This document shows positions 1-64,000 of a DNA stretch of 64,000 bases, in pieces (the first letter of the stretch is position 1; every line of letters begins with the position of its first letter). A program made the translations under genes and the position numbers. Under the pieces are notes generated by a model. It was given only the letters and a program-made list of their open reading frames with translations, was not told the origin of the DNA and made no database searches. Origin of the DNA: Candidatus Multivoradales bacterium (lineage in GTDB: Bacteria > Acidobacteriota > Thermoanaerobaculia > Multivoradales > JAHEKO01); assembly GCA_965223855.1 (NCBI GenBank), contig CBDCXM010000009.1, forward strand, positions 480,001-544,000, read 5' to 3'.

Positions 1-2327
1 ATCGCGCCGAGGGCATCCACGAGGCCGGCGCCCTGCTGGAAGACGCTGTAGGCCAGCACCTCCTCCTCGACCGCAGGGCGACTGGTATCGAGCAGACGGC
101 ACTTGATGTCGTCCGGAGTCAGGAACGGCTCGAGTTCGAGCAGCAGGGCGGCAATGCCGCTGACCACCGCCGCGGCCTGGGAGGTCCCGGACATCATGAA
201 GTAGTCGTTGCCGTCGTGAAAGTCGGGATGCTCGATGGCGAGCGTCGACTGGGCCGACATGATCGCCAGCACGTGGCCTCCCGGCGCCACGACGTCCGGC
301 TTGACGAAGCCTTCTACAGTCGGCCCGACGGACGAGAACGAGGTGAGGAAGTCGTCGGTCGGCCGCTGCGTGATGTTGTCCGACACCGCCCCCACGGTGA
401 TGATGTAGGGGACGTTGCCGGGCACCCCGATCGTCATCGGCTCGGGACCGTCGTTGCCGGCCGCCGCCACCACGACCAACCCCGCCTCCCAGGCCGCCAT
501 CACCGCCTGGTTGAGCGGGTCGTCCCAGTAGTGCGACACCGGGGTGCCGCTGAACGAGAGATTCAGCACCCGGATGCCGTAGGCGGCGCTGTTGCGGACC
601 GCGAAGTCGATGGCTCGGATGACGTCGAGATAACAGCCGCGGCCGTTCTCGTCGAACGCACCGATCGAAATCAGCTCGGCGCCGGGGGCGACGCCGTGGA
701 AGCCGTTACTGCGCGAGGAATCGCCGTTGACGATGACGCTCGAGACGTGGGTGCCGTGGCCGTAGCCGTCGGTCGGAACTCCGGCGCCCTCCTGAGAGAC
801 GATCGTGTCGGCGACCGCGTCGTACTGCACCCGCAGCCGCGGCCCGTGGGGGCCCGAGACGAGGGCCGGGTGGTTCCACAGCCCGGTGTCGACCACCGCG
901 ACCCCGATCCCCGCCCCGGTGATACCGGCGCTGTGAATCGGGCCTGCGTTGACCCGCCGGGTGTGGGTCACGTCGGGCACGTAATCGTCGACCTCGACGA
1001 CGACCTCGTCGATCCACATCCTCCCGCCGCCGCCCTCGGCATCGACCCGGAAGCGCAGCAGCGTCGTCGGACTGATCAGCCCGCCGAGATCCGCGGACAC
1101 CTCGCCGGCCACCGTGCTGGACCTCTCGAAGATCGCGAGCAACTCGAAGGTCGCTCCCTGGTCGGCACTCCCCTCGACGACGACGCGGTCGCCCGGCATC
1201 AGCTCGTGCTGATAGCGAAACGACAGCCACGCCTCCACGGCTCCGCTGAGATCGACGGCGCGGGTGACATGGCGGCCAAAGCCGCCCCAGACCTGCATCT
1301 CGAGGCACGAACCGCTCCAGCAGCGACTGTCGGTCCGCACCAGGATCCGCCCGCTGCCGGCGGAGTCGTCGTCGTGCTCGCGCCAGCCGCCGAACCAGGA
1401 GAGGTCGCCGTCGTCGCCCTCGTAGGAGCCGTCGTCGAGCCGATCGCGGATCGTGCCCGCGCTGTCGCTCGATGGTGGCGGCGGCGGGCCGCCGTCGCTC
1501 TCGATCCACTCCACCTCGACGTCGTCGATCCAGACGAACTTGCCCGGGCCGGACGAGGTGGTCCGGAAGCGGACCCGGGTCTGCGGTCCCACCCACGAGG
1601 AAAGGTCGATCTCCTCCCAGCCCCCGGCCGCCGACCAGGCGTGATAGGTGCGCAGCGTCTCGTAGCTCGCGCCGCCGTCGGGCGAGACCTCGAGCACCAC
1701 CTCGTCCCTGCCTCGGAGGGTCTGGTGGAAGTGGTAGCGGAGGGTCGCCGCCACTGCGGCGCTCAGATCGACCTCCCTCCACACCGAGTCGCACGCCAGG
1801 TTCCTGGTCCGCACGGCGAGACAGGCTCCCGAGGTGCACCTCGGCGAGTGCTGCACCTGGCACATACCCGAGTCGGCGCTGCCGTCGTCGTCCTCGACCC
1901 AGCTGCCGCTCCAGCTGTGGCTGCCGTCGTCGTTCGAGTAGCCGATGGTGTCGAAGCGGTCGGCGACCGTGTGAACGGCCGACCGCAGGTGCAGCGGGCG
2001 GTCAGGGGTGATCTCGAGGCCGTCGCTCTCGCGCAACCGTTCGACCTGCTCGGGAGTCAGTTGAGCGCCGACCGCCCGGATGATCCCGAGTTCGTGGGTG
2101 ACGGTGCCACCGACACCTTCGACGGCCGCCACCAGCGAGGCCACCTCGGCACCGCGGACGATCATCGAGCGCGTCGGTACCGGGTCGGCAGGGCCGTGAG
2201 CCGACGGCACCGGCGAAGGAGCGCCGGTACAGGCCGTCAGAGCCAGGGTCAGTGGAAGCAGCACCAGCAGGAACCGACTTCCCCACCGGCCTCGCCCGGA
2301 ACCTGAGCGTGTCTCTACGAACTTCAT
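1..2327 (-). CDS. S8 (subtilisin/AprX-like) serine peptidase, probable lipoprotein; 3' end runs off the window
   Basis: Translated by hand (absent from ORF track). ATG at 2327 with GGAGG RBS; lipobox LTAC; propeptide-like segment; catalytic motifs VVDTG, HGTHV, AAGN, SGTSQA. Confidence 0.92.
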   Translation of the reverse strand, partial: MKFVETRSGSGRGRWGSRFLLVLLPLTLALTACTGAPSPVPSAHGPADPVPTRSMIVRGAEVASLVAAVEGVGGTVTHELGIIRAVGAQLTPEQVERLRESDGLEITPDRPLHLRSAVHTVADRFDTIGYSNDDGSHSWSGSWVEDDDGSADSGMCQVQHSPRCTSGACLAVRTRNLACDSVWREVDLSAAVAATLRYHFHQTLRGRDEVVLEVSPDGGASYETLRTYHAWSAAGGWEEIDLSSWVGPQTRVRFRTTSSGPGKFVWIDDVEVEWIESDGGPPPPPSSDSAGTIRDRLDDGSYEGDDGDLSWFGGWREHDDDSAGSGRILVRTDSRCWSGSCLEMQVWGGFGRHVTRAVDLSGAVEAWLSFRYQHELMPGDRVVVEGSADQGATFELLAIFERSSTVAGEVSADLGGLISPTTLLRFRVDAEGGGGRMWIDEVVVEVDDYVPDVTHTRRVNAGPIHSAGITGAGIGVAVVDTGLWNHPALVSGPHGPRLRVQYDAVADTIVSQEGAGVPTDGYGHGTHVSSVIVNGDSSRSNGFHGVAPGAELISIGAFDENGRGCYLDVIRAIDFAVRNSAAYGIRVLNLSFSGTPVSHYWDDPLNQAVMAAWEAGLVVVAAAGNDGPEPMTIGVPGNVPYIITVGAVSDNITQRPTDDFLTSFSSVGPTVEGFVKPDVVAPGGHVLAIMSAQSTLAIEHPDFHDGNDYFMMSGTSQAAAVVSGIAALLLELEPFLTPDDIKCRLLDTSRPAVEEEVLAYSVFQQGAGLVDALGA

Positions 2328-2417
2328 GACTTCACCTCCAAACACCAGATGGCTGACACCTTGCGGATCTTCACGACCCTCGAACGCTCTGCGCCCTGCT
2401 TTTCGCTTCCTCAGTCG

Positions 2418-5400
2418 CTACACCTCATTGCCCGCCCACCTGGACGGCTCCGGGACGACCAGTGGGGCGGTCGAGCTGCGCGACCGGAACGGCTGCCACG
2501 CGAGGTTCGCCGGATCCTCGATCGAGGTCATCGCGACCACCTCCCCGGCATCGACCAGCGCCGCCGGGTTCTCCCGCAGACCGCGGAGCAGACCGCGCGC
2601 GAAGGTCCGCTCGGTCGAGAACAGCCCGACCCAGGCGTTGCGCCCGCTGCGCTTCGCGGCATAGAGGGCCACGTCCGCAACGTTGACGACCTGATCCCAG
2701 GACATCGTCTCGAGGTCCGACTTGACGAACGGGTAGCACGCAACGCCGATCGAGCAGGTCAGCCGGACCACCTGCCCGCCCTCGACGACGAAGGGGCGCT
2801 CTTCGATCTCGGAGCGGATCCGCTCGGCAAGCCGGGCGACCTCCTCCGGACTGGAGCCTCGGGCGACCACCAGAAACTCGTCGCCGCCCCATCGGATCAT
2901 CAGATCGGGCATGCGGCAGCTCTCGTCGAGCACCTGCCGCACCTCCCTTAGCACCTGGTCGCCGGCGTAGTGCCCACAGGTGTCGTTGACGCTCTTGAAC
3001 TCGTCGAGGTCGATCATGAGGAAGACGAGATCGAAGCTGTCCGGCGCGATCGAGCCGGTCGCGAGCTCTTCATACTGGCGCTGGAGCTGAGCGACCTCCT
3101 TCTCCACCCACTCGAAGAGATAGCGGCGGTTCGCCATCCCGGTCAGCGAGTCGGTGAGACTCGCCTGCACCAGCTTCTCGTTGAGCGTCTCGAGCTGCCT
3201 CGCCCGCTCCGCCAGCTCTCCCGTGCGCGTCTCTACCTCGCGCTCGAGCTGCGCGCTGTACTCCTCCTCGCGACGCAGCCGTCGTCGATGAAGCGCCCCG
3301 TAGGCGAACAGCGCGCCGAGAGCGGCGACGGCGTAGAGGCCGTAGGCCCAGGTCGTCGCCCAGGGCGGGCTCTCGACCTCGACCGGCACGGTCAACCCCT
3401 GTTCGTTCCAGACGCCGTCGTTGTTCGCCGCCCTGACCTCGAACCGATAGCTCCCGCCATCGAGATCGGTGTAGGTCGCCCGGCGCTCGGATCCCGCTTC
3501 GGTCCACTCCTCGTCGAAGCCCACCAGCCGGTAGGTGAAGCGGTTGCGCTCCGGCGCCGCGAAGTCGAGAGCGGCGAACTCGAAGGAGACGACGTCGTCG
3601 CGGTAGCCGAGATCGATCGGCGCCCCTGTCGTCAAAGCCGCGAGGTCGAGCGGCTGGTGCTGCAGCAGGATCCGGGTCAGTACGACCGGTGGAACGTGGC
3701 GGTTGACCGACAGACGGTCGGGGTAGAAGCCGTTGAAGCCGTTGACCCCGCCGAAGAACAGCTCGCCGGAGGTGCTGCGGTAGTGGGATCCGAAATGGAA
3801 CTCGTCGGCCTGGAGGCCGTGGCTGTCGTCGAAGTTGGTGAAGGTCTCGGACTCCGGATCGAAGCGCGACAGCCCGCGGTTGGTGCTCAGCCACAGCTCA
3901 CCGCTCATCGATTCGAGAATCCCGTAGATATCGTCGTCCGGCAGGCCGTCGCGCTCGGTCCAGGTCCGGACGGTGAGGCTGTGGGGAGAGGAGGGGTGAC
4001 CGTCGACGCGGCTCAACCCGCCGCCGCGGGTTCCGACCCAGAGCACGCCCGACGCATCGGCGTGGAGTGCATAGACGACGTCCGAGCCGAGGCTCGCGGT
4101 GTCGAGCGGGTCGTGCCGCAGCGCCATGAACTCGCCGGTGCGCCGGTCGAGCGCATTGAGGCCACCGCCCTCGGTGCCGATCCAGAGCCACTCCCGAGGA
4201 CCGTCCTCGAGGCTCGTGACGCGCCCGGCGGTCAGACCGGCGCCGCCGTCGGGATCGTGGCGGTAGCGGACGAAACGGCCGGTCGCGGCATCGAGCCGCG
4301 CCAGGCCGCCGCCGAACGTGCCGACCCAGACGGCACCGCCAACGTCCTCGAAGACGGTCATGATCGCGTCCGACGGCAGCGAAGTATCGTCCGCGGGATC
4401 GTGCCGGTAGACGCTGAGCACCGAGCCGTCCTCGCGCAGACGGTTGAGGCCGCCGCCCATCGTCCCGACCCAGACGGTGCCCTCGCGGTCGCGCAGCAGA
4501 GTCATGACCCGGTCGCTCGACAGGGCGTCACGACGGCCGGGTCGATGGCGCAGCCGCTCCGCCGTCCAGGCGCTGCGGTCGAGGATCTCGATCCCGCCGC
4601 CGAAGGTGCCGACCCACAGCCGACCCCGGCGATCCTCGGTGAAGGAGGTGGCGTTCGGCTCCAGCAGCAGCGCCGTCTCTTCGTTGCCCGGCGCGACGTG
4701 CCCGAAGGCGAGGGTCGCCGGGTTCCAGCGATCGACCCCGGCGGTCCGGGTGCCGAGCCACACCACACCGCCACGGTCCTCGTGGAGGGACATCACGACG
4801 TCGGAGGCGAGACTCCGCCGGTCGAGCGGATCGTTGCGCTCGCTCTCGAAGACGGCTCGCCCCCGATGCCGGATGGCCAGCCCGGTCGGTGTGGCGATCA
4901 GGAGACGACCGTCCCGATCCTCGAGCAGGGCCTGGATCCGGTCGTCCGGCAGGCTCGCCGGGTCCGCCGGATCGTGACGAAAGGTGACGAAACCGCCCTC
5001 ACGATCGAGGCGAGCCAGACCGCCGCCCCAGGTCCCGATCCACAGAGCCCCCGAGTGGTCCTCGAGGATCGCCCGCACCTCGTCGGCGGGCAGCGTGCCG
5101 GCCGTCTCCGGGTCGTGGACGAAGCGCTCGACCCGCCCGCTTTCCGGCTCCAGCCGCACGAGACCACCGTCGGTCGCCACCCAGACGACGCCCTCCGAAT
5201 CGCGGTGAACCGCATAGACGGCGTCGGCGACTCCCGCTGTGTCGCTCTCCGGCCGCAGGCGTACATGGGCGACCTCGCCCGTTCGGGGGTCGAGCCGATC
5301 GAGCCCCGCATCCAGCGTTCCGACCCAGACCGAACCGTCCTCATCGACCTGGACGGAGCGGATGCGGTCGCTCGCGAGACTCGCCGGATTCTGCGGATCG

Positions 5401-5813
5401 TGACGGTAGGAGGAGAAGGCCCCGGTCACGGGATCGAAGCGGTTGACGCCGCCGCCGACGGTCGCGATCCACAGCCTGCCGGCCGCATCCTCGTCGAGAT
5501 CCCATACATAGTCCGCCGACAGCGACGCCGGGTTGCCGCGTTCGTGCGAATAGACACGGACCTCGTGACCGTCATAGCGGTTGAGCCCGTCCTCCGTACC
5601 GAACCAGAGGAAACCGCGGCTGTCCTGGTGGACGGCGAGCACGGCGCTCTGCGACAGCCCGTCGTCGATCGTCAGATGGTCGAAGCGCATCGATGCCGAT
5701 GCGGTGTTCACTCCCGCGAGGAAGCCGACGACGACTGTCAACCAGGTTGCGGTCGTCAGCCGCCATGGCCCTCCTCGCGGTCCCGCGACCTTCCATCGCT
5801 GGTCTCTCTTCAT
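2418..5813 (-). CDS. Diguanylate cyclase with periplasmic beta-propeller (Reg_prop repeats) and Y_Y_Y sensor
   Basis: Repeated D-x-x-G-x-LW-x-GT-x-GG motifs, Y_Y_Y-like ATYTDLDGGSYRFEVRA, TM helix, intact RWGGDEF. Confidence 0.93.
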   Translation of the reverse strand: MKRDQRWKVAGPRGGPWRLTTATWLTVVVGFLAGVNTASASMRFDHLTIDDGLSQSAVLAVHQDSRGFLWFGTEDGLNRYDGHEVRVYSHERGNPASLSADYVWDLDEDAAGRLWIATVGGGVNRFDPVTGAFSSYRHDPQNPASLASDRIRSVQVDEDGSVWVGTLDAGLDRLDPRTGEVAHVRLRPESDTAGVADAVYAVHRDSEGVVWVATDGGLVRLEPESGRVERFVHDPETAGTLPADEVRAILEDHSGALWIGTWGGGLARLDREGGFVTFRHDPADPASLPDDRIQALLEDRDGRLLIATPTGLAIRHRGRAVFESERNDPLDRRSLASDVVMSLHEDRGGVVWLGTRTAGVDRWNPATLAFGHVAPGNEETALLLEPNATSFTEDRRGRLWVGTFGGGIEILDRSAWTAERLRHRPGRRDALSSDRVMTLLRDREGTVWVGTMGGGLNRLREDGSVLSVYRHDPADDTSLPSDAIMTVFEDVGGAVWVGTFGGGLARLDAATGRFVRYRHDPDGGAGLTAGRVTSLEDGPREWLWIGTEGGGLNALDRRTGEFMALRHDPLDTASLGSDVVYALHADASGVLWVGTRGGGLSRVDGHPSSPHSLTVRTWTERDGLPDDDIYGILESMSGELWLSTNRGLSRFDPESETFTNFDDSHGLQADEFHFGSHYRSTSGELFFGGVNGFNGFYPDRLSVNRHVPPVVLTRILLQHQPLDLAALTTGAPIDLGYRDDVVSFEFAALDFAAPERNRFTYRLVGFDEEWTEAGSERRATYTDLDGGSYRFEVRAANNDGVWNEQGLTVPVEVESPPWATTWAYGLYAVAALGALFAYGALHRRRLRREEEYSAQLEREVETRTGELAERARQLETLNEKLVQASLTDSLTGMANRRYLFEWVEKEVAQLQRQYEELATGSIAPDSFDLVFLMIDLDEFKSVNDTCGHYAGDQVLREVRQVLDESCRMPDLMIRWGGDEFLVVARGSSPEEVARLAERIRSEIEERPFVVEGGQVVRLTCSIGVACYPFVKSDLETMSWDQVVNVADVALYAAKRSGRNAWVGLFSTERTFARGLLRGLRENPAALVDAGEVVAMTSIEDPANLAWQPFRSRSSTAPLVVPEPSRWAGNEV

Positions 5814-5837
5814 GGCCGTCCCTCTCGGTCCTCGTTC

Positions 5838-7871
5838 CTACCGGTCGTCTCTCTCGACCGTGTCTCCATCCCGCGCAGAGCCCTCCCCCGCAACCCGGCC
5901 CCGGGTTGTGTCGCGGGCGAAGGACTCTGCGCCTTGGCGGTCGCCGGCCTCGATCCCCGGCACCGCCTCCATCTCGGCCTGGCCCTCGAGAGCCCGCCGA
6001 AACTCTCCCGCTCGCACCGCGGGAGAGAAGTGAAAGCCCTGCAACTCGTCGCATCGCCAGGCTCGCAGCAGCTCCTTCTGGCGCGCGCGCTCGACCCCTT
6101 CGGCGACGACCGTGAGGTCGAGGCTGTGCGCCATCGTCACCATGGCGGAGGCGATGCCGGCGTCGCTGCTGCTGCTCGCCAGGCCCGCCACATAGGAGCG
6201 ATCGATCTTGAGCACGTCGAGCGGAAAGCGCTTCAGGTAGCCGATCGCCGAGTGCCCGGTTCCGAAGTCGTCGACCGAGAGCCGGACGCCGAGCCGCTTC
6301 AACTGATGGAGCTGCTGGAGGACGACACGATCCTGCCGCAGGACCCCCTTCTCGCTCAGCTCCAGTTCGAGCAGCTCCGGCGGGACGCCGGTGTCGCTCA
6401 ACACCTCTTCTACGAGCGCCGCCAGATCCGATCGGCGCAGCTGGCAGGAGGCGATGTTGACCGCCATCCTCACTCGCGGGAGATCCGAAGCGAGCCACTC
6501 GGCGAGCTGACGGCATGCCGTCTCGAGGACCCACTTGCCGATCGCGAGCATCAGATCGGTCCCCTCGGCGGAAGGGAGAAACTCGGCCGGGCGAATGATC
6601 CCGTGCTGCGGATGGCGCCAGCGCAGCAGCGCCTCGGCCGCGACGATGCGCTCCGACTCCGCACAGATGAGCGGCTGGTAGTACAGCTCCAGCTCATCCG
6701 CCTCGAGCGCCTTTCGCAGTCGCTCGTGAATGTCGACCTTGCGCTGCGAGAAGCCCTCCATCGAGCTCTCGTACGAGCGCACCACGCCGCCTCCCTGGCG
6801 CTTGGCCTCCGACATCGCCACCTCGGCGTGCTGAAGCAGGTCCTCGCCGCTCTCGACCCTGCGGCCGGAAAGTGAGATGCCCACCGTTGCCGACAGGTAG
6901 AGGTCGCGGCCGGCCACCTGGAACGGGTCAGCGAGCACCTCCAGCACCTTGCGGGCCGCCTGCAGCACCTCGTGGCGCGACGAGACGTGGGTCAGGAGCA
7001 CTGTGAACTCGTCGCCGCTCAGACGCGCCAGGGCTGCGGTGCCGATGCCCGGAGTGCTCCGCAGGACGAGGTCGGAGCGCTGGACACAGCTCTGCAGCCG
7101 CTCCGCCACCTGGCGCAGGATGCGATCGCCCTCCTCGCGGCCGACCACCTCGTTGATCGCGCGGAAACGGTCGAGGTCCATGTAGAGGACGCCGACCTCG
7201 CACCCGTGCCTCGAGTTGGTCAGCGCGCGATCGATGAGCGCTTCGAAGCGCTTCCGGTTCGGCAGTTCCGTCAGATGATCGACCTGACCGAGGCGACGGA
7301 GCCGCTTCTCCGCCTCCGAGGCCGACCGTTCCGCGAGGTGCCGAGCCTCGCCGGCCTGTTCGACCGCGCGGCGCGCCAACTGCAGCCGAGAGAGATGCTC
7401 GAGCCGGCGACCGATGAGGTTCCAGCTCCACGGCTTGCGGACGACGTCCGTCGAGCCGCACTCGAGCGCACTCTCCGCCTCGGAGGCGCGACTGCACAGC
7501 GTGACCACGGGCAGACCGTCGTCGCCGGCCGCTTCCCGCACCGCCGCCGGCAACGACCTGCCGTCCACCCGGTGAAGACCCTCCGCAAGGACGATGGCCG
7601 GCGCGGTCGAGCCGGCCGCCTCGACCGCTGCGGCACCGTCGGCGACCACGGCCACCTCGAACCCCCAACGACGCAGCCAGCGGCTGCCCCAGCGCACGGT
7701 CGAGGCGCTGCGGCTGACCACCAGAACCGTCGGCCGGCGCTCGTCCGGCGCCGGCGTTGCGCTCTCCTCCTTCGCCGCGACGGCCGGCCCCGCTTCACCC
7801 GGCAGTACCGGTGGAAGCGTGGCAGCTGGCTCCTCGGCGACGAGGCGCAGTGTGGTCTCTCTCCTCTGCAA
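5838..7871 (-). CDS. REC-like/GGDEF/EAL bifunctional c-di-GMP enzyme
   Basis: DLDRF, SGDEF, EALLRW, DDFGTG, AEGVE motifs; degenerate N-terminal receiver. Confidence 0.92.
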   Translation of the reverse strand: MQRRETTLRLVAEEPAATLPPVLPGEAGPAVAAKEESATPAPDERRPTVLVVSRSASTVRWGSRWLRRWGFEVAVVADGAAAVEAAGSTAPAIVLAEGLHRVDGRSLPAAVREAAGDDGLPVVTLCSRASEAESALECGSTDVVRKPWSWNLIGRRLEHLSRLQLARRAVEQAGEARHLAERSASEAEKRLRRLGQVDHLTELPNRKRFEALIDRALTNSRHGCEVGVLYMDLDRFRAINEVVGREEGDRILRQVAERLQSCVQRSDLVLRSTPGIGTAALARLSGDEFTVLLTHVSSRHEVLQAARKVLEVLADPFQVAGRDLYLSATVGISLSGRRVESGEDLLQHAEVAMSEAKRQGGGVVRSYESSMEGFSQRKVDIHERLRKALEADELELYYQPLICAESERIVAAEALLRWRHPQHGIIRPAEFLPSAEGTDLMLAIGKWVLETACRQLAEWLASDLPRVRMAVNIASCQLRRSDLAALVEEVLSDTGVPPELLELELSEKGVLRQDRVVLQQLHQLKRLGVRLSVDDFGTGHSAIGYLKRFPLDVLKIDRSYVAGLASSSSDAGIASAMVTMAHSLDLTVVAEGVERARQKELLRAWRCDELQGFHFSPAVRAGEFRRALEGQAEMEAVPGIEAGDRQGAESFARDTTRGRVAGEGSARDGDTVERDDR

Positions 7872-8078
7872 CGTCTCTCGACCCGGCCGACCCCCGAGAA
7901 GCGGGCGACCTTCGGACTCGTCGGGACGACGAGATCTGGGTATTCAGCCCTTGAGAGCAAGGGACGTACCAGGCTCGACCCCCTGTCGGACAGGGTCTAA
8001 ATCTATGTAGAGAGGAGACTTACGGCGTGCCGGGATCGCGTGAGGTCAAGCGGCCCGTCCGGATCCCGGACGACGCGT

Positions 8079-9419
<1,341 letters not shown>

Positions 9420-9519
9420 CGTCGATCGGCCCTCGCCCCGGAAGGAGGCGCCCCCGAACCAACCTTCGATCGCGGCATGCTATCCCACACCGCGCCCGCC
9501 GGGACAGGCGACCCGCGGA

Positions 9520-12500
9520 TCAGCGCGAGTAGCGGAATTCGGCGAAAGAGACCCGGAAGAAGAGGGAGTAGAGGACCGGAACGACTCCGAGTGTCAGCAG
9601 GGTGGCGAACACGAGGCCGAACATGATCGCCACCGCCATCGGTTGATACATGACGCCGCCGCCGAGATAGAGCGGGATGAGGCCGCCCAGCGTCGTCATC
9701 GTCGTCAGCAGGATCGGCCGCAGCCGGCGCTGCGCCGACTCGACGATCGCGCGCTGCGGCGACAGACCGTTCTCGCGCTGCTCGATCTCGATCCGGTCGA
9801 GCAGCACGATGGCATTGTTGATGACGATGCCCGCGAGCGACACCACCCCCAGGAGCGTCATGAAGCCGAAGTACGAGCGCATCACCAGCAGACCGAAGAT
9901 CACGCCGATCATCCCCAGCGGGATCGTGATCAGGATGATCGCCGGTCGCCGCAGCGAGTTGAACTGCGCCACCAGCAGCAGGACGATCAGGAGCCCGGCG
10001 ATCGGCAGCTTGGCGCCGATCGAGGCGTTGGCCTCCTCGGAAGCCTCGTCCTCGCCGCCGATCTCGTAGCTGTAACCGAGCGGCCACTCGGCGCGGTCCT
10101 GGTCGAGGAGCGGCACGAGCTGCTGGTTGACGGCGATCGCAGTGAACCCGGGATCGAGATCGGCGGCCACCGTGACCGTCCGCAGCCGGTTGCGCCGCCG
10201 GATGTTCGCCGGCTGCCAGGCGACCTCGAGATCGGCCACCTGCTCGAGCGGGAGGGAGCGCCCGGTCGCCTGCGAGTAGACGTTGAGGCTCGAGAGCTTT
10301 CCGAGGTCGAGCCGGTCGGCCTCGACCGAACGAAGGGTGACCGGGATGATCTTGTCGTCCTCCCGGTACTCGGTGGTCGTGATGCCCGAGAGCACGGTCT
10401 GGAGCGACAGCGCGATGTCCTGGTTGCTCACCCCTGCACGCTGTGCCCTCGCTTCGTCGACCCGCACCAGGAGCTTCTTCGAGCGCGCCCCCCAGTCGTC
10501 GGCGAGGTTGCGGGGGCCATCCACTTCACCGAGACGACGCTTGACCTGATCGACGAGCCGGAAGACGACGTCGCTGTCCGGCCCGGAGACCCGCACCTCG
10601 ATCGGATCACCCGCCGGAGGCCCCAGCGGCAGAGGGTCGATCTGCGCCTTGAGACCCGGGAAGCGACGCGCGAACACCCGCAGTGTCTCGACCGCCTCGT
10701 CGATGTAGGGGCGTGTCGTCGCGTTGGCGACGATGATCGCGTACTCCGGGCTCGCCTGCTCGGGGCCGTAGGAGAGGAAGAAGCGCGGCGCCCCCTCGCC
10801 GACGAAGGTCGCCCAATCGGTGAGCCCGACGGCGCCGGCGGCCGCCTCGTCAGGCGTCACCAGCAACTCCTCCCTCATGAAGGCCTCGAACTCGGCGGTC
10901 AGCTCCGAAGTCCTGGCGAGCGGCGTGCCGGTCGGGAGCCGAAGCTCGGCGATCAGGCTCGCCCGTTCGTTGGGCGGGAAGAAGATCGCAGGCACGAAGG
11001 CGAAGAGCTGCATCGAACCGAAGAACACCAGCGCCACGATCGCCACGGTCTTCCACGGGTTGCGCAACGCCAGTTGGAGCAGCCCGCGGTAGCGACGGTA
11101 GAAGGTGGAGTCGTAGCTCTCGCCCTCCTGCTTCTTCACCTTGAGGAAGAGCACGCACAGGAGCGGGATCATCGTGATCGCCAGCAGCCACGAGCACAGG
11201 AGCGTGATCGTCACCACCTGGAAGAGCGCCGCCGTGTACTCGCCGACCGCCGATTCGGCCAGGTAGATCGGCAGGAAGGCTGCGGCGGTCGTCAGCGACG
11301 ACACCAGCAGCGGCAGCTTGAGCTCCGCCGCCGACGCGATCGCCGCCTCCTTGACGCTCTTGCCCTCCCCGGTCGAGACCAGGATCGACTCGGACATCAC
11401 GATCGCGTTGTCGACCAGCAGACCGAGCGCGATGATCAGTGCCGCCAGCGACATCGAGTTGATGCCGACGTCGAACAGCGACATGAAGTTGAAGCTCATG
11501 ACGATCGCCATCGGGATGAGACTCGCCACCACCAGCCCGGTGCGCAGTCCCAGGCTCACCAGCATCACCAGCATGACGATGCCGACCGCCTGCAGCAGGT
11601 TGCCGACGAAGTCGTCGACCCGCTTCGCCACCTCGCCGGCCTGGAACTGCGTGAACTCGAACTCGATGCCGTGCGGGTAGGAGTTGCGGGCACGCTCGAT
11701 CGCCGCCTCGACCTTCTCGCCCAGCACGAGGATGTTGCCCCCTTCGCGCAGCGACACCGCGAGCGCCAGCCCGGGCACACCGCTGGCGCGCATCAGACGC
11801 TCCGGAGGGTCGATGTATCCGCGGGTCACCGTGGCGACGTCCTCGAGGTAGACCAGCTCGCCGCTGCCCGGAAGCCGGAGGATGGTCCGCGCCAGATCCT
11901 CCACCGACTCGAAATTGCCCGACGGTTCCAGCACGATCACCTCGTCGTTCGTGCGTACCTCGCCGCCCGGGTTGATGATGTTGCGGCTCTCGAGCACCCC
12001 GGAGAGCTGTCCCGGCGAGAGTCCCAGTTCCGCCAGCCTGGCGTTGTTGAACTCGACGAACACCCGCTCGTCCTGGGTACCGTGCACCGCCACCTTGGCG
12101 ACCTCGTCGATCAGCAGCAGGTCGTCGCGCACCGCCTCGGCGACGTCCTCGAGCTCGGCGTAGGTGTAGCCGTCGCCGGTCAGGTTGACGACGGTGCCGA
12201 AGACGTCGCCGAACTCGTCGTTGACGTTCGGGCCGATCACGCCGTCCGGCAGCTCCCCCGACGCCCTCTGCACCTTGCGCCGCAGGTCGTCCCAGATCGG
12301 GCGCATCTCCGTGTAGCGCTCCTGGATGTCGACCAGCACCACGGAGACGCCGTTCTTGGATTGGCTCGAGATCGTGTCGACCTCCGGCATCTCCTGAATC
12401 GCCTTTTCCAGCTTGTCGGTGACGAGCTGCTCGACCCGCTCCGGGCTGGCGCCGGGGAAGTAGGTGAGGATCATCGCGGTGCGGATCGTGAAGCCGGGAT

Positions 12501-12609
12501 CCTCCGCCCGCGGCATGCCGAGATACGCCTGCAGTCCCGCGACGACGATCACGCCGAGCAGCACGAGGCTGACCCGGTTCTGCTCGATCGCCGTGCGGGT
12601 GAGATTCAA
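9520..12609 (-). CDS. RND efflux permease (AcrB/AcrD/AcrF family)
   Basis: 1029 aa; GLLVDNAIV, RLRPILLTT and PGASPERVE motifs. Confidence 0.95.
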   Translation of the reverse strand: MNLTRTAIEQNRVSLVLLGVIVVAGLQAYLGMPRAEDPGFTIRTAMILTYFPGASPERVEQLVTDKLEKAIQEMPEVDTISSQSKNGVSVVLVDIQERYTEMRPIWDDLRRKVQRASGELPDGVIGPNVNDEFGDVFGTVVNLTGDGYTYAELEDVAEAVRDDLLLIDEVAKVAVHGTQDERVFVEFNNARLAELGLSPGQLSGVLESRNIINPGGEVRTNDEVIVLEPSGNFESVEDLARTILRLPGSGELVYLEDVATVTRGYIDPPERLMRASGVPGLALAVSLREGGNILVLGEKVEAAIERARNSYPHGIEFEFTQFQAGEVAKRVDDFVGNLLQAVGIVMLVMLVSLGLRTGLVVASLIPMAIVMSFNFMSLFDVGINSMSLAALIIALGLLVDNAIVMSESILVSTGEGKSVKEAAIASAAELKLPLLVSSLTTAAAFLPIYLAESAVGEYTAALFQVVTITLLCSWLLAITMIPLLCVLFLKVKKQEGESYDSTFYRRYRGLLQLALRNPWKTVAIVALVFFGSMQLFAFVPAIFFPPNERASLIAELRLPTGTPLARTSELTAEFEAFMREELLVTPDEAAAGAVGLTDWATFVGEGAPRFFLSYGPEQASPEYAIIVANATTRPYIDEAVETLRVFARRFPGLKAQIDPLPLGPPAGDPIEVRVSGPDSDVVFRLVDQVKRRLGEVDGPRNLADDWGARSKKLLVRVDEARAQRAGVSNQDIALSLQTVLSGITTTEYREDDKIIPVTLRSVEADRLDLGKLSSLNVYSQATGRSLPLEQVADLEVAWQPANIRRRNRLRTVTVAADLDPGFTAIAVNQQLVPLLDQDRAEWPLGYSYEIGGEDEASEEANASIGAKLPIAGLLIVLLLVAQFNSLRRPAIILITIPLGMIGVIFGLLVMRSYFGFMTLLGVVSLAGIVINNAIVLLDRIEIEQRENGLSPQRAIVESAQRRLRPILLTTMTTLGGLIPLYLGGGVMYQPMAVAIMFGLVFATLLTLGVVPVLYSLFFRVSFAEFRYSR

Positions 12610-13697
12610 GGGGCCGTCTCCGCCGCCACCCGCTCGCCGTCCGAGAGGCGGCGCACGCCGGCCGTGACGACGCGATCGCCGATGTGCACTCCGTCGAGAA
12701 CCTCGATCCCGCGATCGGAGAGCCCGCCGACCGCAACGGCGCGACGGCGCACGATCCCCGCCCCCTCACCGTCTTCGACAAGTACGAAGACGTAGGTGCC
12801 CTCGCGATCCTCGCCGACCGCGACTGCCGGAATCACGAGCCGATCGGCGCCGGCGCTGGGAGCGAAGCGGAAGCCGACCTCCGCCGCCATGCCGGAGCGG
12901 ATGTCCGGGTCGGCACTCGCCAGCCGTACGACGACCGGGAACGTCGTCGCCGTGCCGACGGCGGCCGCACCCGCCTCGCTGACGGTGGCATCGAAGCTGC
13001 GACCCGGCAGCGCGGGGAAGCTCACCGAGACCTGCTGGCCGAGCTCGATGGAAGCGATCAACTGCTCCGGCAGCGATACCTCGACTTCGGCACTACCGCC
13101 GGAAGTCAGCAGGAATGCCATCTGGCCGGCCTGCACCGCCTCGTTGACCTCGATGTTGCTCGACGCCACCGTGCCCGCCTCGGGCGAGCGCAGCCGCGTG
13201 TAGGAGAGCTGCTGACGCGCCTGCTCGAGCCGCTTGGCGGCGGCGTCGACCTGGGCGCTCGAGGATTCCGAGCCGGCGCGCGCGGCGTCGAGCTCGCGGC
13301 GCGACGCGTTGTTGTTCTCGTAAAGGGCGCGTACCCTATCGTAGTCGGCTTCGGCGTTGCGCGAGGCCGCTTCGGCCTGCGCGAGGCCGGCGACCGCCTC
13401 CTGGACCCGGAGCTCGTAGTCGGTCGTGTCGAGCGCCGCCAGCACCGCGCCGCGCTCGACCTTCTGACCGACGACCACCGGGATGCGCTCGACCGTTCCC
13501 GCGACCCGGAAGCTCAGGCGCGATTCGGTGCCGGCCTTGGCCAGGCCGGCGAACGTTCGCACCTGCGCCTCGGCGCTGGAGCTGACCGTGACGGTACGCA
13601 CCGGCCGCAGCACCGTTTCTGCCGGCGGCGGCTCGGAGCAGCCGAACACCATCGCGGCGGCGCCGGCGATACAGAACCCGCGGACTGGAACTCTCAT
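12606..13697 (-). CDS. RND efflux periplasmic adaptor (MFP), lipoprotein
   Basis: Start reassigned to ATG 13697 (ATGA overlap with upstream stop); lipobox VFGC; LSFRVAG, hairpin and barrel-sandwich motifs. Confidence 0.92.
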   Translation of the reverse strand: MRVPVRGFCIAGAAAMVFGCSEPPPAETVLRPVRTVTVSSSAEAQVRTFAGLAKAGTESRLSFRVAGTVERIPVVVGQKVERGAVLAALDTTDYELRVQEAVAGLAQAEAASRNAEADYDRVRALYENNNASRRELDAARAGSESSSAQVDAAAKRLEQARQQLSYTRLRSPEAGTVASSNIEVNEAVQAGQMAFLLTSGGSAEVEVSLPEQLIASIELGQQVSVSFPALPGRSFDATVSEAGAAAVGTATTFPVVVRLASADPDIRSGMAAEVGFRFAPSAGADRLVIPAVAVGEDREGTYVFVLVEDGEGAGIVRRRAVAVGGLSDRGIEVLDGVHIGDRVVTAGVRRLSDGERVAAETAP

Positions 13698-16180
13698 CGT
13701 CGATCTCCGTTCTCGAGGGCGCCCTCTTGCGCCAGGAACTCCTGGAGCCTCCTCATGAAATCCGCCCGTTCCGATGGGTCGGCGGCCGGTTCGATCGCAC
13801 TCGCCGCTCGCTTCGCCTCGAGGAAGTCGAGCAGAAAATCGTAGCGGGCGTCGGAGGCGACCTCCTCGGCATTGAGGGCGGCGGTCTGGGCGTCGAGCAG
13901 GTCGAGCAGCGCCGCCGCCCCGCGGACGTAGGCATCCACCACCAGGTCGAGGTTCTCGCGAGCCGCATCGGCCGCCTGGTCGGCGAGCTCCATTCCGAGC
14001 CTCGACGCACGCGCCTGCTCGAGCGCGATGAGGATCCCCTGCTCGATCTTCTCCGCCAGCGAGGTCCTCAGGAGGCCGAGACGCTCGAGCTCGACCGCCG
14101 CCTGGCGCTGGACGGCGCCGCGGGCGCCACCGGTGAAGAGCGGCAGCGAGGAGAACAGCCCGAGGCTCCAGTTGGTGTCGTCGGTGCGCACCATGTCGGC
14201 GCCCGCCCCGGAGCGCGAGACGATCTCCTCGAGCGACCCCTGGAGCGAGAAGCTCGGCGCCCACGCACCGAGCCGGGCGGCACGCTCGAAGCGCTGCTGT
14301 GCGCGGACGGAGGCATCGACCGCGGCCAGCGCCGGCGAGCGCTCAAGCCCTTCGCCGACGACGAACCGGGTGAAGGCGCGGTAGCCGCGTGGAGTGCCGA
14401 CATAGGTCTCGAACTCGTCGGTGCCCGCCATCACCCGGCTCGCTCCGGTGTCGATCTCGCTCACCACGATGGGAGCGTCGAGATCGCGATGCAGCAGCCG
14501 GTTGAGAGCGATCTCGGCAGTGCGCCGGGAAGCGACCGCCGAGACCAGCGACTGCCGGGCGCTGGCGATCTCGCTCTCCCAGCGGACCACCTCTCCGGCC
14601 GCCGCCGCACCGACCTCGCGTCGCACCTGCGCCACCTCGAGATTCGAGCGGGTGCGATCGACGTTGTTGCGCTGAATGCGCTCGAAGGCCCGTGCCCGCA
14701 GCAGGTTGAGATAGGCGGAGCCCGCCTCGAGGGCGGTGTCGAGCCGTGCGTTCTGAAGCTCGTGTTCGCGGCTCGCCAGCAGCTCACGCTGGATCGCCCG
14801 GTTGGCGACGACGGTCGGTGAAAACAGCAGGTGCGAGAAGCCCAGGCCGACCGAGGTCGAACGCTCGGGTTGATTGCCGAAGCTCTCGGCCGCCCGGTCG
14901 CGATCGACCTGGTTCGTCCCGGCCGTCAGATCGAGCTGGGGCAGCAGGTCGGCCACCGCCAGCCTGACGTCCTCGACGCTCGCCTCGAGCGACCGGCGCT
15001 CCGCGGCGAGATCGACGTTCGACTGGAGCGCCTCGCTGACCGCCTGGTCGAAGTCGAGCCGGTACGACCCTTCGAGCGGTTCGGCATGGAGCAGCTCGGC
15101 CTCGATCAGCACCTCCCAGCGCGGCGAGACGTCGATCGCCCGCGCCGTCGCCATGTTGATCACCAGCCGCTCGCGGACGCTGAAATCGACCGGGATCTCG
15201 CCCGGTTCCTCGCCGAGCAGTATGCGCTGGACGTTGAGAGCGATCCGGCGGGAGAGCTTGGGGAAGAACTCCGGCGTACCGGTGGTGGCGAGCATCCCCG
15301 CCTCGACATCCCCCCCGCCGAGCCCCGAGAAGCTCGGCAACCCGCGGTCGATGAAACCGTCGATCAGGCGTCGGTACTCGCCCGGGCCGAACTGGAAGAG
15401 CGGCCACACATAGACCGCGTCGATGTCGGCCGGCAGCGCCGCCAGAACCTCCTCGGCCGACTCCCGCGCCGGCACGTACTCGAAGTCGATCCCGGTCCCC
15501 TCGAGGCTCTGGCTCGTGTTCTGCTCGATCTCCGGAATCGCCTCGAGCAGGGCCGCCGACGAGACGACCGCCAGCTTGCGGAACGGGACGATGTCGCGGA
15601 AGGTCTCGACCTCCTGAACGATCGTGTCCGGCAAGGCCACGTAGGAGAGGTTCTTCACCCCGCTGGCGCCGTTGACCCGGCTGAGCCCCTGGAGGTCGGC
15701 ATCGAGGATCACCGGTGCGATCACCGGCTTCGGCAGCTCGCCGAAGCAGCAGACCAGGTGCGACCCGATCAGCCCCCAGGTGATGACGAGATCGACCTCA
15801 GGATCGGCCAGCAGCTCGCGCAGATTGCGCTGCGCCGTCTCGAGGGTCCAGTCGCCGATCCGGTGGGCGTCGGGCGGAAACTCGATCTCGAACTCTCCCT
15901 CCGTCAGCGCCCCGATCTCGTTCGCGGTCAGCGCCTGAAGAGTGTCGTTGAACGCCCAGGGACCGTCGACGACGACGCCAATCGACACCGGCCCCTTCAC
16001 CGCGGAGGCCGCGCCGGCGGTGGGCGGCGCGAGTGCCCATGACAGAAGCGCGATCGCCAGAATGGCGATGCCCGGGGAAACCAGGCGAACCGACGCGTGT
16101 CGCGCCTCGGGCGCCCGCGATGTGCGTTCCAGGGTCATCTTCGACCGGGGGATGATGAGAGAGCTACGGATCGACGACAC
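13694..16180 (-). CDS. TolC-family outer membrane protein with N-terminal ABC substrate-binding-like domain
   Basis: C-terminal two OEP repeats (AYLNLLRA, LLDLLDAQ); about 330-aa N-terminal PBP-like domain ending LVINMATARAI; start may be ATG 16138. Confidence 0.85.
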   Translation of the reverse strand: MSSIRSSLIIPRSKMTLERTSRAPEARHASVRLVSPGIAILAIALLSWALAPPTAGAASAVKGPVSIGVVVDGPWAFNDTLQALTANEIGALTEGEFEIEFPPDAHRIGDWTLETAQRNLRELLADPEVDLVITWGLIGSHLVCCFGELPKPVIAPVILDADLQGLSRVNGASGVKNLSYVALPDTIVQEVETFRDIVPFRKLAVVSSAALLEAIPEIEQNTSQSLEGTGIDFEYVPARESAEEVLAALPADIDAVYVWPLFQFGPGEYRRLIDGFIDRGLPSFSGLGGGDVEAGMLATTGTPEFFPKLSRRIALNVQRILLGEEPGEIPVDFSVRERLVINMATARAIDVSPRWEVLIEAELLHAEPLEGSYRLDFDQAVSEALQSNVDLAAERRSLEASVEDVRLAVADLLPQLDLTAGTNQVDRDRAAESFGNQPERSTSVGLGFSHLLFSPTVVANRAIQRELLASREHELQNARLDTALEAGSAYLNLLRARAFERIQRNNVDRTRSNLEVAQVRREVGAAAAGEVVRWESEIASARQSLVSAVASRRTAEIALNRLLHRDLDAPIVVSEIDTGASRVMAGTDEFETYVGTPRGYRAFTRFVVGEGLERSPALAAVDASVRAQQRFERAARLGAWAPSFSLQGSLEEIVSRSGAGADMVRTDDTNWSLGLFSSLPLFTGGARGAVQRQAAVELERLGLLRTSLAEKIEQGILIALEQARASRLGMELADQAADAARENLDLVVDAYVRGAAALLDLLDAQTAALNAEEVASDARYDFLLDFLEAKRAASAIEPAADPSERADFMRRLQEFLAQEGALENGDRR

Positions 16181-16184
16181 GCTA

Positions 16185-17162
16185 TCACCGCAGCCCGCGC
16201 TTCGACATCAGCAGCCAGAGGAAGAACGGCCCGCCCAGGAGCGCCGTGACCACACCGACCGGCAGCTCGGCCGGCGCCATGATGCGGCGGCCGACCAGAT
16301 CGCACAGCGCGAGGAAGGCGCCGCCCCCGAGGAAACAGGCGGGCAGCAGCACCAGGTGGTCGTGGCCGAGGAAGCGTCGCAGGATGTGCGGCACGATCAG
16401 GCCGACGAAGCCGATCGGGCCGGCGACGGCGACGAGCGCTCCGATCATCGCCGAAGCGCCGGCGAGCACCGAGCGACGCAGTCGATGCAGATCGACACCA
16501 CGGCTGGCCGCCACCTCTTCTCCCGTCAGCAGCAGGTCGAGATCCCAGCGCAGCCGCAGCAGCACCAGCACCCCGACCACCACCCAGGGCAGCAGCCAGA
16601 ACACCTCTCGGTAGCCGACCACCGCCAGCCCCCCCATCATCCAGCGCACCATGCGGAACGTCTCGGTGAAATCGGAGCGGTACTGCAGGAACAGGATCAG
16701 CGCCGAGCAGGAGAGCGAGACCGCGATCCCCGACAGCAGGAGTGTCGAGGTCGTGAAGCTGCGGCGCGTCGCCAGGCCGAGGATGAGGATCGACACCGCC
16801 GCGGCGCCGACGAAGCTCGCCAGCCCGGTCAGCGGCACCGCGGCGAGCGTGCCGACCCCGATCTGGATCGCCACCACGGCGCCGAGCGCGGCACCAGAGG
16901 CGACACCGAGCGTGTACGGCTCGGCGAGCGAGTTGCGAAACAGGGTTTGAAAGGCGAGCCCGGCGGTTGCCAGCGCGCCGCCGGCCAGCAGTGCCAGCAG
17001 CACTCGCGGCAGGCGGATATGCCAGAAGACGAGATGGCCGGTCGTCCTCGGCTCGAAGAGCTCGCGCCACTGGAGCGTGTGCTCGCCCAGCCACGGAGCG
17101 AGCGCGAGCACCGCCAGCCACCCGGCGGCGAGAGCGACGAGACCGGTCGTCGCGCGACTCAC
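16185..17162 (-). CDS. btuC: Cobalamin/iron-chelate ABC transporter permease
   Basis: RLPRVLLA, FRNSLAEPYTLG, GPIGFVGLIVPH; GTG start overlaps upstream stop; downstream of B12 riboswitch. Confidence 0.88.
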   Translation of the reverse strand: MSRATTGLVALAAGWLAVLALAPWLGEHTLQWRELFEPRTTGHLVFWHIRLPRVLLALLAGGALATAGLAFQTLFRNSLAEPYTLGVASGAALGAVVAIQIGVGTLAAVPLTGLASFVGAAAVSILILGLATRRSFTTSTLLLSGIAVSLSCSALILFLQYRSDFTETFRMVRWMMGGLAVVGYREVFWLLPWVVVGVLVLLRLRWDLDLLLTGEEVAASRGVDLHRLRRSVLAGASAMIGALVAVAGPIGFVGLIVPHILRRFLGHDHLVLLPACFLGGGAFLALCDLVGRRIMAPAELPVGVVTALLGGPFFLWLLMSKRGLR

Positions 17163-17965
17163 CGTGCCGTCCGCGAGGCGCTCTCTCCGGTGTCGAAATC
17201 GAGCACCGGCAGCGGCTCGCCCGCGCCGTCGAGAATCCGGAACGGCGCCTCGAAGAGCTCGGCGAGGCGCTGGGAGGTCAGCACCTCCCGGGGCGTACCC
17301 TCGGCGACCACCTCGCCGTCGCGCAACGCGACGAGTCGTCGACACAGCCGCGCCGCGAAACCGAGATCGTGAGTCGCCACCAGCAGCGTTCGCGAGCCGC
17401 GCTGAGCCAGCGCCAGCAGCCGCTCGGCGACCCGTCGCTGGTTGCCGGCATCGAGGTGGGTCGTCGGCTCGTCGAGCAGCACGATCGGGCTCTCCTGGGC
17501 GAGAGCGGCGGCGAGGAAGGCGATCTGCCGCTCCCCGCCCGAGAGAGTCGAGAGCGGTCGCTCGAGCAGCGGCTCGATACCGACCTCGGCGGCGGCCCTG
17601 GCGACCGCCTCGAAGTCGCGCTGCGCGGGAGCGAGCTGAGTGCGCCCGAGGTAGGGATAGCGGGCCGAGAGCAGGAGCCGCCTCACCGTCAGCGGCACCT
17701 CCACCGGGCTGAGCTGCGGGACGTAGGCGATGCGCTTCGCCCTCTCCCTCGCCGGCCAGCCGGCGAGCGGTCTGCCGTCGAGATGCACCTCTCCCGCGTT
17801 CGGCGCCAGAAGCCCGCACAGCAGTCTCAACAGGGTGGTCTTGCCGGCGCCGTTGGGGCCGATCAGACCGACGCACTCTCCCCGGTCGAGCTCGAGATCG
17901 ACTCCGGCGAGAATCTCCCGCCCGCCGGCCGTCCATCGCAGCCGGCGCGCTTCGACGAGGCTCAT
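17159..17965 (-). CDS. btuD: Cobalamin/iron-chelate ABC transporter ATPase
   Basis: GPNGAGKT, LSGGE, LLDEPT; ATGA overlap. Confidence 0.88.
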   Translation of the reverse strand: MSLVEARRLRWTAGGREILAGVDLELDRGECVGLIGPNGAGKTTLLRLLCGLLAPNAGEVHLDGRPLAGWPARERAKRIAYVPQLSPVEVPLTVRRLLLSARYPYLGRTQLAPAQRDFEAVARAAAEVGIEPLLERPLSTLSGGERQIAFLAAALAQESPIVLLDEPTTHLDAGNQRRVAERLLALAQRGSRTLLVATHDLGFAARLCRRLVALRDGEVVAEGTPREVLTSQRLAELFEAPFRILDGAGEPLPVLDFDTGESASRTAR

Positions 17966-18873
17966 ACCAGCGGTTCGACGCAACGCGCCAGCGCTTCGCG
18001 CAGCTCGAGCATCACTTCAGGCAGACGTGGGCCCGGCACCATCACCTTCTCGCCGTCGACGACCTGCACACAGCGCGGCTCGCGCCCCGCCAGTCGGTCG
18101 AACTCGGCCCAGTCCTGGCGCAGCGCCTCCTCACGGTGCTCGAGCACCTCGAGCGGCTGGATCTCGACGACGACGTCCGGGTCGCGCACCAGAATCTCCT
18201 CGACCCCGACCTGCGGGTACGGCGTGCCGGCGTCGTGGAAGACGTTGCGACCGCCGACCTTCGCCAACAGCTGGTGGTAGAAGGTGCCGGACCCGGCGAT
18301 CAGCAGGTCACCGAGCTTCTGAGGCTCGCGGCCGATGACGAGTGCCACGCTCAGTGACTCGTCGAGCACCTCCGGCGCAAGGTCCTGCCGCCACTGGCGA
18401 AGGAACGCCTCGCCCCGCTCAGAGACGCCTGCCGCTTCGGCGATCCTGCCGATCGCAATCTCGACGTCGCCGAGGGTGTCGCTCGGCACCATCAGCACCT
18501 CGACTCCGACCGCCTCGAGCCGCTCGGCCAGCGACGCCTCGCTTTCGAGCAGTACGGCGAGCTCGGGTTGGAGAGTGACGATGCGTTCGAAGTCGGGGTT
18601 GAAGAGACCACCGAGGCGCGGCTTCGCCGCCAGCGCCGGAGGCCAGTTGACGTAGTCGCCCACGCCGACGACCCGGTCGTCGAGATCGAGCACGTGCAGC
18701 ACCTCGGCGGCGCTGGGCGCCATCGCGAGGATTCGCTGTGGCGCCGAGGAGGCGTCAACGCTCTCGCCTCCGTCGCCTCCGTCTCCTCCGCCGCAGGCGG
18801 CGAAGAGGAGCGCGGTGCTCAGCAGAAGGATCGCTCGCAGCTTCGGCATTATCGACATGGAGACTCGGGTCAC
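17962..18873 (-). CDS. btuF: Cobalamin-binding periplasmic lipoprotein (helical-backbone receptor)
   Basis: Lipobox FAAC; PQRILAMAPS, C-terminal PGPR; start GTG 18873 or ATG 18858. Confidence 0.85.
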   Translation of the reverse strand: MTRVSMSIMPKLRAILLLSTALLFAACGGGDGGDGGESVDASSAPQRILAMAPSAAEVLHVLDLDDRVVGVGDYVNWPPALAAKPRLGGLFNPDFERIVTLQPELAVLLESEASLAERLEAVGVEVLMVPSDTLGDVEIAIGRIAEAAGVSERGEAFLRQWRQDLAPEVLDESLSVALVIGREPQKLGDLLIAGSGTFYHQLLAKVGGRNVFHDAGTPYPQVGVEEILVRDPDVVVEIQPLEVLEHREEALRQDWAEFDRLAGREPRCVQVVDGEKVMVPGPRLPEVMLELREALARCVEPLV

Positions 18874-20735
18874 CCGGGGTTCTTCAGCCGCTGGAAATCG
18901 AGGCGGACGCCGGCCACCATCGTCCTCCCCGGGGCCGGGAAGCCTAGCGCCTCGGAGTAGGTCTCCTCCGTCAGATTCTCCACTCTCGCATACGGCGACC
19001 AGCGCGACCAGCCGCGGTAGGCGACGGCGACGTCGAGCCGCTCGTAGCCGGGGTTGGTTGCCCGTTCGAAGGTCGCCGGGTCGACATCGGGCCGCGAGCC
19101 CGTGTGGAACGCCGTTGCCGTGACCGCCCAGTCCTCCGGGCGCCAGGTGACGACCAGCGAGCCGCGCCACTCGGGGCGCCGCAACAGATCCAGGCGGTCC
19201 TCGAGATTCTCGGTATCGAGCCGGGTAGCGGTCAACCGCCCTTCGACCGTGCGGCGGCGGAATCCGGCCGTCGTCTCCACCCCGCGGGTCCGTGCACGGC
19301 CGACGTTGATGTTGGTGAAGGTCGCGAAGTCGAAATCGATCAGCTCTTCGAGCTCGTTCTCGAACGCCGTTACCGCCACGTCGACCCTCGAACCGCGATA
19401 GCTCCAGCCGAGCTCCACGCTTTCTGTCCGTTCGGGCTCGAGGGCGGGGTTGCCGCTGAAGGGGAAGTAGAGCTCGCCGAGGGACGGAGCACGGAACCCT
19501 TCGGCAGCGGCGAGATGGAAGCGGTGGCGCGCGGTGGCGGCGAACGCCACTCCCAGCCGCGGGGTCGTCGCCGAGCCGAAGGCGTCGTGATCGTCGGCCC
19601 GCACGCCGAGATCGATGCGCCAGCGCCCGGCGGAATGGAAGAGCTGGCCGAACCAGGCGTCGGTGCGCTGGCGCTCGCCTTCGAGATCGGGGCCGAAGAC
19701 GGAGCCACTGTCGACCTCCTGCCGCTCGACCTCCGAACCGAAGGCGATCCAGGTGTCGTCGCCGGCGTGTCGGGTGACGACGACGCGGGCCCGCTCGGAG
19801 GTGGAACGGTTGTCGGCGAAGGTGAAGCCGAACGGGTCGTCGGGGGCGAAAAAGGCGCTGTCCTGCTCGACTCGCGAGAGGCGGCCAGCGACTCTCCAGC
19901 GGCTCGAGGAGTACTCGATGGGGACCGAAATCTCGTGCTCGTCCCAGGCGCTGCGCCGGCGCGGAGTCGGCAGCCCTCCGGAGAACGGGATGCCGACCTC
20001 CGATTCGTTGTAGCGGCCGACGAGGCCGACCTCGAGCGCTTCGGTCGGCTCCCAGCGCAGCCTCACCGAAGCGTCGTCGCTGTCGTAGAAGTCGTTCGTC
20101 GCCTCACCGTCGCCGCGTCGCCGGTGGGCGGCGACGTCGATCGCCAGCCGCTCTCCCTCGACCCCGGCGGTCAGCATCATCCGCGAATGGCCGTTCTCTC
20201 CCGCCTCGACAGTCAGCCGTTCGCGGCTCGGCCCACTGAGCACCTGGACGACACCCCCGACCGCGTCGCTGCCGTAGAGGGCGCTATAGGGACCGCGAAC
20301 GACCTCGACACGCTCGACGCCGTCGGTCGGCAGCAGCCCCCAGTCGAAACCGCCGAAGTAGGGGCTGTTGAGCTCGATGCCGTTCCACAGCACCAGGGTG
20401 TGGTCCGACTCGGTGCCGCGGGTGAAAAGGGAGGTGACCTTGCCCGTCGTCCCCGAGCGCACCACGTCGAGGCCGGCGACCGAGCGCAGCAGGTCGGCGA
20501 CGTGGTGGGCCTGCCGGTCCTCGATCTCCCGTCGCCCGATCACCGAGGCGGCGACCGGCAGCAGGTCGGCCGACTCCGGCTCGAGCGAGGCGGTCACGAG
20601 GAGCGACTCCTCGATCCTGGTGCCGGCGCTCCCGGCGCCGGGTGCGTCGTCGTTCTCTTCGGCGCCGATCGGCGGCGCCAGGGTGGCGACCATCACTCCC
20701 CCGAGGAGGGTTCGCCGCAGGATGCGTTTCGTCAT
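18870..20735 (-). CDS. btuB: TonB-dependent vitamin B12 receptor
   Basis: Plug motifs FTRGTESDHTLVL, ERVEVVRGPYSALYGSDAVGGVV; first gene after cobalamin riboswitch. Confidence 0.9.
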   Translation of the reverse strand: MTKRILRRTLLGGVMVATLAPPIGAEENDDAPGAGSAGTRIEESLLVTASLEPESADLLPVAASVIGRREIEDRQAHHVADLLRSVAGLDVVRSGTTGKVTSLFTRGTESDHTLVLWNGIELNSPYFGGFDWGLLPTDGVERVEVVRGPYSALYGSDAVGGVVQVLSGPSRERLTVEAGENGHSRMMLTAGVEGERLAIDVAAHRRRGDGEATNDFYDSDDASVRLRWEPTEALEVGLVGRYNESEVGIPFSGGLPTPRRRSAWDEHEISVPIEYSSSRWRVAGRLSRVEQDSAFFAPDDPFGFTFADNRSTSERARVVVTRHAGDDTWIAFGSEVERQEVDSGSVFGPDLEGERQRTDAWFGQLFHSAGRWRIDLGVRADDHDAFGSATTPRLGVAFAATARHRFHLAAAEGFRAPSLGELYFPFSGNPALEPERTESVELGWSYRGSRVDVAVTAFENELEELIDFDFATFTNINVGRARTRGVETTAGFRRRTVEGRLTATRLDTENLEDRLDLLRRPEWRGSLVVTWRPEDWAVTATAFHTGSRPDVDPATFERATNPGYERLDVAVAYRGWSRWSPYARVENLTEETYSEALGFPAPGRTMVAGVRLDFQRLKNPG

Positions 20736-20870
20736 CTCGTCTCCGTTCCCGGATCGACGCCCCTCCCTTCAGGGGCGGATCACGAACGGCACGAGCCGAC
20801 TCGAGCCCCGCACCCCGCGGGAAGTCCCGACGCGGTCACGCCGTACAGACGAGTCCGGATCGGGGCGTCG

Positions 20871-21058
20871 GACGTCGGGGTCGGTCTCCTGGCTCCCGGG
20901 TCGTCCTACCTCCGGGCCTTCCCACGCGGTCGATGGACGCCCATCGCGCCGCGCAGTGGTGATCCCGGTTTCGTCACCGGTAACAGTGGCGGGGGCCGCG
21001 CCGGATTCTCACCGGCTTCCCAGGCAGCTCGGGCTAGCGAGCTGCGCACCCCGACGTC
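20871..21058 (-). ncRNA. Cobalamin riboswitch
   Basis: Minus strand reads GGTGC...GGGAA-GCCGGTGAGAATCCGGC...CCGCCACTGT...GGGAAG...AGCCAGGAGACC (B12 box); P1 formed by GACGTCGGGG/CCCCGACGTC; upstream of btuB. Confidence 0.95.
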
Positions 21059-21177
21059 AGGTTGTCAAAGAATCGGAACCCGACGCTCGGCCGGGCCTCG
21101 TTCGTCTGAACCTGATTGTACCCGCTCGCGCCGTCCGCGTCGGTCGGTGGCACCACGAGCCGGACAGCGGCGAAGAA

Positions 21178-21723
21178 CTACTGCTCGGCGCCGCCGCCGT
21201 CGCCGGGATCCGCTCCGGACGACAGGACCGCGGTCCCGAGAGCGAAACCGCCCGGGACGGTGTTCGTCGACGAGGAGCCGCCCGTCGAGAACGTCGAGGG
21301 GAAGCCGGCGCTGCCGGCGGAGTCGGTGTTGACGAACTGCTCCACCGACTGGTTCTGCTGCCCGGCGTCGCGCTGCTCGAGATAGCGCAGCAGACGGCTC
21401 GCCGGATCGGCGGGCGTCTCTTCCTCGCTGGAGGTCTCGTTGGGAGCGAATCCGAGGCTGATCGTGGTGTTGTCGATGACGAGGCCGTAACCCTTGCTCT
21501 CGAAGTCGACCTCGACCGCCGCGACCCGCTCGCGGGGGAAGGCGATCCAGTTGCCGTTCGAGGTCAGGAGCATCACCTTGTCCTCGTCCGGGTACGAGAG
21601 CTTCGGCCGGTAGCGGGTCTCGAAGGTCGCGCCGTTCTCGAGCGTCAGCGTGAACACTTCCGCCACCGCCATGGCGGGCAGCAGCAGGGCGAGCAGGGCG
21701 AGGACGAACGATTTGCGGGTCAT
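21178..21723 (-). CDS. Hypothetical secreted protein
   Basis: Signal peptide (AMAVA-E), GGAG RBS, G/S/T-rich tail. Confidence 0.75.
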   Translation of the reverse strand: MTRKSFVLALLALLLPAMAVAEVFTLTLENGATFETRYRPKLSYPDEDKVMLLTSNGNWIAFPRERVAAVEVDFESKGYGLVIDNTTISLGFAPNETSSEEETPADPASRLLRYLEQRDAGQQNQSVEQFVNTDSAGSAGFPSTFSTGGSSSTNTVPGGFALGTAVLSSGADPGDGGGAEQ

Positions 21724-21938
21724 CGACGACTCCTTCTGTGAACCGGCTCGGTACGTCTCCCGGACCGGCCTTTTCCACGTAACTGTGCACTATAGCACCG
21801 CTTTTTCGGTCCACGGGTGTGACGCAGACCGCAAGCAGCCGCTTTCACCGACGCTCCGGCAGACGTAAACTGCAGCTCGATCCGCGCCGCTCTCCATTCA
21901 CCTGGCACCTCGTCGCAGAACCCGTCACAGCGCGCACC

Positions 21939-22622
21939 GTGAGCCGGCCCGTCAACAGCTATTTCGACCACGATCTCGTCGCTCGCGAGTCCGAGCTCGG
22001 CCATCACCGCGAGGTGATCGGCGGGATGTGGGAGGAACTGGGGAGGCTTCAGCGCGACTGGCTGGTGGCGCAGGGCCTCGAGCCCGGGATGCGTCTCGTC
22101 GACATCGGCTGCGGTTGTCTGCGGGCCGGTGTGTGGCTCGTCGACGAGCTCGAGCCGGGGCACTACTACGGCCTCGACGTCAGCCAGGCGCTGCTCGACG
22201 CCGGGTGGGAGCGCGAGCTCGACGACCATCAGCGGGCGCGGTTGCCGCGCGAGAACCTCGTCTGCTCCGACGATTTCGATCTCGGCGCCCTCGAGGTGCG
22301 CTTCGACGCCGGCATCGCGCAGTCGGTCTTCACCCACCTGCCGGTGAGCTACCTGCGGCGCTGTCTCGAGCAGCTCGTCCCGCGCTTCGTGTCGGGGGGG
22401 CGGTTCTTCGTCACTTTCTTCGAGTGCCCCGAGGGGCATCCCCGCGAGGCGCCGCTGACGCACGAACCGGGCGGCATCGTCACCCGACCGGACGCCGACC
22501 CGTTCCATCACCGCTTCTCAGACCTCGAGCAGGCCGCCGAAGGGCTGCCGTGGAGGGCCGAGCACCACGGCGACTGGCGCCATCCGCGTGCGCAGCGGAT
22601 GGCGATCTTCCACCGCCTCTAG
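21939..22622 (+). CDS. Class I SAM-dependent methyltransferase
   Basis: LVDIGCGCLR motif I, AQSVFTHL; start uncertain (GTG 21939 vs 21819). Confidence 0.85.
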   Translation: MSRPVNSYFDHDLVARESELGHHREVIGGMWEELGRLQRDWLVAQGLEPGMRLVDIGCGCLRAGVWLVDELEPGHYYGLDVSQALLDAGWERELDDHQRARLPRENLVCSDDFDLGALEVRFDAGIAQSVFTHLPVSYLRRCLEQLVPRFVSGGRFFVTFFECPEGHPREAPLTHEPGGIVTRPDADPFHHRFSDLEQAAEGLPWRAEHHGDWRHPRAQRMAIFHRL

Positions 22623-22645
22623 CCTGCTCTGCCCGGACGGCCTGC

Positions 22646-24004
22646 TTATCCGGACGGCGCCGCCGCCGTCTCGATCTCGAGCACCGGCTTGGCGGCGCCA
22701 CGGTCGTCGCGGTAGACCCGGCCGCGCTTCATCACGAACTCGACGCTCATCAGCTCGTCGATGTCGTCGAGCGGCGAAGCGGCGGTCGCGACGAGGTCGG
22801 CGCGCATCCCGGGAGCGAGCGTCCCGGTATCGGGCGCCTCGAGCACCTCGGCGGCGACCACCGTCGCCGTCCGGATCGCCTCCATCGGCGTCAGGCCCGC
22901 CTCGACCAGCAGCGCGAACTCCCGGGCGTTGTCGCCGTGGCGGCTCACCCCCGAATCGGTGCCGAAGGCGATCGGCACGCCGGCGGCGTGCGCCGCGCGC
23001 ACCATCTCGATCATCTGCGGGCCGACCGAGAGCGCCTTCTCGCGAATCGGGGGCGGCATGAACTCGGCGTTCTTCGCCATGTCGACCACCGTGACTCCGG
23101 CGAGGATCGTCGGCACGAGATAGGCCCCCTTCTCCTTGTAGAGCGCGAACGACGTCTCGTCGCCGTAGGTGCCGTGCTCGATCGTCCTGACGCCCGCCTC
23201 GAGAGCGGCGTTGATGCCGTCGGTACCGTGCGCGTGAGCGGCGACATGGCGACCCATCATCGCCGCCGTCCGGACGATCGCCTCCATCTCGTCGGCGAAG
23301 AGTTGCTGGTTGACCCCGGCCGCGGTCTCGCTCAGCACTCCGCCCGTGGCGGTGATCTTGATCCAGTCGGACCCGCGCTTGATCTGCGTGCGCACCGCCC
23401 GGCGGCAGTCTTCGACGCCATTACAGATGGAGCTCGAGGCTCGAGCTTCGAGGACCTCCTCGACATAGCCATGGTTGTCGGCATGCCCGCCGGTGCCGGA
23501 GACCCCGGCACCGGCGGCGTAGATTCGCGGACCCGGCAAGCGCTCGGCGGCGATCGCCCGCCGCAGACCGAACATCACTTCCGGGTTGCCGCCGACATTG
23601 CGGATCGTCGTGAAGCCGGCGCGCAGCGTCGTCTCCAGGAACTCGATCGTGTCCACCGCGACGTCGACGTCGGTCTTGGTCACCGCATCGAGCTTGCGCG
23701 TCGGGCCGAGCTCGCCGTTGACGTGGGTGTGGAGATCGATCAGGCCCGGCAGCACGAACGCCCCGGAGAGATCGACCACCTCGACCGTCGTCCCATCGCC
23801 GGCGAACTCGCGCGGATCGGCGAAGCCGTCCCGCACTTCGGCGACGACGCCTCCGCGCACGACGACGGTCTGCTCGCTGCGCGGCGCCTCGCCGGGCACG
23901 GCGAGGAGGGTGCCGGCGTGAATCACCGTCACCGTCTCGGCGACGGCCGAGAGGGGGTACAGGGCACAGACAAGAGCGAGGACGGGCAGCAGATGGCGTC
24001 GCAT
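22646..24004 (-). CDS. Secreted metal-dependent amidohydrolase (Xaa-Pro dipeptidase-like)
   Basis: PGLIDLHTH, WIKITATGG, AHAHG, IEHG, FGTDSG; ATG 24004 with AGGAGG RBS. Confidence 0.92.
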   Translation of the reverse strand: MRRHLLPVLALVCALYPLSAVAETVTVIHAGTLLAVPGEAPRSEQTVVVRGGVVAEVRDGFADPREFAGDGTTVEVVDLSGAFVLPGLIDLHTHVNGELGPTRKLDAVTKTDVDVAVDTIEFLETTLRAGFTTIRNVGGNPEVMFGLRRAIAAERLPGPRIYAAGAGVSGTGGHADNHGYVEEVLEARASSSICNGVEDCRRAVRTQIKRGSDWIKITATGGVLSETAAGVNQQLFADEMEAIVRTAAMMGRHVAAHAHGTDGINAALEAGVRTIEHGTYGDETSFALYKEKGAYLVPTILAGVTVVDMAKNAEFMPPPIREKALSVGPQMIEMVRAAHAAGVPIAFGTDSGVSRHGDNAREFALLVEAGLTPMEAIRTATVVAAEVLEAPDTGTLAPGMRADLVATAASPLDDIDELMSVEFVMKRGRVYRDDRGAAKPVLEIETAAAPSG

Positions 24005-24036
24005 GGGTCTCCTCCTGGTTCTTCCGAGCGAACGTT

Positions 24037-24810
24037 TCAGGCGGCTTCGCGGGTGAACACCAGCCGGTCGGGCTCGGAGAGGTCCTCCCGGTAGCCGTAC
24101 CCCTCGACGTCGAACGCCTTCAGGTCCTCGGGGTCTTCGATCCGGTTCTCGATCTGGAAGCGGGCCATCAGGCCACGCGCCCGCTTCGCCTTGAAGCTGA
24201 TCGTCTTCGGCCGGCCGTCGCGGATCTCCTGGAAGACCGCCGTCACCAACCGCGGCACGAGCCGCTTCTTCGGCACCGCGCGGAAGTACTCGTTCGAGGC
24301 GAGGTTGAGCACCGCCTGGACCGGCCGCGCCTCGTGCTCGGCATTGAGGCTGTCGACCAGCCGGTTCTTCCAGAACTCGTAGAGGTTGCTGCCTCGCGTG
24401 TTGGCGAGGCGCGTCCCCATCTCGAGCCGGTAGGGCTGGATGAGGTCGAGCGGCCGGAGCACTCCGTAGAGCCCGGAGAGGATGCGCAGATGATCCTGCG
24501 CGTAGCGCAGTTGCGGCTTCGTCAGCTCCGCCGCCGCGAGCCCTTTGTAGACGTCGCCCTGGAAGGCGAGCACGCACGCCTTGGCGTTGTCTTCGGTGAA
24601 CGGCCAGCGCATCTCCTGGAAGCGCTCGCGGTTGAGCTCGGCGAGCGGTTCGCTCAGATCCATCAGCTCGCGCAGCTTCTTCACACTGAGCTTCCTGCAG
24701 CGCTTCATCAGCATCTCGATGTCGTGGCCGAACCGCGGTTCGGTGGTCGGAATCCCCTTGCGGGGCGGCTCGAAATCGAGCGACTTGGCGGGCGAAAGCA
24801 ACGTCAGCAC
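24037..24810 (-). CDS. yaaA: Peroxide stress protein YaaA (UPF0246)
   Basis: LSPAKSLDF, SGLYGVLRPLDLIQPYRLEMG, NLASNEY, KRARG. Confidence 0.95.
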   Translation of the reverse strand: MLTLLSPAKSLDFEPPRKGIPTTEPRFGHDIEMLMKRCRKLSVKKLRELMDLSEPLAELNRERFQEMRWPFTEDNAKACVLAFQGDVYKGLAAAELTKPQLRYAQDHLRILSGLYGVLRPLDLIQPYRLEMGTRLANTRGSNLYEFWKNRLVDSLNAEHEARPVQAVLNLASNEYFRAVPKKRLVPRLVTAVFQEIRDGRPKTISFKAKRARGLMARFQIENRIEDPEDLKAFDVEGYGYREDLSEPDRLVFTREAA

Positions 24811-24894
24811 GGTGGTCCTCCCGGGTGTTGGTACCGGCGGAGGCGGCAGGCTACCAGAGGGCTACGGCGGTCGAGGTGGCGATAGAATCGCACC

Positions 24895-25740
24895 ATGAAA
24901 CTCTCCGCGCGCTCCTGTGTTCTCGTCGTCCTGTGCTGCTGTCTGATCCCTCTGGTGAGCGCCGCGACCGCGGTCGCCAACCCGTGCGCCGGCTCGGGCG
25001 ACCGCGCCGCGGTCTGCACCGTCAACGTCTTCGGCGGCATCGACGGCGCGCGGCTCGAACCGATCGACATCGACCGCCCGATCACCCTCGGTATCGGCGA
25101 GACGCTGGAGCTCGAGTTCGAGGCCTACGACCAGTTCCGCCGCCGTTTCCCCGACGACCGTCTCGCGTGGGGCTACGACGCCGACGATTGCGACGACGCG
25201 GTGAAGGTCGACCAGGAGGACGTCGGCCGCTTCGAGATGAGGGCCGCCGCCCGGCGCGGCGACTGCCGGGTGGTGGTGTGGATTCCGGGAGACCTCAACT
25301 TCGAGTTCCCGCTCGTGCTGCGCGTCGAGGGGCGCGATGCGAGCGGCTACGGCGCGAGTGACGCCGAGTACGTGGCGACCCGCCTCTATCGCGGGCTGCT
25401 CGGCCGCGAGCCGGACCGCACCGGGCTCCTCGCCACCGCCGCCGAGATCACCAAGGGCAACCTCGAGTCGCAGATCCTGGCAATCATCCAGAGTCCCGAG
25501 TTCGGCAGCAAGACCGATCGTGGCGACGCGATCGCGATTCTGGAGCGTCTCTACCAGGGGTTCTTCGGCCGTGCGGTCGATGCCGCCGGAGTGGCGGCCT
25601 TCCAGACTCGGATTCAGGCCGGCAGGCTGCCCGACGTGGTGATGGAGTTGCTCAACTCCGAGGAGTTCGAAAGTGGGCTGGTCCGGCAGGGTGAGACCCC
25701 TCGCAGCGGCCGCGGGCGGCGCAATCGCGGCGATCGCTGA
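24895..25740 (+). CDS. Secreted hypothetical protein with DUF4214-like repeats
   Basis: Signal peptide; two LY-x-G-x-x-GR-x-x-D...S-x-EF repeats; TAGAAT 6 nt before ATG (possibly leaderless). Confidence 0.7.
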   Translation: MKLSARSCVLVVLCCCLIPLVSAATAVANPCAGSGDRAAVCTVNVFGGIDGARLEPIDIDRPITLGIGETLELEFEAYDQFRRRFPDDRLAWGYDADDCDDAVKVDQEDVGRFEMRAAARRGDCRVVVWIPGDLNFEFPLVLRVEGRDASGYGASDAEYVATRLYRGLLGREPDRTGLLATAAEITKGNLESQILAIIQSPEFGSKTDRGDAIAILERLYQGFFGRAVDAAGVAAFQTRIQAGRLPDVVMELLNSEEFESGLVRQGETPRSGRGRRNRGDR

Positions 25741-25757
25741 TCGGTCGGGAGGCCCGG

Positions 25758-28700
25758 ATGTCGAGAGGCCCGGGTGTCCAGAGGCCCCAGGGTGACGGCA
25801 GCCGGACGATGACGACCCGCCCAGTCCGGACCTCCCTGCTTGCCCTCGCCGCGGGCGTCGGGTGGCTCGCCTGCGCGGCACCGGTGCCGGATGGCGCCGT
25901 GGTCGAGCGGGTCGAACCCTGGGGACTCGCCGAAGAAGCCGGCATCGAGGCAGGAGACGTCATCGTCGGCTGGCGCACGGCCTCCGGCAGCGGCGACGCA
26001 CCCAGCTGGGCGGAGCTTCTGGCGCTCGAAGCGGATCGCGCCCCCGACGGCGGTGTCGTCCTCGTCGTCGCCCGCGACTCCGGCAGCTTCGAGGTCGAAC
26101 TGGCCGACGCTCACTGGGGCCTCGAAGTCCGGCCGCACCTCGCCGACGCCGGCCTCGAGGCCTTGGCCGCGGCGGCGGAGCGGCCCGACCGGGAGCGGCC
26201 GCCTCTTTTCGAGGAACTCGAGGCGGCGGTCGCGTCCGCGGCGCCTGACGTCCGCCGCTGGGCGGCCCACCGATCGGCCGTCGCGGCGCTCGCCGCCGGG
26301 GAGCCCGAGGCAGCGCTCGAGGCGTTCCGCAGAGCACGGGAAGGTCTCACCGACCCCGCTCGACTCGCGCCGCTCCTCGTCGATGCGGCGCTGCGCCTGC
26401 GCTGGGCCGGCGAAGAGAGCGCCGAGGGCTACTTCGAGGAGGCGGAGGCGACGGTCCGCGCCGCCGGGCGATCGACACCGTCGCTGGTCCGCGCCCTGAT
26501 CGGCAGGGCTTCGTCGCGGATCGACGCCCGCGAGCTCGACGCGAGCGGCGAACTGCTCGAAGCGGCGCGCGAGGAGGCCGCCCGGTTCGCCGCATCGGAC
26601 TCCCTGCGGGCCGAGCTCGCAGCCGCTCTCGGCGTCCAGGCCCACGTCCAGGGTCGCCTCGAGGTCGCAGAGGACCGCTACCAGGAGACGCTCGCCGCGA
26701 TTCCGCGGCGGGGTGGAGCGCTCGCCGTCCGGTCGCTGATCAACCTCGGCATGCTGCACGGTTCACAGGGACGCTTCGAGGCCTCGGAGCTCGACTTCCT
26801 CGAGGCGCTGGAGCTGCTGCGCACGAGCCCGTCGGAGACCTATCAGACGGCCCGCATCCTCAACTCGCTCGGGGTCCTCAACCGCAATCTGCTGCGGCTC
26901 GATCGGGCCGAGGGCTACTACGCTTCGGCGCTCGAGGCTTTCCCCGCAGGCGGCGTCGAAGAGGCGGGCGTGCGCAACAATCTCGGCAACCTCGCAAAGG
27001 TACGGGGTGCCCTCGACCTCGCGACCGAGCATCTCACCGCCGCCCTGGAGCTGCGGCTCGCGCTCGACCCGGAGTCGCTCGACGTCGCGTCGAACTACCA
27101 CAACCTCGGCGAGGTCCATCGCGCCGCCGGGCGTCTGGAAGAGGCCGAGCGCCGGCTCGTCGAGGCGTTGAAGCTCAAGGAGCGGCTGCTGCCGGAGAGC
27201 CTCGTGCTGTCGTCCACCCTGGTCGTGCTCGGCCAGACGCGCCTCGCGCTCGGCCGACCGGCGGCCGCCGAGGCCGATCTCGAACGGGCGCTGGCCCTCG
27301 TAGAGACCTCCAATCCCGGCAGTCTCGACCATGGACGGGCGATCCTCCTGCTCGGCGACGTCGCCGCCGCCTCCGGCCAGCCCCGGCTTGCGATCGAGCG
27401 CTGGCGCTCCGGGCTCGACGTCCTCGGCGCACTGCGCGAGAACATCTCGACCGAGGAGGGACGCGCCCGGTTTTCCGCCGCCTATGCCGACTACTATGAC
27501 CGGCTCTCGGCGGCGCTCCTGGAACGCGGCGCGACGCACGAGGCGTTCCTCGTGCTCGAGACCTCGCGCGCACGACTGCTGCGCGCCATGCTGCAGCAGG
27601 TCGGTGCCCGCATCGCCGTCGCCGCAGCGCCGGACATCCTCGCCGAACGCCGCAGGCAGGACTCGCGCATCCGCAGGACCCTGGGCCGGGTTCACCGCCT
27701 CAACGCGGCGACCGAGGGCGAGCGCCTGCGCGAGCTCCGGGCCGAGCTCAAGGCGCTCAAAGCACGACGCGAAGAACTCAACGAGAGGCTCTACCGCGAG
27801 GCGCGGCGGCTCGCCGAGATCGAAGAGCCGTCGCGGGTCTCTCTCGAGCGGATCCGGGCGCACCTGCCGGAGCGATCGGCCGGGCTGCTCTACTTTCTCG
27901 GCGAAGAGCGCTCCCACGTCTTCGTCGTCCGGCCGGCGGACGCGACGGGAGCCGGTCTGGACGCGATCGAGCTGCCGGTGACGGCGACCGAGGCGTCTCG
28001 GCGCATCGGCATCTTCCGCAGCCTGATCGAGCGCGGCCGTCATGCACCGCTCGAGCCGGCACTCCTCGCGCAGGGGGCACGGCTCTACGACGACCTGCTC
28101 CGCCCGGTCGACGAGTTCCTGCCGCCGGGGACCGCGCTGGTGATCGCGCCCGACGCGGCGCTCGCCGAGCTTCCCTTCGCGGCGCTCGTCGTCGATCGGG
28201 ACACGCCGCAGTTCCTCGCCGAGCTGCGGCCTCACACCGTCGTCCCCTCGCTGACCGCGCTCGCCGAGCTCGGCGAGCGGCTCGTCGAACGGACGCCCCC
28301 CGAGCTGGCACTCGCCGCCTTCGGAGCCCCGCGCTTCGACTCCGGCTGGGAGGGGTCGCTCGACCTGCGCCCGCTCCCCGGCGCCGGGATCGAGATCGAG
28401 CGTCTCGACGCTCTGTTCGACGACTCGGTCGCCCTGAGCGGCAACCAGGCGACCGAGACCGCGGCGCGCGAGCTGCTGCCGCGCGCCCGCTTCGTCCATT
28501 TCGCCACCCATGCGCTTCTCGACCGACGCTTCCCTCTCGACTCGAGCCTCGCGCTGACCGCCTCTGCGGAGGAGGGCGCCGACGACGGCCTGCTCCACGG
28601 CTGGGAGGTGCTCGAGAGCCCCGAGCTCTCCGCCGAGCTGGTGTCACTCGCCGGTTGCGAGACCGGCCTCGGCGCGCGCTGGAAGGGAGAGGGTTTGGTC

Positions 28701-28997
28701 GGGCTGACCCAGGCGTTCCACTACGCCGGGGCTCCGAACGTGCTCGCCTCGCAGTGGAACGTCGGCGACGCCTGGGCCGGCGAAATGACGGCGCGCTTCT
28801 ACGAGCTGCTGCTCGAGGACCTCCCGCCGATCGAGGCGCTCGCTCGCGTCCAGGCGGAGATGATCGGCGCGCAGAGTTCCGAGGACGCCGAAGTGAAGCG
28901 CCACCCTTTCTACTGGGCTTCCTTCACCCTCTTCGGCACGGGCCGGACGGCACCGGTCGGAACGGCACCGGTCGGAACGGCCCGGATCAGCGGGTGA
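25758..28997 (+). CDS. TPR + CHAT (caspase/HetF) domain protein with N-terminal PDZ-like segment
   Basis: Lipobox-like WLAC; AEEAGIEAGDVIV; TPR repeats (NNLG, HNLG); HFATH and LAGCETG dyad; HPFYWASF. Confidence 0.9.
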   Translation: MSRGPGVQRPQGDGSRTMTTRPVRTSLLALAAGVGWLACAAPVPDGAVVERVEPWGLAEEAGIEAGDVIVGWRTASGSGDAPSWAELLALEADRAPDGGVVLVVARDSGSFEVELADAHWGLEVRPHLADAGLEALAAAAERPDRERPPLFEELEAAVASAAPDVRRWAAHRSAVAALAAGEPEAALEAFRRAREGLTDPARLAPLLVDAALRLRWAGEESAEGYFEEAEATVRAAGRSTPSLVRALIGRASSRIDARELDASGELLEAAREEAARFAASDSLRAELAAALGVQAHVQGRLEVAEDRYQETLAAIPRRGGALAVRSLINLGMLHGSQGRFEASELDFLEALELLRTSPSETYQTARILNSLGVLNRNLLRLDRAEGYYASALEAFPAGGVEEAGVRNNLGNLAKVRGALDLATEHLTAALELRLALDPESLDVASNYHNLGEVHRAAGRLEEAERRLVEALKLKERLLPESLVLSSTLVVLGQTRLALGRPAAAEADLERALALVETSNPGSLDHGRAILLLGDVAAASGQPRLAIERWRSGLDVLGALRENISTEEGRARFSAAYADYYDRLSAALLERGATHEAFLVLETSRARLLRAMLQQVGARIAVAAAPDILAERRRQDSRIRRTLGRVHRLNAATEGERLRELRAELKALKARREELNERLYREARRLAEIEEPSRVSLERIRAHLPERSAGLLYFLGEERSHVFVVRPADATGAGLDAIELPVTATEASRRIGIFRSLIERGRHAPLEPALLAQGARLYDDLLRPVDEFLPPGTALVIAPDAALAELPFAALVVDRDTPQFLAELRPHTVVPSLTALAELGERLVERTPPELALAAFGAPRFDSGWEGSLDLRPLPGAGIEIERLDALFDDSVALSGNQATETAARELLPRARFVHFATHALLDRRFPLDSSLALTASAEEGADDGLLHGWEVLESPELSAELVSLAGCETGLGARWKGEGLVGLTQAFHYAGAPNVLASQWNVGDAWAGEMTARFYELLLEDLPPIEALARVQAEMIGAQSSEDAEVKRHPFYWASFTLFGTGRTAPVGTAPVGTARISG
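28947..28981 (+). repeat. 15-bp tandem repeat (ACGGCACCGGTCGGA x2.3) at the 3' end of the CHAT gene
   Basis: Read directly; encodes TAPVG-TAPVG. Confidence 0.85.
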
Positions 28998-29631
28998 TCT
29001 CGAACCGCGCCAGCGGCGAGGCGGCCTCAACGGCGACGACCCGCCAGAAGTAGACGCCGGGCTCGCGCACGACTTCCGGCGGCCAGGGCAAGGTCGCGCC
29101 GGCGACCGCCCCGCTCGTCCACAACGGCTCGCCCTCGGCGTCGAGCAGCTCGACCCGCACCGCCGTCTGCCCGGAGGGAGCGGACCATTCGAAGCGCTCG
29201 AAAGCGCCCCGGGCGCCGTCCGCAGGGCTGAGGAGCTCGGGCGCCAGATCGATGCCGGCGCGATCGACCTCCGCAGACTCCCGGGTACCGCTCGCTATGG
29301 AGCCCCGCAACGTCGACCCGTCCCCCACCCACCAGGTGACGCCGACGGCGGCGAGCATCGCCGCCGCCAGGGCGAGCCAGGCCGGGCGCCAGGTCGATCT
29401 CGGCGCCGGCTCCGGAAGCTCGGAAAGATAGGGGTCGAAATCGCTGGCGGCGGAGCGGACCTCCTCGAGCGCGCTCCAGGTCGCGGCGCAGGAGTCGCAG
29501 CGCTCGACGTGTGCCAGAGCGGCACTGCGCTCCCGGCGAGACAGCTCACCGCAGGCGAGTTGCTCCCAGGTCTGGTGGTCGAGATGGGGGTCGGCCAGGT
29601 TTCGGTCGTCGAGATGCCTGTCGTCAGTCAT
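28987..29631 (-). CDS. Anti-sigma factor (zf-HC2, single TM, periplasmic domain)
   Basis: HVERCDSC zinc motif, TM helix, overlaps the 3' end of the ECF gene. Confidence 0.85.
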   Translation of the reverse strand: MTDDRHLDDRNLADPHLDHQTWEQLACGELSRRERSAALAHVERCDSCAATWSALEEVRSAASDFDPYLSELPEPAPRSTWRPAWLALAAAMLAAVGVTWWVGDGSTLRGSIASGTRESAEVDRAGIDLAPELLSPADGARGAFERFEWSAPSGQTAVRVELLDAEGEPLWTSGAVAGATLPWPPEVVREPGVYFWRVVAVEAASPLARFEITR

Positions 29632-30175
29632 TTCCGAACCCCCGGCCGCTCAGCTCCTGGCGCAGGTCGGCCATCCCGCGGGCGACGAGATTGCGCGCCC
29701 TGCCATAGCTCCAGCCGTGACGCTCCATGATCTCGCGAACACGATAGCCGACGAGATGGTCGCGCACCGCCTTGCGCCGGTCGGGGAGCAGGCCGCCCAG
29801 CACCACCTCGATCTGCCTGCGGATCTCGAGCGCCCTCAGCGCCCGCACCGGCGAAGGCCGCTCGTCGGCGCCGCCCTCCGGCTCCGTCATCGGTTGCTCC
29901 TCTCGCGCCCGCTGCCGGTCCATCAGCCGGACCGTCTCCCGCACCGCCGCCCGGTAGAGATAGGACGACGGCGATCGGATGTCGCGCTCGCGGCGCAACT
30001 GCTTCCACACCTCGAGCAGCACCGACTGCTCCACGTCGTCGGCCTCGATGCCGCATCTGCCGGCGCCGGCGCGTGCCACCGCAGCCCGGATCACCCGACC
30101 GTACTGGCGGACGAGCTCCTCGAACTGCCGGGTCGTCGCCTCCTCCGGAGACCGTCGAGACATCGGCTCCATCAT
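29624..30175 (-). CDS. ECF sigma-70 factor
   Basis: Region 2 (FEELVRQY, DDVEQ, SYLYR) and region 4 (GYRVREI...ARG). Confidence 0.88.
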   Translation of the reverse strand: MMEPMSRRSPEEATTRQFEELVRQYGRVIRAAVARAGAGRCGIEADDVEQSVLLEVWKQLRRERDIRSPSSYLYRAAVRETVRLMDRQRAREEQPMTEPEGGADERPSPVRALRALEIRRQIEVVLGGLLPDRRKAVRDHLVGYRVREIMERHGWSYGRARNLVARGMADLRQELSGRGFGND

Positions 30176-30223
30176 CGCATCGGCGGCGATGTCCCGGCCC
30201 GCGCCGGCAAGAGTAGCGACTCG

Positions 30224-30700
30224 CTACCTCCCGCCGCCCGCCGGCAGATAGTTGGTCACCACCGGCACCGCGAGGTTCGTCGCGCCGCCGAGGGTCTGAG
30301 CGATCTCGAGACCGGCAACTGCGCCGGCACTGCAGGCAAGCCGCAACCCTTCGTCGCCGACGAACTCGACCAGGGCGCGCACCTGAACGGCCGCTCCCGG
30401 CGGGCCCGACGCCCGGTAGACCATCGAACCGATGGCTCCCGGGTCGACGACGACCTCCTCGCTCGCGAGCACGCGTCCGTCGGCATCGGTCAGCGTCAGC
30501 AGCGCCGGGCAGACGCAGGGGTTGATACCGCCCACCCGATCGGTGGCGTTGACGAAGCTCACCCGTGCGAACTGACTGGTGGTCATGCCGATCGCCACCG
30601 AGCCGGGAGGCTCCGGCTGGGGGTTGAAGGCGTGAGCGGGCAGGGAGAGGGCGGCGAGCAGCAGCGCTGCCGCCAGACGGATGTTGCGCGGTCGACTCAT
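30224..30700 (-). CDS. Secreted hypothetical protein with N-terminal FNPQPEPP motif
   Basis: Signal peptide ending AHA; AGGAG RBS. Confidence 0.75.
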   Translation of the reverse strand: MSRPRNIRLAAALLLAALSLPAHAFNPQPEPPGSVAIGMTTSQFARVSFVNATDRVGGINPCVCPALLTLTDADGRVLASEEVVVDPGAIGSMVYRASGPPGAAVQVRALVEFVGDEGLRLACSAGAVAGLEIAQTLGGATNLAVPVVTNYLPAGGGR

Positions 30701-30748
30701 GACTTTCTCCTTGTGTCGGATGGTTGGAAGCTGCCCACCGGGTAGTGG

Positions 30749-33700
30749 TCAATCGATCACGACGACGTCTTCGCCGACGATCTGGGCGCCACCCGCCGAG
30801 GGCAGGAGAGAGCCCGAAAGCGGCACGACGAGCACGTCGCCGCTGGTGAGCGGCCCGAAGGCCGCTTCGAGGGCGGCGATCAGGTCCCGCTTGTCGAAAC
30901 GCAGGTCGAGATCGTCGAGGCCGTCGGCGCCGAGACCGTTGCAGTCGGTCGGCTGGCTCTTGCCGGTGAAGGGCGAATAGGGAGTCGCAAGGTCTCGGAC
31001 GCTCGACTGGATCGGCGCCAGGCCGAGCACGTTCACCGTGGTGAGGTCGACCGTGGACGGGTCGAACCCGGGATGGCCGGCGATGGCGATCTTCACCCGG
31101 CCGCCCCCCTGCAGCTTGACGCCGCTCGGGCACTTGCCGGGCACCATGTCGACCGGCACCTCGACGATCACCGGCAGGACGGTGACGGTCACCGTCGCGG
31201 TCGCCGTGCCGCCGTTGCCGTCACCGGCGGTGTAGGTGAACGACTCGGTGCCGCTGAAGCCGGGTGGAGCGGCGTAGATCAGAGACAGCGTCGAGGCGGT
31301 CACCGAGCCGGCGGCCGGCTGGGTGACGCTGACGATGGTCAGCGCATCGCCATCGACGTCGCTGTCATTGGCGAGCACGTCGATCAGCACCGCGTTGCCG
31401 GAGAGCGCCTGCGCCGTGTCGGCGATCGCCACCGGCGGGTCGTTGACAGGCTGCACCGTCAGAGTGACCGTGACCGGCACCGAGGCTTCCTCGGCGTCAC
31501 GGGCGGTGTAGGTGAAGCCGTCCGTGCCGTTGAAGTCGGGATCCGGCGTATAGGAGAAGGAGCCGTCGGACGCCAGTGCCAGCATCCCCTGTGCGGTCGA
31601 CGTCTCGAGCACCGCCGTCAGCGGGTCGCCGTCGGGATCGCTGTCGTTGCCGAGCACCCCGGGCGCCGGCGCCACCAGCAGGCCGTCCTCGTCGACCGAG
31701 TAGCTGTCCGCGACCGCCGTCGGCGGCTGATTCGGAAGGAGGAACGGCCACCGCAGGACGAAGGCGTCAAAGCCGCCCGCGTTGACCGGCTGCAACGACG
31801 ACGGCGTCGTCGGGAACGGTGCCGTCGCGGTGCCGGCGTCGGCGTTTCCAGCCGCTACGATCGAGGCGCCGTCGAAGGCCACCCCGGCGGCGTGTTCCCC
31901 GGTGCCGCTACCGCCGCCGAGGAAGCTGCTCTGAACGAGCGCCGACGCGGACGGCGTGAGCACGGAGAGGAAGAGGTCGGCGGAGTTGGTGCGTGCCGGC
32001 TGGAACGCCTCGAGCACCGGCAGGTCGGCCGACAGCGTCACCCCCATCAGGGCGATGCGGCCCGCATCGTCGATCGCAACCTCCTTCAACTGATCGAGGC
32101 CGCTGCCGCCGAAGTACGTGGCAAAGTCGAGGCCGCCCGCCGGGTCGAGCCGGAAGACGAAGCCGTCCGAGCTGCCGGCGATCGCCGGCTGGATCGTCCC
32201 CGGCGTCGTCACCAGGTCGCTCGACACCGTCGTCGCGCCGTAGGTCGCCCAGCCGAGATCGTCGACAGCGACATCGCCGTCCTCGACCGTGCCGTTCTCG
32301 TCGAAACTGCCGCCGAAGTAGGTCGAGTAGATGAGCGAGGCGGCGTCGGGGACGCTCGGGTCGATCGCGGTGGCGAAGGCGTCGGCGCCGCCGCCTCGGG
32401 TCGGCTGGACGGCATTGGCCACGGGAAAGTCGAACGACTGAGTGCGACCGGTCAGGTAGGCCCTCCCGCCGCCGTCGACGGCGAGACCGACCGCCGCATC
32501 GCTGCCGGCGCCGCCGAGGAAGGTGCCGTAGACGAGCGACGTCGCGGCGATCGGGTTGAGCTTGACGAAGAACGCGTCGGCGCCGCCGCCCGCGGTCGGC
32601 TGAAAGCCGTCGAGAAGCGGGAAGCCGAGCGCCGTGGCGGTGCCGGCGACGTAGAGGTCGCCGATCGAGTCGACATCGATCGCTCCCGGGGTCGAACCGT
32701 TGAAGCCGGTCAGGAAGGTCGCGTAGAGCAGATTCGCGCCGGCGGCGTCGAAGGTCGCGACATAGCTGTGGGTGAAGGTCCCGACCGAGCTCTGCACCGC
32801 GTTGGCGGTGGTGAAGAGGTCCGAAAGCGGCCCCGCCTGTGCGAGTACCGAAGCGCGCCCGAACGGATCGACAGCCACGCCGACGCCGAGCACGTCGCTG
32901 CTGGCGCCGAGATAGGTCGAGTAGACGAGCGCGTCACCGCCGGGCGTGAGCTTCGACAGGAACAGGTTGATGCGGACGGCGTCGCCCACCTTGGTCCCCT
33001 GGTAAACGCCCGGCGTCGTCGGGAAGTCGAACGAGCGCGTCCAGCCGACGACGTAGATGTTGCCGTCGGCGTCGACGGCGACGTCGTTGGCGATCTCCTC
33101 GACGGTGCCTCCGAGGAAGGTCGAGAACTCGAGCGGCGGATCGATGACGAGCGGCAGGGTCGGGTCCCATTCACCGAGCTCGAAGCCGACGGTGCCGTCG
33201 GCGATCACGAATGCCGCGTCGACCCTGCGGCGCTTCCCGGATCCGTCGAGCTGGAACGCCACCGGCGGCGCTTGCGACAGCCGCCCCGCGACGGTCTCCG
33301 CCACGAGCCGGCCGGCCGCATCGACCTCGAGCGAGTCGACTCCGCGAACCCTGAGCCGGATCCGCGCCGGGTCGGCACCGGGAGCGAGCTCGAAGTCGTA
33401 GTGCACGGCGCCGTCGGCGCTGCGATAAACGAGGTCGATCCCGGGGTAGACCTCGGGGTAGCGCACCCGCCCGAGGTGGCCGGCGCCGCGAACCCAGCTT
33501 CGGGGGTCGGCGCCGTGGAGGTAGTGGCTGCTGCCGGCGAGACGCCCCTCCCCCTGCGGCTCGACCGGATCGATCCCCTCGGGCTCGAGGACGACCACCG
33601 GAACGACATCGCCCTTCCCCGCCGGCTCGAGCGCGAGATGCAGCCGCCCCGCCGACAGGAAGCCCATGTAGCCGGCGGCGCGGACGACGTAATCCACCCG

Positions 33701-33826
33701 CTCGTCGAACTGCCCCAGGTTCTCCTCGAACACCGGCGTCTTCAACAGAGCGGTCGGCGCCGCAGTCGCCACGGCCGCGGACACCACAACCATGGCCAGA
33801 AAGAGTCTCAGTCGGCTCGCTCGCAT
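30749..33826 (-). CDS. Secreted SBBP (beta-propeller) repeat protein with tandem Ig-like/cadherin-like domains
   Basis: FEENLGQ, EVYPGIDLVY, PLVIDP, repeated YSTYLGGS..D; NQPPTAVADSY and VNDPPVAIAD Ig repeats. Confidence 0.88.
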   Translation of the reverse strand: MRASRLRLFLAMVVVSAAVATAAPTALLKTPVFEENLGQFDERVDYVVRAAGYMGFLSAGRLHLALEPAGKGDVVPVVVLEPEGIDPVEPQGEGRLAGSSHYLHGADPRSWVRGAGHLGRVRYPEVYPGIDLVYRSADGAVHYDFELAPGADPARIRLRVRGVDSLEVDAAGRLVAETVAGRLSQAPPVAFQLDGSGKRRRVDAAFVIADGTVGFELGEWDPTLPLVIDPPLEFSTFLGGTVEEIANDVAVDADGNIYVVGWTRSFDFPTTPGVYQGTKVGDAVRINLFLSKLTPGGDALVYSTYLGASSDVLGVGVAVDPFGRASVLAQAGPLSDLFTTANAVQSSVGTFTHSYVATFDAAGANLLYATFLTGFNGSTPGAIDVDSIGDLYVAGTATALGFPLLDGFQPTAGGGADAFFVKLNPIAATSLVYGTFLGGAGSDAAVGLAVDGGGRAYLTGRTQSFDFPVANAVQPTRGGGADAFATAIDPSVPDAASLIYSTYFGGSFDENGTVEDGDVAVDDLGWATYGATTVSSDLVTTPGTIQPAIAGSSDGFVFRLDPAGGLDFATYFGGSGLDQLKEVAIDDAGRIALMGVTLSADLPVLEAFQPARTNSADLFLSVLTPSASALVQSSFLGGGSGTGEHAAGVAFDGASIVAAGNADAGTATAPFPTTPSSLQPVNAGGFDAFVLRWPFLLPNQPPTAVADSYSVDEDGLLVAPAPGVLGNDSDPDGDPLTAVLETSTAQGMLALASDGSFSYTPDPDFNGTDGFTYTARDAEEASVPVTVTLTVQPVNDPPVAIADTAQALSGNAVLIDVLANDSDVDGDALTIVSVTQPAAGSVTASTLSLIYAAPPGFSGTESFTYTAGDGNGGTATATVTVTVLPVIVEVPVDMVPGKCPSGVKLQGGGRVKIAIAGHPGFDPSTVDLTTVNVLGLAPIQSSVRDLATPYSPFTGKSQPTDCNGLGADGLDDLDLRFDKRDLIAALEAAFGPLTSGDVLVVPLSGSLLPSAGGAQIVGEDVVVID

Positions 33827-33995
33827 CGCATCGTCCTCCCGTTCGATCTCCGACGGGTCTTCCTCGAGCCGGCCGGGCGGCCGCTGCGAGGCCCGTCTGA
33901 TCTACAGGAGGAGATACACGCGCGATTTGCTCACGAGGCCCCCCCGCCTCCGGCGGCCGCGAGCCGCCGGAGGCGTTGGTTCCCGGGTCTACCGG

Positions 33996-34916
33996 TCAGG
34001 CTGAGGGGGTGGCGCGCGCCTGCAGGCCGACTTCGGCATCGAACTGCGCCAGGAAGGCCACCGTGAACGCGCGGTAGGCCGCCAGCACCGGCAGCATGAA
34101 CACCGTGCCGACGAACGGAATCGCCAGAAGCAGAAAGCCGACGCAGCAGGTCATCACCCCGGTGAAGAAGACCAGGCAGGCGACCACCATCGTCAGCAGA
34201 AGCACCATCAGCGCGCACGCCAGGAACCACCAGGGGTTGGCGCCGAAGAGCGCGAAGAAGCGTCGCCACCCGGCGAGCACGCCGAGCCGATGGCGATGCA
34301 TCAGCGGCACGACGAAGGCGTCGAGAAAGAAGACGGTCAGAAGGAGCACCAGGACAAGGAGGGAGCCCAGCGCCGCCGTCGAGATCCCGGCGACGACGCG
34401 CAACAGTCCGGAGTCGTGAAGCCAACCGCCGTCGCCGAAGGCCAGCCAGGCGATCCCGCCGACGAGCGCCAGACCGACCGGCAGGCAGACCAGCATGGCG
34501 ATCAGCCGGAAGACGAAGAGGGAGTTGCCCTCCCGTGCGTATTCGCGCCACGGAGCGAGGATCTCGCCGCGGTCGTGCACGACGTTGTCGACGAACACGA
34601 ACTTGCCGCGCGAGGACAGCCACAGCACCAGCACGATCAGCGCCAGGCCGAAGAGCAGCCCGCCGGCGATCATGCCGAGCACCCACTCGCGGCCGTCCAC
34701 CCAGCGCCAGAAGTCGCTCCAGTGGTGGTGACTCCATCCGGAGTCGTCGAGGCCGAAGTTGAGACCTCCACCGCCTCCCCCGCCGAGCCCTGCAAGCCAG
34801 GCCGAGAACGCCACCACGATCCACTTGCCGAGATCGAACGGGCGGAACAGCATCTCCACCATCCGGTCCCAACCCCGGGTCAGAGGCCCGGTCACAGAGA
34901 TTGCGCGTGCTTCCAT
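33996..34916 (-). CDS. Hypothetical integral membrane protein
   Basis: Several hydrophobic helices; AGGAGG RBS. Confidence 0.8.
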   Translation of the reverse strand: MEARAISVTGPLTRGWDRMVEMLFRPFDLGKWIVVAFSAWLAGLGGGGGGGLNFGLDDSGWSHHHWSDFWRWVDGREWVLGMIAGGLLFGLALIVLVLWLSSRGKFVFVDNVVHDRGEILAPWREYAREGNSLFVFRLIAMLVCLPVGLALVGGIAWLAFGDGGWLHDSGLLRVVAGISTAALGSLLVLVLLLTVFFLDAFVVPLMHRHRLGVLAGWRRFFALFGANPWWFLACALMVLLLTMVVACLVFFTGVMTCCVGFLLLAIPFVGTVFMLPVLAAYRAFTVAFLAQFDAEVGLQARATPSA

Positions 34917-35053
34917 CGGTCTCCTCCTGTCGAGGCCTACGGCGGAACCGGCGGAAAGATTCGCCCCAGGGTCCCCAGCTACAGGACGGACGGCTCCCCT
35001 GCGCAGTGCGATACTGCCCGCCGCCGCGCCGTGCTGCCGGCTCCCACGGATCG

Positions 35054-35734
35054 ATGAACTACTTTGCCCACGGCCTCGGCTCGATCGGCCGCCCCTGGCG
35101 ACTCGCCGGCACCGCCACCCCCGACTGGCTGGGCGCCGCCGACCGCTCGATGCGGCTCCGGCGCAAGAAGGTCCGGCCGTTCGCCACCGGTGACGACAGC
35201 CCGCGCGCCCAACTCGCCGAGGGGATCCTCCAGCACCTCGCCGACGACTCCCGCTTCCACGGCAGCGCCCTTTTTCACACTCTCACCCGCGAGATCGCCG
35301 CGAGCCTCCGCAAGGCCGCCAGCTACCCCGCCGGGCCGCAGCCGGGTGTCGGGCGGCGCTTCCGACCCGGCTTCACCGCCCACATTCTCGTCGAGCTGCT
35401 GCTCGACAGCGCTCTGATCGAAGACGATCCGGCCCGCCTCGACCGCTACTACGCCGACCTGGCGTCGATCGACCCCGCAGAGGTCGCGGACAGCGTGGAG
35501 GCGATCACCGGTCGCAGACCCCACGGCGTCGAGGCTTACGTCGAGCGCTTCCTCTCGCTCGAGTTCCTGCGCAACTACGGCGATGACGACGCGCTGATAC
35601 GGAGCCTCGACCACGTGCTGGGCCGGGTCGGCCTCGCGCCCCTGCCCGCAGCGACTCTGGGGACGATCGTCGAAGTCAGGGCTTTCGTCCGCCGGCGACG
35701 CGACGAGCTGCTGGCGAGCTCGGTACCGGGGTGA
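35054..35734 (+). CDS. ACP phosphodiesterase-like (AcpH/DUF479) HD-type protein
   Basis: MNYFAH start, PD, GILQHLADDSRFH, HILVELLLD. Confidence 0.65.
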   Translation: MNYFAHGLGSIGRPWRLAGTATPDWLGAADRSMRLRRKKVRPFATGDDSPRAQLAEGILQHLADDSRFHGSALFHTLTREIAASLRKAASYPAGPQPGVGRRFRPGFTAHILVELLLDSALIEDDPARLDRYYADLASIDPAEVADSVEAITGRRPHGVEAYVERFLSLEFLRNYGDDDALIRSLDHVLGRVGLAPLPAATLGTIVEVRAFVRRRRDELLASSVPG

Positions 35735-35737
35735 GCG

Positions 35738-36031
35738 CTACTCGAGCGTCACCCGCAACCCGCCGATCCACCCGGCCACGAGGTTGTAGAACCAGGCCGA
35801 GAAGGCGCCACCGAGGAAGCCGATCACGCCGTAGAAGATCGGCAGGATCAGCGCCGAACAGCCGCCGAAGAGGAAGGACGGGAAGGCGGTGTCGGCCTCG
35901 AGCTGCGAGGCGAGGCCCCCTCCCACCATCATCAGGAGACTGAACATCAGGCCGAGGATCAGTCCCATTCCTGCGTACATGAGGCCGACGACTTTGGCGG
36001 CGGACAGCGGTTCGACTCGCTTGAGCTCCAT
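35738..36031 (-). CDS. Small membrane protein (DUF3566-like)
   Basis: LKRVEPLSAAKV...YNLVAGWIGGL. Confidence 0.75.
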   Translation of the reverse strand: MELKRVEPLSAAKVVGLMYAGMGLILGLMFSLLMMVGGGLASQLEADTAFPSFLFGGCSALILPIFYGVIGFLGGAFSAWFYNLVAGWIGGLRVTLE

Positions 36032-36187
36032 GGCACGTCCTTTCCCGGACCGACCGCCTGAGACGGCCGCTCCGCAGAGCGCTGCATCAAGTTCGGGTTG
36101 CCTCCCGATTGTCGCACGGTCGGGAGTTCTCGCTCCGGGCGGCAGCCGGCGCGTGAGCGAGGAGTGGCCGAACGGCTCAGGCCGACT

Positions 36188-38824
36188 TCAGGGGGCGAGC
36201 CACTTGCTGAACTTGACCAGCAGCACGTCTTCGGCCGGCGCCCGGAAGAGCTCCGAGAGGCCGTTGTCGAATCTGCGGTCCTGGAGCAGCAGGCTGTCGG
36301 AGCGCGTCTGGTTCCACACCACGAAGACCGCCGACCCGGGGGAGAACTCCCAGCGCAGCACGAGATTCGAGTTGAAGTCGCGGAAGTCGAAGTCGGGCTG
36401 ATCGAACGAGTAGTCGGTCGCGCCGTCAAGGTCCTCGTCGATCGAGTAGACGTCGTCTTCGAAACCGATCTCGCCGCCGCCGAAGGTCGCGAACCGGTCG
36501 GTGAAGGCGGCGGCGCGCGGATCGGTGATGCGCTTGAAGCGATCGTAGCGGCCGGTCGAGAGGAACGGCTGACCGTAGAACTGGATCGTCAGATTCGGCG
36601 TGATCGAGTAGTCGATCCGCGCCGTCAGAGCGTGGGTCTCCTGATCGAGCCGGCCGAAGAGGTAGCGATCGACCCCGTCGAAATCGAAGGTGCCGACGTA
36701 CTGCAGCTCCGGCCGGCGGGTGGTCACCGAGCCGCTCAGCGAGAGCCGGGTGGCATCGGTCGGCCGGTAGGTCACGCTCGCCCAGACCTCTTCGCTGTCG
36801 CCGCTGCCGTCGTCACCGTCCGAGCGCCAGCCGCCGAAGCCGCCGCTGACCTTGCGGCGGCTGTCGGTGTTGACCCAGAAGTTCGACTCCCAGCGGCCCG
36901 GCCACTTCGAGGTAGGGCCGCCCCGCAGAGCGGTGTTCGAGTTCTCGTCGTTCTGACGGGTCACCCCGAAACCGGCGGAGTACTTGTTCTTGAATTGGGC
37001 GTTGGAGTTGAAGTTGTAGGCCGAGCTCAGGAAGTTGCCGGCGTAGTCCCAATTGACCCACTGATTGCCGTTGACGCCGATGCGCTCGAAGACGCCGAAC
37101 GGCTCGTTCTTGCGCCAGCCGACCCAGGTGAACTGGTTGATCTCGTCGGCGTTGCGCATGAAGCCGAGATCGTTGATCTCGAATCCCGGCGAGCGCCACG
37201 CTACGCCGGTCTGAAAGCGCAGGTCGAAGTTGTTCGTGCGTTGGAAGCGGACCGAACCGCCGTGACCCGAGAGCGAGGTGCGGGTGGGGTCGAGCGTCGC
37301 GGAGTCGTTGTCGGGCCGCTGGTAGTAGCGCGCCGACGATTCCTGGGCGGCGAGGATCGACTCCGCGCTCCCCTGGATCTCGCTCGAGAAGAGCGACGCC
37401 TCCAGCCGGTAGTCGCGGTCTTTGAAGTAGGCGCTGAAGTCGAGCCCCCCTGTGTAGGCCGCGTCGCGGAGGCCCGAAAGATGCGGGTCGAGATCGCGAT
37501 TGACCGCCGTCACCATGCCACCGAGCAGCACGTCGCCGCCGCGGAAGTCCTGCTGCAGGCGACCGACGAAGTAGTTGGTCGGCGGCTCCACCACCACCTT
37601 GCTGCGTTCGCCGTCGAGCGAGATCCGGGCCTCCTCCTTCGGCGTGAAGCTCTCGAGGATGCCGATCGAGAGCCCGGAAGCGGTCTTGCCCGAGAGCTTG
37701 AAGGCACCGAGGATGGTCGTGTTCTGCGGCACGTCGACGAACGCACCGTCGGGGGCGTCGGGAGTGTGGGCCGGGCGCCTGCCGATGCGCCTCGAGTAGA
37801 AGATCTGGTCGCGGGTGAACGAGCCGCCGGTGATCGCCGGGGCCAGCCGCAGGTCGAAGATGTTCTGGCCCTCGATGAAGAACGGCCGCCGCTCCGAGAA
37901 GAAGGTCTCGAAGGCGGTCAGGTTGACTTGCGACGGGTCGGCCTCGACCTGCCCGAAGTCGGGGTTGACCGTGAAGTCGAGGGTCAGGTTGTTGGTCAGC
38001 CCGATCTTGCCGTCGATGCCGCCGTCGATCTCGCCGTCCTCGCCGTCACGGAAAGGATTGCCGGGCTCGGCTTCGAACCGCTCGGTCGAGCTCACCGCGT
38101 AGGGGAGCAGCTCGATCCGCCGCTTGGGCTGGAGGTTGCGCAGCCCGCGCAGCTCGCCGAACTGGCTGACCCACCCCTGCGAGTCGTTGGGGATGTGCTG
38201 CCAGGTCGAGCGCTCCTCGAGCCGGAAGAGCCGCCGCTGCACCTGCAGCCCCCACACCTGCTCCGCGGCGTCGCTGAAGCGCAGCTGGCTCAGCGGGATC
38301 CGGACCTCGGCCGTCCAGCCGTCGCCGTTGACTTCGGAGGCGCCGCTCCACACCGGGTCCCAGTTGCTGTCCCAGTTGTTGCCGTCGTTCGAGATGAACT
38401 CGTCGCCGCGCGTGCCGGAGAGGCTGAAGGTGAACGAGAACGCCGTGCGGCGATCCTGGAGGCTGTCGATGTTGACCTCGATCCAGTCGCCCGGAAACGA
38501 GTCGCGGCGCGCCAACTGCTTCGTCACCAGGTTCGGGTCATCGTGGCTGTAGAAGGCGAAGTAGAGCGCCTCGTCGTCGTAGAGCACCTTGAAGCGCGAC
38601 TCGACGCTCGGCGCCTCGCCGTTGGCCGGCTGGTGCTGGATGAAGTCTCCCGACCACTCGACCGAGTCCCACACCGCCTCGTCCAGCCGGCCGTCGACGA
38701 CCGGCGCCTCGGAGACAATCCGGGCGGTCTCGTAGGAGCGCTTCTCCGGTTGGGACTCGGCTCCCGTGGGCAGGAAGGCGAGGGCGACGACGACAGGGAC
38801 GACTCTGTGCATGGCTCTCATCAC
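36188..38824 (-). CDS. Secreted CBM9-like/DUF5916 protein (putative outer-membrane hydrolase)
   Basis: PVVDGRLDEAVW, GWTAEVRIPLSQLRF, NPDFGQVEAD, ERRPFF, FYSRRIG. Confidence 0.85.
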   Translation of the reverse strand: MMRAMHRVVPVVVALAFLPTGAESQPEKRSYETARIVSEAPVVDGRLDEAVWDSVEWSGDFIQHQPANGEAPSVESRFKVLYDDEALYFAFYSHDDPNLVTKQLARRDSFPGDWIEVNIDSLQDRRTAFSFTFSLSGTRGDEFISNDGNNWDSNWDPVWSGASEVNGDGWTAEVRIPLSQLRFSDAAEQVWGLQVQRRLFRLEERSTWQHIPNDSQGWVSQFGELRGLRNLQPKRRIELLPYAVSSTERFEAEPGNPFRDGEDGEIDGGIDGKIGLTNNLTLDFTVNPDFGQVEADPSQVNLTAFETFFSERRPFFIEGQNIFDLRLAPAITGGSFTRDQIFYSRRIGRRPAHTPDAPDGAFVDVPQNTTILGAFKLSGKTASGLSIGILESFTPKEEARISLDGERSKVVVEPPTNYFVGRLQQDFRGGDVLLGGMVTAVNRDLDPHLSGLRDAAYTGGLDFSAYFKDRDYRLEASLFSSEIQGSAESILAAQESSARYYQRPDNDSATLDPTRTSLSGHGGSVRFQRTNNFDLRFQTGVAWRSPGFEINDLGFMRNADEINQFTWVGWRKNEPFGVFERIGVNGNQWVNWDYAGNFLSSAYNFNSNAQFKNKYSAGFGVTRQNDENSNTALRGGPTSKWPGRWESNFWVNTDSRRKVSGGFGGWRSDGDDGSGDSEEVWASVTYRPTDATRLSLSGSVTTRRPELQYVGTFDFDGVDRYLFGRLDQETHALTARIDYSITPNLTIQFYGQPFLSTGRYDRFKRITDPRAAAFTDRFATFGGGEIGFEDDVYSIDEDLDGATDYSFDQPDFDFRDFNSNLVLRWEFSPGSAVFVVWNQTRSDSLLLQDRRFDNGLSELFRAPAEDVLLVKFSKWLAP

Positions 38825-39007
38825 TCCTCAAGACAGCACGCGAGCCGACTTGTCTCACCTCCGCGGAGCCGGAGGTTCCTTTTCGGGGGGCGACGAGGTG
38901 CTCGCGCTGGTGCGACACCGTCTTGTCAGACCGTCCGGGAGGGCGAACGGTTCCCGCAGTTCTCGCGGGAGCCGGCCGGGGCAGCGACCCACCGGCGGGA
39001 GGCGATC

Positions 39008-39535
39008 TCAGCCGTCGTCGGAGGGCAGGCTCTCCGGCACGCCGTCGGCGACGGCGCTCGAGTCGCACTCGCACGGCAGCCGCCGCCAGTGAAACGACCG
39101 GCTCTGCCGCGACGCACCCTCGCCGCCGCTGATCTCCGACGTCAGCGTGTCACCCTCCAGGCGATACGAGATCCGCTGCGGGAAGTCGTGCTCCGGATTC
39201 TCGAAGGCGACGAAGCCGTCGCCGGCTTCGACCTGCGTGAACTCGGTCGTCCCCTTTCCCAGGGGCGACGCGACGTAGACCACGGCATCGTCGCGCTGCT
39301 CGATCCGCAGGTACTCGAAGAAAGGCCGCTCTCCCGGCGCCGCCGGGGCCCGGTTGAGGCCCAGCATCAGACCGCCGGAAGGTGCCATCCACGACTCGAC
39401 GACCGTGTCCTCCTCGCCCCACGAGCCGCACAACCACCCGAGGTGAGAGAGCGATCCGGCGCTTGTCGGTATCGGGACGAGGAACACCAGCAGGAGTGCC
39501 AGCGCGGTTGCAGGTCGTGGAGCCGCAGATCTCAT
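39008..39535 (-). CDS. Secreted DUF6265-like protein
   Basis: LGWLCGSW, ESW, FENPEHDFPQRISY. Confidence 0.8.
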   Translation of the reverse strand: MRSAAPRPATALALLLVFLVPIPTSAGSLSHLGWLCGSWGEEDTVVESWMAPSGGLMLGLNRAPAAPGERPFFEYLRIEQRDDAVVYVASPLGKGTTEFTQVEAGDGFVAFENPEHDFPQRISYRLEGDTLTSEISGGEGASRQSRSFHWRRLPCECDSSAVADGVPESLPSDDG

Positions 39536-39636
39536 GTCACACCTCCCTCAGGGAACGCCGGCGGCGATGAGCTCCCGCCCGGCGCCCGGAGCTTTGTATC
39601 CTGTCACCGAAACTCCCCGCCGACTCCGCGAGGGTG

Positions 39637-41079
39637 TCAGGGAGTCGCGAACTCGACGGGCGGCAGGACGATCGGCTCCACCGAGGTCGTGCCGGTCGAG
39701 AGGAACTCGGCAATCCGGCGCCCGATCTCCTCGCTGACCATGAAGAGGTCGTGACCGGCGTTCTCGATCACGAGGTGAAGGGCGCCCTCGAAGCCGGCGG
39801 CCAGCTCGCGGTGCGACTCGACGTACGTGCGGCCGTCGAGCGAGCCGCTGAGAAAGAGTGCCGGTACCGCAGAGTGCAGCGGCGCGCGGAAGCTGTCCGG
39901 CAGCACCTCGACTCCCAGCGCCGAGGCGAGATCGGGGCCGGGGAAGTTCATCACGTCCGAGAGCACCGCGCTCTCCCGCTCGCGCTCGATGCGCGCCTGG
40001 CGCTCGGCGGAGGTTCCGGAGGCGGCGTCCATCGCCTCCGGCATCCCGCGCATGCTGGTGAGGTTCTTGAAGTCGACGAGATAGGGAGCGAGCATCGAAG
40101 CGTCGCGCCGGCTGAGCGCAAGGTAGGCGAGCGGCAGGGTGCGCAGGCTCGAAGGATTCTTGACCAGATAGCCGGTCAGGAGCTGAATCTCCGCCTTGCC
40201 GATGCCGATCTCGAGCTCTTCCCCCGTCCTCGGGTTGCGGGTCACGACCTGCAGCGGGTTCGCCTCGAGGTCGGCGAGCACGCTACGCATCAGGCCGATC
40301 AGGTCGGGCACCATGGCACCGAGCTTCGGGTCCTCCTTCACCAGCCGCGCCACCTCCTCGAGATAGGCCTGGGTGCGGCTCGGCAGCTTGACCGTCTCGT
40401 CGGGGCCCTCGGCGCTCGCGAGCACGACCCGACCGAAGCTGTCGGGATGGCGGCGCAGCGCCGAGAACGCCAGATGGGTGCCGTAGGAGATGCCCCACAG
40501 ATCGAGCTTGTCCACACCCAGTGCGCGGCGCAGCGCCTCGAGGTCGTCGGCGCTCTGTGCCGTGTCGTAGCCGTCGAGGTCGACTCCCTCTTCCGCCCAG
40601 AAGGCGGCGCAGTAGCGGGCCATCTCCTCCATCCCGGCGAGCGCCGTCTCGCGCGTCAGCGCCTCGCTCGGATCGAGGGTCGAGCTCTCGCGCTCGCAGC
40701 GGGGGATCGAGTTCGAGAGCCCGGTGCCTCGCTGATCGAAAGCGATGACATCGGCGACCTCCCGCAGCGCCATGAAAAGCGGGAAGCGCGGCCCCTTCGC
40801 CGTGCCGGTTCCCGAACCGCCGGGGCCTCCTGCGAGGTAGACGATCGGGTTGCCGGGGGTCGCCGTGGTGGCGGGGAAGCGGACGAAGCCGATTTCGATC
40901 TCGCGGCTGTCGGGGTTGTCGCGATTCTCGGCAACGCGGAAGGTCCCTCGCTCGGCGGCGACGGTCTGCTCGCCGGGGCCGACGAATTCGTAGGGCTCGA
41001 CGGCGAGCTCCGGCGCCGAGGCGAGAGCCGGGGCGGCGATCAGGGTGGCGAAGACAGCGAGACGGGAAGCGGCTTTCAT
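39637..41079 (-). CDS. Secreted alpha/beta hydrolase (TAP-like peptidase S33)
   Basis: GGPGGSG, DQRGTG, GISYGT nucleophile, D and GH catalytic residues; start 41079 or 41094. Confidence 0.9.
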   Translation of the reverse strand: MKAASRLAVFATLIAAPALASAPELAVEPYEFVGPGEQTVAAERGTFRVAENRDNPDSREIEIGFVRFPATTATPGNPIVYLAGGPGGSGTGTAKGPRFPLFMALREVADVIAFDQRGTGLSNSIPRCERESSTLDPSEALTRETALAGMEEMARYCAAFWAEEGVDLDGYDTAQSADDLEALRRALGVDKLDLWGISYGTHLAFSALRRHPDSFGRVVLASAEGPDETVKLPSRTQAYLEEVARLVKEDPKLGAMVPDLIGLMRSVLADLEANPLQVVTRNPRTGEELEIGIGKAEIQLLTGYLVKNPSSLRTLPLAYLALSRRDASMLAPYLVDFKNLTSMRGMPEAMDAASGTSAERQARIERERESAVLSDVMNFPGPDLASALGVEVLPDSFRAPLHSAVPALFLSGSLDGRTYVESHRELAAGFEGALHLVIENAGHDLFMVSEEIGRRIAEFLSTGTTSVEPIVLPPVEFATP

Positions 41080-41161
41080 CGTTCTTTCCTCCAAGGAAGT
41101 GTTCGGGAAACGAGAGGCATCCTGCTCGCTTCCTACGCCCCGCCGGGAGGAAGGTGTCCAC

Positions 41162-41203
41162 CCGTTCGGTGGACGGTACGAACCGCTCGGTGAAGGGCAC
41201 GAA
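41162..41203. promoter_or_regulatory. LytTR-type direct-repeat operator (CCGYTCGGT, 21-bp period)
   Basis: CCGTTCGGTGGACGGTACGAA / CCGCTCGGTGAAGGGCACGAA between the divergent hydrolase and LytS/LytTR genes. Confidence 0.7.
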
Positions 41204-41237
41204 CGACCGCCGACCGGCGAGCTAGACTGATGCCGTC

Positions 41238-42968
41238 GTGCGCTCGAGAGTCCTGTTGTTCCTGCTGCTGCCGGCGTTCCTCACACCGGCCCTGCTCGCA
41301 GAAGTGGAAGCCGGGAGCACCGGGAGGGCGCCGATGTTGTGGGCCGACGAGGTCGCCTGGAAGGTCGGAGACGATCCCGCCTGGGCCTCTCCCGGCTTCG
41401 ACGATCGCGGCTGGCGGCGCAGCCCCTACGAGGACCTCGCCGGCCAGGAGTCGCTCTTCTGGATGCGAACCCGGTTCTCGCTCGGCCCGAGCCACGCCGC
41501 CGGCGTCGAGCCGCTGGCGATCTGGTTCTCCGGCATGGCGACCTGCGACTTCTACTGGGACGGCGTCGCCGTCGAGTTCGAGGGCACTCCAGGCGCCGAC
41601 GCCGAGGCAGAGGTCCCGGGCCCCATCGACGGCCGCGCCTACCTGGCGACGACGCTGGCAACCGAAGGAGAGCACCTGCTCGCCGCGCGTTGCTCGACCG
41701 CACACCGCCAGATCGAGCCGACCACCGGCTTCTACCTGCTGGGTGTCGGGCCCTACGTCCGGCTTCTCGAAGCGGTGCGAGGCTACTCGTGGAAGGCGAT
41801 GGCGAGCCTGACCGCCAAGCTCGTGGCCTTCGTCTACTTCCTCGTTCTGTTCTTCCTCGGCCGCCGCCGTGCGGCACTCTGGCTCAGCCTGCTCAGCCTC
41901 GCGGCTGCCGCCCTGCTGATCGCCGAGGCGTGGCGGTCGCTGATCGGCTACAGCTACGACTGGCACATTCCCCGGCTGGTCGTCATCCACCTGCTGGCCT
42001 GGCTGTGCAACGCCGCCCTGCTTCTCTACTTTCTGGAGCAGTTCCCCGCCCGCCGCCGCTGGTGGGTGGCCGGCGCGGCCCTCGCTGCGAGCCTCGCCGT
42101 CCCCTTCGCCGTCCGACCGTTCGACGGCCGCGTGGCGACCACCTTCCTCCTCGGCCTCGTGGTTTGCTTCCTGTGGGGGATCGGGGCGATCCGCCGGCGG
42201 GCACCGGCCGCCCGCCTGGCGACCGGCGGCGTCGCACTCGCCCTCGCCGTCCTCGCCATCGATCCGATGCGCTTCCTCGATCTGCGGATCTTCTACGTCC
42301 TCGACGCCCTGCTCGTGTTGCTGCTGATCGCCCGGGCGCGGGAGAGCCGGCGCGAACGGGACGCCCTGGAGGCGGAGCGCCTGCGATCGACGCGCCTCGA
42401 ACTCGAACTCGTCAAGAAGAGCATCCAGCCGCACTTCCTGATGAACACCCTGACGGCGCTCTCCGAGTGGTTCGAGCGTGAACCTGCCGTCGCCGGAGAG
42501 GCGATCGAGGCGCTCGCGCGCGAGATGCGGCTGCTCGGCGATCTCGCCGAACGACGCACCGTGCCGCTCGCGCGGGAACTCGAACTGTGCCGCGCTCATC
42601 TCGCGGTGATGAGCCTGCGGCGCGGCACCCGCTACGAGCTTCGGGTCTCCGGCGTCGACGACGACGCTCCCTGCCCGCCCGGGATCGTCCACACCATGGT
42701 CGAGAACGCCGTCACCCACGGTGCGGCGACTCAGGGCGGGCGAATCGAGGTGGAACTCGAAAGCCGGGTCGAGGACGGGAAGCTCCACTACCGGCTGAGC
42801 TCCCCTCTGGGCTCCGTGACCGAGCCGTCGCGCGGCGAAGGCACCGGCCTGCGCTACATCCGGACGCGGCTCGAGGAGGCGTTCGGCAACGCCTTCGACT
42901 TCTCCGCACAGCGGCAGGGAGAGCAGTGGGTCAACGAGTGGACCGTGCCGGCGGAAGAACCGGGATGA
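41238..42968 (+). CDS. LytS/YehU-family sensor histidine kinase
   Basis: IQPHFLMNTL H-box, VENAVTHG, GTGL; periplasmic domain and multiple TMs. Confidence 0.92.
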   Translation: MRSRVLLFLLLPAFLTPALLAEVEAGSTGRAPMLWADEVAWKVGDDPAWASPGFDDRGWRRSPYEDLAGQESLFWMRTRFSLGPSHAAGVEPLAIWFSGMATCDFYWDGVAVEFEGTPGADAEAEVPGPIDGRAYLATTLATEGEHLLAARCSTAHRQIEPTTGFYLLGVGPYVRLLEAVRGYSWKAMASLTAKLVAFVYFLVLFFLGRRRAALWLSLLSLAAAALLIAEAWRSLIGYSYDWHIPRLVVIHLLAWLCNAALLLYFLEQFPARRRWWVAGAALAASLAVPFAVRPFDGRVATTFLLGLVVCFLWGIGAIRRRAPAARLATGGVALALAVLAIDPMRFLDLRIFYVLDALLVLLLIARARESRRERDALEAERLRSTRLELELVKKSIQPHFLMNTLTALSEWFEREPAVAGEAIEALAREMRLLGDLAERRTVPLARELELCRAHLAVMSLRRGTRYELRVSGVDDDAPCPPGIVHTMVENAVTHGAATQGGRIEVELESRVEDGKLHYRLSSPLGSVTEPSRGEGTGLRYIRTRLEEAFGNAFDFSAQRQGEQWVNEWTVPAEEPG

Positions 42969-43675
42969 AAGCCGGGATGAGAGTCGCGATCGTCGAAGAC
43001 GAGGCGATCGTCGCTCAGAGGCTCGAGCGGATGGTCGCCGAGGTGCTCGACTCGCACCTCGAGCGGCTCGACCTCCTCCCCTCGCTCGAGGAGGCGCGCC
43101 GCCATCTCGAGACGCACCCGATCGACCTGCTGTTCCTCGACCTCAACCTCAACGGCAGCGACGGCTTCTCGTTGCTGCACGAAGCGATGGCGGGCGCGTT
43201 CGCCACCATCGTCGTCTCGGCTCACGAAGAGGAGGCGATGCAGGCGTTCGAGCTCGGTGTCACCGACTTCGTCCCCAAGCCGTTCTCGGCTGCGCGGGTC
43301 GCTCAGGCAATCCGCCGGGTGGAAGAGCGAAGCTCCGATCGCGGCCGCGAAACCCGACGACTCGCCATTCGCAAGGTCGGCGGCATCACCCTGGTCGAGG
43401 TGTCTCGGATTCGCTACATCCGCGGTGCCGACGACTACTCGGCCCTCCACCTCGAAGGCGACGCGACCGAACTGCACGAGAAGAGCCTCTCCGCACTCGA
43501 GCTCTGCCTGCCGCAACGCTTCGCCCGCTGCCACCGCTCCCACCTCGTCGATCTCGACCGGGTGCGGGAGTTCAGGAGCCTCGGTGCGGGCCGCTACCAG
43601 CTGGTGCTCGACGACGGCACCGAGCTGCCGGTCGCCCGCAGGCGGGTAGCGGAGCTCCGGCGGAAGCTGGTGTGA
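42965..43675 (+). CDS. LytTR-family response regulator
   Basis: IVEDE, FLDL, KP, LytTR RCHRSHLV; ATGA overlap with the kinase. Confidence 0.93.
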   Translation: MKAGMRVAIVEDEAIVAQRLERMVAEVLDSHLERLDLLPSLEEARRHLETHPIDLLFLDLNLNGSDGFSLLHEAMAGAFATIVVSAHEEEAMQAFELGVTDFVPKPFSAARVAQAIRRVEERSSDRGRETRRLAIRKVGGITLVEVSRIRYIRGADDYSALHLEGDATELHEKSLSALELCLPQRFARCHRSHLVDLDRVREFRSLGAGRYQLVLDDGTELPVARRRVAELRRKLV

Positions 43676-43905
43676 GCGAGGGCAACGAGATTCCAGTCTC
43701 GAAACGCGGCCTTGGCTAGCCCCCTTCCCTTGCGGACCCGCCCAGGGTTCCAGCCCAGAAGTCGGCCCAGCGCATCAGGTAGGACTCGTAGTCGAGAGCC
43801 TTGTCGCAGCTCTACTTCGGCACTGTGGGGTGACGAGACCCGGAGCCCCCGGCCGCCCCTCGGGCTCAGGGACGTGCACCCCTTGCTATGCTTCTCCCCG
43901 AACCG

Positions 43906-45129
43906 ATGAGACCGATCCGCTACGCCGCATGTCTGCTGGGGTTCGTGATCGCGCCTGCGGCCGCCGACCAGGTCCCGGTTGGCGAGCCCTTCCTGATCGC
44001 CCAGTTCGAACAGGGACAGCTGCGACTGCTGGACGCCGCCTCGGAGGGAGACGGAACGTTCGTCGTGGTCTGGTCCACGACGGCAACCGCCGACAACGAC
44101 AGCGTCGTCCAGGGACGTCGCCTTACCGACCGCGGTGCCGCGCTCACCGACGTGTTTGCCATCAGTGAAGACACGACCGGCAGTCGTTGGACGCTGGAAG
44201 TGGCGACCGACGCCGCGGGCAACTTCGTCGTCGCCTGGGCCAGCAGCCAGACCGGCGAGCACGCGGTCTTCGCGCGCCGGTTCGAGGCCGATGCAACTCC
44301 TCTCGGCGGCGAGTTCCAGGTCAACACGGCAACGATCGCCAACCTGGCTGGACCGACCGTGAGCAGCAACGCTGCCGGAGACGTCGTCGTCGCCTGGGGA
44401 GGCTTCTCGGACGGCGTCCTCGCGACGGTGTTCGATTCCGCAGGCTCCACCACCGTTCCTGAGTTTCTGGTCAACGACCCGACCACGCCTCCCGGAGCCT
44501 CCTTTCTCGACGTCTCCGCTGGAATCGCCTCCGATCGCTCCTTCACAGTGGGTTGGGGCAGCCAGTTCCTCGGCGAGTCCGGCACGGACTCACAGCTGTT
44601 TCAACGCCGCTTCTCCGACACCGGCGTCCCCCTCGGCCCTGCGGTTCAGATCTCGGATGCGGGAGACGACGGCAACTTCGCATCCGCTCTGGACTCCGAC
44701 ATCGACCGCCACGACGAGTTTCTCGTCGTCTGGCACGAGCAACTCAACCTCGCCTTCGGCGCGGTCATGGGCCGCAAGACCGACACCTCCGGCACGCTCG
44801 GCCCGGCGAAGGTTCTTCATCCCGTCAGCGAAGGCCACTCTTTCTCGATGGCCGATACCGGCGAGTTCGTCGTCGTCTCGCAGAGCTACTACGCCAACCC
44901 GCCCTACAGCGGCGCCGTCTTCGACCGCGAAGGCGACCCGATCCGTACCTTCACCCTTCCGGCGGAACGCCTCGGAACCATCGTCGTCACCCGCACTCGC
45001 CCCTCGACGTACGTCCGATTGACCACCGACGACGAAGACAATCTGATCGGACAACTGTTCGTCGATCGCTTCTTCGCGGACGGATTCGAGAGCGGGGATA
45101 CGGGACAGTGGCCGGTGGTGGTGCCGTAG
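43906..45129 (+). CDS. Secreted beta-rich repeat protein with C-terminal FADGFESGD motif
   Basis: Signal peptide; repeated G-x-FVVVW...RRF...G-x-EF-x-VN; start 43906 or 43888. Confidence 0.8.
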   Translation: MRPIRYAACLLGFVIAPAAADQVPVGEPFLIAQFEQGQLRLLDAASEGDGTFVVVWSTTATADNDSVVQGRRLTDRGAALTDVFAISEDTTGSRWTLEVATDAAGNFVVAWASSQTGEHAVFARRFEADATPLGGEFQVNTATIANLAGPTVSSNAAGDVVVAWGGFSDGVLATVFDSAGSTTVPEFLVNDPTTPPGASFLDVSAGIASDRSFTVGWGSQFLGESGTDSQLFQRRFSDTGVPLGPAVQISDAGDDGNFASALDSDIDRHDEFLVVWHEQLNLAFGAVMGRKTDTSGTLGPAKVLHPVSEGHSFSMADTGEFVVVSQSYYANPPYSGAVFDREGDPIRTFTLPAERLGTIVVTRTRPSTYVRLTTDDEDNLIGQLFVDRFFADGFESGDTGQWPVVVP

Positions 45130-45166
45130 GGGACCGGTGGACCCCCCGAGGAAGAGGTTCCCCGAG

Positions 45167-45605
45167 GAAGAGGTTCCGGGTGATTGGTCAGGAGCCGGCA
45201 CTCGACGATCCGAACCCGGCTTGGATCGCCTCTTGTCGCCGTGCGCCACTCTTCGATCGCGCGGTTCACTCGCCTCTCGACCGGTGAAGCGCTGACGCGA
45301 AGGGCCTTGAAGACCCCCGAGAAGAGGTTCCGGGTGATTGGTCAGGAGCCGGCACTCGACGATCCGAACCCGGCTTGGATCGCCTCTTGTCGCCGCGCGC
45401 CACTCTGCGATCGGGCGGTTCACTCGCCTCTCGACCGGTGAAGCGCTGACGCGAAGGGCCCCCGAGAAGAGGTTCCGGGTGATTGGTCAGGAGCCGGCTC
45501 TCGACAATCCGAACCCGGCTTGGATCGCTTCTTGTCGCCGCGCACCACTCTTCGATCGCGCGGTTCACTCGCCTCTCGACCGGTGAAGCGCTGACGCGAA
45601 GGGCC
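45167..45605. repeat. Three copies of a 140-bp structured repeat (45167-45306, 45321-45460, 45466-45605)
   Basis: Aligned by eye: 3-6 substitutions per pair; periods 154 and 145. Confidence 0.95.
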
Positions 45606-45702
45606 TTCAAGACCGTCTCGCTCGTTCTCGGGAGTCCGGGCGCATAGAGGCATCTACGACCCCGGTGGGCGTTGAGAACAGCACACGCTGAGGGCTCTTC
45701 GT

Positions 45703-46617
45703 CTACCCGGCGCGCGCTTTCACCGGCAGGTAGCACGGTGGGCGGAAGCAGCCTTCGGGAAAGCAGACCTCTCGGCCTCTGCGAAGCTTCTCCGAAGCCG
45801 CCCGATACTCGACCAAGAACCATCGGTACGCTTCTTCCATCGCCCGACGGACCTTGCCGTCACAGGCATGGAATCTCGGCGCGGGCGTGCGCTCGAAGTG
45901 CTCAGGCCGGTCGTGAGGATCCTGCGCCAGGATCGCCTTGCGACCCAGCACCGGTCTGCCGGTCTTCTCGTGCGCCTTCTCGATGGCCCTGACCATCTCG
46001 CGGACTCGTTTGCGGTACTCGGCTTTGTCGAGGTGCTCCCAGCAAGGGATCGGAGTCAGCTCTAGACGATGCTTGGAGGCGAAGCGTGCCGGAGGATTCG
46101 CCTCTCCGCGGCGGGACGCTCGATACTGCTCCGAACGGTCGATCCACTCGCCTTCCATCGTCTCTCCCGAGAGAAGCGCATGCGTACTCGTCGCTCCAGG
46201 CCAGTGGCGCGGTGAAGCAACGAGTCGCTCCTTGACGCCCTGCTCGAGGAGATAGCGGAGTCGCCGAACGTGATCCTCAGGCGTTTCGCTGACGACGACA
46301 TCCGTGTAGCGACGGCCCCAGAAACGCTCCCTCCAGTCGTGCAGCCTTCCGATCTCGCGCGCGACATTGGAATTGACGTAGGCCATGAAGCTGGCCATCT
46401 GCTGAACGTCGGTAGGCCTCAGGAGCAGGTGAGCGTGGTTCGACAGGTAGACGAAGCCGCAGACCCGCATCCCGGTTCTCTCCTGAGCGCGCGCGAGAAT
46501 CCCGACGACGCGGTCGCGCACCTTGGCTGAGGGTCGCAACAGATAGCGGCCCTGTTGGGTCCGGACCGTGATCTCGACCAGCGACTCTTCCGGCAGGTAG
46601 CGAAGCTTCCTAGACAT
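45703..46617 (-). CDS. HUH Y1 transposase (REP-associated tyrosine transposase-like) with C-terminal extension
   Basis: LSNHAHLLL HUH motif, FWGRRY, catalytic Tyr in RLRYLLEQGVKERLV, WP motif. Confidence 0.88.
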   Translation of the reverse strand: MSRKLRYLPEESLVEITVRTQQGRYLLRPSAKVRDRVVGILARAQERTGMRVCGFVYLSNHAHLLLRPTDVQQMASFMAYVNSNVAREIGRLHDWRERFWGRRYTDVVVSETPEDHVRRLRYLLEQGVKERLVASPRHWPGATSTHALLSGETMEGEWIDRSEQYRASRRGEANPPARFASKHRLELTPIPCWEHLDKAEYRKRVREMVRAIEKAHEKTGRPVLGRKAILAQDPHDRPEHFERTPAPRFHACDGKVRRAMEEAYRWFLVEYRAASEKLRRGREVCFPEGCFRPPCYLPVKARAG

Positions 46618-46668
46618 TCCATGGAGAAGGACGCGACCGAGGCGGAGAATCTTGCACTATTCACCCGG

Positions 46669-46712
46669 CACCTCCTCTCGGGGCACCTCCTCTCGGGCAC
46701 CTCCTCTCGGGG
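46669..46712. repeat. Three tandem copies of CACCTCCTCTCGGG(G) (15/14/15 nt)
   Basis: Read directly; reverse complement resembles the left-end 15/16-mers. Confidence 0.95.
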
Positions 46713-47999
46713 CTGCTCGTCCGTGTCACACGGACCGTTGTTCTGGGAGGGCCGGCTGCCGATCATGCCTCAGGGCAGAGCCTGGCCCAGACACTGGTAG
46801 CACCGCCACCAGTAACTCCTGATGAGCCCTTGGCCCTAGCCGAGATCGGTGCAGTCCCTGAAGGCAGGATGGGCGACTCTGCACTCGCCTCTTTGCCGCT
46901 TGGAGTGAAGGAGCCTGACCTCGTCGTCGAGATCTTGGGCTCTCACATCATGGTCAAGGCGCGCAATCAGCAGGCTACGAGTGTCGAATGGTCACCCAAC
47001 GACGAGCTCAGAGAGTACCTTGAGGACAAGTACAAGCAGCTCGCCACACTGGCCAGAGGATCCGAGCGACTCGGACCACTGGAGGCCTCGGTCACAAACA
47101 CAGCAAGAGGCGTCGGCGTCTTCCTGTACCGCCACTTCGCTCCGCCGACATTCAAACAGGCACTCGAGCGGCTGCTCGTCGAGGCACCAGAAGGCGAGCG
47201 GCTGTCGCTTCAGATCTACTCAGACAACCCCCTCCTGCCGTGGGAACTCCTTGTTCCCGAGTTCGAAGCTTCTCCAAGGCGCTACTCGCATCTGTCTCTG
47301 GAGACCGGCATAAGCCGCTGGCACGCGAGGCAGGACGGCCAAGTCATGAGGAGCCCACCTCATAGACTTCAACTCGACGAGATCGTCGTCGTCGCTCCCG
47401 AATACTCCAGCCAGTTGCCTGCTGTGAGGTCGGAAGTCGAGATTCTCCGCGAGTTCGCAACCAACAGCACCCTTCAAGTAGCGACCGAGGTCGCGACCGC
47501 AGCGGCAGCCCTGACTCGGCTGCCCAAAGGCCTCCTCCACTTTGCTGGCCACGGCAGGGTGGTTCGAGGAGATCTCTCGACACCGGCCTATCAGCTGCTC
47601 CTCGATGACGACCAGCAGCTCTCGGTTGACCAATGGCGTGGCTCAACTAGTTCCTCGCTGTCAAGTCCGGCCCTAGTCTTCTTCAACGCCTGCGATGTGG
47701 GGCGTTCAGGGACCTCAGCCAGCGTTGTCGATGGGTGGGCACCAGCGCTCCTAGACGCCGGGGCCAGCGGCTATCTCGGCGCGCTCTGGCCAGTTACCGA
47801 CTCTGCGGCCGGCGCCTTCGCGAGACGCTTCTATGAGACCTTGGCCGAGCAGCTTGAAGGTGGCTCCGCGGCCAATGTGCTAGATGCTGTGGCGGCTGCC
47901 AGAGAGCTCTTCCTTGAAACTGGAGACCCAAGCTACGCCGCCTACGTTTTCTACGGCGACAGCGAACTATCTCTCTCCATCGACGACGGATCAGGCTGA
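46713..47999 (+). pseudogene. CHAT domain protein, probably 5'-truncated
   Basis: LPWELL, HFAGHG, FFNACDVG, YVFYG; frame open and protein-like from 46713 but first possible start is TTG 46830. Confidence 0.7.
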
Positions 48000-48252
48000 C
48001 TCCACCCGACCGCCGAAACCCCAGCTTCTGGCACCAGCAGTGGTTCGCTCAGGGGGCGATGTCGCGAAGCTCTGATGCATGGTTGCGTCTGATCATCGCA
48101 CGTAGGAATGGGCGCATGCTGTGCGAGCGCGTCCGTGCACGCTGCCGGCACATGGCTCTGGGACGTGCGCCCCTTGCCATGCTTCCCACCGAACGATGAC
48201 ACCGATCCGTTGCGCCACCTGTCTCCTGGGGTTCAGGATCAGCCCTGCCGAT

Positions 48253-48287
48253 ACCCGCCGAGCCGAAGGCGAAAAGGAGCGGTGCGC
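48253..48287. repeat. 35-bp direct repeat of 48395-48429, including the tRNA 3'-terminal GGTGCGC
   Basis: 33/35 identity by eye. Confidence 0.85.
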
Positions 48288-48330
48288 TCTCTAGCGACCT
48301 CGCCGGACGTGGCACCAACTCACCCCCCAA

Positions 48331-48392
48331 GATTCGCGTAGCCGCTCAGCGACTCCGTCGCTGAAGCGCTACTCAGAATCCCTTCGGGCGCA
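48331..48392. repeat. Long palindrome followed by an inverted 17-bp copy of the tRNA-Arg 3' end
   Basis: GATTC..GTAG..TCAGCGAC-TCC-GTCGCTGA..CTAC..GAATC; 48376-48392 is the reverse complement of 48425-48441. Confidence 0.85.
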
Positions 48393-48419
48393 ACACCCGC
48401 CGAGCCGAAGGCGAGAAGG

Positions 48420-48473
48420 AGTGGTGCGCCCGAAGGGATTCGAACCCCTGACCTACGGCTCCGGAGGCCGTCG
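48420..48473 (-). repeat. att site: displaced 3' part of tRNA-Arg(CCG)
   Basis: Identical to 53663-53716. Confidence 0.95.
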
Positions 48474-48532
48474 TCGGAACACTAGCTTTCACTAGCATTT
48501 TGCTGCTCTCTCGGGAGTTACAGCAAACCGCC

Positions 48533-48552
48533 GGTCAACGTCTCGGTCAACG
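48533..48552. promoter_or_regulatory. Putative integrase arm-type sites (GGTCAACG-N4-GGTCAACG)
   Basis: Same doublet recurs at 53525-53544 at the other element end. Confidence 0.7.
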
Positions 48553-48748
48553 TTATCTCGACGCTACCGCCCGTCCACCGATGTTGAGGAATGCTGAGGT
48601 TCATGTCGCGACCGGTCCTGCTAGCAGGGCCAGAACAGGGTCGCGCTACCTGCTCTTGCAGAAATAGCTGGACCAGGAGGCCGAAGCGAGCGGCAGAGAG
48701 CCGTCGAGAATCTGACAGTGAGTGAGCAACGCGGGAGACCCGGCTTTG

Positions 48749-49225
48749 TCACCACGTCAGCTTGCGCTGGCAACCGGCGCATGACTGAGCCCCCTTGCCG
48801 ACGCGGGTGCCACAAGCCGCGCACTCGTGCCAATAGCCGGAGCGAGTCCCCGCAATCAGCAGTGCGATTCCGACCGGCCACAGAACTAGCGGAAGGATGA
48901 TTGTCGCAATGCCCAGCAGTCCACCCAACAGCGCGAGGATGCCGAAAGCCTGCATCGCGCAGCCGCCAGCCGATAGACCAGAGCCTGAGCGTCCGGCTGC
49001 CGCCTGGCTGTTGTAGGCGTCCATGGCCCTCGACGCGACAGCCTTCTGAGCCTCGTCCAAGCTCTCCCACAGCTCCTTGCGGGCGGCTTCGGACGCAGCG
49101 TTGTATCGGCCTACGAAAGACGCCCATTCGTCCGAGAGAGTCAGAGCGCCGCAGTGACGGCACTTCACGGCCTCCGGTTGAATCTCCTCAGCGCAGGACG
49201 GACACTGGCGCAGCTCGGCCATCAA
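48749..49225 (-). CDS. Double zinc-ribbon membrane protein (island cargo)
   Basis: CPSC..CRHC at the N-terminus, TM hairpin, CAAC..CAGC at the C-terminus; GGAGG RBS. Confidence 0.8.
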   Translation of the reverse strand: MMAELRQCPSCAEEIQPEAVKCRHCGALTLSDEWASFVGRYNAASEAARKELWESLDEAQKAVASRAMDAYNSQAAAGRSGSGLSAGGCAMQAFGILALLGGLLGIATIILPLVLWPVGIALLIAGTRSGYWHECAACGTRVGKGAQSCAGCQRKLTW

Positions 49226-49391
49226 ACCCTCCTTGCAAATGTGACTACCCGAGACTACCTGAGCCGGAGGGGTGCGGCACTCGAGTCTCTGCCGCGTGTG
49301 TCACGGCCGACCGCGCGGGCAGCGCGGTATGTCCATGAGCAGGTCCAAGCATGGGGGAGGGGCCTGAGAACAGGCACGAAACAGGGTCCAG

Positions 49392-49539
49392 CCAGGGGCC
49401 AAGGGGTCAAGCGCCCTTGTTTGAACCCCTTGCCGTTCTCGGCCAGCCGACCTATCAATCATTAGCTGGCTTCTCGCCAAGGGGGTCAAGCTGTGCTGCG
49501 TTGGTCCCCTTGGCACCGTTGAACCCCTTGAATCCTCGG
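49392..49539. other. Putative replication origin with iteron-like TTGRWCCCCTTG motifs in both orientations
   Basis: About 5 related motifs directly downstream of the helicase gene. Confidence 0.55.
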
Positions 49540-49571
49540 CCGGTAGCCTCAATACCTCCTCATCGCGTCAC

Positions 49572-50651
49572 CTATTCGGTCGGCGGCTGCCAGTACCAGC
49601 CGCCCGCCTCCTTCTTCGCCTCGATCCCGAGTAGCCGCTTCGCTCGCTTCAGCGTGCTGTGCGAGATTCCCTCGCCCTCGGCCGCCGCGAGTAGCTCGCT
49701 AGACGGCCGGGGTCCGCTCGCCAGCTCGCCGCGCAGGAACTCAGCAGCTTCCTCGCGTGCCGTCAGCGTCTCCGCCTCTGACGGCTCGCCAAGAATCTCG
49801 GACGCCTTGGGCGCGTCGTCGGTCCACTCGACCCGCGCCGCCCCGCGTTCAGCATCGGTCAGCCGGAATCCCAACGGCTCGCCCAGCTTCGCCCCGTTCG
49901 CCTTGGCGTGGCACAGCGCCCGCCGCTCGGGATCGTTCGGGTCGCTACCGACCAGCAGAACGCTCCGCGCTCCCGCCACGAAATCGACAGACCCTTGAGC
50001 GCGATAGATCGCCCGCCCTGACGCGCCCTTGTTCAAGTGATGGACGGCCAGTGTCGCGAGCCCGTGTGCTTCGGACAGCGCCGCCAGCGGCGCCAGGATG
50101 CCGCGCACCTGATTCGCGCGATGGGTGTCGGTCTGGGCGCCACAGTACGCTACCAGCGGATCGACCACGACCAGAGACGGCGAGCGGCGGATCACCTCAT
50201 CCTCGAGCTTCTGCCGCACGCCTTCTTCCGAGAGGTTCATCGGCACCGCCGCCGCGAACACTCGACTGGCATCCGCACCGGCCGCGTCGAGTCGGGGCCG
50301 CACCACCTCCGCTAACGCATCCTCGACGGTCAGGACGAGAACCGTGCGCGGCGAGCGTCGCTCCGTGTCTCCCGGTAGCGCTCGGCCCGCCGAAAGACAC
50401 GCGGCGATGTTGAGTGCAAGCGTGCTCTTGCCCTGCCCCGGATCGCCCACCATGAGATTGACGGCGCCGCTCACAAGGTAGGGGCGCCAGAGGAACGAAA
50501 CCGGGCGCGGCTTCACACCGGCCATGCACACCGAAAGCGGCTTCGCGTCGTCGAAGGCGGCGGCCAGCTCGCAGGAGCAGTAGCGCTCCGTCTTGCCGCA
50601 GTCGGCGCAGCCGTCCGGCGTACCACCGTCAGGAACCGGCGCGAGCACCAC
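49572..50651 (-). CDS. AAA_25/RepA-like (RecA-fold) helicase with N-terminal Cys cluster
   Basis: GDPGQGKS Walker A, VVVDP Walker B, HHLNK, GSVDFVAGARSV; CADC..CSC. Confidence 0.88.
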   Translation of the reverse strand: MVLAPVPDGGTPDGCADCGKTERYCSCELAAAFDDAKPLSVCMAGVKPRPVSFLWRPYLVSGAVNLMVGDPGQGKSTLALNIAACLSAGRALPGDTERRSPRTVLVLTVEDALAEVVRPRLDAAGADASRVFAAAVPMNLSEEGVRQKLEDEVIRRSPSLVVVDPLVAYCGAQTDTHRANQVRGILAPLAALSEAHGLATLAVHHLNKGASGRAIYRAQGSVDFVAGARSVLLVGSDPNDPERRALCHAKANGAKLGEPLGFRLTDAERGAARVEWTDDAPKASEILGEPSEAETLTAREEAAEFLRGELASGPRPSSELLAAAEGEGISHSTLKRAKRLLGIEAKKEAGGWYWQPPTE

Positions 50652-50796
50652 GGTCAGGCTCCAATCGGTCGCGCTCGACGTGCTCAGTGCGCAGGACGTG
50701 ATTCCAGCACCACCAGTGCCCGTGCGGATCGCGGACGATGCCGGGGCGAAGGCAGCGCGAGCCGTCGGCGGTCCATGCCGCGCAGCGGTCGCGCAT
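50629..50796 (-). CDS. 55-aa C3H zinc-finger protein (below ORF-track cutoff)
   Basis: Translated by hand: MRDRCAAWTADGSRCLRPG...WWCWNH...; TGATG coupling to the upstream HTH gene. Confidence 0.6.
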   Translation of the reverse strand: MRDRCAAWTADGSRCLRPGIVRDPHGHWWCWNHVLRTEHVERDRLEPDRGARAGS

Positions 50797-51038
50797 CACT
50801 CGCCCCGCTGCGCGGTGCTCTTGCGCGTTGAGGCTTCCAGGTAGCGGTCAAGCTCGCGCACGTCATAGCGGACGAGCCGCCCCCCAAGACGCAGGAACTT
50901 CGGCCCGTCGCCGCGCATCCGGCGCCGCGCGAGCCAGTCCGTAGTGACGCCCAGGTAGTCGGCTGCCGCTTGGGCCGTGAGGCGCTTGCCCGACGGACGG
51001 GACAGCAAGGTTGGGTTTGTGTTCTTCATGCCCTGCAT
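50796..51038 (-). CDS. AlpA/excisionase-like HTH protein
   Basis: LTAQAAADYLGV, GDGPKFLRLGGRLVRY..ELDRYL. Confidence 0.88.
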   Translation of the reverse strand: MQGMKNTNPTLLSRPSGKRLTAQAAADYLGVTTDWLARRRMRGDGPKFLRLGGRLVRYDVRELDRYLEASTRKSTAQRGE

Positions 51039-51086
51039 GTTCGAACAGGGCTCGCGTCGCTGTCGCGGTCAAAACTCCCGCAGCAG

Positions 51087-52181
51087 TTATGTCCGGTTGC
51101 GCTGTTCGATGCCGAGCTGCTCGCAGAACCGATTCACAGCGTTCCTTGCTGCGTCGTCGTAGACCAACGCCACGGCACTTTGAGCGATGGCGCCGTACGT
51201 CAGCCCGAGCAACAGGCGCTCGGCCGTCCATTGTGCGTCGCGCTCAATGTTGGGGCGGGCGCCCGCTCGTTCGGAGCGCACCTGTCTAGGCTTCTGAAGT
51301 GCGCCAACCTTCTGCGCAAAGCTGGCTACGCTCTGAGCATGCTCCTTGGCCCGCTCTCCGAAGTCTTTGGCCGTCTCAGCTAGCGGATCGAACGGCTCCA
51401 ACGCCTCACTCATCTCGAATGCAGCTAGACGCGCCATCGGCTCAAGGTCGGAATCGTCCCGAGCAAGCCTGCCCGCAAGGACTGCAAGGGCGCGATCAAC
51501 GTCAATGTCGCGCAGCTTCTCCAAACCGCTTTCGTTGAGCGCTTCGACCAACTTCCCGCGAACCTGGCGCTTCAGTTCGCTCCTCGCCCTAGTCAGTAGC
51601 CGAGTGTCGGCAGAGCTCGCGAATAGCTCTCGCAGTGCTGGCAGATCACGAGGGAAGCTGAACTCACGCCCAGAGCCTTCGCTGTTCCGCCCGCCAACAA
51701 GGTACTCAATCGCGCCCCCTAGAGGCTCATTGAGCACACTGAGCTCGACGACTCCGGTGGAGTAGAGCCACCTGTCTGCGCATCGGTGCCAACGTAGCCA
51801 CCATTCGAACCTCTCGACCGTCGTTCGGGTGAGCGCCTCAACCTCGCGCATGACCGTCGCGATGGCTTCCTGCGCTGCCTTCTCCGCCTCTGCTCTTTCG
51901 CCCGACGACATAGCGTTATGTTCGGCCACCAGGTCGTCAAACCTCACTTCCCTCGGTTGGCGCGTGTCAATCGTGAGCACCGGTTCACGCGGCCTCGCTC
52001 TGGGCTTGGGTTCGGGCTTGGGTTTGGGTCGTGGCGTGTCGGCTCTGCTGATCTCATTCTCGAGCTCGTCTATCGCGTCAGGCTTCACTCTCGCGATCGC
52101 CGCAAGAAAGAAGGCCCAATAGTCGGCCCGTACGCGCTCCGGAGAGGTCAGAGCGCCCGTCCCTCCAAGCGGCTTCTTCAT
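51087..52181 (-). CDS. Hypothetical protein of the integrative element, possible C-terminal HTH
   Basis: 364 aa from ATG 52181, 4 nt after integrase stop; PKPKPEPKP linker; GLTYGAIA..AARNAVNRF. Confidence 0.7.
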   Translation of the reverse strand: MKKPLGGTGALTSPERVRADYWAFFLAAIARVKPDAIDELENEISRADTPRPKPKPEPKPRARPREPVLTIDTRQPREVRFDDLVAEHNAMSSGERAEAEKAAQEAIATVMREVEALTRTTVERFEWWLRWHRCADRWLYSTGVVELSVLNEPLGGAIEYLVGGRNSEGSGREFSFPRDLPALRELFASSADTRLLTRARSELKRQVRGKLVEALNESGLEKLRDIDVDRALAVLAGRLARDDSDLEPMARLAAFEMSEALEPFDPLAETAKDFGERAKEHAQSVASFAQKVGALQKPRQVRSERAGARPNIERDAQWTAERLLLGLTYGAIAQSAVALVYDDAARNAVNRFCEQLGIEQRNRT

Positions 52182-52185
52182 CTCC

Positions 52186-53508
52186 CTACTCCGCGCCGCC
52201 GGTCCGCCCCGCAACCGGGAACTCCACTACTTCGCCTGCTTCTCCCAGGTCCAACAGGGACGCCAGCTCTCCGGCAATGGCGTCGGCTGCTTGGCGGAGC
52301 GCCGCCGGATCAGCCGTGATGTACCGCTCCGTGATCGACCGCTTCTGATACCCATGCCCCAGCAACGGCGCAACGTGCCCAAGAAAGCGCCCATGCTGGA
52401 CGTGAGCGCCTATCGACGCGAACGAGTGCCGCAGGCTATGCAGGTCCGCTCCCTCGATTCCAGCGGCCGCGTAGAGCTTTGCGCGGGGACGGTCGATCCC
52501 AACGAAGGGCTGCCCCTCGATCTTGCCGGGGCAGACCGGATCGCTCGGGTTCGCGGTCGCCGGTTTCGCTTCGCGGAGCACTTCCGCCGCAGCACTCCCA
52601 AGCACTCGCGTTTGAGCGCCCGTCTTGGTCTGCCTGAGCGACAAGGTGCCGGCGTCGAGGTCTACGTCGCCCCATCGCAGCCCTTCGCGCTTGCCCCGCC
52701 GCGCCTTCGACTCGTGCCCGAGTAGCTCGGATCGCCGCAGCCCCGTCAGCGCAATCAGGCGCAGCGCCAGCAGCGCCACCGGAGACACGGTGCCCGAAGT
52801 CTCTGCCTCGCGCATCGCGTTTCCAAGCGCCCGCAGCTCCTCAGCCATGAGCGCCCGCCGCTCGCCCGTTTCCTCAAATCGCTCCACGTGGCGGGCAGGA
52901 TTGAATCCGGCCGGCGTGGTGCCCTGCCGCGAACCGAAGCCGAGCACGGCAGACAGCGCCGTCAGCGTTCGATTCGCTTCGACAGGCGTAGCTTTCAGGC
53001 TGCGATGCATCCGTCGCACGTGATCGACGGTCAGATCGCGCACCCGCAGTTTCCCGAGCTTGGGCAGGACGTGGCGCCGCAGTCGATTCTCGGCTGTCGC
53101 CAGACCCGAGCGGCGGCCGCGCTTGGCCCCACTTTCCGCGCGTGCCCGCAGATCGGCCAGATAGCTTTCGACGAGACCGGCGACCGTCTCGGACTCACGA
53201 CGCACCCGCTCGCGCTCTGCCTTGGGGTCGCGCCCCGCAGCCACGTCGCCTCGAAGGCTGCCGGCAATCTCTCTTGCCTGGTCGAGGGTGATGGCGCCGT
53301 AGTCATCAATGGTCAACCGCCGCCGTTGACCACCGGACGGCGGCCGGTACACGAAAACGAACGTGACGCGCCCCCGGCGCACCTGCGCGTACAGACCGGG
53401 CGCACCAGCGTCCGCGACCATCTTCGAAAAGCCTGAGTCGGCCTTCGCCTCGCGTCGCAGCTTGTCCAGGTTGGCTTTTGTTAGCCGCTTGTCTGCCTTC
53501 GGAATCAT
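52186..53508 (-). CDS. Tyrosine recombinase/integrase with arm-binding (DUF4102-type) domain
   Basis: R (GLRRSEL), K (TKTG), HSLRH, LLGH, Y (ERY); N-terminal D..PGL..RRRLTI..TLDQAR. Confidence 0.95.
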   Translation of the reverse strand: MIPKADKRLTKANLDKLRREAKADSGFSKMVADAGAPGLYAQVRRGRVTFVFVYRPPSGGQRRRLTIDDYGAITLDQAREIAGSLRGDVAAGRDPKAERERVRRESETVAGLVESYLADLRARAESGAKRGRRSGLATAENRLRRHVLPKLGKLRVRDLTVDHVRRMHRSLKATPVEANRTLTALSAVLGFGSRQGTTPAGFNPARHVERFEETGERRALMAEELRALGNAMREAETSGTVSPVALLALRLIALTGLRRSELLGHESKARRGKREGLRWGDVDLDAGTLSLRQTKTGAQTRVLGSAAAEVLREAKPATANPSDPVCPGKIEGQPFVGIDRPRAKLYAAAGIEGADLHSLRHSFASIGAHVQHGRFLGHVAPLLGHGYQKRSITERYITADPAALRQAADAIAGELASLLDLGEAGEVVEFPVAGRTGGAE

Positions 53509-53524
53509 GGGCGCCTCCGGTGCT

Positions 53525-53544
53525 GGTCAACGTCTTGGTCAACG
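53525..53544. promoter_or_regulatory. Putative integrase arm-type sites (GGTCAACG-TCTT-GGTCAACG)
   Basis: 19/20 identical to 48533-48552. Confidence 0.7.
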
Positions 53545-53611
53545 CTCTAGGCCCATTGTACGCAATCTCGCCCCATCGACCACCATGCCGGAATGGCCGG
53601 TCCCCGGACGC

Positions 53612-53645
53612 AAAAAACCCCGCTAGCTACTAGCTTCTAGCGGGG
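53612..53645 (-). terminator. Rho-independent terminator downstream of the tRNA operon, supplied by the island
   Basis: CCCCGCTAG-N10-CTAGCGGGG-TTTTTT on the minus strand. Confidence 0.88.
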
Positions 53646-53664
53646 AGTTCGTTGTGCTGACTAG

Positions 53665-53741
53665 TGGTGCGCCCGAAGGGATTCGAACCCCTGACCTACG
53701 GCTCCGGAGGCCGTCGCTCTATCCAGCTGAGCTACGGGCGC
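53665..53741 (-). tRNA. tRNA-Arg(CCG)
   Basis: GCGCCCG acceptor stem, ACGGC-CT-CCG-GA-GCCGT, GGTTCGAATCC, CCA. Confidence 0.97.
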
Positions 53742-53760
53742 ACAAGTTGAATCTGTCAAA

Positions 53761-53837
53761 TGGGGTGAGCGACGGGACTCGAACCCGCAACCACCTGGAC
53801 CACAACCAGGGGCTCTACCAATTGAGCTACGCTCACC
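53761..53837 (-). tRNA. tRNA-His(GTG)
   Basis: G-1, CCTGG-TT-GTG-GT-CCAGG, GGTTCGAGTCC, CCA. Confidence 0.97.
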
Positions 53838-53909
53838 ACAGAGAACGCGGAATATAGCCTGAACGACCCTGCACGGGGAACCGGCCGTCCGTTCAAGCTG
53901 GCAAAGATC

Positions 53910-53986
53910 TGGCCTGCCTGGAGGGACTCGAACCCCCGACCCGCGGCTTAGAAGGCCGCCGCTCTATCCAGCTGAGCTACAGGCAG
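53910..53986 (-). tRNA. tRNA-Arg(TCT)
   Basis: GCGGC-CT-TCT-AA-GCCGC, GGTTCGAGTCC, CCA. Confidence 0.97.
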
Positions 53987-54039
53987 TCGCGTCCGCCGGG
54001 TGTCGCTGGACGGGCTCGAACCACCTCGGGAGTTCAAGT

Positions 54040-54116
54040 TGGTCGGGGCGCCCAGATTTGAACTGGGGACCCCCTGCGCCCAAGGCAGGTGCGCTACCTG
54101 ACTGCGCTACGCCCCG
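54040..54116 (-). tRNA. tRNA-Pro(TGG)
   Basis: CGGGGCG acceptor stem, CCTGC-CT-TGG-GC-GCAGG, AGTTCAAATCT, CCA. Confidence 0.97.
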
Positions 54117-54127
54117 ACGGGCGCCTG

Positions 54128-54156
54128 AGTGTAAGTGCTGCCTCGGGGGGTGTCAA
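54128..54156 (-). promoter_or_regulatory. Sigma-70 promoter of the tRNA operon
   Basis: TTGACA-17 nt-TACACT followed by a GC-rich discriminator; the -35 box contains the kinase stop codon. Confidence 0.85.
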
Positions 54157-56081
54157 TTTGCCGCGGCGTCGCCGAGATAACGGGTCAGGAAGTCGGTCTC
54201 CGCCTCGGCCGCACCGTCGCTGCTGCGCTCCAGCACGCCCTTGTCGGGCTGCCAGACGAAGCCCTCGGCCGACTGGAGGCCTGCCAGCAGATCGGCCACC
54301 CTGGAGGCGGGGCGCGGGCGCATCTCGGGATCGCTGTCGAGCAGGCCGTCGATCAGGCGCTCGAGCTGCTGAGGGAGGTCGGGGCGCCGGAGACCGATCG
54401 GCTTCGCCTTGCCCTCGCGGGTACGCATCATCACGTCGCCGACGCCACCACCGGCGAACGGATTGCGGCCGGCGAGCGACTCGTAGAGCACCACGCCGAG
54501 CGAGAAAAGATCGGCCTCCTGGGAGCTCCCGCGCCCCTCGAGTACTTCGGGGGCGATGTAGCCGGGCGTGCCGACGATCGACGCGTCGGCGGTGCCCCGT
54601 TCGCGCAGGATCTGCGAGGTACCGAAGTCGGCGACCTTGATCGCACCGTCCTTGCCGAGCAGCACGTTCGACGGCTTGAGATCGCCGTGGACGAGCTGCT
54701 CGCCGTGCGCCACGTCGAGAGCGCGCGCGATGGCGAGACCGACAGAGACGGTGGCCTCGACGGTCAACGGTCGCAGCGCCCGCAGGTAGTCGGCGAACGA
54801 CACGCCGTCGATGCGCTCCATCGCGATGTAGGCGGCGTCTCCGCGGCGCTCGAAGTCGTGGATGGTGACGATGTTGGGATGGTTGAGCTGGGCGGCGTGC
54901 ACCGCCTCGATCTGCAGGCGCGCGACCATCTTGTTCGCATCGTCGATGTTCGCCGGGAGCTGAATGGTCTTGAGCGCGACGTCGCGCTTGAGGATCGGGT
55001 CGTAGCCGCGGAAAACGGTGCCGGCACCTCCCTTTCCGAGCTGCCCCATCACCTGGTAGCGGCCGAGGAACACCTCGCCGATCCGCTCGCGGTCGTGCTC
55101 GATCGCCAGCAGACGGGCGAAGGTCGACTCGAGCTGCTCGATCTCGGAGCCTCCCTGGGCGAGTGGATCGACGCCGGCGAACTGCGCCTGGGCGCGCGCC
55201 AGCCGGCGCATCGGCTGGATCAGCAGCCGGTAGCCGAGCCACGACAGGAGCGCGGCGACGAGGAGCGCCCCGGCAGTCGCCAGTGTCGTCGTCTGCATCA
55301 TCCTTCGGCGCGCCTGATCCGCCGCCTCGCGTGGCTGGCGCGACAGCACGACCCAACCGGTGCCGGCGACAGGGGAATGGGCGGCGATCAGATCGACACC
55401 CGCGGCATCGACGTAGCGCCCGGCGCCGCCGGTGAGCCGCGTCGAGCGTGCCTGCGACAGCAGCTCCTCGGGCAGGTCCACGCTCGCAGCCGGGTTGCCG
55501 GCGACGAGACGACCGGCACTGTCGAGCAGGGCGGTCTGCGCCTCGCCGACGAGACCGGTGTCGGCGAGGGCCGCTTCGAAGCCGCTCGCGTCGTAGACCA
55601 GCCTGAGTTCGCGGTCGTCGGCAGACGTGCGTCGCAGCCGCAGCCAGCGCTGTTCGCCGACAGCGACGATCTGCTCGTCCGCCTCGCCGTCCGCTGCGAG
55701 CACGGCCGCGATCTCGTCGGCGTACTCACGGCGCTGCGCCCGTAGCAGCTCGGCGCCATCGTCGGCCGAGAGCACCGCGGCGACGAGCTCGGGAGTCCCC
55801 TGCAGCCAGGCGACCAGCACCTCCTGCGCCTCGGCGGAGGCGGGGTTGTCGAGATCGGGATCGACGAGCACCTGGCGCGCCGCCTCGTCGAGCGCTTCGA
55901 CCCGGGCGGCGAGCGTGCCGGCAGCGGTCGAGGCGGCGAGGATCTGCATCCGCTGCACCTGGTCGAGCAGCGCGTCGCGATGGCTGCGCAGCTGCAGCGC
56001 TCCGATGACCACCGGCGACAGCGCCGCGGCGCCGAGCGCCAGCGCCATCCAGAAGAGCAGCGAAGGGCCGCGACGGGCCAA
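54153..56081 (-). CDS. Membrane Ser/Thr protein kinase with N-terminal periplasmic Cache-like sensor
   Basis: TM-periplasmic-TM, then [33 protein letters not shown]. Confidence 0.92.
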
Positions 56082-57902
56082 CTACGACCCCGAGCCGAGG
56101 CCGCGCCACAGCTCGAGGACGGCGCGCGAGAGATTGCCCACCCGGTCCTCGCTCTCGATCACGAGCGTGCGAACCCGGTCGGGCTCGCGAAAGTCGTGCT
56201 CGACCTCGAAGCGCAGCTCGCCGACGCCCGAGCGATCGTCGTCGGACGTCGCCCGCACCTGACGCTCCGGCGTCAGACGGACGTACTCCTCGGCCTCGAA
56301 GTAGAGGCGCTGCTTGCGGCGGCTGGTGCGCAAAGCGAACCAGGAGTCGGCGTCCGGGAATCGGTACACCGATCTGCCGTCGACGATCTCCCACCTGCCA
56401 CGCTCGTCCGACCAGACGAGGCGCGGCAGATCCCAACCTTCGCGGCGATGCGTCGGGCCGCCGGCGATCGTCGTCGCCGCGCCGCTGAAGTCGGTGAGCC
56501 GGCCGCCCTCGAAGTCGAGGTGGATCACCGGCGGTGTGACGTCGTAGTGGAAATCGAACCGCTTCGTCGTTCGATTGCCGGCGCGGTCTTCGGCGACGAT
56601 CTCGATCGAGTGGGGACCCTCGTCCCACGGCGGGCCCGCCGCATCGAGCTCACGGCGCTCGCCGTCGACCACGGCGTAGGAGACCGCGAGCCCCGTGCCG
56701 ACGTCGTCGACCTCGACCGAGAGCTCGGCGTCGGCGCCGAGGTAGAGGACGCCGTCGTCCTCGAACTGCCGTCCGCTCAGCTCCGCGGCGATCGTCGGGG
56801 CGTCGTCGTCGACGACTCCCGAAACCGAGAACTCGCGCGACGCGCTCGAATAGCCGTCGAGCCCCGAGGGTGCGACGGCGGTCAGGCGCCAGAAGTAGCT
56901 CCCCTCCTCGAGCGGCGGCGGCTTGAAGGAGGTCTCTTCGAGGGCCGGGTAGCGGGCTTCGAGCAGAGTGCAGTCGGCATCGCGGCAGACCTCGACGACG
57001 TAGTTCGAGGCACCCTCGAGCGGCTGCCAGTCGAAGCGCGGATTGGGAATCGCCCATTCGCTTCCGGCCTCCGGGGAGAGGGGCTGCGGCGCCGGCAGCA
57101 GTTTTTCGGGCGGCGCTGGCGGCTCACCCTTCTTGACGACGGTGCCCATCCCCTCGGCGACCGGCACCGACTCGCCACCCGCTTCGACGACGCTCTCGCC
57201 TTCGAACACCATCAGCTCGGCACCGCCCGCCTCGGGACGGCGGGCGCGCGCCTGGGCGCGGCCGTCGGCACCGACCTGCGGTCGCAGCAGGCTGTCGCCG
57301 ATCAGCAGGTCGTAGTTGGCGTCGGCGCCGGCGTCGAGATCGGCCTGGCCGACGACGACCTCGATCTCGTCGCGCCGCACCGACTGCTCGACCTCGCCTC
57401 GGCGGCCGAGGAAGACCAGCGTGTCCTCGGTGATCACCAACCTCGAGTCGTCGGCGAAGACCAGCTCGGCCGAACTCGCCTCGAAGGTGCGCACCCCGTC
57501 GCGGGTGTTGAGGAAGTTGGCCTCCAGAGCCGGCGACCAGTCATAAGGACGGAGCTGCTCCTCGACACGCCGGCTGACCTTTGACATCTGCGCGGTGTCG
57601 GGGGAGACACCGCTGTCGACTCGAACTCGGAGCCTCTGCCCCGGGCGGATGAGATCCGGGTCATGGATGCCGGGGTTGAGCCGCGCGAGAAGCCTCCAAC
57701 GCTCCGGGTCTCCGAGATAGCGCTCGGCGATGACGTACAGGGATTCGTCCGGCCGGACGATGTGCCAGCCGTCGCGAAGGTCGTCCGCCGGGGCATCCGC
57801 CGCCGGCTGCGTAGCGGCCGGCCCCGCCGCCACGATGGCGCACACCAACGCCAGAACCGCGCCTGCGCACCGCCCCTTCCCAGGACTTGCTGCAGATCTC
57901 AT
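56082..57902 (-). CDS. LysM + FecR + Ig/FN3-like secreted protein
   Basis: LysM HIVRPDESLYVIAERYLG..N..DPDLIRPGQ; FecR-like DGVRT..SSAELVFADDS; ATG 57902 with GAGGAG RBS. Confidence 0.85.
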   Translation of the reverse strand: MRSAASPGKGRCAGAVLALVCAIVAAGPAATQPAADAPADDLRDGWHIVRPDESLYVIAERYLGDPERWRLLARLNPGIHDPDLIRPGQRLRVRVDSGVSPDTAQMSKVSRRVEEQLRPYDWSPALEANFLNTRDGVRTFEASSAELVFADDSRLVITEDTLVFLGRRGEVEQSVRRDEIEVVVGQADLDAGADANYDLLIGDSLLRPQVGADGRAQARARRPEAGGAELMVFEGESVVEAGGESVPVAEGMGTVVKKGEPPAPPEKLLPAPQPLSPEAGSEWAIPNPRFDWQPLEGASNYVVEVCRDADCTLLEARYPALEETSFKPPPLEEGSYFWRLTAVAPSGLDGYSSASREFSVSGVVDDDAPTIAAELSGRQFEDDGVLYLGADAELSVEVDDVGTGLAVSYAVVDGERRELDAAGPPWDEGPHSIEIVAEDRAGNRTTKRFDFHYDVTPPVIHLDFEGGRLTDFSGAATTIAGGPTHRREGWDLPRLVWSDERGRWEIVDGRSVYRFPDADSWFALRTSRRKQRLYFEAEEYVRLTPERQVRATSDDDRSGVGELRFEVEHDFREPDRVRTLVIESEDRVGNLSRAVLELWRGLGSGS

Positions 57903-58041
57903 GTCGTGTCCCTCCTCTGTCTGCCATGGGAGACTTCCTTCCCGGTCCTTCCTTGCTCCCGTGACCTCACTATTGTGACCGCTCCCGTCCCTCCAAGTCA
58001 CACCGCCGGCCCGCCTCGCGCGGAAAGCCGGCGGCAAGCCG

Positions 58042-59418
58042 ATGTCTGAGAGCTCCGTGGGAGCGACCTCGTTGGAAGGGATGAGGGTAGAGGGCGACGT
58101 CTGCGTCGTCGGAGCGGGCGTCACCGCCGACGCGATCACGGCAGAGCTCGCCGGCGGCGGCCTAGCGGTCGTCGTCCTGGCACCGCCGGCCTCCGGCAGC
58201 GACGCGGGCGACGAGAATCTGCGAGAGCTCTACCGGCCGCACGCGCCGTACCTGGCGGGCCTGCGGCGCGCCCGTGAACCCACGCTCCCGCTGTGCGTCG
58301 CCCTGCCACCCACCGAGCGGCGGCCACGCCCGTGGGTCGAAGACAGCGGCTGGCCCGAGGAGCTCGAGCTCGAGCCCTGGCTGCGGGCCGCACGCGATGC
58401 GTGGGGCACCGTGACAGCCACGGCTTCGGTCGATACAGGTCTCTTCGGGAAGCCGCCGGCCTTCGAGTCGTCGCCAGTCGACACGGCCACCGTCGCCAAT
58501 CCATGGTCGGCGAAGGACGGCGGCACCGACTCTCCCCGCGTCCTCGCCGACGCCAGCGTCGAAGGGTGGGCGCTCGACGAACCCGGCACGACGGTTCGCG
58601 AGCTGCTCGTCCGGCGCGCCGACGGCTCCCGGCTCGCGGTCTCCGCGCGCCGCTTCGTGCTGGCCGCCGGCGCGATCGACAACGCCCGTCTGCTGCTGCT
58701 GGCGGACCGCGAGCGCCCGGGCAGTCTCGGCAACTCGCACGACCTCGTCGGCCGCTTCTTTCAAGACGCCATCACCTGCCCGATCGGCACCCTGATGGGG
58801 CGTGCACCCGACCCGATCGGCGACGCGCTCCCCGGCGGTTGGTGGCTGCCGGCGTCATGGCTGCAGGAGCGGCATGAGCTCCTCTCCTCGCGCCTGGCCC
58901 TGGAGACGTTCGACGGACCGCCCCCCGGCCTGAGCGCCGAGATCGGCGCCTACCTGGGCGACGAACGCGCCTGGCAGCACCTGGCGACGCTGACGGTCGA
59001 GACGCCGCCTCGCCGGGAGCATCGGGTACGGCTGGCCGACACCGTCGATGAAGCCGGTGTGCCGCTACCTCGCCTCGACTGGCACGATCACGAGTACCCG
59101 ACCTGGACGCTGCGCGCCACCGGCCATCGACTGGCGGAGACGGTCGGCGGGGCGGGAGCGGCGCGGCTGCGGATGCCCCGTATCCGGGGACTGCCTCGTC
59201 ACGCCATGCCGATGAGCCAGCCGGGAGGCACCACACGGATGAACGCCGACCCACGGCGCGGCGTCGTCGATCTCGACGGTCTCGTCCACACGACGACCAA
59301 CCTGTACGTCGCCGGTGCCAGCGTCTTTCCGACCCTCGGTTGCCTGCCGCCGCAACTCACCTCGACCGCACTGACGCTGCGTCTCGCCGACCACCTCCGG
59401 CGCGCGATCGGTGCCTGA
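58042..59418 (+). CDS. GMC oxidoreductase-like protein (degenerate motifs)
   Basis: DVCVVGAG, LAAGAIDNARLLL, GTTRM, NLYVAGASVFPT. Confidence 0.8.
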   Translation: MSESSVGATSLEGMRVEGDVCVVGAGVTADAITAELAGGGLAVVVLAPPASGSDAGDENLRELYRPHAPYLAGLRRAREPTLPLCVALPPTERRPRPWVEDSGWPEELELEPWLRAARDAWGTVTATASVDTGLFGKPPAFESSPVDTATVANPWSAKDGGTDSPRVLADASVEGWALDEPGTTVRELLVRRADGSRLAVSARRFVLAAGAIDNARLLLLADRERPGSLGNSHDLVGRFFQDAITCPIGTLMGRAPDPIGDALPGGWWLPASWLQERHELLSSRLALETFDGPPPGLSAEIGAYLGDERAWQHLATLTVETPPRREHRVRLADTVDEAGVPLPRLDWHDHEYPTWTLRATGHRLAETVGGAGAARLRMPRIRGLPRHAMPMSQPGGTTRMNADPRRGVVDLDGLVHTTTNLYVAGASVFPTLGCLPPQLTSTALTLRLADHLRRAIGA

Positions 59419-59431
59419 CATACTCCCGCGC

Positions 59432-59812
59432 ATGTCGCTCGACCGCCGTCAGCTGCTCCTCGGGGGCGCCACCGGGCTCGGCCTGCTGGTCGTCGGCGGC
59501 TGCCGGCGGGAGCCGACCGAGCTGCTCATCGACGAGCTCGTCGATCTGGCGATCACTCGCGACAGCCTGCGCGCCATCGGCCGTGCCTATCTCGACGACC
59601 ACCAGCCCGGCACGCTCGAGAGCCTCGCCGCGCGGATGGCCGCCGACCTCAAGTGGCAGGGCCGCGGCGATACGAAGGTCCTGTCCGAGCGCCTGATCCG
59701 CCGCATCCGCGACGACTTCCGCGAATCGAAGACCGTTCGCGTGCGTGGCTGGGTACTGGCGGAGACCGAGGCTCGCTGGGCCGCGGTCGTCACGCTCGCC
59801 TCCCCCGGCTGA
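59432..59812 (+). CDS. Small Tat-exported hypothetical protein
   Basis: DRRQLL twin-arginine signal, GGC lipobox-like, GWVLAETEAR; start 59432 or 59411. Confidence 0.7.
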   Translation: MSLDRRQLLLGGATGLGLLVVGGCRREPTELLIDELVDLAITRDSLRAIGRAYLDDHQPGTLESLAARMAADLKWQGRGDTKVLSERLIRRIRDDFRESKTVRVRGWVLAETEARWAAVVTLASPG

Positions 59813-59854
59813 GCGGCCGCGTCGATGGCGCCCGGGAGGTAGAATCCCGCCTTC

Positions 59855-61210
59855 ATGGCTCCACAACGCTACGTGGTGATAGGGGCGGGGGAGGTCGGCT
59901 TCCACCTCGCTCGGTCGCTCTCCGGCGAAGGGCACGAAGTCACCGTCATCGAGATCGACGCCGCCAAGCGCGAGCGCATCGAGGAGGAGCTCGACGTCGA
60001 GGTGGTGGCGGGCAACGGCGCCCAGCCGCAGGTGCTCGCCGAGGCGGGCGTCGAGGCGTGCGACCTGCTGATGGCGGTGTCGTCGTCCGACGAGGCGAAC
60101 CTCGCGGCGGCTCACATCGCCAAGCATCTCGGCGCCAGCCGCACCGTGGTGCGGGTCGGCGAGGCGGACGAGGTGATCAGTGACCGGCGGCTGCTGGAAC
60201 AGGTGTTCGGGGTCGATCTGCTCCTGTCGACTCAGCTCCTGACGACGACGCGGATCCTCAACCTGATCCGCGGCCACAACACGATGGCGGTCGAGTACCT
60301 CGCCGGCGGCAAGGTGCAGTTGCGCAAGATCCGTCTCGACAGCGACTCGCCGCTGACGCAGAAGCCGCTGCGCGAGGTTTCACTCCCCAACGACAGTCTC
60401 GTCGTCGCCTACTTCCGCGGCAAAGAGCTGACGATCCCGTCGGGAGACGATCGGGCAGAACCGGGCGACGACGCACTCCTGCTCGGCACGACGGCGGTGA
60501 TCCGCGAAGCGGAACGGATGGTGTCGAGCAGCCAGGAGGTGGTCGGCACGGTGGTGATCGCCGGTGGCGGCCGTACCGGGCGCACAGTCGCCCGGGCGCT
60601 GCAGTCGTTCGACGCCAAGGTCAAGATCATCGAGCGCGATCGCAGCGATGCCGAGGAGCTGGCGGCGATGTTCCCCGCCTACCAGGTGCTCCATGGCGAC
60701 GCGACCGACTTCTCGCTGCTTCAGGCGGAGCGGATCGACCTCGCCAACATCTTCGTCGCCCTGACCGGCAACGACGAATCGAACCTGATGGCGTCGCTGC
60801 TGGCCCGCGATCTCGGCGTGCCGCGCGAGCTCGCGCTGGTGCACCGCGCCGAGACGTCGCACCTGTGGCGGCGGCTCGGACTGCATCACGTGTTCAGCCC
60901 GCGGGCGCTCGCCTATGCGCGGATTCGTGAGTACATCGACAGCGACTACAGCGCCAATATCGTGTCGCTCGAGCGCGGTGCCGCGCAGGTGATGGAGCGC
61001 CGCCTCGCCCCGGCGAGCCCGGTGGCCGGTGTCACTCTCGCCGAGCTCAAGCCGCCGAAGGGGCTGATCGTGGGCGCGGTCGTACGGGGCGAGAAGGTGT
61101 TCGTGCCCGACGGCAGTCACCGCCTCGAGGCGGGCGACCTGGTGATCCTCTTCGTTCAGGAAGAGGAGCTCGACACGGTCAAGCTGCTTTTCCCCGGTCC
61201 CGCGGCGTGA
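59855..61210 (+). CDS. trkA: Trk potassium uptake NAD-binding subunit
   Basis: Two RCK units (IGAGEVG; IAGGGRTG). Confidence 0.95.
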   Translation: MAPQRYVVIGAGEVGFHLARSLSGEGHEVTVIEIDAAKRERIEEELDVEVVAGNGAQPQVLAEAGVEACDLLMAVSSSDEANLAAAHIAKHLGASRTVVRVGEADEVISDRRLLEQVFGVDLLLSTQLLTTTRILNLIRGHNTMAVEYLAGGKVQLRKIRLDSDSPLTQKPLREVSLPNDSLVVAYFRGKELTIPSGDDRAEPGDDALLLGTTAVIREAERMVSSSQEVVGTVVIAGGGRTGRTVARALQSFDAKVKIIERDRSDAEELAAMFPAYQVLHGDATDFSLLQAERIDLANIFVALTGNDESNLMASLLARDLGVPRELALVHRAETSHLWRRLGLHHVFSPRALAYARIREYIDSDYSANIVSLERGAAQVMERRLAPASPVAGVTLAELKPPKGLIVGAVVRGEKVFVPDGSHRLEAGDLVILFVQEEELDTVKLLFPGPAA

Positions 61211-62655
61211 ACTTCCGCGCCGCCCTGCGGTTCCTGGGCCGCCTGATGCTGCTGCTGGCGGCGACGGAGCTCGTGCCCGCGGTGTGCGCCGCCTTCTACC
61301 GCGACTGGTCGGACGTGACCGCGTTCGTCATCGGCGCGCTGCTGACCGCCGTCTGCGGGGCGGTGCTCGCTTTCGTCGGCCGCTCGGCAGGCCAGGTCTT
61401 CCGCCGCGAGGGGATCCTCATCGTCGTCGGCGGCTGGGTGCTGGCGTCGATCTTCGGCGCCCTGCCGTACCTGCTGACCGGCACCTTCACCAACCCGATG
61501 GACGCGATGTTCGAGGCGGTGTCGGGCTTCACGACCACCGGCGCCTCGGTGATGACCGACATCGAGGCGCAGTCGCGGGCGATTCTCTTCTGGCGCTCGA
61601 TGACCCAGTGGCTGGGCGGGATGGGAATCATCGTTCTCTTCGTCGCCCTGCTGCCGGAGCTCGGGCCGGGGGCGCGCTTCCTCTACAAGCTCGAATCTCC
61701 CGGTCCGGCCGCCAAGTCGATCCAGCCCCGCATCCAGGACAGCGCGGCGATTCTGTGGAAGCTCTACCTGTCGCTCACGGTCGTGCAGACCGGGCTGCTG
61801 CTGGTGGCGGGGATGAACCTCTACGACGCCATCACCCACACCTTCTCGACGCTCTCGACCGGCGGATTCTCGCCGCGCAACGCCTCGGTGGCGGCGTTCG
61901 ACTCGGTCTGGGTGCACCTCATCATCATCGTCTTCATGGTGATCGCCGGCGCCAACTTCTCGCTCTTCTACGGCCTCAGGCTGCGGCGCAACTGGAAACT
62001 GTGGAAGGACACCGAGTTCCGGCTTTACGTGCAGATCGTCGCCGGCGCGACGCTCTTCGTCGCCATCAACCTGCTGGCCAACGGCACCTATGAGCGGCCG
62101 TTCCGGGCGCTCCTCGACTCGGCGTTCCAGGTCGCCTCGATCCTCACCACCACCGGGTTCGCGACCGCCGACTTCGACACCTGGCCGACGCTCAGCCGGC
62201 TCTTCCTCGTGACGCTGATGTTCGTCGGCGGCTGCGCCGGCTCGACTTCGGGCTCGATGAAGGTGATGCGGATGGTGATCGGGTTGCGCTACGCCGTGCG
62301 CGAAGCGAAGCTGATTTTCAGCCCCAATCAGGTGCTGCGGGTGTTCGTCGGCGGCAAGCCGGTGCCGGAGAACGTGGTGCGCAGCGTCGCCGGCTTCTTC
62401 ATCCTCTATCTGTCGACCTGGGCGCTGGGGGCGCTCCTGATCAGCGTCGGCGGCCCCGACATCGTCTCGACCGCCACGGCGTCGGCGGCGATGCTCGGCA
62501 ACATCGGACCGGGTCTCGGCGCCGTCGGGCCAACCCAGAACTTCAGCATCTTCGGCGACCCGCACAAGGCGCTCATGGTGCTGCTGATGCTGCTCGGCCG
62601 CCTCGAGGTCTACGCCATCGCCGCGCTTTTCACCCGCGCCTTCTGGAAGGCGTGA
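61207..62655 (+). CDS. trkH: Trk potassium uptake membrane subunit
   Basis: SGFTTTGA, STGGF, TTTGF, GGCAGSTSG, NIGPG, GRLE. Confidence 0.95.
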   Translation: MNFRAALRFLGRLMLLLAATELVPAVCAAFYRDWSDVTAFVIGALLTAVCGAVLAFVGRSAGQVFRREGILIVVGGWVLASIFGALPYLLTGTFTNPMDAMFEAVSGFTTTGASVMTDIEAQSRAILFWRSMTQWLGGMGIIVLFVALLPELGPGARFLYKLESPGPAAKSIQPRIQDSAAILWKLYLSLTVVQTGLLLVAGMNLYDAITHTFSTLSTGGFSPRNASVAAFDSVWVHLIIIVFMVIAGANFSLFYGLRLRRNWKLWKDTEFRLYVQIVAGATLFVAINLLANGTYERPFRALLDSAFQVASILTTTGFATADFDTWPTLSRLFLVTLMFVGGCAGSTSGSMKVMRMVIGLRYAVREAKLIFSPNQVLRVFVGGKPVPENVVRSVAGFFILYLSTWALGALLISVGGPDIVSTATASAAMLGNIGPGLGAVGPTQNFSIFGDPHKALMVLLMLLGRLEVYAIAALFTRAFWKA

Positions 62656-63611
62656 GCGAGGACCGGCAGACCGTCGCAGCCGGGCCGAGCCACCTTCTCT
62701 TTCCCGGGCCGCGGCCGCCGCTGACGCATCTGGGCGCCACGCTGCTGCGCCATGTCGTGCTGACGGGGCTGCGCTACACCGCCTACCATCTCGGGATGCC
62801 GATGCCGGTCAAGGCGCCGGTACGCATCCGCCACCTGAACCTGTCGTTCGACCCCGGCGCCCTCGAGCGGCTGCTCTCGGAGGCCAGGGGCGGGCGAGCG
62901 GTCGCCGGGGCGATCAGCGCGCCCGACGAGCCCGACGACGGCTCGGTGCGACCGAGCGGCGCCGCCTTCTTCCATCGCTGCCGGTTGCGCTGGTGGCGGC
63001 GGCGCCTGCCCGTCGTCGAGGCGCCGACCGTTGAGGCGACTACGGTCGAGCTCGAGAGTGCCTTCCGGCAGCAACTCGCCCGCTGCCTCCCGGCGCTCAA
63101 CGACGCCCTGCTCTCGGAGGTACTCGGGTCGCTGGCCCGGCGGCGGCGGCGGGCGCGGGGACCGCTGCCGCCGACGCGAGGCCCCGAAGCGACGGCGTTC
63201 GTCGGCGGGCGACAGACGAGGCTCGATCGCCTGGGGCCACCCGACCCCTACAGAGAATCGTGGGTGGACGGTGCGCCCACGACCGCAGCCGAGAGAAACG
63301 ACGACCCCGGCAGCGGCCACCGCGACGGGCGCGGCCGGTTCGCGGAGGCCTACCGTGCGGTGCTCGACCGGCTGCGACCGACGCTCCTGGCGCTCGGCCG
63401 CTCCTCCCATGCCGACGGCGTCGCCGGCCACCGCGACGACGTCTTCTTCCTCCCTTCCGACCTGATGGGCGACCTGACCCTGCCCTCAAAGCCCGGCTGG
63501 CTCGACGGCGCGGTGTTGCGCAATCGGGCCGAGTACTTCGGGCTCGTAGAGGCCGCGGACGAGACCACCCTCCGCGCCTGGGAGCTGGCGCCCCTTCATC
63601 CGCATGCCTGA
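62652..63611 (+). CDS. Hypothetical protein, weak resemblance to the helical region of PEP-utilising/rifampicin phosphotransferase-like enzymes
   Basis: GTGA overlap with trkH; LLALGR..G..DDVFFL..D..R-AEY segment. Confidence 0.55.
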   Translation: MSEDRQTVAAGPSHLLFPGPRPPLTHLGATLLRHVVLTGLRYTAYHLGMPMPVKAPVRIRHLNLSFDPGALERLLSEARGGRAVAGAISAPDEPDDGSVRPSGAAFFHRCRLRWWRRRLPVVEAPTVEATTVELESAFRQQLARCLPALNDALLSEVLGSLARRRRRARGPLPPTRGPEATAFVGGRQTRLDRLGPPDPYRESWVDGAPTTAAERNDDPGSGHRDGRGRFAEAYRAVLDRLRPTLLALGRSSHADGVAGHRDDVFFLPSDLMGDLTLPSKPGWLDGAVLRNRAEYFGLVEAADETTLRAWELAPLHPHA

Positions 63612-64000
63612 GGCTGCACCCCTCGAGGAGGCCCGCCTTCCCGAGCGGATGGACGATCCACGGCTGCCGCGCGCCGACACCGATCGCGCCCTCGCCGATC
63701 TCGACCGGGTCCATCGCTGGGTCGGGCACCGCGCCCTCTTGAGCGGTTTCGCCCGCGTCATGCGGGCCGGCCTCGGGGAGGGCCGCGTGCTCTTCGTCGG
63801 CAGCGGGAGCGGGGCGGTGGCGCGCGCGGTCGGGCGCTGGCTCGAAGGTCGCGGCCACACGCCGCGGGTGATCGAGCTCGATCGCAAGCTCCTGCACCTG
63901 ACCTACCGGCGAGCGGAGCGTCGCTCGAGGCTGGTCGTCGCCGATGCCCGCCGGCTGCCGTTCCGAGACGGCGCGATCGCCTTCGCGTCTTCGACGCTGC
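63604..64000 (+). CDS. SAM-dependent methyltransferase (partial, runs off window)
   Basis: Translated by hand: ERMDD, ALADLDRVHRWVG, VGSGSG, VADARRLPFRD. Confidence 0.8.
   Translation, partial: MPEAAPLEEARLPERMDDPRLPRADTDRALADLDRVHRWVGHRALLSGFARVMRAGLGEGRVLFVGSGSGAVARAVGRWLEGRGHTPRVIELDRKLLHLTYRRAERRSRLVVADARRLPFRDGAIAFASSTL

Follow-up and report, generated by a model that had tools for sequence, protein, structure and literature searches.

The window, a 64,000-nucleotide stretch of a Candidatus Multivoradales bacterium assembly (GCA_965223855.1, contig CBDCXM010000009.1), contains a mobile-element-like unit that measures 1.57 kb with its end arrays and ~1.1-1.2 kb without them. The gene of a Y1/HUH enzyme lies between two ends, named here in gene orientation as LE (gene-proximal) and RE (gene-distal), and partial copies of each end are stacked outside it (Table 1).

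Table 1. Features of the element and its end arrays, in window coordinates.
Feature	Position	Strand	Description or evidence
Outermost partial RE copy, 16 nt	45144..45159	-	Outer segment only; the next unit begins with the same sequence
154-nt partial RE copy	45160..45313	-	Outer terminus, inner repeat, then ~130 nt of 3' non-coding interior
145-nt partial RE copy	45314..45458	-	Start as in the 154-nt unit; shorter inward reach
Innermost full RE and 3' non-coding region up to the stop codon	45459..45702	-	Alignment, repeat search
Inner repeat TCACCCGG and outer segment of the innermost RE	45459-45482	-	
Y1/HUH enzyme ORF, 304 aa	45703..46617	-	Pfam, alignment, structure model
Gene-proximal end LE	46618..46683	-	5' leader with conserved TGCAAG block, inner repeat CCGGGTGAATAG
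Innermost LE outer segment CCCCGAGAGGAGGTG	46661-46683	-	
14-nt partial copy of the LE outer segment	46684..46697	-	Repeat search; independent contigs agree
15-nt outermost partial copy of the LE outer segment	46698..46712	-	Repeat search; independent contigs agree

Read inward, the innermost termini are CCCCGAGAAGAGGTTCCGGGTGA (from 45460, + strand) and CCCCGAGAGGAGGTGCCGGGTGA (46661-46683, - strand), with 2 mismatches in 23 positions. The sequence-only reading had reported a 23-bp inverted repeat (21/23) around the transposase, and the repeat is there; the 21/23 match was counted by eye from the printed strings, in which the left copy has five C. The end pattern has three matches in the window, whereas the expectation from 100 shuffles is 0.00. 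This 24-nt pattern is one base too long for the right end, which a search with an 18-nt core recovered at C9:526661(-). The ends are inverted repeats for which single-stranded DNA folding gave no convincing hairpin (LE z +0.35 and +0.29; RE weak, z -1.2 and -2.2), in agreement with the non-palindromic motif proposed earlier. The repeated 3' non-coding region had no Rfam match at E<=1, and its single-stranded fold was unexceptional (z -1.0).

Nested copies of 16, 154 and 145 nt on the left and of 15 and 14 nt on the right, each restarting at the outer terminus, had also been described, and every one of them was found. Tandem Repeats Finder together with a direct-repeat search gave 16-nt units at 45144 and 45160 and three long units starting at 45160, 45314 and 45459 (spacing 154 and 145 nt) on the left, and three copies with 15- and 14-nt spacing across 46667-46713 on the right. 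Pairs of long units share 139-141 identical bases in gapped alignment (two units are 145 nt, one is 154 nt). At each of the six junctions in the window the context allows a reading of ...CC and then a restart, in a register that is uncertain by 1-3 nt because the units themselves begin with C.

Short-read contigs from four runs of one study, possibly of the source sample, match three features of the window with zero differences. On the left, X1 record 1 and X2 record 9 (44900-45196/45241) cover the 16-nt stutter; on the right, X1 record 8 (46644-47000) and X4 record 31 (46580-46764) cover the stutter there; and X3 record 18 (45279-45350) crosses the junction between long units 1 and 2. It is therefore exceedingly improbable that the end copies are repeats collapsed or expanded by the assembler, or a sequencing artefact: both short stutters and one long-unit junction are identical in independent contigs, and the architecture recurs at more than 100 loci from many independent assemblies. 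What speaks for an artefact is that short-read contigs break within the element and that, among those listed, none reaches across the whole set of three long units or over the 45458/45459 junction. Two 'joints' in the short-read contigs, with 26-nt sides at 90% likeness, are probably derived from paralogs.

The 304-aa protein matches Pfam family Y1_Tnp (PF01797; E 3.3e-7, 30.9 bits against a cutoff of 23). Its active-site motif is N60-H61-A-H63, with catalytic Y122 and, at Y+4, Q126; H61, H63 and Y122 are invariant and Q126 nearly so among 34 aligned homologues. The tyrosine motif, R-L-R-Y122-L-L-E-Q126-G, contains no NP. Foldseek comparison of an AF2 model (pLDDT 84.6) with the PDB returned the REP-bound E. 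coli RAYT as the best match (4er8_A, E 3.2e-6, target TM 0.74), followed by ISDra2 and IS608 TnpA, with probability 1.00 for 4er8, 2xm3 and 2vjv; the search used the whole protein, and the N-terminal domain dominates the matches. An HUH motif, one catalytic Tyr and a TnpA-like fold identify the protein as an HUH/Y1 single-tyrosine nuclease, whose N-terminal half is modelled as a RAYT/TnpA fold. The C-terminal half (~145-304) matched no Pfam or NCBIfam family, and an atlas search with residues 145-304 gave unnamed clusters only (score <=0.90).

End arrays across paralogs and related genomes

Tblastn gave 27 matches in the source genome, ~20 of which read as full-length paralogs at 54-94% identity, and matches in 34 of 41 related genomes (a count that includes unpublished genome G005). 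At E<=1e-10, 804 proteins matched, and the 300-aa clade resides mostly in Thermoanaerobaculia MAGs. The end architecture of the window recurs in diverged paralogs and in homologues of related genomes, so that comparable inverted ends and stuttered arrays are found well beyond the window.

Gene flanks make up 0.48% of the source genome, yet they hold 18 of its 249 tandem arrays (Tandem Repeats Finder score >=60, period >=10) where 1.2 are expected. Exact direct repeats of at least 11 nt, spaced <=40 nt, were counted over 126 distinct loci. They occur in the LE zone of 49/109 loci (4.8 per kb) and the RE zone of 54/101 (2.9 per kb), compared with 4/115 gene bodies (0.06 per kb) and 14/87 and 8/77 distal flanks. 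The end zones are thus 50-80 times denser in short direct repeats than the gene body, and about half of the loci carry no stutter under the direct-repeat criteria used. At least three copies with a common start are present at 50 of 207 ends; unit lengths differ by more than 3 nt in 40 of these and are near-equal in 10. Copies that restart at the terminus with variable inward reach, as claimed for the window, are therefore a feature of the family, with unequal-length arrays at 40/207 ends.

From outside to inside, an end consists of a fast-evolving outer segment of 10-17 nt and a conserved inner motif, (A/G)GGT(G/T)|CC(A/G)(C/G)(C/G)(C/T)GA(A/T)T. Homology among three independent paralogous loci (the window locus, C9:3053968 and C9:93795) stops at the outer boundary, which is therefore a real terminus. 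The innermost short units are mostly 10-17 nt long. Short units end at the conserved inner repeat's edge, GGT(G/T)^CC(A/G), and the inner-motif core lies at the inner boundary in 72 of 126 perfect short tandem pairs, compared with 14% of control windows. Junction microhomology in these 126 pairs is none (29), C (26), CC (18), GC (7) or GCC (4). The base preceding the cut is not conserved, and no clear cleavage motif emerges except 'before C'. The sequence-only reading had placed every junction at a CC dinucleotide; the bias to C stands, and the junctions are better described by a breakpoint at GGT(G/T)^CC(A/G) and an outer terminus 10-17 nt away.

Generic local alignment was noisy, with GC-rich chance matches in some loci, and a motif-anchored search was used instead. 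Local inverted alignments scoring >=30 were present in 30/94 loci, compared with 1/94 in the reversed control and 11/94 in direct orientation; with the anchored search, the inner motif matches at 14 or more of 18 positions at both ends in 42 loci. As a typical feature of the family the 23-bp inverted repeat did not survive, because outer segments are barely more alike within loci than between them. Their LE/RE likeness is 6.76 within and 6.32 between loci (permutation p ~0.03, 42 loci), scored over 16 nt outside the GGTG edge with shifts of up to 2 nt in loci with a defined inner repeat. The same figures led us to reject copying of LE and RE from each other. A few loci drive the likeness, L106 and L005 among them; by eye the window locus does so too, though it was filtered out.

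No near-identical copies were found at different sites in the source genome, where the best pair has 94% protein identity. Close paralogs have a mosaic structure. Between L008 and L029, identity of 98% is confined to the stretch that begins at LE and ends 20 nt short of the stop codon, which implies that recombination between copies also shapes the ends. These two copies carry different outer segments, yet the six bases adjoining the inner motif are common to both. The difference led us to consider outer segments as captured target DNA, and this was rejected, since paralog homology spans the outer segment and stops at its outer edge. Contig C4 and the C9:92-kb locus are 95.9% and 99.9% identical on either side, yet their RE arrays differ, which we count as array turnover. 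A 4.6-kb query across the window locus found no orthologous flanks in four same-genus genomes, only paralogous transposase matches and short unrelated ones.

Elements also lie next to one another. Whole-element tandem pairs occur at L075 (period 1473 nt) and, in the source genome, at C9:1069704/1071006, and elements cluster, for example, at C9:1.063-1.079 Mb and C9:3.053-3.057 Mb. At C9:1992.6 kb the end of another subfamily lies directly outside RE, with an outer segment common to both, and gene-less end arrays are present at at least seven sites. All of these arrangements would fit insertion of whole elements or short non-autonomous derivatives next to or into resident ends, the target resembling the end motif, with later recombination between copies that deletes most of each insert and leaves partial ends. 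As a source of the arrays this is quite improbable. Two events would be needed for each unit, and opposite ends should be left over in the arrays, whereas every unit listed is a direct copy of a single end. An independent mobile unit, moreover, would require the inner motif, and units of 10-17 nt do not have it. A search for target-site duplications or flanking direct repeats was negative, the direct matches between the upstream and downstream flanks being neighbouring elements or whole-element tandems.

Relation to known HUH systems

The enzyme had been called RAYT-like, a description that fits both its best structural match (4er8) and its best NCBIfam family, REP_Tyr_transpos (NF047646; 47.8 bits, under the 80-bit cutoff); transpos_IS200 (NF033573) scored 17.9 bits, below its cutoff of 55. 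In the REPtron of E. coli the gene likewise lies between inverted copies of its cognate motif, and tandem amplification of end units in REP-BIMEs varies between strains (PMC3333891). Cutting at a dinucleotide on either side of the binding site, followed by strand joining, is a further feature of the E. coli RAYT (PMC3333891). As described, class 2 members all carry a Y---NP tyrosine motif (PMC6006769, section 15), whereas the window enzyme lacks it and has a nearly invariant Q at +4. REPs are 20-40-nt imperfect palindromes with a 5' GTAG-type tag; the window ends have no REP hairpin and no such tag, and the inner motif is not dispersed in hundreds of copies (104 regex matches in the 4.5-Mb genome, many by chance, 22 of them within 1.2 kb of a gene copy). 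RAYT genes typically number one or very few per genome, compared with ~20 full-length members of this family, and the array units are direct partial copies of one end, whereas BIMEs are alternating REP/iREP pairs.

Like the TnpA of IS200/IS605 elements (IS608, ISDra2), the enzyme has the HUH/Y1 fold and a Q at Y+4, as in class 1 (Y---Q). The family is multi-copy in the manner of an insertion sequence, and the cleavage sites of IS200/IS605 elements lie at a fixed short distance from the bound motif, as would be the case here. IS200/IS605 TnpA is ~150 aa long and goes with subterminal hairpins, no terminal inverted repeats and near-identical copies, and the window family differs throughout. In rolling-circle HUH elements (IS91, ISCR, Helitrons), tandem or multiple ends can result when replication re-initiates and reads through at an end; these elements have a Y2 or Rep-helicase architecture, insert at defined tetranucleotides and have no inverted ends of the window kind. 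The likeness in tandem ends draws partly on the closing remarks of PMC3333891 (section 25).

The window locus is of the TIRtron type, a RAYT-like HUH gene between short inverted ends without REP hairpins. TIRYTs and TIRtrons are described as RAYT-like Y1 genes with terminal inverted repeats (TIRs) in place of REPs (Di Nocera et al., 2013, PMC3733652); TIRtron ends also occur gene-less, singly or in clusters, and an Acidobacteria-specific group was noted (PMC3733652, BMC Genomics 14:522). Here, too, TIRs unrelated to REPs flank the gene (21/23 in the window, the motif at both ends in 42 loci), and ends are found without it. By string comparison only, the inner motif GGTG(C/T)CA(C/G) has 1-2 mismatches in 8 with GGGGWSAS, which is reported from 'some' TIRs of TIRtrons (PMC3733652). 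The locus had been put forward as an undescribed system, which it is not: TIRYT and TIRtron were named in 2013 (PMC3733652), and tandem build-up of ends was modelled in 2012 (PMC3333891).

Within the TIRtron type the family differs from published groups. Subclass 2.1, which holds 20 of the 26 published TIRYTs (Quentin et al., 2018, PMC6006769), is characterized by a median of 238 aa, NH[VYF]H, Y[IV]xLNP and a C-terminal HTH or Bac_DnaA_C-like domain (PMC6006769); the window enzyme has 304 aa, NH(A/C)H, YLLEQ and no known C-terminal family. There are ~20 copies in the source genome, compared with 1-3 for TIRYTs. Class 3 is given as NHVH, Y----Q (Q at +5), ~178 aa and atypical hairpins with a CnGA foot (Quentin et al., 2018, PMC6006769), from which the window enzyme, compared by description, departs in its Q at +4, its 304 aa and its lack of hairpins. 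Judged by sequence against such descriptions, the 300-aa clade fits no published subclass signature. The accessible text of PMC3733652 makes no mention of nested, unequal-length, terminus-restarting copies for TIRtrons, and our literature search found neither a description of nested end arrays nor a biochemical study of TIR-associated RAYT-like enzymes.

Growth of the end arrays

What the data show is the layout of the ends, how widely it recurs, its two favoured boundaries and the fold of the enzyme. The stacked end copies probably mark where the enzyme cuts and rejoins DNA, and two cut sites of this enzyme class seem to be recorded in the arrays. Our main reading, to which we give a probability of roughly 0.55, is that the enzyme's own cut-extend-recut-rejoin chemistry leaves the partial copies behind as by-products. 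The E. coli enzyme TnpAREP makes its cuts at C|T dinucleotides that flank the REP on both sides (PMC3333891), and its strand transfer assembles tandem units in vitro (Ton-Hoang et al., 2012, PMC3333891). A cut-extend-recut-rejoin model for the RAYT was proposed in 2012 for tandem amplification of BIMEs in E. coli (PMC3333891).

Applied to the present ends, the enzyme would sit on the inner motif and nick one strand at the outer terminus, remaining covalently bound to the 5' phosphate of the element strand. A polymerase would extend the freed 3'-OH of the flank and so recopy the end. A second nick would follow in the new strand, mostly at the GGT(G/T)^CC edge of the inner motif or, as a variant, 30-210 nt further in and usually before C. 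The new 3'-OH would then attack the tyrosyl-linked terminus, adding one copy that runs from the terminus to the second nick. The same product would result from unequal exchange if two sister copies had both been cleaved. Repeated rounds would build nested copies of unequal length with one common start. The cleavage positions, the strand and the covalent intermediate in this scheme are what we infer from the arrays, and any function of the arrays, a telomere-like one included, would be inferred likewise.

Some observations count against the enzyme model. Junction microhomology of 0-3 nt fits slippage or template switching equally well, and at 29 of 126 junctions there is none. About half of the loci are stutter-free, the source genome with its best pair at 94% protein identity gives no sign of recent activity, and the mosaic paralogs give recombination a part in shaping the ends. 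The end motifs are inverted, so a strictly single-strand enzyme would meet them on opposite strands, which is awkward if it is to move the whole unit.

A passive replication error offers an account that involves no nuclease and that we consider possible, if rather unlikely. A fork would stall at the edge of an inner motif tightly bound by the enzyme or another protein, or of a structure formed by the end, and slippage or template switching at 1-3 nt of microhomology would duplicate the stretch just outside the motif. Microhomology of this size is indeed common at the junctions (mostly C, CC or GCC), the unit boundary falls at the edge of a conserved, presumably protein-bound motif, and many arrays are simple equal-length tandems, as in the near-equal units at 10 of 50 multi-copy ends. 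Slippage is harder to reconcile with units of 143-211 nt and 13-16 nt that restart at one identical outer base within a locus (the window, C9:3053057 and C9:1993130), and this restart base coincides with the limit of paralog homology. The ends, moreover, have no strong single-strand structure (z +0.35 to -2.2), and microhomology is absent from 29 of the 126 junctions.

A more far-reaching proposal, which we regard as improbable, is that the arrays are the footprint of a distinct Y1 mechanism with duplex-capable motif anchoring, ruler nicks and rolling-circle-like recopying. The C-terminal domain would anchor the enzyme on a non-hairpin, possibly duplex motif, and the enzyme would nick 10-17 nt outside this motif by ruler distance and again at the motif edge. 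As little as 10 nt or as much as the whole 1.4-kb element could be recopied in this way. Such recopying would rewrite the fast-evolving outer segment that lies between the nicks, and this segment might help to select the site at which the end is joined.

Two catalogues of TIR-associated RAYT-like enzymes have appeared, in 2013 and 2018, and the arrays described here turn a vague family annotation into concrete predictions that are cheap to examine in vitro. More than 100 independent loci serve as a natural experiment that points to two breakpoints, the outer terminus and GGT(G/T)^CC, and to a re-initiation style of joining. They raise the question of how an enzyme of a kind that acts on single-stranded hairpins handles inverted, non-palindromic ends. 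Among the strongest tandem repeats of Thermoanaerobaculia and related MAGs, stuttered ends account for a considerable fraction, and the many homologues on contigs of ~1-2 kb suggest that these ends may break short-read assemblies. Were slippage at a protein-bound site the cause, the arrays would be a mere curiosity of genome texture. If the arrays instead record a distinct Y1 mechanism, the clade would be a separate, mechanistically new branch of HUH transposition and not a variant of the RAYTs.

Window locus and its terminal repeats

The element consists of a RAYT-like Y1/HUH gene between two inverted end motifs, with partial end copies stacked outside them (stutter); in gene orientation the upstream end is gene-proximal and the downstream end distal. 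The repeats on which the sequence-only reading was built were re-found by TRF, repeat search and alignment. The long units share 139-141 identical bases in pairs (gapped alignment; lengths 145, 145 and 154 nt), and the innermost copies of the two ends, from the terminus inward, are CCCCGAGAAGAGGTTCCGGGTGA and CCCCGAGAGGAGGTGCCGGGTGA, identical at 21/23 positions when the strings are compared by eye. The repeat maps and this match therefore bear out the coordinates, unit lengths and junction contexts first described. The end pattern has three matches in the window versus 0.00 expected.

Features of the window locus and gene-less end arrays of the same genome (C9, contig holding the window; C2 and C8, other contigs)
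Feature	Position	Strand or side	Details
Transposase ORF	window 45703-46617	-	304 aa
16-nt unit, two copies	window 45144 and 45160	left of gene (downstream)	TRF and repeat search
Three long units	window starts 45160, 45314, 45459	downstream of gene	spacing 154 and 145; TRF and repeat search
Three end copies	window 46667-46713	right side (upstream of gene)	spacing 15 and 14 nt; TRF and repeat search
ORF without Pfam match	window 43888-45129	+	413 aa; stop codon 15 nt before array start
CHAT-domain protein	window 46830-47999	+	PF12770, E 1.3e-21; other side of element
Lone inner end motif GAGGTGCCAGGTGAATGG	window 21888-21908	-	intergenic, without nearby transposase gene; type flanking paralogs C9:2637100 and C8:213674
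Gene-less end arrays	C9:1978286-1978686, 2635225-2635315, 2864755-2864849, 3069078-3069410, 3123638-3124189		
Gene-less end arrays, other contigs	C2:169674-170358; C8:403495-403537		

Both short stutters and the junction between long units 1 and 2 were recovered without differences in short-read contigs from four public runs. These runs come from a single study, and the source sample may be among them; of the contigs listed, none covers all three long units. These independent contigs and, as the stronger argument, recurrence in other loci make an assembly artefact very unlikely as the source of the end copies.

End stutter across the transposase family

The 4.52-Mb genome contains 27 transposase matches (tblastn), about 20 of which were judged full-length, with identities of 54-94%. 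In the four closest paralogs a 143-211-nt tandem unit 3' of the stop codon runs up to the terminus and is followed by 13-16-nt re-duplications; the terminal sequences differ but the pattern is alike. Stutter at one or both ends was also observed in more distant paralogs. Of 41 related genomes, counting the unpublished genome G005, 34 have homologues, and 804 database proteins of about 300 aa were matched at E<=1e-10, named RayT wherever the source gives a name. Among GTDB species genomes the hosts, going by record titles, are mainly Thermoanaerobaculia/Acidobacteriota MAGs, with a few labelled Gemmatimonadota, Deltaproteobacteria or Rickettsiales.

Tandem arrays with a TRF score >=60 and a period >=10 number 249 in the window's genome, of which 18 lie near genes of this family versus 1.2 expected; at a score of at least 100 the figures are 8 of 49 versus 0.24. 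Near means within 250 nt on the upstream side of the gene or 700 nt on its downstream side, zones that make up 0.48% of the genome. A set of 138 loci, reduced to 126 distinct genes, was then scored by zone for exact direct repeats of at least 11 nt spaced by at most 40 nt. Such repeats were present within 300 nt upstream in 49/109 loci (4.8 per kb), within 500 nt downstream in 54/101 (2.9 per kb), in the gene body in 4/115 (0.06 per kb), and in the distal flanks in 14/87 upstream (0.60 per kb) and 8/77 downstream (0.17 per kb); about half of the loci have none by this criterion. At least three copies with a common start were found at 50 of 207 ends, and at 40 of those 50 the unit lengths vary by more than 3 nt, so these arrays are made of partial, nested copies and not of uniform units in tandem. 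Comparable stuttered ends are carried by paralogs, by homologues in related genomes and by about half of the loci in the 126-gene set, and copies that restart at the terminus with variable reach, first noticed in the window, hold family-wide.

End anatomy and origin of the arrays

Both ends carry a conserved inner motif, approximately (A/G)GGT(G/T)CC(A/G)(C/G)(C/G)(C/T)GA(A/T)T from outside inward, located about 50-100 nt before the ATG at the proximal end, where a conserved TGCAAG block follows, and about 200-300 nt past the stop codon at the distal end. Beyond it lies an outer segment of 10-17 nt, poorly conserved except for a C-rich start and evolving faster than the remainder of the element. 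When the window locus is compared with C9:3053968 and C9:93795, homology crosses the proximal outer segment and ends at its outer edge; because it stops there, we take this boundary to be the true terminus at the proximal end. In most cases the outer segment of one end is not an inverted copy of that of the other. The 23-bp inverted repeat of the sequence-only reading, though present in the window, is therefore an exception, and the family-wide repeat is the inner motif of 15-20 nt. In locus L106 (CAYRNR010000181.1), whose MAG carries the label Rickettsiales, each end has four units of 11-13 nt, of CCGTCAAGGTT and CCATCAAGGTT types, and the outer segments of the two ends are near-perfect inverted copies, like those of the window locus.

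The most frequent short-unit periods are 15, 13, 14, 11 and 17 nt. The inner boundary of short units is GGT(G/T)^CC, and the motif core is found there in 72 of 126 perfect short tandem pairs, versus 14% of windows drawn at random from the loci concerned. We favour, at a probability of roughly 55%, that the enzyme itself makes the arrays. E. coli TnpAREP was shown to cut at C|T dinucleotides flanking the REP and to carry out strand transfer that builds tandem units (Ton-Hoang et al., 2012, PMC3333891). In the scheme proposed for it (Fig. 7B), the 3'-OH left by a first cleavage is extended, the newly made strand is cleaved in turn, and one unit is gained by attack on the tyrosyl-5' phosphate. 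Applied here, the outer terminus would be the site of the first cut, with GGT(G/T)^CC or a position deeper inward as the site of the second, and this model predicts exactly the copies observed, with a common terminus and differing reach. Junction microhomology in the 126 pairs (none 29, C 26, CC 18, GC 7, GCC 4, the rest longer or other) also agrees with a rival reading, slippage or template switching where a protein is bound to the end. That short and long units share their start, which lies at the homology boundary, fits this rival less well, and we consider it somewhat unlikely.

Ends without a gene also exist, often as direct arrays of similar nested look, each with its own outer segment. 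Several rank among the strongest tandem repeats of the genome, whose two largest arrays (C9:2807348-2811305, TRF scores 2313 and 1678) are unrelated to transposase loci. Whole elements can be duplicated as well. Locus L075 (CBDFNS010000020.1) is a head-to-tail tandem with a period of 1473 nt, in which the 300 nt preceding the gene are repeated identically after the distal end, and C9:1069704/1071006 (C9:1069704-1071908) is a diverged pair with a period of about 1300 nt. At C9:1992584-1992680 an end belonging to a different subfamily (inner motif GTGCCACTCGAAT) adjoins the outside of the distal end of the C9:1993130 element, shares the outer segment of its neighbour (CCTCTAGGAGGGG type) and has its own stutter. 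Such tandems and the foreign end could point to self-insertion followed by deletion, but this requires more events and opposite ends are absent from the arrays, making it an improbable source.

The 10-kb contig C4 (positions 7600-9000) and C9:92400-93900 are 95.9% and 99.9% identical on either side of the distal array, yet that array is built differently in the two, which argues that arrays turn over quickly; C4, whose transposase gene is broken by a frameshift, resembles a variant of the C9 locus from another strain or haplotype. Close paralogs are mosaics: L008/L029 (related genome G032) and window/C9:3053057 are 94-98% identical over a stretch that starts at the proximal end and reaches roughly to the stop codon, high identity ending 20 nt before it in the former pair (98%) and 9 nt after it in the latter. 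Divergence is far greater in the distal end and the 3' non-coding region, a pattern that may reflect gene conversion or an exchange of 3' modules.

The enzyme and its relation to known systems

Y1_Tnp (Pfam) covers residues 31-119 of the window protein (E 3.3e-7, 30.9 bits vs cutoff 23), and no family was found for residues 145-304 in Pfam, NCBIfam or the protein atlas. Across 34 aligned homologues H61, H63, Y122, W95, W139-P140-G141 and a C-terminal P247-R248-F249 block are invariant, and Q126 (Y+4) nearly so. The top Foldseek match of the AF2 model (304 aa, pLDDT 84.6) is the REP-bound E. coli RAYT 4er8_A (E 3.2e-6, target TM 0.74, rmsd 2.6, 151 columns), with ISDra2 and IS608 TnpA ranking below. 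The best NCBIfam family is REP_Tyr_transpos, although at 47.8 it lies below the cutoff of 80 (IS200, 17.9 vs 55). Fold and family together uphold the assignment of the enzyme as RAYT-like.

RAYT-like genes flanked by inverted repeats were named TIRYT/TIRtron by Di Nocera et al. (2013, PMC3733652), who described a common TIR motif GGGGWSAS, a group from Acidobacteria, and TIR families whose members stand singly, as dimers or in clusters. Quentin et al. (2018, PMC6006769) placed 20/26 TIRYTs in subclass 2.1 (238 aa, Y---NP, C-terminal HTH) and defined class 3 (Y----Q) in Acidobacteria and Planctomycetes. The window protein (NH(A/C)H, YLLEQ, 304 aa, unfamilied C-terminal half, about 20 copies) matches no row of their Table 1 when compared by the descriptions given there. 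The sequence-only reading, in which a RAYT-like enzyme joins its own ends at CC to build nested arrays, is partly supported: the observation was confirmed and extended to other loci, but the system cannot be called undescribed, since the TIRtron/RAYT kind is already known (PMC3733652; PMC3333891). Literature searches turned up no account of nested end arrays, though similar ones may appear in the figures, or in part of the supplementary material, of the papers cited. We conclude that the window element, which is of the TIRtron/RAYT kind already known, probably represents a new subclass, and that its end signature, for which the searched literature gave no earlier report, is mechanistically informative.
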